A stretch of 27,938 nt of DNA from a virus (lineage: Duplodnaviria > Caudoviricetes): positions 1 to 27,938 of IMG/VR virus record IMGVR_UViG_3300005512_000260; one strand, 5' to 3'. A program made the translations under genes and the position numbers. Below, in pieces: positions 1-27,938 of this stretch; position 1 is the first letter of the stretch, and each line of letters starts with the position of its first letter. The notes under the pieces were generated by a model. The model did no database searches. It was not told the DNA's origin and saw only the letters and a program-made list of their open reading frames with translations.

Positions 1-2207
1 CGGACATCACCGCTCCCGTCCTGCAGCGCCTTGATGCTGGGCCGCACGCCCTGGTTGAGGTAGTAGCTGTCAACGGGGATCACGCGGGCCGTGGAGCCAC
101 CGCCGCCGCCGCCCGCAGCATCCTCAAACGTTACACCTCCGCTGCCGTCTGCTGTTGCTACCTGCCCGACTGTCGCAGCACCTGAGTCGATACCGGAAGC
201 GGGGAGGTTGGTGATGCCCGCGCCGCTGCCAACAAACTGATCTCCTGTCTTGATCTTATCGGGCGAGTAGACCCCTATGTCGCCGCTCGTCGCTTCTGCG
301 AATAGTCCTGTAGAATTAGCCGTGAAGTACCCACCGTAAGAGCCTCCGAGCGCTTGCCCGTAAACGCCGTAGTTGACCGCAATCCCGCTCACCCCATAAT
401 CGCCAGGGTTTGCAATGCCGTAGAGAGCGTAGTCGCCGGCCGACTGTGCAACGAGCGCGAAGCTGCCTGCTGTGCCTGCTCTGATGACACCCGACGCGGG
501 AACGTTCGCCGCTCCTGCCGCTAGATAGCCAGCACTAACCTGTACACTCGGCCCTTGAAAATCCCATGCTCGATAGGTGATCCCATCATCGAAATCCACT
601 CGGGGTATCCCCAGCGTAGAGTACAGCACGCGGTTCGCAACATCCCACACCTGATAGCCAGACGTGTCGTAGGTAGCCGCCATGTTAGTAACGGAGTTGC
701 CGTCAAGGTTGAGGGGGCCGGTCATCGTCCCCCCCGCCAAAGGCAGGTAGCTTGCCGCCGTAATATCATCCGGCACCTGCCCATCCGTAACCGCCCCAGC
801 CATCGCGGATAGCACAAGCTCGGACTGGTTGCTGTAGGCCGCGTCGCCTAGGTCTGCCGCCTGCAACGCGCTATCCGCCAGCGCCCCCTGCGCCGCCGTG
901 GCAAAGTCCGTGCCGTTGCTGTAAGCCGCGCTTCCAAGAGGAACACCGCCAGGGCCGAAGAATCCACCTTCAGCAGTGATGCTCCCGTCGCCATGAGACT
1001 CCGCGCCGTCGCCTGCTACGATTGAATTATCATTCGAGACCGTTACAGCCCCGAGTCCAATGGATGCGTTCCCCGTCATGATGTTGGTTTCGCCAGCAGT
1101 GAGGTACACGAGAGCCAGGTTTCCTATTCCGTCGAGCCCGGCAGTTCCAATCTCAACCCGTGAACTTGTAGAACCAACGGCTCCTCGAACCTGTGATCCG
1201 TTTGCGTAGTTGTTAAACACTATGGTCCCACCTGTGTTCACGCCATGGAACGAAGCCCCGCGGACGCTGGACCCAAACGTGTTTGTGGACAGATCGCCCA
1301 CGTACCCCAAGACCTGAATGGCGTACGATGAGTTTCCTATCGTAATTGTGGCAGGCAAAGAGTTCCCAATCTTTCCCGCAATCAGGTGCCCTTGCCCGTT
1401 TCCTAACGTGACTGTAGACCCAGCTTCATCAGTGTGAGCCTCCACATTCCCGAGGTTCTCAACGTCGTTATCTTGGGCATCAAGAGATCCGCCAAGCTGC
1501 GGCGTCGTATCCTCGACGACGTTGGCCAGTTTAGTTGCAATTGCCGCATCCTGCACGTCGTTGCTCGCGTTCACGTCGGTCGTGAGCGTGTAATAGGTTA
1601 GGTTCGAGGATGCTACAGAAACCGCGGTTGTGCTTACGTAGGTCGAGACCCACGTATAGGTGGGCGTGACGTTGCTGTAGGTGTTCACCCAGTCGTACGC
1701 CTCGTCCCACTCTGCAGTGTTGTTCGTCCCATATGTATAGGAAAGCTGGATGCTGGCCGTGTCCCCGATGAAGTTGGTGGTGTCCCAGGCTGACCACTCT
1801 CGGGCGATTGTGCCTCGGGCGAGAGTCTTGTACTGCACGGGGTCCGTTTCCTGCACCTGGGTGATCTCAGCCTTGTAGCTGGCCCAGACGGGGATATTGG
1901 TGCTGGCCACCGTCAGCGTGGCATTCGTCCCGCCGGCGATCGCGAAGGGCCCAGCCTCTAGGGCGATGTCTCCACCCTCCTCTTTGAACACTCTGATCAG
2001 AACGTTGCCATCTGACACCGAGAAAGAAAAGTCGACGTCTATAGCCTCCGTACGGCTCGACCAGATCCATTCGAATGCGTCCCAGTCTGCCTCCCCGTCA
2101 TAGGCATCGAATGTTCCCGTTGATGTATGAGGCGTCAAAGCCACAGCCGTGCAGGAAAGCATGACCGTGGCTATCAGTGCGACAAACAGATTGTGAGGCA
2201 TTCTCAT
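1..2207 (-). CDS. Tail fibre/spike-like virion protein (>735 aa, C-terminus beyond window), with signal-peptide-like N-terminus
   Basis: Not in the ORF track because it has no stop in the window. Manual translation from ATG 2207 (ATGA overlap with the upstream stop) is open to base 1. Contains the common phage fibre motifs VVEDTTPQLGGSLD, FATAAQGALADSALQ and YLPLAGGTMTGPL; Gly/Ser/Thr-rich. Confidence 0.8.
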   Translation of the reverse strand, partial: MRMPHNLFVALIATVMLSCTAVALTPHTSTGTFDAYDGEADWDAFEWIWSSRTEAIDVDFSFSVSDGNVLIRVFKEEGGDIALEAGPFAIAGGTNATLTVASTNIPVWASYKAEITQVQETDPVQYKTLARGTIAREWSAWDTTNFIGDTASIQLSYTYGTNNTAEWDEAYDWVNTYSNVTPTYTWVSTYVSTTAVSVASSNLTYYTLTTDVNASNDVQDAAIATKLANVVEDTTPQLGGSLDAQDNDVENLGNVEAHTDEAGSTVTLGNGQGHLIAGKIGNSLPATITIGNSSYAIQVLGYVGDLSTNTFGSSVRGASFHGVNTGGTIVFNNYANGSQVRGAVGSTSSRVEIGTAGLDGIGNLALVYLTAGETNIMTGNASIGLGAVTVSNDNSIVAGDGAESHGDGSITAEGGFFGPGGVPLGSAAYSNGTDFATAAQGALADSALQAADLGDAAYSNQSELVLSAMAGAVTDGQVPDDITAASYLPLAGGTMTGPLNLDGNSVTNMAATYDTSGYQVWDVANRVLYSTLGIPRVDFDDGITYRAWDFQGPSVQVSAGYLAAGAANVPASGVIRAGTAGSFALVAQSAGDYALYGIANPGDYGVSGIAVNYGVYGQALGGSYGGYFTANSTGLFAEATSGDIGVYSPDKIKTGDQFVGSGAGITNLPASGIDSGAATVGQVATADGSGGVTFEDAAGGGGGGSTARVIPVDSYYLNQGVRPSIKALQDGSGDV

Positions 2208-2518
2208 GGCGATTCTTCTCCTGCTGGCGGTGGTGCGGTTTGAATTGTTTTGTCCTGTTGCTGAAGATCTGCGACGACGAGCCCCACGAGCATATCGCGA
2301 TAGTTGTCATGCACTCCCACTGTATCCCCGACCGCTGTGACGTCGGCAGGCAGATCTGTGGTGACGGTGCTGACGTAAAGGCTCGCTGGCCTCTCCTGCG
2401 CCAGCCGGCGGACGGATCGGTCGATCGAGAGATAGTAGTGCTCGGCGAGAAACTGATAGGGGAAAACGCTATCTCCGAGTAGTGGCCGGCAATCGTCTAT
2501 GATGTCCTGGACGGTCAT
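2204..2518 (-). CDS. Putative head-tail adaptor/completion protein
   Basis: N-terminus MTVQDIIDDCRPLLGD...LAQERP is typical of podovirus adaptor-like proteins; ATGA overlaps on both sides. Confidence 0.55.
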   Translation of the reverse strand: MTVQDIIDDCRPLLGDSVFPYQFLAEHYYLSIDRSVRRLAQERPASLYVSTVTTDLPADVTAVGDTVGVHDNYRDMLVGLVVADLQQQDKTIQTAPPPAGEESP

Positions 2519-3135
2519 GAGCTTCCTCCTATGCTTCCGTCACGGTATTCCGCGGCGATGTCGGCTTTGGCCTTGGCGATCCAGTTCCGGAAGTCCAGAC
2601 GTTGCGCTTCGGCTTCGGCCTTGTCCGTCCAGGTTTCCTGCGGGATCTTCAGGAGCGAAGCCAGAGCCCCCGACTGAATGGCCTCGGCGTAGTTGTTGAG
2701 CACCCAATCAGGAAGATCGGATGCTGATAGGTGGGGGACCAGTACAGCCTGCACATCGAGACCGCTGGTGACGTCGTCGGTGGGGGCCGTGTCGAAGGTC
2801 AGTACGTTGGTGTTCGGATTGAAGCTGTAGTCGCGCCAGTTGATGACGGCGCCCTTGTCTCCGTTCGTGACGCCGGTCTCGCTGTTCCATCGAACCTCAA
2901 CGATGACATCGATGCGGGCTGCGTACGTCACGGTGGATACCGTGGGGGCCAGCGTGTACTCCTTGGTGCCGTCGACCAGGTCGTAGCTATCAAGGTCTGG
3001 GCGCCAGACACGAGACTTCAGGCAGTACTTACGCGCAGCTTGAAGAATGTGCTGAGTGAAAAGGGGTTCGGGACACCCCGGCACCATCGCATGTGCGAAA
3101 GGAAATAGATCTGAAAATGCCGTGATGCGTGCCAT
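2515..3135 (-). CDS. Phage head-tail adaptor protein
   Basis: Pattern VPGCPEPLF..ILQAARKYC..S.VWR and C-terminal YAEAIQSGALASLLKIP..TW; position downstream of the capsid genes. Confidence 0.7.
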   Translation of the reverse strand: MARITAFSDLFPFAHAMVPGCPEPLFTQHILQAARKYCLKSRVWRPDLDSYDLVDGTKEYTLAPTVSTVTYAARIDVIVEVRWNSETGVTNGDKGAVINWRDYSFNPNTNVLTFDTAPTDDVTSGLDVQAVLVPHLSASDLPDWVLNNYAEAIQSGALASLLKIPQETWTDKAEAEAQRLDFRNWIAKAKADIAAEYRDGSIGGSS

Positions 3136-3153
3136 AGGGTGTCCCTTTCATCG

Positions 3154-3717
3154 TTACGCCTGCGCTTTGGCCTGCTTATCGAAGAACTCGTCGCGCTCTT
3201 TGTTGCCTTGGGCCAGTGATGCAAGAAACTCTTTCTCGCTCGCGGCCTTGAGTCTGGTGTACACGTACTTCTTGACCTTGCCGACCTTCTTCCGCGGTTG
3301 CCCGGGCTTCTGCTCGTACTGGTTGTGGACAGCGTGGTCTGCGATCTCAAGGTAACTCTCGGGGAGGATAACCTCGGTCTCGCGCTTACAAATCATGACA
3401 TCGCCATTCAGGGTCAACGTGACGTCCTCTTCGTCATTCGGGCTCGTCTTCGCCTGGAAGATGACGCGATGATACTTCATCTTCGGTGGCAGGTTGCTTG
3501 CCGCACCGTTCGACTCTGCCTCGGCTGCTGCGTCAAGCTGGTCGAGCATTCCCTTGGGAACGACCGACGTGTCGAACAGAACCCAACCGCCCTGGTTCTT
3601 GTATGCCCGCCAGATCTTGTCATCAAGCTCCTTGTCTTTGCGGTACTGCTCTGCGGTTTCTTTGTTCGGGAACGGTGTGCCCTTGTCGGACAGTTTCATT
3701 GGATTGGCTGCGCTCAT
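3154..3717 (-). CDS. Conserved hypothetical protein of the capsid module
   Basis: GGAGG RBS; motif LNG....KRE.EV.LPE.YLEI is common in genes next to N4-gp56-type capsids. Confidence 0.6.
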   Translation of the reverse strand: MSAANPMKLSDKGTPFPNKETAEQYRKDKELDDKIWRAYKNQGGWVLFDTSVVPKGMLDQLDAAAEAESNGAASNLPPKMKYHRVIFQAKTSPNDEEDVTLTLNGDVMICKRETEVILPESYLEIADHAVHNQYEQKPGQPRKKVGKVKKYVYTRLKAASEKEFLASLAQGNKERDEFFDKQAKAQA

Positions 3718-3754
3718 TGGCTTCTATGCCTCCTGCATGGGGGGTGTTGTGTTG

Positions 3755-3793
3755 AAAAGGGTAGGGGGACCACCCAGTGTGGCCCCCCGTCCC
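3755..3793 (-). terminator. GC-rich hairpin with short U-tract
   Basis: Minus strand GGGGGCCAC-ACTGG-GTGGTCCCC hairpin followed by CCCTTTT, just after the stop at 3805. Confidence 0.5.
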
Positions 3794-3804
3794 TGATTTA
3801 CGGA

Positions 3805-4539
3805 CTAGTCGTCGTACTTGATCGCCTTGAACGACTGCAATTCGTCGTTCACGTTGACCACGGTCGTGGAACTGAGCAGGAACCCTGCGAGGGTCTGCTC
3901 ACCAACGGCCTGCGGCTTGTAATCATACATGCCGCCGATGAAACGGATCGTTCCGCTTCCGATGGCACGGGACAGCGTGACCTCGTCGGCCGCTTCGCCC
4001 TGTGTCGCCGTCAGTGCCTCGATCGTCGCCCAGTACTCTTTCGGACGGGCTTCGCCGCCACGAGAGATGAGCACACGGCTGCCGGCACCAATGTAGTCGC
4101 CGGTGACGTCCTCGTTGAAGTGGCCAGTACGGTTGGCCGAGGTGTCCAGCGTCCAGGTGTCGATGTTCACAGCAACGGCATCGCCGCTCTGGTTCATCGG
4201 TGCCAGGTCTGGACCATAACGGTAGTCACGGTCGTCGCGTACGAGGTACACGCCTTCGCCATAAGCGACGGAGGTCTGCAGTGCGGCGGTCAAGAGAACG
4301 CCACCCTCGTAGGGCTGGATGCCTGCGCCAGCGGCCAGATCGTCCTGGGTATCGCCAGCACCGGGGATCAGAACGCCTTCGATTGCCGAGGCATCGCGCA
4401 TGTTCTTATCCCAGTAGATGTGAGGAGCCACCGCGCCGGCATCGCCGGGAGCCATGACAATCACTTCGTCGGGGACGAAGCCACAAGCGATGTAAACCGC
4501 TGCGCCAGTCCCATTGAAAGTTCCAGATACGCACTTCAT
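3805..4539 (-). CDS. Putative capsid cement/decoration protein
   Basis: Directly downstream of the major capsid gene; N-terminal GTFNGTGAAVYIACGFVPD motif; beta-rich composition; strong RBS. Confidence 0.6.
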   Translation of the reverse strand: MKCVSGTFNGTGAAVYIACGFVPDEVIVMAPGDAGAVAPHIYWDKNMRDASAIEGVLIPGAGDTQDDLAAGAGIQPYEGGVLLTAALQTSVAYGEGVYLVRDDRDYRYGPDLAPMNQSGDAVAVNIDTWTLDTSANRTGHFNEDVTGDYIGAGSRVLISRGGEARPKEYWATIEALTATQGEAADEVTLSRAIGSGTIRFIGGMYDYKPQAVGEQTLAGFLLSSTTVVNVNDELQSFKAIKYDD

Positions 4540-4574
4540 TGTTCGTTTCCTTCCTTATTCTGTTTCAGGTCTAT

Positions 4575-4607
4575 GGGTTACCCCCTCAACGTGAGGGGGG
4601 TGTTCCC
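4575..4607 (-). promoter_or_regulatory. Intergenic stem-loop after the capsid gene (mRNA stability or step-down)
   Basis: CCCCCTCA-CGT-TGAGGGGG inverted repeat with no U-tract. Confidence 0.45.
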
Positions 4608-4620
4608 GTTACATTGCTGT

Positions 4621-5634
4621 CTAGCTCGGGTTCGCGGTGGCCGCGCACTCGATACGAGCAATCCACTGCTCATTCAGGATAGCCGCGGCGAACCACGTCT
4701 TCCAACCAACCGAACCCTTCTGACCCAGCGGGTCGCCGCCACGAGGCGTCGGGTTCAGGACGGCGATGTTCACGGCCTGACGTCCCTGAAGGCGGACACA
4801 AGCGTACGCATCGCGTGCAACCACCAGAAGCGGATACACGTCTGCCGAGGATGCCCCTGACGGGATCGATCCATTCGACAGGTAAGTGGTGCCAGAAGCA
4901 CCAGCGGCCGACCAGGGCTCGAACATCGGCGTCAGAATGAAGCGAACCTGCTCCACCGAACCGATTTCGCCGGCCTGTGCCTGCCCGGGATTGCCATAAG
5001 CAACCACGTTCACGAATCCCGTGATCCCGCGAATGTCGGAATCGAGGTCCGTGTGCCCCATTGCGAAGTAACCGCGCTCAACGCCCTGCGTCGAGATCTT
5101 CGCCGTCGGGCCGATGATCTGCGTCAGCGGGGAGGCCAGTGCGCGGGAGAACCCACGGGTGACCTTGCGGAGATCGCCACGAGTGACGGGTGAATTCACC
5201 AGCGTACGAGATGCCACGCCGGCTGCGTAGAAGACGTTCGTCCCGCCCTTCAGCACGTCGATCGTCAGCGACTCGATGACCTTGGCGAACTGTTCGCCAC
5301 TGCGGTCCATTGCCACCTGGAGGATCGGATCCTCGTGGGTGTCGGTGATGTGGTCTGTGAGTTCAGCGACATCGCCATACTGCTGCAGCGTGGCGGTGTA
5401 ATCGGTGAACGTGATCGCGTGTCCCGCGGGGGCCACACCTTCCGCCAGCGGTGCGGTCGTCACAGGGAAACTGTGATACCGGCGCCACTTGCGAACCTTG
5501 CCGCTGTTCTGCTTATGGGTGTCCATCTGCCCGAACCGCTGCGTTACCATCAGAGGCTGACCAACTCGAAGCAAACGAGCTGCTGCCTTGACGCCTACTC
5601 TGGGGGAAAGATCCCCATATGTGTTGACTGCCAT
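4621..5634 (-). CDS. Major capsid protein, N4-gp56 family
   Basis: Family motifs TYGDLSPR, PLAEGVAP, LQQYGD, GEIGSVEQVRFI, DPLGQKGSVGWK and ILNEQWIARIE. Confidence 0.93.
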   Translation of the reverse strand: MAVNTYGDLSPRVGVKAAARLLRVGQPLMVTQRFGQMDTHKQNSGKVRKWRRYHSFPVTTAPLAEGVAPAGHAITFTDYTATLQQYGDVAELTDHITDTHEDPILQVAMDRSGEQFAKVIESLTIDVLKGGTNVFYAAGVASRTLVNSPVTRGDLRKVTRGFSRALASPLTQIIGPTAKISTQGVERGYFAMGHTDLDSDIRGITGFVNVVAYGNPGQAQAGEIGSVEQVRFILTPMFEPWSAAGASGTTYLSNGSIPSGASSADVYPLLVVARDAYACVRLQGRQAVNIAVLNPTPRGGDPLGQKGSVGWKTWFAAAILNEQWIARIECAATANPS

Positions 5635-5670
5635 TCTTCCTACTCCTTGTTTTTACCTGCTCTTTGCTCG

Positions 5671-5687
5671 GGGTCTCGTAGGTCCTC
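5671..5687 (-). promoter_or_regulatory. Candidate Com-binding RNA motif in the capsid 5' leader
   Basis: Minus strand reads GAG-GA-CC-TAC-GAG-AC-CC, lying between the Com-like gene and the capsid RBS. Confidence 0.6.
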
Positions 5688-5711
5688 TGGCGTCAAAGCA
5701 TTCCCTTGTTC

Positions 5712-5909
5712 TTACTTCGGCTTATGAAACTGCGGCCTTTCGCCGCAACGTCCACACTCTACTTCGATGCCTGTCCCGCCTCCGAGCACACCCTTGAACA
5801 GGATGCGGTCGCAGTTGGGGCAGCGATGAATCTTCTCCCGTCCGATTGGGAGTCGATTCGCATGGCGATCATACTCGCCATTCCGTACCCGTCTGCGTTC
5901 GCTAGGCAT
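5712..5909 (-). CDS. Mu Com-family zinc-ribbon translational regulator (65 aa)
   Basis: RCPNCDRILFK...IEVECGRC resembles Mu Com (RCKNCNKLLFK...IEIRCPRC). True start is likely ATG 5909, overlapping the scaffold stop and preceded by GAGGA, rather than the track start at 6113. Confidence 0.8.
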   Translation of the reverse strand: MPSERRRVRNGEYDRHANRLPIGREKIHRCPNCDRILFKGVLGGGTGIEVECGRCGERPQFHKPK

Positions 5910-6948
5910 CAGCTTCCTCATCAAATGCACTGTCAAGATCTTCGTCACTGTCAGTCTCGCCGCTCTTCTGGACGGACTTTTTCTGCCTGGTCGTGGCAGC
6001 GTTGAGCTTGTCCTTCTTGGCTTTCGCCTCGCGCTGATCCTTGGCAACACGTTCAGCTTCGGCCTTCTTCTCATCTGCGGCGGCCTTGGCTTCGTCCGTC
6101 TTGGTCTCAACACCGGTCTCAGACTTGAACCGGTTCAGAATCTGCGCAATGTCAGCCGCATCGGTCACGGCGTCCATGTACTCCTGATACCGCTCGGACT
6201 GCTTGTTGCCCCACTCCTGGAAGTCGTCCGACGCGATAATGTCAGCCGCATCTGGGTGGCCGTGCTTCTCATCGCCGAGAGTCTCGTACAGAGCCTGCTC
6301 TGCAGCAGCCTGAGCCTGAGATGTGATCATCTCGCGCACCGGGGTGATCTCGCCCGTCATCTTGTCGAACATGTGGCCCATCATGGCCTTCATCGCGTTG
6401 CTGATCTCGGGGAACATCTCGACGAACTCACCCATGGTCTTGGGCATCGGGGCCTCTTCGGTCCCGCCGTCACCGATCTCCATGTCCTTGAGAGAATCGA
6501 GGGCACCGTCCAGAAACTCTGAACGAGCCGTGTCCTTAGCTTCGGTTGCGGCCTTCTCGGCAGCAGCCTTCTGCTTTTCGGTGGGCTCGGTCGGCTTCTT
6601 GGCTGCGGCAGCTTCACGTTCCCGGGCAGCCTTGTCCTCTTCGGACTCTGCGGCCTTGGCAGCCTCTGCAGCTTTCGCCTCTTCGTCGGCAGCAGCCTTC
6701 TCGACAGCGGCTTTCTCTTCGGCTTCCTTCTCTTCGGGAGTCTGCTCTTCAGCGGCAGCAGCTTCTGCTTCATCAGCAGCCTTTTCCTCAGGGGTCTGCT
6801 CTTCGGCTGCGGCAGCCTCAGCGGCAGCTTCTGCGGCCGTGGTGTCGCCGTCGTCCTCGTCAAATGCAGCGTCAAGCTCGTTCGCCTCTTCGGGCGTTTC
6901 GAGTCCGCTATCGACTACTTGCTCATTGGCTTCTGTGTCGTCTGGCAT
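5902..6948 (-). CDS. Capsid scaffolding protein
   Basis: Highly acidic, Ala/Glu-rich coiled coil upstream of the capsid gene; HPDA.DI..S.DFQEW motif seen in scaffolds of this capsid type. Confidence 0.75.
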   Translation of the reverse strand: MPDDTEANEQVVDSGLETPEEANELDAAFDEDDGDTTAAEAAAEAAAAEEQTPEEKAADEAEAAAAEEQTPEEKEAEEKAAVEKAAADEEAKAAEAAKAAESEEDKAAREREAAAAKKPTEPTEKQKAAAEKAATEAKDTARSEFLDGALDSLKDMEIGDGGTEEAPMPKTMGEFVEMFPEISNAMKAMMGHMFDKMTGEITPVREMITSQAQAAAEQALYETLGDEKHGHPDAADIIASDDFQEWGNKQSERYQEYMDAVTDAADIAQILNRFKSETGVETKTDEAKAAADEKKAEAERVAKDQREAKAKKDKLNAATTRQKKSVQKSGETDSDEDLDSAFDEEADA

Positions 6949-6977
6949 CGTGTTTCTCCGTTACGTGTTCTCTTGAC

Positions 6978-7054
6978 TGGTAGCAGGAGTAGGATTTGAA
7001 CCTACGACCTCCAGGCTATGAACCTAGCGAGCTCCCGGACTGCTCCATCCTGCA
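6978..7054 (-). tRNA. tRNA-Met(CAT), initiator-like
   Basis: Full cloverleaf TGCAGGA TG GAGC AGTCCGGGA GCTC G CTAGG TTCATAG CCTGG AGGTC GTAGG TTCAAAT CCTAC TCCTGCT ACCA; encoded CCA; 1:72 mismatch and A11-U24 as in tRNA-fMet. Confidence 0.93.
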
Positions 7055-7062
7055 CCTAAAAA

Positions 7063-7836
7063 CTAGTCGTCACCAAGATTCGCCCAGATGATGGTGACCG
7101 TCGCGTCCACCGTATTCGTGGTGTCCGCATCGATATCGCCGCCATCCAAAAGGATATTGCAATAGACGTCCTTCGCAGTGGCGGTCCCGTCAAAGTAGGA
7201 TTCGGCCACGGTATCCAGGGCGCTGACTGCATCGGTTACGTTCGTGACCGGATCGATAGACACTTTCGCGTCCGTCAGGTCAATCTCGGTAGTCGACAGG
7301 TCAGAGCCCGTACCGACGGTCGTGCCAAAGGAGAAGTCGCCCCCATGGTCGTTGTCGATAACTGAGTTCGTGGCAAACGTGAAGTCCTCCACCTGGAACC
7401 CGAGGATATAGATCTGCCCCTCTGGGAAGTCGTATATCTTCGTGCCTCCGCAGCTATTGGTGGAACCGGTCAGGTCTGTCACGACAATCGGCGTGTCGTC
7501 CAGCACGATGATGGTCTTCTGAATGTATGCCAGGCTTTCGGTGGCGGTTTCCGTTGACCCCGTAGCAGAGCCTACGCCATCCACGGCGCCGTCCATCGCG
7601 TTGAGCTCGGTAACGGTGGCGGTGATGCCGTCCATCGCATTCAACTCAGCCGCCGTTGCAGTGATCTCGACTCCGGCCATCTTGAGCTTGCCGCCCTCAA
7701 TGTCGATCACGCCGCCAGTGTCAACCTTCACAACGTCGTTGATGACTTTCGGCAGGGCTTCGGCAGGAGTCGCGAGGATTCCTACAAAGGCGATGAGTGC
7801 GATGATGGCCCAGATAGATGTCAGTGTGCGTTTCAT
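7063..7836 (-). CDS. Putative head fibre/decoration protein with Sec-type signal peptide
   Basis: Tandem ITATxxELNAMDG repeats typical of phage fibres; N-terminal MKR + hydrophobic stretch + AEA; GGAGG RBS. Confidence 0.65.
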   Translation of the reverse strand: MKRTLTSIWAIIALIAFVGILATPAEALPKVINDVVKVDTGGVIDIEGGKLKMAGVEITATAAELNAMDGITATVTELNAMDGAVDGVGSATGSTETATESLAYIQKTIIVLDDTPIVVTDLTGSTNSCGGTKIYDFPEGQIYILGFQVEDFTFATNSVIDNDHGGDFSFGTTVGTGSDLSTTEIDLTDAKVSIDPVTNVTDAVSALDTVAESYFDGTATAKDVYCNILLDGGDIDADTTNTVDATVTIIWANLGDD

Positions 7837-7898
7837 GATGTGGTCCTCCAGTTGTCGGGTCAGTTATTGGGTCGTTCAGTTTCCGGGTCAGTTAACGG

Positions 7899-8351
7899 TT
7901 AAGCAGTGATGGCGTTACTTCCGCCCTGCTGGACGATCGATCCGCCTTCGATGAACACCAGGCCAAAGCCATTGGTGACGAGAATGCCGCGGTTGGCTAC
8001 TCGGGCAGCCCGAAGCTCGGCGCCGGTTTCATTGCGAGAGATAAGCACGAACGGATCTTCCCCCACCGGCGTCACCTTGCTGAGATCCTTGTTGATCTCG
8101 GCAGCTTCGGCAGCATCCTTGGCGTCCTGCTTTTCTTTGGCAGCGGCTTCGGCAGCATCAGCTTCAGCGGCTACTTCTTCCGGAGTCTGCTCGGCAGCTT
8201 CGGCAGCATCCTTGGCGTCCTGCTTTTCTTTGGCAGCGGCTTCGGCAGCATCAGCTTCAGCGGCTACTTCTTCCGGAGTCTGCTCGGCACCTTTGGGAAC
8301 TTCGACGGTCTCTTCGGGCTTCTGGTCTTCGGCTGGTTTCTTTGCGGACAT
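7899..8351 (-). CDS. Acidic hypothetical protein with a duplicated 31-aa segment
   Basis: ORF track; GGAGAG RBS; lies in the head operon. Confidence 0.75.
   Translation of the reverse strand: MSAKKPAEDQKPEETVEVPKGAEQTPEEVAAEADAAEAAAKEKQDAKDAAEAAEQTPEEVAAEADAAEAAAKEKQDAKDAAEAAEINKDLSKVTPVGEDPFVLISRNETGAELRAARVANRGILVTNGFGLVFIEGGSIVQQGGSNAITA
8097..8289. repeat. Perfect 93-bp in-frame tandem duplication
   Basis: 8097-8189 is identical to 8190-8282, plus 7 further matching bases. Confidence 0.95.
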
Positions 8352-8363
8352 GGGAGGTCTCCT

Positions 8364-8642
8364 CTACTTTTCGCGCCTGGCGCGTTGCGTTATTGCTTCG
8401 GATGCTTCGTCAGGAGCCCCTATCACGGCATTCAGGGCCGCGACTGCTCCTGCCTTATACACCCAGTCTTCTGTCAAATCTTCGGGGCAGCGTCTCGGGG
8501 ATGACTCGTTCTCTTTCCGGAGTCGGTCCCGCAGCTCAGTGGCGGTTTCGAGGACGACTTTGGTTGAGGCATAGCTCATGGATTGCGCAACGGCAGACTG
8601 CTCATGGTCTTCTCGCTTGGCGATCCCTAGTCTGTATCCCAC
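8364..8642 (-). CDS. Hypothetical helical protein (92 aa), first gene of the head operon
   Basis: GGAGG 8 nt before GTG 8642; the track start at 8690 falls inside a terminator. Confidence 0.7.
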   Translation of the reverse strand: MGYRLGIAKREDHEQSAVAQSMSYASTKVVLETATELRDRLRKENESSPRRCPEDLTEDWVYKAGAVAALNAVIGAPDEASEAITQRARREK

Positions 8643-8675
8643 GGTCTGATCCTCCGTTGAGTGAATCGGGGCAAT

Positions 8676-8710
8676 AAAAAAAGCCAACACGTACGTTGCA
8701 ACGTGTTGGC
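8676..8710 (-). terminator. Strong intrinsic terminator
   Basis: GCCAACACGT-8 nt-ACGTGTTGGC perfect 10-bp stem followed by T7. Confidence 0.85.
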
Positions 8711-8777
8711 CTTCTTAAACTGCAAATACAGCCCCGGGTCATGACTCCCGATACTGCCCGTCTCACTTCATACTCAA

Positions 8778-8807
8778 AACCTACTTCATGCTATGAACTC
8801 TGTGCAA
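8778..8807 (-). promoter_or_regulatory. Putative sigma70 promoter
   Basis: TTGCAC-N18-TAGGTT with an A-rich upstream tract; TTCAT-AGC-ATGAA palindrome in the spacer. Confidence 0.5.
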
Positions 8808-8876
8808 CTCTTTTTTTAGGATTTTCCCCAAGGGGTTGTGGTCTCCCCTCGGAGAATCCTCAACAGGTTGTGTCGC

Positions 8877-9512
8877 CTACTCCTCGAAATCAGGCTTTCC
8901 CGTGAACATCGGAGCCAGAATATCAGCATACGATCCGGAGAACATGGCCGGCTTGTGGTCCCACGGCACAACGTGGAACTCCATATCGACCTCTTCATCG
9001 AGGACCGCGCTGATATCGTCGTCGAAATCGTTACGCCGCTTGATGGCGTCGGCATACTCGCCCTTGAGATCGTTCAGCAACCCGTCGAAGTCCTCTTTCA
9101 GAGCGGGCTGGATCTTGTACGCCGACGTGCCATTGTCGTCTTGGCGCATGACCGGCTGGCCGTGTTCATCGCGCACGCAGTGAGATTCGCATGCGGCGAT
9201 GCGCTGTTTGTCGTATGCTTCGAGTTCCGGATCCTCGTACTCGGACTGCATCGCCATCTGGCGATCATAGGTGCGCTGGGCTTCGGCTCGGGCGCGATTG
9301 TAGTTTTTGCCGGCAGCGTACTGGAATTTGGCGATGCGGTCCTTCGTGGCGCGAATGGCCTCGGCTTCGGTCTCGAACTCCCCGCCTGATTGAACCGTGT
9401 TGGACTTGGCGATGACGAGGTCCAGCTCGGTGATGTTGGACACTGCGGCTTTGCCCAGGGCGTCCTGCAGTTCGGTAAGGTCTTTGCGGGTGATGGTTAC
9501 GGTGGTGCTCAT
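8877..9512 (-). CDS. Coiled-coil hypothetical phage protein (DUF1617-like)
   Basis: Pattern YAAGKN...RDEHGQP...YKI...LDEEVD; ATGA overlap with the portal stop. Confidence 0.6.
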   Translation of the reverse strand: MSTTVTITRKDLTELQDALGKAAVSNITELDLVIAKSNTVQSGGEFETEAEAIRATKDRIAKFQYAAGKNYNRARAEAQRTYDRQMAMQSEYEDPELEAYDKQRIAACESHCVRDEHGQPVMRQDDNGTSAYKIQPALKEDFDGLLNDLKGEYADAIKRRNDFDDDISAVLDEEVDMEFHVVPWDHKPAMFSGSYADILAPMFTGKPDFEE

Positions 9513-11503
9513 TGGCTTTCCTTTTTGGGTTTGGCCTTCGCTGCGGCCGCTTGCTGTTGTTTCGCCCGGGCGTCATTTACGACCTTGGCTCGTTCGATTT
9601 TGAGTTTCTCTTCGTCCAGTGCCATGTCGTGAGCGTTCTTCTCGATGTCGCTCGCGTTCTTCTGGTTCTCGATCTGCTGGCCTTCAATGGCGAGAGCCTG
9701 CGCCTGCTGGGCGGCCTGAACCTCAGGACTGTTCGCCTGCGCTTCAGCTTCTGCCTGCTTCTGCTCGTCGGACTTGAGGAGTTGATCTGGCTCGATATCC
9801 ATGGCCTTGGCGATCTCCTCAATCATCCAACGGAGGTTGACCTCTGCCAGGATATCCGGGCGATCGATGATGAGGCCGAAGAGTTGCAGTAGCTTCTGGA
9901 GTCGAATGTACTGGTTCTCGAAGCTGCTGAACCCGAGAGCCTTGACGCGGAACACGCCCTTCTCAACTGGCAGGTCCGGATCCATCATGTTGTAGCGGTA
10001 GAAGTCGGTGATGATCGTCTCGATGAACTTGTCCATCCGCTTGATGATCTCGGCCATGTACTTGCCGGAACGTTCGAGACGCTGCTGGAGCTCAAATGCT
10101 GTCTGAGGGTTGACCGACTGCTGGCCCTGCTCTGCCCGCGGGATCGAACTCGACATGTCGGCGAACTCAAGGAACAGGGTGATCAGTTCGGACAGGGGCC
10201 CGATCATGCTGTCGATCTTCAGTTGCTCAACGGCCTCGCGCACTCCGCGCTGGCTTTCCTCGTCGATCGTGAGTGTGACGATGGCCTTGTCGCCGCCGAC
10301 TTCCTTCTCGAAATTCTCGATCATCATGGCGCGTTTCAAGGCAATGATGAGCTTCGAGGCCATCTTCATGTTGTCCTCAAGCGTGCGGACTGCGCCATTC
10401 AACACTTTCATCACACTGTACAGATTGTCGGCAATCGACCGGCCACAGTTGCCGTCCAGCACCTCTTCCCAGTCGCCCATGTAGAACGGACGTTCGCGGG
10501 GATCATCGGTGCGGAGGTAGGCGATGACCTCGTCGTTGGCCATCATGGCAAAGATCTCAATCATGTCCCCGTCAGCGATCTCCTCGTCATCCTTGTAGCG
10601 GGACTCGGGACGCTGGATATCCTCATGATCCTCCAGCATCGCCTCAAAGGATTCGACCTTCGACCGGGGAACACGTCCCCAGAACTCGATGATGTGGATG
10701 TTGCGGGATCGGTTCTTGATGTCACGAAGCTTGGTGGGGAGGGCGCTGGTGTCGTCGGTGATCTGGGTGTCGCCCTGCCGGCGGTTGGAGTTCTTGATGG
10801 CTCGGTCAATGAACACGTCGAGATAGAGCGGCTCGCCTTTCTTCTCGCGCAGGTCGAACGGGCTGATGTGATCGATCTGGATTACGGCCTCGCCTTCGGT
10901 AAGGTCGTCCTTCTCCATGTCCCAGAACATATTGAACACGCTGATGTTCTCAACGCCCATCGTGGTCTCGTCGCCCTGGACCTCAACGAATACGTTCTCG
11001 TCGACCGGCTCGAACCCGTCGTTGATCATCTTGGTGGTGTAACGCTTGGCGAAATACCGACCGTAGGTGGCGCCTGATAGCACGCATTTGCCGAATTCAG
11101 TAACGGCATCGCAGTTCTGCAATTGCCGACCGATATATTTCTCGTTTTGCTCGACTATCGGATCGGCGCCACCCTCAGTCGGTTGATTGGGTTCTTCGGG
11201 ATGGACCAACATGAAGTTGACCTTGGATCCCTTGAAAGCTGTGTCGGAGATGATCGCCTTGGCCGCGGTGACCTTCTGGCGAACGGTGTCGAACATGGTG
11301 TCGGACTGCCATTCCTCAGCACGCTCGGACTTCTTCCATGTCCCGTGCTCGTCGAACTCGAGATTGACTTCTGTCGCTGCTCGGTTCCGTTGCCACCGCG
11401 TCTCAAGCTCGTTGCGGTTCTCTTTGTAGTTCTTGAAAACCACGCCCCGGATATAGGCTCCGAGGTCGTTTGTCTCTGAGGATGTGGTGGTGGAGTCTGC
11501 CAT
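9509..11503 (-). CDS. Portal protein (podovirus type)
   Basis: 664 aa; IIEFWG, RPFY..WE....GRSIAD, LNGAVR.LEDN, TAFELQQ motifs; Gln/Ala-rich barrel-like C-terminus; located between terminase and capsid genes. Confidence 0.88.
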   Translation of the reverse strand: MADSTTTSSETNDLGAYIRGVVFKNYKENRNELETRWQRNRAATEVNLEFDEHGTWKKSERAEEWQSDTMFDTVRQKVTAAKAIISDTAFKGSKVNFMLVHPEEPNQPTEGGADPIVEQNEKYIGRQLQNCDAVTEFGKCVLSGATYGRYFAKRYTTKMINDGFEPVDENVFVEVQGDETTMGVENISVFNMFWDMEKDDLTEGEAVIQIDHISPFDLREKKGEPLYLDVFIDRAIKNSNRRQGDTQITDDTSALPTKLRDIKNRSRNIHIIEFWGRVPRSKVESFEAMLEDHEDIQRPESRYKDDEEIADGDMIEIFAMMANDEVIAYLRTDDPRERPFYMGDWEEVLDGNCGRSIADNLYSVMKVLNGAVRTLEDNMKMASKLIIALKRAMMIENFEKEVGGDKAIVTLTIDEESQRGVREAVEQLKIDSMIGPLSELITLFLEFADMSSSIPRAEQGQQSVNPQTAFELQQRLERSGKYMAEIIKRMDKFIETIITDFYRYNMMDPDLPVEKGVFRVKALGFSSFENQYIRLQKLLQLFGLIIDRPDILAEVNLRWMIEEIAKAMDIEPDQLLKSDEQKQAEAEAQANSPEVQAAQQAQALAIEGQQIENQKNASDIEKNAHDMALDEEKLKIERAKVVNDARAKQQQAAAAKAKPKKESQ

Positions 11504-11506
11504 GGG

Positions 11507-11824
11507 TTAGTCCTCGTCAAAGGCTTCGTCGAGTTGCTTGTCCTGGTCGAAGTCGGCCTTGATGATCTGAAGCTGAACGCTGGACTGCTCCCAATGGTCT
11601 TCAGATGTTTCCTTGTCGACCTTTTTGACGACCTTGACCCTGACGACGGCGTTCATTCCGAACTCCTGGCCAGATTTGGCGTCGATCATATCAGGGAACT
11701 TCTCGAGGGTCTTGCCCTCAAGCGTTATCGAAAGTTGGTGGGGGTACTGAGCCTGATCCATGGAGATAGGCTTGGGTTCGGAGTCTGTCTTCTTCGGCTT
11801 CGGGAGCTTCAGGTCTTTCAACAT
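11507..11824 (-). CDS. Capsid staple-like protein (105 aa)
   Basis: YPxxLSITLEGKTLEK...SVQLQI pattern; start reassigned to ATG 11824 after an AAGGA RBS. Confidence 0.6.
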   Translation of the reverse strand: MLKDLKLPKPKKTDSEPKPISMDQAQYPHQLSITLEGKTLEKFPDMIDAKSGQEFGMNAVVRVKVVKKVDKETSEDHWEQSSVQLQIIKADFDQDKQLDEAFDED

Positions 11825-11843
11825 CGTGGTCCTTTCGATGGGT

Positions 11844-11880
11844 GCCCCCTGCTGGCAGGAGAGAGCTACCAGCAGGAGGC
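11844..11880 (-). promoter_or_regulatory. 15-bp leader hairpin upstream of the staple/portal genes
   Basis: GCCTCCTGCTGGTAG-7 nt-CTGCCAGCAGGGGGC. Confidence 0.5.
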
Positions 11881-11954
11881 GGGGGGCTTGGCGCATGGTC
11901 TACTTGAACATGACGAACTCCGATTACTTGGGTACTACCCGTAGTCTGAGTTCT

Positions 11955-11984
11955 CTTATACACGCACTACGGGTGGTGGGTCAA
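11955..11984 (-). promoter_or_regulatory. Putative sigma70 promoter for the portal operon
   Basis: TTGACC-N18-TATAAG immediately after the tmRNA terminator. Confidence 0.55.
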
Positions 11985-11997
11985 GGGGGATGTGAAC

Positions 11998-12028
11998 AAA
12001 AAAGAACCGCCCCGAAGGACGGCTCTTA
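11998..12028 (-). terminator. Intrinsic terminator after tmRNA
   Basis: GAGCCGTCC-TTCG-GGGCGGTTC followed by T6. Confidence 0.9.
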
Positions 12029-12034
12029 TCGTGA

Positions 12035-12429
12035 TGGTGGACCTGGCGGGGGTCGAACCCGCGTCCGCAAACGGTTCCATCAATCACTCTACGTGCGTAG
12101 GTCCGTGAAGTGGACCAATCAAGGGGCGACTGGCGATCCCGGTAAGGATCTCGTGACAGTCGCGACTCCACCATCCAGACTGTTTAACCTATTGACACCG
12201 CTGGAACGTGTCGCCGCTATACCCGAGCGGTCTACGAGGATCTCCCTGCGTGGCGTTTAAGGCTTTTGGTACTCCCAAGGATAGCTTCCCTCAGCCCGAT
12301 CAGCGTATCTACGCTGCGATATCAAGTGCTTCAGCATTTGAATTGTGAATCGGCTTGTTAACGAGGCCAACCGATCAACCCCGGCACGCATGACTGCTTC
12401 CACGTCTCCGTCGAAACCAAGTCAGGCCC
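12035..12429 (-). ncRNA. ssrA: tmRNA (one-piece, 395 nt); tag (A)AEALDIAA
   Basis: 5' GGGCCTGACTTGGTTTCGAC and 3' GACGCGGGTTCGACCCCCGCCAGGTCCACCA form the acceptor stem with G3.U70; pk1-like region followed by tag frame GCT GAA GCA CTT GAT ATC GCA GCG TAG (12335-12309). Confidence 0.93.
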
Positions 12430-12449
12430 ATAGATTCAAAGATCAGAGG

Positions 12450-12519
12450 CTCGGGGCGTTGGACTCGAACCAACATCTAAGCCGCGCCAGCCTGCTCTGA
12501 CCAATTGAGCTAACCCCGA
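12450..12519 (-). ncRNA. tRNA-like element with a 3-nt anticodon loop (pseudo-tRNA or tRNA mimic)
   Basis: TCGGGGT TA GCTC AATTGGTCA GAGC A GGCTG GCG CGGCT TAGAT GTTGG TTCGAGT CCAAC GCCCCGA G; acceptor, D and T arms intact; followed by CCT rather than CCA. Confidence 0.8.
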
Positions 12520-12596
12520 GTTGCACGAGCGCCATGACTGACGTTAGGCGTGAGCCAAATTGCAGGACCCCGTGCGTGAGTCATCATTCAAGCAGA

Positions 12597-12797
12597 TCAG
12601 CCGCCGGGTGTCAACTTCGCCCTGACTGCTGCGTCCTTCGCTTCAAGAAGCTTTCGCAGCGCAACAGTGCGTTCGGGCCCAGGCTCAACCGTCTCCACCA
12701 AGGCAAACGCCAGATCCCCGAACGGGGCCGACACTTCCTGTAGGTGCGGCGGCAGGTGGCCGTACTCAAACCATTTCAACATTCTGTCCGGTTCCAT
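12597..12797 (-). CDS. Small helical-hairpin protein, possibly Acb2/Tad1-hairpin-like
   Basis: Widespread phage family pattern F.Y.HLP.HLQ.VS.PF..LA...PERTVALRKLLEAKDAAVRA; strong RBS. The functional link is inference. Confidence 0.55.
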   Translation of the reverse strand: MEPDRMLKWFEYGHLPPHLQEVSAPFGDLAFALVETVEPGPERTVALRKLLEAKDAAVRAKLTPGG

Positions 12798-12815
12798 CGT
12801 CTCCTCCTCTTTGGG

Positions 12816-13445
12816 TTAATCGTACTCTTCGTTTCCTCTTCGCCACCGAAATTGATCCATCCCCGCCACGCAGGCCATCATTGCTTGCCTCGCCGGATAG
12901 AAAAGAGCGCGGTTCGTTTGGTAGGCTCGCTGCTGCGTGATGAAACCACCGTCCTTGTTGACTCGAAGTTTCCCCTCCATCGCCATCATCGATACCAGGT
13001 GCGATACGTCTGCTTCCTCATCCCAGATTGTTTCTGGCAGCACCGGCTTCGGCTTCACCATCGCGCTGCGCCTGATGTCCCGCATGTACCGCCCGTAGGT
13101 GGCCGAGGAGTCGCGCCAGTAGAACTTGCTGCAGAAGTATTGCGACCAGCACTTATTCAGCCATGGCGCCAGCCCGCGGTACTTGATCTTCCCCGTCGAG
13201 TCGATGATGTGGTCGATGCAGGTGAAGGGAGTCTCCTCGAACATCGTGGCCACACCGGTCCGCAGGTTGACACCCAGGATGAGAGCGTAGCCCTCGATGC
13301 GCTCCTGGTTGCCTTCGATGATGAGTGTGGGCCAGCAGAGCCCCCCACGCATGAGGTACTCGGCCGAGTTCTGGTCCTTGAAGTGGAGCGTGGTCGTGTC
13401 GCGCTTCTGGTGGTACGTGCTTGCTTCAGGTTTCTCGATGGGCAT
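12816..13445 (-). CDS. Hypothetical phage protein (GGLCWP motif)
   Basis: ORF track frame; GGAGG precedes ATG 13445. Confidence 0.7.
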   Translation of the reverse strand: MPIEKPEASTYHQKRDTTTLHFKDQNSAEYLMRGGLCWPTLIIEGNQERIEGYALILGVNLRTGVATMFEETPFTCIDHIIDSTGKIKYRGLAPWLNKCWSQYFCSKFYWRDSSATYGRYMRDIRRSAMVKPKPVLPETIWDEEADVSHLVSMMAMEGKLRVNKDGGFITQQRAYQTNRALFYPARQAMMACVAGMDQFRWRRGNEEYD

Positions 13446-13614
13446 CAGTCGCCTCCGCATGTAGGTCCATCTTGATCATATCCAGCACGCCGATGGTCTC
13501 TGCGTAGCTGAGGTCTGCCTCCTGCCGCCAGTAGTTGATGCGGGCGGTGAGATCCTCGAATAGCACTTGGACGCTTGGGGTGTCTGGCATCACCATCTCC
13601 TCGTTCGCATCCAC
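13426..13614 (-). CDS. Small hypothetical phage protein
   Basis: Common motif YWRQEADLSYAETIGVLDMIK.DL; start may instead be ATG 13590. Confidence 0.65.
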   Translation of the reverse strand: MDANEEMVMPDTPSVQVLFEDLTARINYWRQEADLSYAETIGVLDMIKMDLHAEATDAHRET

Positions 13615-14060
13615 TTGTCATAGGCCATCGGTGGCGTTGGGCTGTCGGACTCATCGTCGAAGGCAGCATCTAAGGACTCATTCACTGCCATCATGATCTC
13701 GCGCTCTTTGCGGGGGTGGCATACGAGAGACTTCTTGTGCCCGTTCCAATACCCGCCGCTCTCGAATATCCCAACGTCGTCCCGGGGTACCTCATAGCGG
13801 TGTCCAGGTATTTTGAGCCACTTCTTCCGGTGACGCTTGCGCCGGCACGATGTCCACCCATGAGGCACGGTCATGTGATGCACCCATGCGTATGATGCGT
13901 ACACCAGCGTTCCGTCAGGCAGGCTCCCTGGGAAGCACATGCTCATCTTCTGGGTGAGTTCCGCTCGCTCCTCGGCGGTGGGCCGACTGTTGCCACAGGC
14001 CAGCGCGAGCTGCTCCCCGATGTCGTACTCTACCGACCCATCTCCTCTCACGTATGCCAT
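13590..14060 (-). CDS. Hypothetical protein
   Basis: GGAGAG RBS; basic RRKRHRKKW patch and HP motif. Confidence 0.7.
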   Translation of the reverse strand: MAYVRGDGSVEYDIGEQLALACGNSRPTAEERAELTQKMSMCFPGSLPDGTLVYASYAWVHHMTVPHGWTSCRRKRHRKKWLKIPGHRYEVPRDDVGIFESGGYWNGHKKSLVCHPRKEREIMMAVNESLDAAFDDESDSPTPPMAYDKWMRTRRW

Positions 14061-14069
14061 TGTTCTCTC

Positions 14070-14246
14070 CTAGTTGGGGCTCACGGCCATAGCCTTGGTC
14101 TGGGTGTCGAGCGTGACGCGAAGCTGGCGGTTAGTCTCCTCAGCGTCGTGCATCAGCAGCAAGATGTTGGATAGGGTGTCGGTGCGCGTCGGCTCTGGGA
14201 GCGCGAGCACCTTGCCGGCGGTTTCGGTTGCTTCCGTCTTGGTCAT
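14070..14246 (-). CDS. Small hypothetical protein
   Basis: GGAG RBS and ATGA overlap with the upstream gene. Confidence 0.6.
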   Translation of the reverse strand: MTKTEATETAGKVLALPEPTRTDTLSNILLLMHDAEETNRQLRVTLDTQTKAMAVSPN

Positions 14247-14947
14247 CGCGGGCACTCCCTCCAGTACCTGCCTGGATCTGTGTGCATGAGATTTATCTCT
14301 TCCATTGTCGCGTCAAGTGACGGGCACTCCTCCTCGAACGCCCCGTCGAGATCCTTGTCGCCCAGAGCGAGGCACTCCTGAAGCTGCTCCCAGGTTGTGA
14401 CGTCCCACGGTGGAATGTTCTTGCCGTCGGTGGTCTGAACTCTCATGCCGTTGATGGCAATACATGGGTCATGAACGGAACCCTCGGTGTAAAGTTCGAC
14501 GTCCCAAGTATGAAACGGAACATCCACCAACCAATGACGAGGCAACCACTCTGGATGGTTCTCAAAGTCACAAGACGTCTCATCTGCCTCAACCACGCCA
14601 GAACACACCCAACAGCGCTTGACTCGCTCCTCGGGTGCGTCGAACTCCTGCGGGGGGATGGCGCACTCATCGGGAAGCGGAATCGGCTCGTCGGACCACT
14701 GATCGCTCGGGGTGTGCCCATAGACATAGATGGATGACCGGCGGTGTACGTGCGCGAAGTGCGCCTTGATGATCTTGTCGCCGACGTCCTCAGCCGGGTG
14801 GAACTCGACAACCATCGGTGTGCCGTCGGTGCCGTTTCTAAACCAATACAACCCGCTCTCGATTGGAACCTTGTCAGTCCATTTCATATTCTCTCTCTCC
14901 TCGTTGGGATCTACGGGAACGATACGCTCAGGGCGCTCGTCGGTCAA
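14243..14947 (-). CDS. Hypothetical mosaic protein
   Basis: WTDKVP.ESGLYWF module and a CxxC; start uncertain. Confidence 0.65.
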   Translation of the reverse strand: MTDERPERIVPVDPNEERENMKWTDKVPIESGLYWFRNGTDGTPMVVEFHPAEDVGDKIIKAHFAHVHRRSSIYVYGHTPSDQWSDEPIPLPDECAIPPQEFDAPEERVKRCWVCSGVVEADETSCDFENHPEWLPRHWLVDVPFHTWDVELYTEGSVHDPCIAINGMRVQTTDGKNIPPWDVTTWEQLQECLALGDKDLDGAFEEECPSLDATMEEINLMHTDPGRYWRECPR

Positions 14948-14966
14948 GAGTCTTTACACGCCGTCG

Positions 14967-16505
14967 TCAAACCAAAGCGTTGTCCCATATGTCCGCCTGC
15001 GAGGGTAACGATGCGGTGTCGGCAAGCTCACCTATGTGCTTGTCAACGAGAGACTCCTTTGCCACTGCGAAGTACCGGAAGGATGATGATGGATGCTCGG
15101 CCGCATCGTGGCGAGGCTTGTTCTTGTAACATCCCCGCTTCTCGTCCCATTCCTTCCTGTACGAACTTAGCCCATTGATCCCGTCTGAGCACGTTGCCTC
15201 GTTGAATGTACAGTGCTTGAATACCCGTCTGACGGCATCAATTCCATCCGCGATGGGGAGCTTCGGCGCTGTCTGGAAATGGATACCGTATTTCGTCGCG
15301 GCCGTCTCGATTCTCGACACCCCTGTAGTCCATGATCGCACAGCAATATCGTGCGGCGCCCAGTACTCGTCATACTCATAGCCCTTTTCTTTCATGTAGT
15401 CGAAGTAGTGGCCCATGCCCTCGCCTGATGCGATATAGCAGTCGATGAACCTGAACTCCCCGGGAAGCTCCTGCCACATCCAAAGGGCCGTGTCGTCAGC
15501 AACCCCGATATCGAAAACGCTATGGACTGGCACCCCGGGAACGTACGGGTAATCCCCGATGCGCCCATCTTTCCGAGCCTGACTGATTTGCTTCTCGTAG
15601 TAGGCACCTTCGATCACGGTCTGGAAGCACTCGTCGAGGTCTGCGGGAAACTCTTGGAACATGTACGACCCCTGGTTCTCCTTCATGGTGACGTACCATG
15701 CCTTCTGCTCAGGGGAGAGCGTTACCCCGAGCCGATCCTCAATCTTTGCGAAGTATTTCTCATCTACGTCCGTGATGACTACGTACTTGGTGTCTCCGGG
15801 AGGGAGTCGGCAATCTGGATCTGTTGTCCACCCAGAGAAAATGATTTTGAAGTCTAGCTTCGTGAGTGGTCGCCCAGACTCCTCCTTGGTCTTGGCTTTC
15901 ATGCAAAGGTCGTAATACGCACCATACGCTCCCTCGCTGGTGGACTCTATAATCACCCTACCGTCCGAGGGTACGGCCGGGAGCGTTCCTGTGATGATCT
16001 CCCGGGCCCTCTGTGGGTATGATGCTGCTATCTTGCCCATCTCGCTGCAGTGCAGGAAATTCAGGGTCGCAGAACGGAATGACTGAGCCACCGTGATGCT
16101 GCTTCCGTTCCTGAACGACACAAAGCCGCCGGCATCTTGGCGCCTGGTGGTGGGGTTGCCCCTGAGTAGTGACGGGGGCATGCGGTCCAGAACATACAAG
16201 ATCTTGTCGATGTAGATCCGCTCGGCATCAGCCGCTGTGTGGGCGAGAAAGCCCGCCTTTTTGTCTCGATTGAAGAATGCGTAATCAAGCCCAGCGATGG
16301 CGAAGAAGGTCGTGAATCCTTTCTGCCGGCTCTTGGGGACGATGGTCCTCCACCACAGCGACTTGAACGCGGTCTTCTGCGCGTCGTTCATCCGGAACTT
16401 GACGCAGTTACCCTTCTTGTCGATACAGTGGTAGAGATTTTGCAGCCTCCAATACACGTCCCCGAGCTGGTCGACAACCTTAATGTTCGACATGGACACC
16501 GGCAA
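14967..16505 (-). CDS. terL: Terminase large subunit
   Basis: KSRQKGFTT Walker A, LHCSE Walker B, IIEST coupling motif, FQEFP, nuclease FDIGVADDT and APHD motifs. Confidence 0.95.
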   Translation of the reverse strand: MPVSMSNIKVVDQLGDVYWRLQNLYHCIDKKGNCVKFRMNDAQKTAFKSLWWRTIVPKSRQKGFTTFFAIAGLDYAFFNRDKKAGFLAHTAADAERIYIDKILYVLDRMPPSLLRGNPTTRRQDAGGFVSFRNGSSITVAQSFRSATLNFLHCSEMGKIAASYPQRAREIITGTLPAVPSDGRVIIESTSEGAYGAYYDLCMKAKTKEESGRPLTKLDFKIIFSGWTTDPDCRLPPGDTKYVVITDVDEKYFAKIEDRLGVTLSPEQKAWYVTMKENQGSYMFQEFPADLDECFQTVIEGAYYEKQISQARKDGRIGDYPYVPGVPVHSVFDIGVADDTALWMWQELPGEFRFIDCYIASGEGMGHYFDYMKEKGYEYDEYWAPHDIAVRSWTTGVSRIETAATKYGIHFQTAPKLPIADGIDAVRRVFKHCTFNEATCSDGINGLSSYRKEWDEKRGCYKNKPRHDAAEHPSSSFRYFAVAKESLVDKHIGELADTASLPSQADIWDNALV

Positions 16506-16508
16506 CGG

Positions 16509-16808
16509 TCACCCCCAGGTTCCGTCTTTGAAGGCCCAGAAGCAGGTGCATGTCCACGCGACGGCCAAGAGGGCCCAGACGATGGCGGCGATGATGATGA
16601 GGATCTTGGAGGGGGTACAGACCTCGTGGTCGTCGGTCGCAACGGACTTGGGGTGGCGACCCTCCTGCCAGTTCGGCTCCTGGTCCATCCCACTGAGGTC
16701 GCTGAACTCGTGATGCCGGTACTCCCCACACCTGCACCGCTGCTCTGTCGCGATGCACCACGGGTTCAGGCGGGTGTCTTTCCATATGTGGCGGTGGAGT
16801 AGGGTCAT
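16509..16808 (-). CDS. Hypothetical membrane protein with Cys/His motif
   Basis: ATGA overlap at 16805-16808; C-terminal hydrophobic helix. Confidence 0.6.
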   Translation of the reverse strand: MTLLHRHIWKDTRLNPWCIATEQRCRCGEYRHHEFSDLSGMDQEPNWQEGRHPKSVATDDHEVCTPSKILIIIAAIVWALLAVAWTCTCFWAFKDGTWG

Positions 16809-16960
16809 ACGCCCCCCGCACCGTTCATCATCAGATAGCCACACCCTATGGCCAGAGTAGCAATCAGTGCAGCCAAGAACGGGAGCCAGTCCTTTGTGAA
16901 CGCGCTGCCTGTCGCCGCCGAGAACCAGATTGACACGAGAACAAAGGCAAGTGGGCTCAT
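16805..16960 (-). CDS. Small two-TM protein (51 aa)
   Basis: Manual translation MSPLAFVLVSIWFS...; GGAGG RBS; ATGA overlaps at both ends. Confidence 0.6.
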   Translation of the reverse strand: MSPLAFVLVSIWFSAATGSAFTKDWLPFLAALIATLAIGCGYLMMNGAGGV

Positions 16961-17466
16961 GATATTTCCTCCTCCTGAATACCGACCGACAAGCAGATCC
17001 CGCTGATCATCTTCAGATAGGCGCTGGCCCGCTCCGACGCAACAAGACGCTCCTCGGTCTCTTTGGCCGTGAGATCATGATCTGGTTTCATCCTCATGGC
17101 GTCTATGGTCGACTGCGAATAGCGGCTGACCTTCCTGAGGTAATCGATCAACTTATCCCGGGAAATGCGCAAGTACTCGCGATTCTCGCCTCTCTGGTTG
17201 ATGTCGTCTGCGTGCATCCGGAGGTGAGACGTCATGGCCTGAGCAAGGTCAGAAAGCAACTGAGGAGAAGCGTCGTCGACTGGGAGCGGCACAACCATTT
17301 TCTCTGGCTCGTACTTCACCATCGTAAGCGTAGCACATACGCCACAACCATTGGCACTCGCTGGGCCAAGTGGCTGCCATCCGTCCTCAATCAATCGTAC
17401 CACATCAACATTGATTGAGAGCGTGTCGTCTCTGATAATTTTGCATGCGATGATCTTTCCGCTCAT
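16957..17466 (-). CDS. Hypothetical protein with DUF1737-like N-terminus
   Basis: V..LIEDGWQPLG motif; GAGGA RBS. Confidence 0.65.
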   Translation of the reverse strand: MSGKIIACKIIRDDTLSINVDVVRLIEDGWQPLGPASANGCGVCATLTMVKYEPEKMVVPLPVDDASPQLLSDLAQAMTSHLRMHADDINQRGENREYLRISRDKLIDYLRKVSRYSQSTIDAMRMKPDHDLTAKETEERLVASERASAYLKMISGICLSVGIQEEEIS

Positions 17467-17485
17467 TGGCGTTTTCCTCTCTCTG

Positions 17486-18202
17486 TTATCCTGTTTGAGG
17501 CGACCGCTGGTCTTCGGGCACGCGAGTCACGTCGTCAACGAACTGGGCGAAGATGTCCAGTTCCCGGTCCTTGTCGTCGTCGGACTTGTTGAATCCCATG
17601 ATCTCTGCAAGACACTTGACGGCAGCGATCTTCGACTCAAGCTCGATCTCGTCGAACTGTCGCTTAATGATGACGTTGCCGGCCTCGTCCCACTGGATGC
17701 GAGTCTTCATCTTCTTGAGTGCCGCCTGGTTGAGGGTCTCAGGTCCGACGTCATACATAGAAACTCCATCGTCACCCATGGTCAGGAAGTCCGAGTGACG
17801 TGCTCTGATCATGTCGGTGAGTATTTGGCAGCACTCCTCCTTGGAGGCCACGCCTTTATCGGCCAGCTTCTCTGCCTGAACCTCTCGCAAATGATCAATT
17901 CTGGCCCGAAACTCAGCTTTTTTCAGCAGTCTTGATGCGTTAGATTCGGCAGCGTGCCCCCGCGCTTTGTAACCTGCATTGATGTAACACTCTGCTGCAA
18001 CGGGAGTTGAGACAGAAAATCCTCCTTTGGCGTTAGCGGTCAGCACTTCTCCATTGATGAGGTTCTGCGCAAACGCCTCCCGGAGTCTGTTCTTCAGGGG
18101 TTTTGACGGGTCTTGGGGCGGCTTCGGATTTTTCGTGCGCGGCCGGCACTTGGGCTTTGCTCGACCCTTCTTCGCTGGGCCTCGGCGCTTTTTGGCTGAC
18201 AT
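17486..18202 (-). CDS. terS: Terminase small subunit
   Basis: EAFAQ...YINAGY...A.SNASRLLK..EFRARI HTH; SK.ECCQILT.M.R; IELESKIAA..CLA..MG. Confidence 0.85.
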   Translation of the reverse strand: MSAKKRRGPAKKGRAKPKCRPRTKNPKPPQDPSKPLKNRLREAFAQNLINGEVLTANAKGGFSVSTPVAAECYINAGYKARGHAAESNASRLLKKAEFRARIDHLREVQAEKLADKGVASKEECCQILTDMIRARHSDFLTMGDDGVSMYDVGPETLNQAALKKMKTRIQWDEAGNVIIKRQFDEIELESKIAAVKCLAEIMGFNKSDDDKDRELDIFAQFVDDVTRVPEDQRSPQTG

Positions 18203-18287
18203 GGTATGCTCCTTTGCTCATTGGCTGGTGGTTTCTACCTGTGGTTTGAAGCGTACACCCCTAGATGTGGTGGTTGCAAGGGGAATC

Positions 18288-18638
18288 CTAGAGGTTTCTG
18301 GACCTCAGATATCTATTCAGCCGCGACCAGTAGAAGTCTGGCTGCTTTGTATCAAGCCACACGAAAGCCGACATTAAGGCATCCGAGATATTCTCATACC
18401 GCATGGTGTCGTCGTTCTCGATAGGAAGCTTCTGGCGCTTGCGCTCATCCAGTGCCTGCCTGTGGTAGGGACTCGGCAGTTTGGCTAGTGCCTCAGGAAT
18501 GGTCATCCCCAAGGGCTCATATTCCATCCTGCACTTCATGCGTCCGCACTCGCAGATTGCCGTGGCGTTGTCGTCCTCGTCAGAGTCTGGGTGCGTTCTT
18601 CCACATACGTCGCATAGTAGCATTCTTTCCTCAGTCAT
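18288..18638 (-). CDS. Hypothetical zinc-ribbon protein (116 aa)
   Basis: CDVC...CECG; start reassigned to ATG 18638 (ATGA overlap). Confidence 0.65.
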   Translation of the reverse strand: MTEERMLLCDVCGRTHPDSDEDDNATAICECGRMKCRMEYEPLGMTIPEALAKLPSPYHRQALDERKRQKLPIENDDTMRYENISDALMSAFVWLDTKQPDFYWSRLNRYLRSRNL

Positions 18639-18946
18639 GTTCTTTTCCCCCTGTTGTGCCCGTATGGGCGCCAGTAGTCGTAGTCTCGTGCCCTGTCCAG
18701 CATACGCCATATGTCCCGAGCGTCCGTCGTGTAAGCGTAGAATCCGATCTCCTTGAGGTGAGCCACCACCTCCTTCACGATGTCCGGAATGGCCTGCCTG
18801 ACCCCCACTCGGATAAAGCGTGGCGCCGGGATGTCGTTCAGGATCGCGAAGTCCCTGAGGATTTTCATGCGGTCGGCGCTGAATCCTGGCCGGCGAGTCG
18901 CCTTCCACTTGGTGATCCGGAGGCCGCGGTACCGTGGCTCTTTCAC
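18635..18946 (-). CDS. Hypothetical protein
   Basis: Stop/start overlaps at both ends; purine-rich RBS. Confidence 0.6.
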   Translation of the reverse strand: MKEPRYRGLRITKWKATRRPGFSADRMKILRDFAILNDIPAPRFIRVGVRQAIPDIVKEVVAHLKEIGFYAYTTDARDIWRMLDRARDYDYWRPYGHNRGKRT

Positions 18947-19647
18947 CCCTCCCCCTTTCCCTGCTCTGCTCCTTTGGCGGCGAGCGCCTTGCGCAACAAC
19001 ACATCGGCTGCATCGCTTTCAACCAGCGGTGAGTCATCGCAGTCATAACCCACCGACAGGTGAATTAGTGCGTCCTTCAGCGCCTCCCTCAGCCGCTCCA
19101 CATTCCCCCGCTGCATGTGCAGCTTTTCTTTTAACCGCTCGCAGTCCCCAGCCAGCACCTCGCGCTCCTCCCTTGCTGCGTCGCGCTCTGCGATGAGATC
19201 AAGGTTTGCTGTGTGTTCGCTTTTGTGAAACTCAACCAGCCCGTTAAGCTTTTCGATCTCCTTCTTGTGGGTTACGCACTTCAGACATTCACCCATACGC
19301 CTTAGCGTGTTAACGGCAGATTCAAGCTCCGCAATACGGCCCTTGTAATGGCGCGACTCGTTGGCTCTTTCCTGCTCCATGCCCCTGAGTTGCGCCTCAA
19401 GCTCCAGATTTCTGCCCGTTGTTTCGCCGCAATTCAGTTCGGCTTCTAGTAGCTGGGCTTCGAGCTCCCTGATGCGCAACCTCAGCACGTCTGCCTCCGC
19501 GCTGGGATCGCCCGATAGTTCCGCTGCTGCCTGCGCTGCGTCGAACTCTGCCAATGCTTGCGGGTCAGTTTGCCAGATGTCGCCACGCTGACATAACGGG
19601 CACGCCCTCACCTCAGCCCCCGCCCCGCTTGCTTGTTGCTTGCTCAT
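18943..19647 (-). CDS. Coiled-coil hypothetical protein
   Basis: CPLC then repeated RIxELE heptads; ead/ea22-like composition. Confidence 0.7.
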   Translation of the reverse strand: MSKQQASGAGAEVRACPLCQRGDIWQTDPQALAEFDAAQAAAELSGDPSAEADVLRLRIRELEAQLLEAELNCGETTGRNLELEAQLRGMEQERANESRHYKGRIAELESAVNTLRRMGECLKCVTHKKEIEKLNGLVEFHKSEHTANLDLIAERDAAREEREVLAGDCERLKEKLHMQRGNVERLREALKDALIHLSVGYDCDDSPLVESDAADVLLRKALAAKGAEQGKGEG

Positions 19648-20357
19648 GATTGCTCCTTAGATGTCCCTGAATTGTTGATTCTTCTGAAAATACCATCAAC
19701 CGCATTAGCCTTCGCCGCATCTGGGTTAACAAACGGGATTGTGTCGTAAAGCTCTAGCCCGTGCCACGCGAACCATGCAATCATCTGCGAAGTGGGGCAA
19801 TCTCCTTCCCCCAGATTCATCTCAACTATAGCCCACTGCACGCGATTCATGATGCCCTCACAACCACGCAGCACCGACATCTCATTACCCTCAACATCGA
19901 CTTTTAACCCGATAGTCCCAGAAAGATGCAGTTCATCTACACGAATCATCTGAACGGGTTGGCCGGACCCCGTTTTGCTCGCTCCCTCGTTCCCGTCCAT
20001 AATGTGGTCAAAGAGCACTGTACCTCTATTCTCCCCGGCCGCCGCTCGGATAATCCTGCATCCTCTGTTTGCGGGAGCGGATACCCGTCCGGGGTCAATC
20101 AGCACGAGATTGGCATCAGGGTTTGACAGCCAAAGCGCGGGCGTCCCCCAGCACACACCGACATCAACGATAGTATCAATTTCACCGTATCCGCCAATTC
20201 TTCGGGCCATGTCTGGCAATCGAGAGATATTCCAGCCTCGACTTAAGTGCGCCCATTTTAACATTCGCCACCACCATGGTCGGTCGCCCATCCCGTAACG
20301 GGGGTCGCACATCCAGTAGTTTTCCCACCTCGCCCCGCCTGCTTGTTTATCGCTCAT
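19644..20357 (-). CDS. FkbM-family SAM-dependent methyltransferase
   Basis: IVDVG..WG, IDP, AAG, RVDEL and LKVDVEGNEMSVLRG motifs; GGAG RBS before ATG 20357. Confidence 0.85.
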   Translation of the reverse strand: MSDKQAGGARWENYWMCDPRYGMGDRPWWWRMLKWAHLSRGWNISRLPDMARRIGGYGEIDTIVDVGVCWGTPALWLSNPDANLVLIDPGRVSAPANRGCRIIRAAAGENRGTVLFDHIMDGNEGASKTGSGQPVQMIRVDELHLSGTIGLKVDVEGNEMSVLRGCEGIMNRVQWAIVEMNLGEGDCPTSQMIAWFAWHGLELYDTIPFVNPDAAKANAVDGIFRRINNSGTSKEQS

Positions 20358-20509
20358 GATTGCTCCTCGCTTCCGACCCACTCAAAACAAGCGGGCTGCA
20401 TACGATCATGTATCCCCGTGTCAACCGCGCAACGATCCCCGCGCTTGCGGTTGTTGCAGTTTCCGCAGCGCCTCGTTATCCGTAAGTCTTGCTCTTTGTC
20501 GCTAGTCAT
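20354..20509 (-). CDS. Small Cys-rich protein (51 aa)
   Basis: Manual translation contains RCGNC...C...ACFEW; ATGA overlap downstream. Confidence 0.55.
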   Translation of the reverse strand: MTSDKEQDLRITRRCGNCNNRKRGDRCAVDTGIHDRMQPACFEWVGSEEQS

Positions 20510-20516
20510 TAGTTGC

Positions 20517-20657
20517 TTACCATTTCTTCTTTATGAGGTCGTTTATTTCGTCGTTGGATTTACCGATAGTGTCGCAAACTCCAGACCAGTAGCCCCATTT
20601 CCAAAAACAATACAATCCCACAGGCACCAAGATTCCGGCTACACAAAACCCGATCAT
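20517..20657 (-). CDS. Small membrane protein (46 aa)
   Basis: Manual translation MIGFCVAGILVPVGLYCFW...; purine-rich RBS. Confidence 0.5.
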   Translation of the reverse strand: MIGFCVAGILVPVGLYCFWKWGYWSGVCDTIGKSNDEINDLIKKKW

Positions 20658-20682
20658 CCTCTCCCCCTCTCTTCATCATCCG

Positions 20683-20733
20683 CGCCAACCGATCGCCTAT
20701 GCGGACGTATTGCCGCATGGCTCGGTGTTATCA
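20683..20733 (+). mobile_element. Short attC-like site (tentative)
   Basis: CGCCAAC-5-GCC[T]ATGC-12-GCATGGC-5-GTTATCA; 51 nt, right spacer one base short. Confidence 0.35.
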
Positions 20734-20913
20734 TAATCCGCACCGCTTGTACTCAGCAACACAGGTCGGTATCAATTTTGCTGGTTTTAGCTCCATTTCT
20801 GTCACTTCCCACTCACTATCATCTCGCTCCATCGAGATCATGCGTCGGATCTGCTGCGATGTCATCGGGTCTGCCTCTGGTGCTCGTGTCACCCTGAACA
20901 GTTGACTTGGCAT
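20731..20913 (-). CDS. Small hypothetical protein
   Basis: AAGGA RBS; ORF track. Confidence 0.6.
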   Translation of the reverse strand: MPSQLFRVTRAPEADPMTSQQIRRMISMERDDSEWEVTEMELKPAKLIPTCVAEYKRCGL

Positions 20914-20924
20914 TTTGTTCCTTT

Positions 20925-21092
20925 CTATTCATCCTTACCATACACCCTCACAACCTCCTCAACCATCGCCCGCGTAAGGCAGTGCCGCCGACAAAGGGCG
21001 GCGACAGAACCGCCTGACAGGAACTCGCGAAGCAGCTTGCGCCTGAATCCAATGCGCAGGTGGTTGATATTGGGTTGTGGTTTGGGTGTCAT
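20925..21092 (-). CDS. Small HTH-like protein (55 aa)
   Basis: Manual translation ...FLSGGSVAALCRRHCLTRAMVEEVVR; weak RBS. Confidence 0.45.
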   Translation of the reverse strand: MTPKPQPNINHLRIGFRRKLLREFLSGGSVAALCRRHCLTRAMVEEVVRVYGKDE

Positions 21093-21124
21093 TGTTTGTC
21101 GCTTATTATCGTTAATATCGTGGA

Positions 21125-21349
21125 TTAGGGCTTGCTAGTAACGTAGTTGGGCACCACGCGGTACGTGAAACCGAGGATGCCGAAATCTTTGCGGCTTTGC
21201 TTTGCGTCAGCTTCGGCGAGCCGCCTTGTGCGAAATCTGTACTCTCCGCACGGATGGCCGCGCAGACGGACCTGTACGGAGAATGGGCCGTGCCCAACAA
21301 TCGGGTCGAGCGTACCCAAAACCCGCGCTTGCGTTGTCTCTGATTTCAT
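21125..21349 (-). CDS. Cassette-borne hypothetical protein
   Basis: AAGGA RBS and ATG lie inside the attC loop; ATGA overlap with the upstream gene. Confidence 0.65.
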   Translation of the reverse strand: MKSETTQARVLGTLDPIVGHGPFSVQVRLRGHPCGEYRFRTRRLAEADAKQSRKDFGILGFTYRVVPNYVTSKP

Positions 21350-21397
21350 TTGGTCCTTTCCGAGCGGGTTTCGGGCCGCTCACCCGTGGCGTTGGCG
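21292..21397 (+). mobile_element. attC: Integron attC recombination site (106 bp)
   Basis: R'' GCCCAAC, 5 nt, L'' GGT[C]GAGC, palindromic centre, L' GCTCACC, 6 nt, R' GTTGGCG. Confidence 0.85.
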
Positions 21398-21579
21398 GAA
21401 CGCTTCGCCGCCTGGTATCGCGCCCGCAGGCTGTCCGGCCTGTTGAGGATCGTCCCCGGCACGCGGTCGCCCGTCTTCTCGTCGCGCTGGTTGTTCAACC
21501 GCACGTACCGGCGCGGTTGCCGCTGCGACTGTTCACCGTACACTGCCCGCCTGATTGCCTTCGCCTTCTTCCCGTTCAT
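21346..21579 (-). CDS. Cassette-borne basic hypothetical protein
   Basis: AAGGAG RBS; MNGKKAKAIRR...RARYQAAK is a common phage small-protein pattern. Confidence 0.75.
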   Translation of the reverse strand: MNGKKAKAIRRAVYGEQSQRQPRRYVRLNNQRDEKTGDRVPGTILNRPDSLRARYQAAKRSANATGERPETRSERTK

Positions 21580-21614
21580 GTCTCTGTCTCCTTTCGTTGT
21601 GTTCCGATCAAAAC

Positions 21615-21675
21615 CGCCAACAAGAGCATGGAGCGCTACGGCGCTCCGCGCCGAGGCTCATGCTCGGCGTTGGAT
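21615..21675 (+). mobile_element. attC: Integron attC recombination site (61 bp, 59-be type)
   Basis: R'' CGCCAAC, 5 nt, L'' CAT[G]GAGC, CGGCGC-TCC-GCGCCG centre, L' GCTCATG, 6 nt, R' GTTGGAT. Confidence 0.9.
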
Positions 21676-21724
21676 TCTATCAGCTTTATCGCAGATGTGA
21701 GTTGCCCCGCCGTCGCTTGTCTCG

Positions 21725-21919
21725 TTATTCATCGTTTCCTTTCCGGGGCAACTGCCCCTGATTTCCTGCGTTCGACACACAACGGTTCAGCAGCCATGCC
21801 ACAAGTATTGCTGTGCCCTGAAACCATGTCCGTTCAATCGCCGTATTCCAATCGCCATCGTTTAGCGCCTGGTGCAAAAAATTTCCCGTCGTCAATCCAG
21901 CCCATGCCAACCAATTCAA
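21725..21919 (-). CDS. Small membrane protein
   Basis: GNFL.QA.....W.TAIERTWFQ motif; GGAGG RBS. Confidence 0.65.
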   Translation of the reverse strand: MNWLAWAGLTTGNFLHQALNDGDWNTAIERTWFQGTAILVAWLLNRCVSNAGNQGQLPRKGNDE

Positions 21920-22197
21920 GAGTCACCTCCAGACTTGCCAAATCCTTCACCCTCCGGTTCTTCCGTGCCGCGCTGGGCGAGCATGGCGTCGGCCATTTCG
22001 TACGCCCACTGTGCGCCTTTACCAAAGTTGCCAATCGCGTCCTCGCTCGTGAATGGTGAAGTTATAATGCCTACCAGCGCCTGCCCCGCGAACCAGTCAC
22101 GCAGGGTCATGCCGCACTGCGTTGGCGCAATCTGTCCGCTCTTGTCTGTTGGCGTTACGGGGAACGCCGCCCCTCCGTCAATCTCCGCGCTCTTCAT
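21916..22197 (-). CDS. Conserved phage hypothetical protein (GMTLRDWFA family)
   Basis: DGG.AFP...GMTLRDWFAGQAL...AYEMADAMLA.R. Confidence 0.85.
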   Translation of the reverse strand: MKSAEIDGGAAFPVTPTDKSGQIAPTQCGMTLRDWFAGQALVGIITSPFTSEDAIGNFGKGAQWAYEMADAMLAQRGTEEPEGEGFGKSGGDS

Positions 22198-22493
22198 GTC
22201 CTCGCCTCCTCCTCGATTGGAATAATTCCACAGCTACGCCCGCAACAGGACATCATTAGATTGGTTTTGTGTTTGTTGGGCCAATGCCCATCTATGTGAA
22301 GCTCGGTTGCCACAAACTGAGTTTCTCCGATGTACGCATTAACAAGGTTAGCGAATACCTCAAACTCAACAACGGTGCCGAACGACTCAAGCCTGTACCG
22401 TCTTGTGAATCCGTGTTCGTCCGGTGGGGCTGCGTTGGCTCCTGCCTTGATAAGTGTCTCTACGTATACGTTATACGCGTTTGGTTCGCTCAT
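22194..22493 (-). CDS. Hypothetical protein
   Basis: GAGGAGG RBS; ATGA overlap downstream. Confidence 0.7.
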   Translation of the reverse strand: MSEPNAYNVYVETLIKAGANAAPPDEHGFTRRYRLESFGTVVEFEVFANLVNAYIGETQFVATELHIDGHWPNKHKTNLMMSCCGRSCGIIPIEEEART

Positions 22494-22505
22494 GTCCTCG
22501 CCTCC

Positions 22506-22691
22506 TCAATTGTCGATGTCTTCAAGCCCTTTGCAGATGCCGTCCCTTAAATTCCCAAGTCTCGGCACGTCCGATTCCTGCTTGCTGCGCTTCGATCCGT
22601 CGCCCCCAGTCACAACATCGAGAGCAGACTCGGCCACATCAATCGGGCATGTTGCTATCTTGATCGCCCTGCTTAACAGCTTTCCAATCAT
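22506..22691 (-). CDS. Small hypothetical protein
   Basis: GAGGAGG RBS; ATGA overlap upstream. Confidence 0.65.
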   Translation of the reverse strand: MIGKLLSRAIKIATCPIDVAESALDVVTGGDGSKRSKQESDVPRLGNLRDGICKGLEDIDN

Positions 22692-22900
22692 CTTCCCGCC
22701 TCCTCGTCGCTTGATGCCTCCATGTCCTTGAATACAGACTTCGCCGCCGGCCAGAAGATCACCCCCACCATCCAGGAGAGCCCGATGCTCACGCTGATCC
22801 AGAGTTCTCCCTTGATGAGGTGTGCCACCACCCCGGTGACCACTGCTGCCATGACGGCGAAGAATACCAGCCCCAAGTCTTCCTTCGATTCATTGCTCAT
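22688..22900 (-). CDS. Small two-TM membrane protein
   Basis: Two hydrophobic helices; overlaps at both ends. Confidence 0.65.
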   Translation of the reverse strand: MSNESKEDLGLVFFAVMAAVVTGVVAHLIKGELWISVSIGLSWMVGVIFWPAAKSVFKDMEASSDEEAGR

Positions 22901-23034
22901 GATGCTTTCTTTCCCCCGCAGAGGGCTGCGAGTATTTCTTTGCGTTTCGTGATGCTCATCCTAACGAGCTCGCGCTCGGTGTAGTCGTCCGTCGCATCGA
23001 GAATCTTCGCTATCTGCATCTCGTAGGCTTTCAT
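22897..23034 (-). CDS. Small hypothetical protein (45 aa)
   Basis: Manual translation MKAYEMQIAKIL...; TGATG and ATGA overlaps fill the gap exactly. Confidence 0.55.
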   Translation of the reverse strand: MKAYEMQIAKILDATDDYTERELVRMSITKRKEILAALCGGKKAS

Positions 23035-23387
23035 CAGAAGGGATATTCTCCATCGTCGTCCTGGCTCATGTCCTCGGGTTCTGCCGGAGGGCGTTGGTCG
23101 AAAGAGTCTCGATCTTCACCGCGGGAAATCTTGATCGCCGCCACGTTCACGAAATGTCGCCCGTTATACTCGTTCCCCCTTAGGGCAAACTGGATGCGAA
23201 CCTCGTCGCCTGGGCTGTAGCGGTCCAGAATTGCGCACCGATCCTTCACCACCTCCATCTTGATATCCTGGGGATACCGGCCGTCGGGCACGGTCAGCAC
23301 GAACTCACGCTTCGTGAATCCGCTGTCGAATGTCTGTATCTCGCCGATCTGCTTAATCGTTCCGTCTATCGGGTATAGCTGTCCCAT
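23034..23387 (-). CDS. DUF3127 family OB-fold/SSB-like protein
   Basis: SGFTKREFV....GRYPQ.I...GDEV.I.F.LRG.EYNGR.F; acidic tail ending DDDGEYPF like SSB-Ct. Confidence 0.85.
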   Translation of the reverse strand: MGQLYPIDGTIKQIGEIQTFDSGFTKREFVLTVPDGRYPQDIKMEVVKDRCAILDRYSPGDEVRIQFALRGNEYNGRHFVNVAAIKISRGEDRDSFDQRPPAEPEDMSQDDDGEYPF

Positions 23388-23390
23388 CGT

Positions 23391-23915
23391 CTACCACCTG
23401 TCCTTTGGTTCTACCCATGGGATTCCGAGCAACTCAAACAGCTCGGACTCTTCTCGCACGGGTACTGTTTCGTCGTCGTGCCTAATCAACATTCCATTGA
23501 AACTATGATAGCCAAGCTGAACCCAGCGGGCAGCAAGGCGTTTCTGGCTGAACTCTGCAGACCCTGTGCGGATCGCGAAAATGAGCCCCCAGTTATCCGG
23601 AGTCGCCATGAACAGGTCCAGATGCATACCGTTTCCGAGAATGCGCTGAGTGTACTTGCCTGTCGGTTTCCCTTTCACGGACTCAAGCTTATTGACCCAT
23701 GCCACGAACCCTGGGTGCCGCTCAGTCTCGTCCCCGAACAACCCGGTCGAAATGGTTTTCGGGATGCAAACGATCTCAATGTCCCCGACCTGGTCCTTCT
23801 CGCGACGAACACTGCCGGCAATCTCAATTCGCTCGCAGTAGGGCTTGAGGTTGATGACGACACACTCAGCCCACTGTAACGCCTCGGCGTACGGATATTT
23901 GGCTCCTTCGCTCAT
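23391..23915 (-). CDS. Minimal family X DNA polymerase-like protein (palm + thumb)
   Basis: IAGSVRR....GDIEIV, LDLF, TGSAEF and EE.ELF.LLG.PWVEP..R motifs. Confidence 0.85.
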   Translation of the reverse strand: MSEGAKYPYAEALQWAECVVINLKPYCERIEIAGSVRREKDQVGDIEIVCIPKTISTGLFGDETERHPGFVAWVNKLESVKGKPTGKYTQRILGNGMHLDLFMATPDNWGLIFAIRTGSAEFSQKRLAARWVQLGYHSFNGMLIRHDDETVPVREESELFELLGIPWVEPKDRW

Positions 23916-23924
23916 GACTTTTCC

Positions 23925-24779
23925 CTATCTCGTGAACCCGTGTTCCTTCTCTGCCCAGTCTTCGACGGCATGGATGACCGTGTGATGGGCCCCGCAGATC
24001 GCGTTCATCTTGTCGAGGTCCGTCTCAGCCGCGAGGAAAACCTCCTTGGCTGCGGTGAGGTGCTTTGACTCGGATGCCAGCTTCTTCTTGACGTCACGGC
24101 CAGTAGACTCGTTGATCTCGTACTCATCCTCCCAGCACTTCTGATGGAACCATGTCCCGCCGTCTTTGAGGGATCGTTCCTTAAATCCGCTCTTGCGCTC
24201 CTGGTCGACGTAGGCGATGTAGTTGTCGATTGCCGCAATGACCTGATCGGCCTCAGGCTTCTCCTTCATGAACGAGCGGCGAGCTCGGTCCTTCCCCGTC
24301 TTCTTCGGGTACGCCTTCCAGCACCGCTCAAACGCCTCTTCTCTTCCCTCTCTGGACTCTCCCTTCTTATCTCCATCTAGAGAGACTCTAGAAGCAGAAG
24401 CAGAGAGTTGCTTGGGTGTTTGCTTGCGATTTGCTTGCGATTTGCTTCCTCCAACACGACCAGCCTCCGCCCGTTTAACGCTGGTATCATGGGCTTTCTT
24501 TATCCTTCGGCACACTATTGTTATGCTTCCGTTTTGCTTGGCTATTTGCCCTGTACCCGTGCTTGCAAGTTCCTCAATTGCGGCTTCCATTTCACACACC
24601 TCGCAACGGCATACCTTGGCCAACATCTTTACGGTCCCGGTAAGCTCGCCAGAGTCACTCAGTCTAGTAGCCGCCAACACATCCATCCATATCCCCCTGG
24701 TAGCGGCAGAGCACATCGTCAGACATGGATCAGAGAGCCAGTCTGCATCAAACCATTTTACCCATGGCATCTTAGGCAT
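23925..24779 (-). CDS. Phage replication initiator/replisome organiser
   Basis: N-terminal PWVKWF..DWLSD..L..CS...RGIW.D; C-terminal FE..WKAYPKK.GK..A and TWF.Q..WEDEY. Confidence 0.8.
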   Translation of the reverse strand: MPKMPWVKWFDADWLSDPCLTMCSAATRGIWMDVLAATRLSDSGELTGTVKMLAKVCRCEVCEMEAAIEELASTGTGQIAKQNGSITIVCRRIKKAHDTSVKRAEAGRVGGSKSQANRKQTPKQLSASASRVSLDGDKKGESREGREEAFERCWKAYPKKTGKDRARRSFMKEKPEADQVIAAIDNYIAYVDQERKSGFKERSLKDGGTWFHQKCWEDEYEINESTGRDVKKKLASESKHLTAAKEVFLAAETDLDKMNAICGAHHTVIHAVEDWAEKEHGFTR

Positions 24780-25780
24780 TAGAACAACCCCATTGTGCAG
24801 CCCTCAGGCTCGTCTTCCATCTGCATCCACCATAGCCACAAATCCTGCCAGCAGGTGAACTCGCGTAGATCATACCACCGTCTGTAGGTCCAGAAGCCTT
24901 TCTGTAGTTCCTGAACGGTCTTGTACTGCCCGTGAGGATCATCACTTGGAACGGTGACAAAACGCGACTCTTTACGCTCTGACGGAAGCGGACAGAACGG
25001 ATACTTGCCTTCGGTGCTTACCCATCTAGGCTTCAGGGTCGGCACCCCGTGCCACTTTTCCCAAAACATTGCGAAGTGCTTTTGCCACGCATCGCGGTAT
25101 TTAGGCCAGCGTTCAAACTCTTTCTGCCGTCCACATGTTCCGGCCATAGGGCACCCAATGCACCCCATGCGGGTGAACATCTTTTTGCCCTCGGCGTCAA
25201 CTTCGTCATAGACCGAGCAATAGGGGATGTTCTCTTGATGGATGAGCGCCCAGACATTCGCGTCCGTGAAGTATAATCCAGGGTTCAACACCCACGACCT
25301 ATCTTGCTTTCTCGGGGTCCATAGTCGCCAATTCTGTTTTCGGTTGTTAGATTCCGGGGCGCGAACACCAAATACCTTGATCTGCCCCTTGCAGCCGTTT
25401 TCTTTGTAGAGTTCGCAACACCATCGCGCCAACCGCGTGGGTGGACCTTGCCCCTCTTTTTCAACCATCTGCCTCAATAAAGGCCGTTCGGGTTTGTGGA
25501 TGATGGTGTTTGGATAATGCTCGCGCATGTGGTGTATGAGTTCAGGCGCATCTAGCGTTGTCAGGTTGTGATAGCTTTTGAAGTCAACCCCGGCGCGTTC
25601 TGCCAGCCACTCAATAAATGCTGAATCTTTGCCTCCCGATTGGCATACGTGATACCACGGCTCGAACATGTCCCAAGTCTTTGCGGCCCGCTCGTAGTGC
25701 TTGTAGAGCGCAACGGCCTTGTCGACCTTCACCTCAAGCGGCTGGTTGATGGCGGTTTGGTATGCCTCTTCTTCGGTCAT
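24779..25780 (-). CDS. PAPS-reductase family (PP-loop, Fe-S) protein
   Basis: SGGKDS, RWCCELYKE, GVRAPES and RMGCIGCP motifs. Confidence 0.9.
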   Translation of the reverse strand: MTEEEAYQTAINQPLEVKVDKAVALYKHYERAAKTWDMFEPWYHVCQSGGKDSAFIEWLAERAGVDFKSYHNLTTLDAPELIHHMREHYPNTIIHKPERPLLRQMVEKEGQGPPTRLARWCCELYKENGCKGQIKVFGVRAPESNNRKQNWRLWTPRKQDRSWVLNPGLYFTDANVWALIHQENIPYCSVYDEVDAEGKKMFTRMGCIGCPMAGTCGRQKEFERWPKYRDAWQKHFAMFWEKWHGVPTLKPRWVSTEGKYPFCPLPSERKESRFVTVPSDDPHGQYKTVQELQKGFWTYRRWYDLREFTCWQDLWLWWMQMEDEPEGCTMGLF

Positions 25781-25797
25781 GCATTACCTCCAAAAAG

Positions 25798-25888
25798 CCG
25801 AGCCCGACAACGCAGTGGAAACAAGGTGCAGAACAGTCGGTGTTGCGCCGCGCGAGTTCTTCCCCAGTGGCTCCGTTGTCGGGCTCGG
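25798..25888. repeat. 15-bp perfect inverted repeat with a 61-nt loop
   Basis: CCGAGCCCGACAACG...CGTTGTCGGGCTCGG; on the minus strand followed by CTTTTT and the RBS. Confidence 0.8.
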
Positions 25889-25964
25889 TGATTTGGCTGT
25901 GTCATGCTTTCCTGCTCTGCTGTTTTCTAGCGAGTTTCCATGCCGCTATCGTTACGATGTGTCT

Positions 25965-25993
25965 ACTCTACCGCCCCGCCCCACGCAGGGCAA
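25965..25993 (-). promoter_or_regulatory. Putative sigma70 promoter
   Basis: TTGCCC-N17-TAGAGT in the intergenic gap. Confidence 0.5.
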
Positions 25994-26017
25994 GGGCAAA
26001 ATGCGCTATTTTTCGCG

Positions 26018-26103
26018 CCCCACCTTGCGCCCGCTCCCCACCTTGCGCCCGCTCCCCGCGCACCAGACGCGCCCGATTCGACGCGCCCGATTCGACGCGC
26101 CCG
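26018..26103. repeat. Two adjacent tandem repeats (18 bp x2.2; 14 bp x2.7)
   Basis: CCCCACCTTGCGCCCGCT at 26018-26057; GACGCGCCCGATTC at 26066-26103. Confidence 0.9.
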
Positions 26104-26176
26104 GTGTTTGATTATCCTGCCGTCCTTTGTCACGCTGTGCGCTGTGCGGCAGGTGGGGCAGTGGGCGTATTGCGCA

Positions 26177-27163
26177 CTACAGCCCAAGTGATTGCTGGTC
26201 GTCTTCACGTTTCGCGTCCTTCAGGTTGCGCGCTGCCTGGTGGTAGTACGATGGTTTCAATTCCACGCCGATACCGCGCCGGCCATTAATGACCGCGCCG
26301 TATACCTCGGAGCCTACACCCATGAAAGGCGTCAACACGTTATCGCCGGGGTTGCTCCACATCACGCAGGCCCGCTCTATCACGTCAAGCTGCAAGGGGT
26401 GTACGTGGCGCTCATCGTCGAGGTCGCGGCTTTCCTTGTATGGCATCACGCGATCAATGCGGATGTCATCCCAGAAGCTGCTGGCGTACTGCCTCCATAT
26501 CCAATGGCTGTACTTGTTGCCCGTCTGCTTTCCCTTGTGTCCGCGGAAACGCATCAACTCACGCGGTATTTCGCGCTCGCCTGCATAGCTCATCAGACCA
26601 TGCTTATGGATCACCGGCTCAAGGTTCTCGCCACGCTTGCGAAACATAAGCAAGTAGTCGGCGCTTGCCACGTCGCACATCGTAGAGTCCTCGGTAAACT
26701 GCTTGTGAGACAGCCCCTTTGCCATCGTGCGCAGCCGGACAGCCAATGGCTCTTTCCATATTGCCCGCCGCCCGCAGTAGTCAAAGCCGTGATCATAGTG
26801 AGCCCTCACCACATCACCGGGGAAGTCTATCAGCCCCGTGCCCGCATTTGCACCGCACCCCATTACGGCGCAATCGCCATGGCCGCGCCCCGGGACATCC
26901 ATTGTGTGAACGGCCGTCATGCGCCCCGGCTTGGTGAGTCGCGCTATCTCTTTGATAACATAGCTGTAATGCTCAAAGAACTCGGCATAGCTGCGGCAGT
27001 TGGAAAGGTCGCGCTCATCGCTGCTGTAATTATACAGCCCGCAGAACGGAGGAGAATAGACGCTCAGGTCTATCGACTCATCCGGGAGCGTGCCCATCAC
27101 CTCGCAGCAATCGCCGTTGTATATCGCGTATTCGTCTGTGATGATTTGTTCTGCTACAGCCAT
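26177..27163 (-). CDS. DNA amino-methyltransferase (N4-C/N6-A, beta class)
   Basis: SPPF motif IV precedes PFMGVGSE motif I; HVHPLQLDVIER. Confidence 0.9.
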   Translation of the reverse strand: MAVAEQIITDEYAIYNGDCCEVMGTLPDESIDLSVYSPPFCGLYNYSSDERDLSNCRSYAEFFEHYSYVIKEIARLTKPGRMTAVHTMDVPGRGHGDCAVMGCGANAGTGLIDFPGDVVRAHYDHGFDYCGRRAIWKEPLAVRLRTMAKGLSHKQFTEDSTMCDVASADYLLMFRKRGENLEPVIHKHGLMSYAGEREIPRELMRFRGHKGKQTGNKYSHWIWRQYASSFWDDIRIDRVMPYKESRDLDDERHVHPLQLDVIERACVMWSNPGDNVLTPFMGVGSEVYGAVINGRRGIGVELKPSYYHQAARNLKDAKREDDQQSLGL

Positions 27164-27938
27164 GATGGTGCCTCTACTTTCTTCGTGTAATTATCCTGTC
27201 TCGTTATCTTCAACTCATCCCGCATCAGAGCCACAAGATGCTCAAACATCCGCTCTGCTGCATCCGTCTTTCTCTTCAGGTTTTCCAGTACCCCCCGCTG
27301 TCCTTCCGTGCTTACGACGTCGACCGTCACCTCGTTCTTTTGCCCAAACCGCCACGACCGCCGCACGGCCTGGTAGTACTGCTCATAGCTGTGCGACGGG
27401 AAAAATGTCTGGTGTGCGCAGTGCTGCCAGTTCAAACCAAACCCGGCTATTGACGGCTTGGTGACGATTACTCGAATGTCACCCGAAGCAAAGCGCCTGA
27501 AGATGTCTTCTTTCTTGTCGTCGCTGTCGGACCCCGACACCTGAACCGCGTCTGGTATCATGCCTGCCAGTGTATTGCCTTCGTCGTTCAGGTGGCACCA
27601 CGATATTGCAGGATCGGTGTGCGCGTTTACAAGGCTTGCCGCCATGTCGCATCGCTCGTTAATCGTGCGCCGCAACTCTTCGCGCTGCTCGTGTAGGTTG
27701 GTGGCCGGCAAATCAAAAAGCATGCCCTCGGCTTTTGTCTTGGCCTCAACCACATGCTCCCGGACGCTGAGGTCTGGCAGCTTGAATGCGTCGTCATCAT
27801 AGCCAAGGTCTGACCGCTTGCGGACAGCCCTTGCCCATGAACATACCCACCGCCAGAAGTCGCGTTCAGCATGCCCCCGGAAGCGGTACACCCCTCCACG
27901 GTGCTCGTCGCGGCGCGTGTAGGTCCGCTCAACCTTCT
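27154..27938 (-). CDS. SF2 (SNF2-like) helicase, C-terminal part; 5' end outside window
   Basis: TKPSIAGFGLNWQHC and YEQYYQAVRRSWRFGQ (motifs V and VI). Confidence 0.9.
   Translation of the reverse strand, partial: KVERTYTRRDEHRGGVYRFRGHAERDFWRWVCSWARAVRKRSDLGYDDDAFKLPDLSVREHVVEAKTKAEGMLFDLPATNLHEQREELRRTINERCDMAASLVNAHTDPAISWCHLNDEGNTLAGMIPDAVQVSGSDSDDKKEDIFRRFASGDIRVIVTKPSIAGFGLNWQHCAHQTFFPSHSYEQYYQAVRRSWRFGQKNEVTVDVVSTEGQRGVLENLKRKTDAAERMFEHLVALMRDELKITRQDNYTKKVEAPSWL

Follow-up and report, generated by a model that had tools for sequence, protein, structure and literature searches.

Introduction

Integrons are usually taken to be bacterial devices, lately viewed as stores of anti-phage genes, and the correct orientation of their cassettes is held to be essential. 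The integrase, IntI, favours the attC site's folded bottom strand and cuts it in the R' box, recombination of the top strand at R'' being a known side reaction that puts the cassette in backwards and silenced from Pc (PMC5027507). Excision is favoured when the bottom strand lies on the lagging-strand template (PMC5371416), and many host cassettes are anti-phage (bioRxiv 10.1101/2024.07.02.601686). IntI can also insert cassettes outside integrons, at short GWT sites termed attG, and small CALINs have been proposed to arise by such insertion (bioRxiv 10.1101/2022.09.11.507474). Among 10,705 phages, 17 CALINs have been reported, and of six phage attC sites assayed with IntI1 five proved active (Qi 2023, PMC9892861).

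The window analysed here, a stretch of 27,938 nucleotides, is the whole of the IMG/VR record IMGVR_UViG_3300005512_000260 (G000), which is linear and 46% complete. An initial annotation had proposed that it carries an integron-type cassette array inside a phage genome, without an integrase, and that small phage-type accessory genes are shuffled through this array by a host or distant integrase. It had overlooked that both cassette genes lie antisense to attC. We describe below the anatomy of the array, its polarity and turnover, and the recombinase that could drive it.

The phage genome and the array

By its gene content, which includes terminase subunits, a major head protein, a head-tail adaptor, a replication initiator and an SSB, all on the minus strand, the window belongs to a tailed phage. 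The array sits between the replication and packaging modules, and its elements and neighbours are the following.

20683..20733, plus strand: third site with attC geometry; 5-nt L'-R' spacer, L pairs 7/7, no complementary left end
21085..21148, plus strand: primary insertion site in the phage backbone; AT-rich, not an attC; crossover between G21146 and T21147
21147..21391, plus strand: cassette 1; 245 bp, gene body and attC1, ends complementary over 9 nt
21392..21669, plus strand: cassette 2; 278 bp, gene body and attC2, ends complementary over 8 nt
21292..21397, top strand plus: attC1; 106 nt with an inner region of 66 nt, bottom-strand extrahelical G
21615..21675, top strand plus: attC2; 61 nt, bottom-strand extrahelical C, crossover between G21669 and T21670
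21125..21349, minus strand: ORF1 (cassette 1); 74 aa, antisense to attC1, no PHROG family
21346..21579, minus strand: ORF2 (cassette 2); 77 aa, antisense to attC2, no PHROG family
21658..21732, minus strand: 24-aa ORF right of the array; stop inside the attC2 L' box, no complementary R'' found to its right

Window positions 21100-21800 have no DNA match among GenBank phages or PLSDB plasmids, and the array matches no Rfam family. A promoter and terminator scan gave four promoter-like matches where 3.6 were expected, which is chance level, the genes lying on the strand opposite to the attC top strand. The 24-aa ORF to the right is possibly a truncated gene. Elsewhere in the window a tmRNA (tag AEALDIAA) and two tRNAs (Met and Arg) are encoded at 12035-12429, 6978-7054 and 12448-12519, and an Ala/Glu-rich ORF contains a perfect 93-nt tandem duplication (8097-8282), with related repeats at 6540-6830. 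A long hairpin with 26-nt arms (25790-25896; z -4.3), which has AAC and GTT boxes without attC geometry, overlaps a 42-aa ORF that comes before a phosphoadenosine phosphosulfate reductase-like gene.

The attC sites and the cassette ends

Both attC sites have the layout R''-5-L''(8, with the extra base at position 4)...L'(7)-6-R', with L pairs 7/7 in each, so that the geometry first read from the letters, including the extrahelical base in L'', stands. Likewise exact are the two reverse-complement pairs that had been pointed out, 21146-21154 with 21290-21298 (9 nt) and 21391-21398 with 21614-21621 (8 nt). With a 6-nt L'-R' spacer these are the sole sites of such geometry on either strand of the window; dinucleotide shuffling yielded a mean of 0.07 sites, and none of the 100 shuffles had at least two. 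When a spacer of 5 or 6 nt was allowed, at least two sites with 7/7 L pairs appeared in 4 of 200 shuffles and three sites in one, while none of the 200 had two sites that also possessed an 8-nt complementary left end.

The bottom strands fold at -25.1 kcal/mol for attC1 (z -2.6) and -21.1 kcal/mol for attC2 (z -4.4), and the probability of a fold with the R and L boxes paired, from our own constrained-fold calculation, is 0.83 and 0.32, respectively. The modelled circle junctions are more stable, reaching 0.85 and 0.44. Since the top strands fold almost equally well (0.77 for attC1 and 0.30 for attC2), the call of attC polarity relies on the position of the extrahelical base and on the bacterial control. 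Across six members of the attC1 family compensatory change is seen in 9 of 28 pairs, most of it contributed by one divergent member.

As a proxy for IntegronFinder/HattCI we used a home-made attC covariance model, built from 21 other sites (18 bacterial and three from phage TJE1) that were chosen by our own geometry rule and excluded sites matching the search pattern. In the window this model recognised exactly attC1 (39.8 bits) and attC2 (37.7 bits), on the plus strand only, with the next match at 11.9 bits, in agreement with their annotation as attC. The site at 20683-20733 is weak (covariance model E = 1, probability of a recombinogenic fold 0.01) and may be a worn-out third attC or chance; another candidate, 21777-21840, was rejected on its folding (z -0.3).

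It had also been suggested that each cassette would excise with paired R boxes. The ends of both are indeed complementary, but the left boundary of cassette 1 at 21146 is not an attC, so that this cassette would leave only through an event between the primary site and an attC, and only cassette 2 would be able to exit by attC x attC. The primary site, which we consider attI-like or attG-like, is marked as fixed by comparison with a sister phage (see below) and bears only a loose likeness to the first-cassette sites of the probable host class; a comparison of 20 left boundaries in viruses brought out no evident shared motif.

Cassette genes run against their attC sites

Both cassette ORFs run opposite to the attC top strand, in the direction of the phage operon and against the usual cassette polarity. 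ORF1 starts in the attC1 loop, in an ATGA overlap with the stop of ORF2 and with a purine-rich RBS-like motif, leaves attC1 by way of R'', traverses cassette 1 and then the GTT at 21146 (the left R' box), and terminates in the backbone, its stop codon being provided by the primary site. ORF2 passes the attC1 R' box, where AAC is read as Asn, and ends in the attC1 loop, its last 13-15 residues being encoded by attC1. The same attC thus carries the tail and stop of ORF2 and the RBS-like motif, start and 17-aa leader of ORF1. In five of the six viral contigs found through the attC1 motif (L009, L010, L012, L013 and L014, two of which share one body) the attC1 core with RBS-like motif, start and leader is fused in frame to other bodies, and the sixth has a divergent leader.

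ORF2 is a member of a small phage protein family, and the nearest ESM Atlas clusters are 87-100% viral (scores 0.89-0.91). Of 23 loci with an ORF2 relative only L211, which is identical to the window, and L212 have it bound to an attC; the remaining 21 are plain genes, and the covariance model found no attC in the 14 of these on which it was run. This distribution suggests that ORF2 is a phage gene turned cassette. No direction of origin is claimed from the family tree, in which 0 of 25 branches were supported and a nesting of the cassette forms among plain genes accordingly found no support. The database protein P0001 is identical to ORF2 over 61 residues and then differs just before the R' box. 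The description of the cargo as phage-type is only partly shown, since neither ORF belongs to a PHROG family and, among inverted-cassette ORFs from other phages, only 11 of 56 received a PHROG name. As small, operon-coupled accessory genes between replication and packaging modules, the two cassettes likely encode dispensable modulators.

Inverted polarity in viral arrays

One degenerate attC pattern gave 55 viral loci and 125 bacterial stretches, the latter from 3 of 64 parts of GTDB. Site-level rows with at least 6/7 L pairs and 250 nt of flank were kept, 10 viral and 14 bacterial rows with poorer pairing or less flank being dropped. In the rows kept, the adjacent frame is antisense to attC in 32 of the 45 from viruses and in 9 of the 114 from bacteria. 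At the level of cassettes 62 of 81 viral ones are antisense, 8 sense and 11 unclear, compared with 2, 58 and 8 of 68 bacterial ones. By contig, with the window excluded, antisense and sense stand at 28:5 with two ties in viruses (n=35) and at 1:37 with one tie in bacteria (n=39), a contrast with a Fisher p of 1.3e-13 between contigs that are not independent, the viral loci including six retrieved through the attC1 motif and 13 stretches picked by hand. The polarity score is a crude one, based on amino-acid composition, and miscalls cassette 1 of the window as sense; moreover, the first scanner fixed the L'-R' spacer at 6 nt and so missed the TJE1 sites, whence the counts refer to 6-nt-spacer sites only. 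Within these bounds inverted polarity is general in most of the viral arrays sampled.

Inverted ORFs are mirror images of those in normal cassettes, and the way in which they end also differs. Of 59 in viruses, 25 continue across the box, which then encodes Asn, 14 end on the TAA of the box, 14 within 40 nt and 6 further in, compared with read-through of the R box in 2 of 33 bacterial ORFs. A phase bias is seen at the R' end only, and the idea that inverted cassette bodies are multiples of three was rejected (length mod 3 of 27/18/17, n=62). In a complete 44-kb phage (G036; L202:9904-14624) ten inverted attC follow one another, three of them with near-identical cores. In phage P12002L (L209:29225-30023) a methylase gene lies between two attC of opposite orientation, a pair that is possibly an intermediate of cassette inversion.

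Turnover of the array

A gene of the left flank led to a sister phage (L260/G632), which is about 100% identical to the window over 14640-19569 (4.9 kb), 99% over 12000-13605 and 91% over 20928-21154. The identity stops at 21154, six bases past the G/TT at 21146, and is followed by six unrelated attC cassettes, whose ends show complementarity in 8-10 of the first 10 positions and of which, by the coding margin of the survey, four are antisense and two unclear. The covariance model matched five of these six sites, all opposite to the genes, and the contig ends before synteny on the right side could resume. Left of the primary site (19648-20927) the two phages also differ, by other means. A 40-nt direct repeat (88%) lies there at two gene starts (19618-19657 and 20328-20367); the sister phage matches both copies and is without the methyltransferase module near them, which suggests that the repeat marks a second, attC-independent mosaic boundary. 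Used as queries for more relatives, a backbone gene retrieved only the sister phage and the 64-aa gene of the right flank only matches of 9-11 residues.

The unrelated first cassettes of the window (21146-21154) and of the sister phage open with the same 9 nt, each with a matching R''. Among 79 other viral cassettes just 2 start with the 6 nt that these two share beyond G/TT. Chance may account for the agreement, or the primary site could shape the ends of new cassettes.

The expectation that the same cassettes would turn up elsewhere with breakpoints at G/TT was borne out, for cassette 1 at the protein level. A relative of cassette 2 (88% at the amino-acid level) lies in a different, four-attC array in L212, with other neighbours on both sides, and DNA identity to the window drops at each of the two R' boxes. 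Run X2 contains a 411-nt contig that spans 21391-21673, differs there at 13 positions and continues for 128 further letters, most likely beyond 21673, while other run contigs match attC cores only. Similarly, the protein P0011 is 71% identical to ORF1, with leader and body kept, and diverges after the R'-encoded VPN. Two further loci, L005 and L007, have one cassette in common with a different left attC, and the attC2 core recurs near-identically in L005 with another gene body. Judged from these breakpoints, the cassettes are mobile. An excision joint or an empty site at the array, for which a search had been proposed, did not appear among the contigs of two runs, in which only low-share relatives are present.

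Exchange of this kind might in principle be the work of phage or host homologous recombination, with the shared cores as short homologies, as at other mosaic boundaries, the attC sites being relics of past integrase events. The recurrence of the attC1 and attC2 cores at about 90% identity beside unrelated gene bodies would fit such a reading, as would the boundary repeat without attC (19618, 20328), where the sister phage departs from the window. Shared cores can, however, also be a product of top-strand (R'') recombination by IntI (PMC5027507), and the sister-phage breakpoint at 21146-21154 has no attC core. The complementarity of cassette ends over 8-14 nt in the 81 viral cassettes (selected by a rule of 8 or more) and the compensatory changes in the attC hairpin speak further against relics, which we therefore regard as improbable, though the best placed of the alternatives to an array still driven by an integrase.

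Recombinase and probable host

The claim that the array is without an integrase is correct for the record, in which a TIGR02249 search found no IntI and at least 6 kb on each side of the array are clear, but it applies to only the 46% of the genome that is present in the 27.9 kb. Across the 47 viral records with such sites TIGR02249 scored above cut-off in one, and 42, including 12 of the 15 that are at least 90% complete, gave no match at E <= 0.001. The one positive, a complete 39-kb phage-like record (G026; L195:16074-17096), carries the gene of a full IntI-family protein roughly 25 kb away from the single inverted cassette of the record, with no array found beside the gene, as well as two other tyrosine recombinases and a serine recombinase-like ORF. 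Four further viral records contain other tyrosine recombinases.

These data bear on whether a phage recombinase encoded in the missing half of the genome, rather than a host IntI, drives the array. The incompleteness of the record leaves room for such a gene, and the IntI of G026 and the tyrosine recombinases of four other records set a precedent; the want of any match in most records, near-complete ones among them, and the distance of the G026 gene from its cassette weigh on the other side and make a phage-encoded driver distinctly improbable.

The host is the likelier source, and its class is suggested by a link to the attC1 family rather than to this phage itself. Among the 120 matches listed for the SSB all five homologs with an organism name belong to Verrucomicrobiota. 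In 301 genomes of the class of MAG G048 (labelled Lentisphaerota) the single attC1 match is a CRISPR spacer in G146 (L230:1498-1531), which agrees at 34/34 positions with the attC1 core of three viral contigs and at 30/34 with the window; a search for attC1 in five hand-picked genomes gave nothing significant. The three viral contigs matched perfectly are unrelated, so that the recombination site doubles as a common immune target. TTC is the motif of type I-C CRISPR systems, and the flanks of the spacer matches do not show it. G146 has three IntI genes, and of the 201 genomes of its class that were searched 110 passed the cut-off, so that the look-up of intI, empty in the record, succeeded in the probable host class. 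Beside 27 intI loci of this class the first cassettes are sense in four cases and weakly antisense in one. On L232, a contig from a genome of the same phylum, a DNA methylase gene runs antisense to an attC2-like site.

How the array may work

Taken together, we hold it probable that the window carries a two-cassette integron-type array of genuine attC sites, at a fixed site in a tailed phage and with its genes antisense, likely driven by a host IntI and likely read from the leftward operon of the phage. The anatomy of the attC sites, the cassette ends, the other neighbours at G/TT, the array of the sister phage, the polarity and the presence of IntI in the probable host class all support this reading. 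The original suggestion of a phage cassette system using a host or distant integrase is thereby supported, the sister phage holding different content from the same G/TT.

In this scheme a host IntI would excise cassette 2 via attC1 x attC2, and circles would be inserted at attC sites or at the primary site at 21146, which perhaps began as an attG-type GWT site; cassettes could thereby be exchanged between co-infecting phages or prophages. The bottom strand, which IntI cuts in R', is here the coding strand, so that every attC travels together with the gene transcribed after it; this is what the breakpoints show. The attC would then act as a 5' leader of the following gene, able to bring RBS and start codon (as in attC1), and would give a tail and stop to the preceding one. 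Occasional top-strand events, which would reassign cores to bodies and invert bodies, fit both the recurrence of cores and the two divergent attC that flank a P12002L gene. Selection would retain the inverted polarity, as the phage operon would transcribe only such cassettes, and host cassettes that entered in the usual manner, through the bottom strand, would be oriented against it and remain silent. If the array genes are co-oriented with replication, the attC bottom strands would form the lagging-strand template.

The arrangement of stop, RBS-like motif and start inside attC1, conserved across phages, would also suit hairpins that are attC in appearance only and serve the phage operon as RNA elements in translational coupling, processing or attenuation. 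This leaves unexplained why the AAC/GTT boxes do not vary, why spacing and extrahelical base are as they are, why R'' is complementary to a GTT 150-230 nt away and why breakpoints fall at G/TT, and a model made from bacterial and IntI1-validated attC recognises both sites; as a sole explanation it is most improbable, although an RNA role in addition to the DNA role is possible. We give scarcely more than nominal credence to the arrays of window and sister phage being metagenomic assembly chimeras joined at repeated attC, for although both are metagenome-derived contigs, and attC boxes are where L211 and the X2 contig stop, as would happen at assembly branch points, both versions enter from 21146 a cassette whose far end is complementary (9 and 10 nt), each regains an open frame that terminates in the flank they share, and a chimera would itself require alternative neighbours at G/TT in the sample.

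The array of genuine attC sites driven by host IntI admits a bolder extension, which we put forward tentatively and rate as somewhat less probable than its negation. Many phages might possess a mirror image of the integron, with a fixed, attI-like backbone site, a hijacked host IntI and a separate pool of inverted cassettes made out of ordinary phage genes, attC being their portable module of 5' leader and stop. The polarity would insulate this pool from host cassettes, including anti-phage ones, and phage arrays would be a site of cassette making. Two observations bear on the origin of cassettes, namely that the ORF2 gene is a cassette in its closest relatives alone and a plain gene, free of attC, at the other 21 of the 23 related loci, and that many unrelated bodies are fused in frame to a single attC core. 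Were the mirror-image reading true, the genesis of cassettes would be open to direct test. More generally, if phages use bacterial recombination sites with opposite polarity, as they appear to do, integrase-driven site-specific shuffling would join the known causes of phage mosaicism.

Comparison with known systems

The closest described systems are the phage CALINs of PMC9892861, with which the window shares at least two attC within 3 kb, small cargo genes and no intI seen. The array is real, but as a phage cassette system it is new only in part, integrase-free phage attC clusters having been published with IntI1 assays (PMC9892861). The window differs from these in that its genes are antisense to and overlap the attC, in the fixed backbone site and in the turnover between near-identical phages. 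Antisense ORFs are not discussed in the main text of PMC9892861 or in the part of its supplement consulted. On re-scanning the phages of that study, the TJE1 array proved to be sense, that of ctTUS972 inverted, with 4/4 model matches opposite to the genes, and one P12002L site antisense to its methylase gene. In the literature searched, in which subscription journals are thinly covered, no report of inverted phage cassettes was found.

With SALINs and attG (Loot et al., bioRxiv 10.1101/2022.09.11.507474) the window has in common cassettes outside integrons and the probable action of IntI at GWT, the site at 21146 being GTT. It departs from SALINs in the reuse of one site in two phages with different arrays, in its phage-type cargo and in its systematically inverted polarity.

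Compared with a bacterial integron (intI, attI, Pc and array), the attC structure, the cassette ends, the G/TT crossovers, the primary site on the left and the variable content are alike, whereas in the window neither intI nor Pc is seen, no intI adjoins the array as it would in a complete integron, transcription would come from the opposite end and the ORF polarity is reversed. Integrase-free attC clusters in phages are known, while the inverted polarity appears to be undescribed in the literature searched; what the window adds is the near-isogenic sister phage, with its array replaced, and the CRISPR link to hosts that bear IntI.
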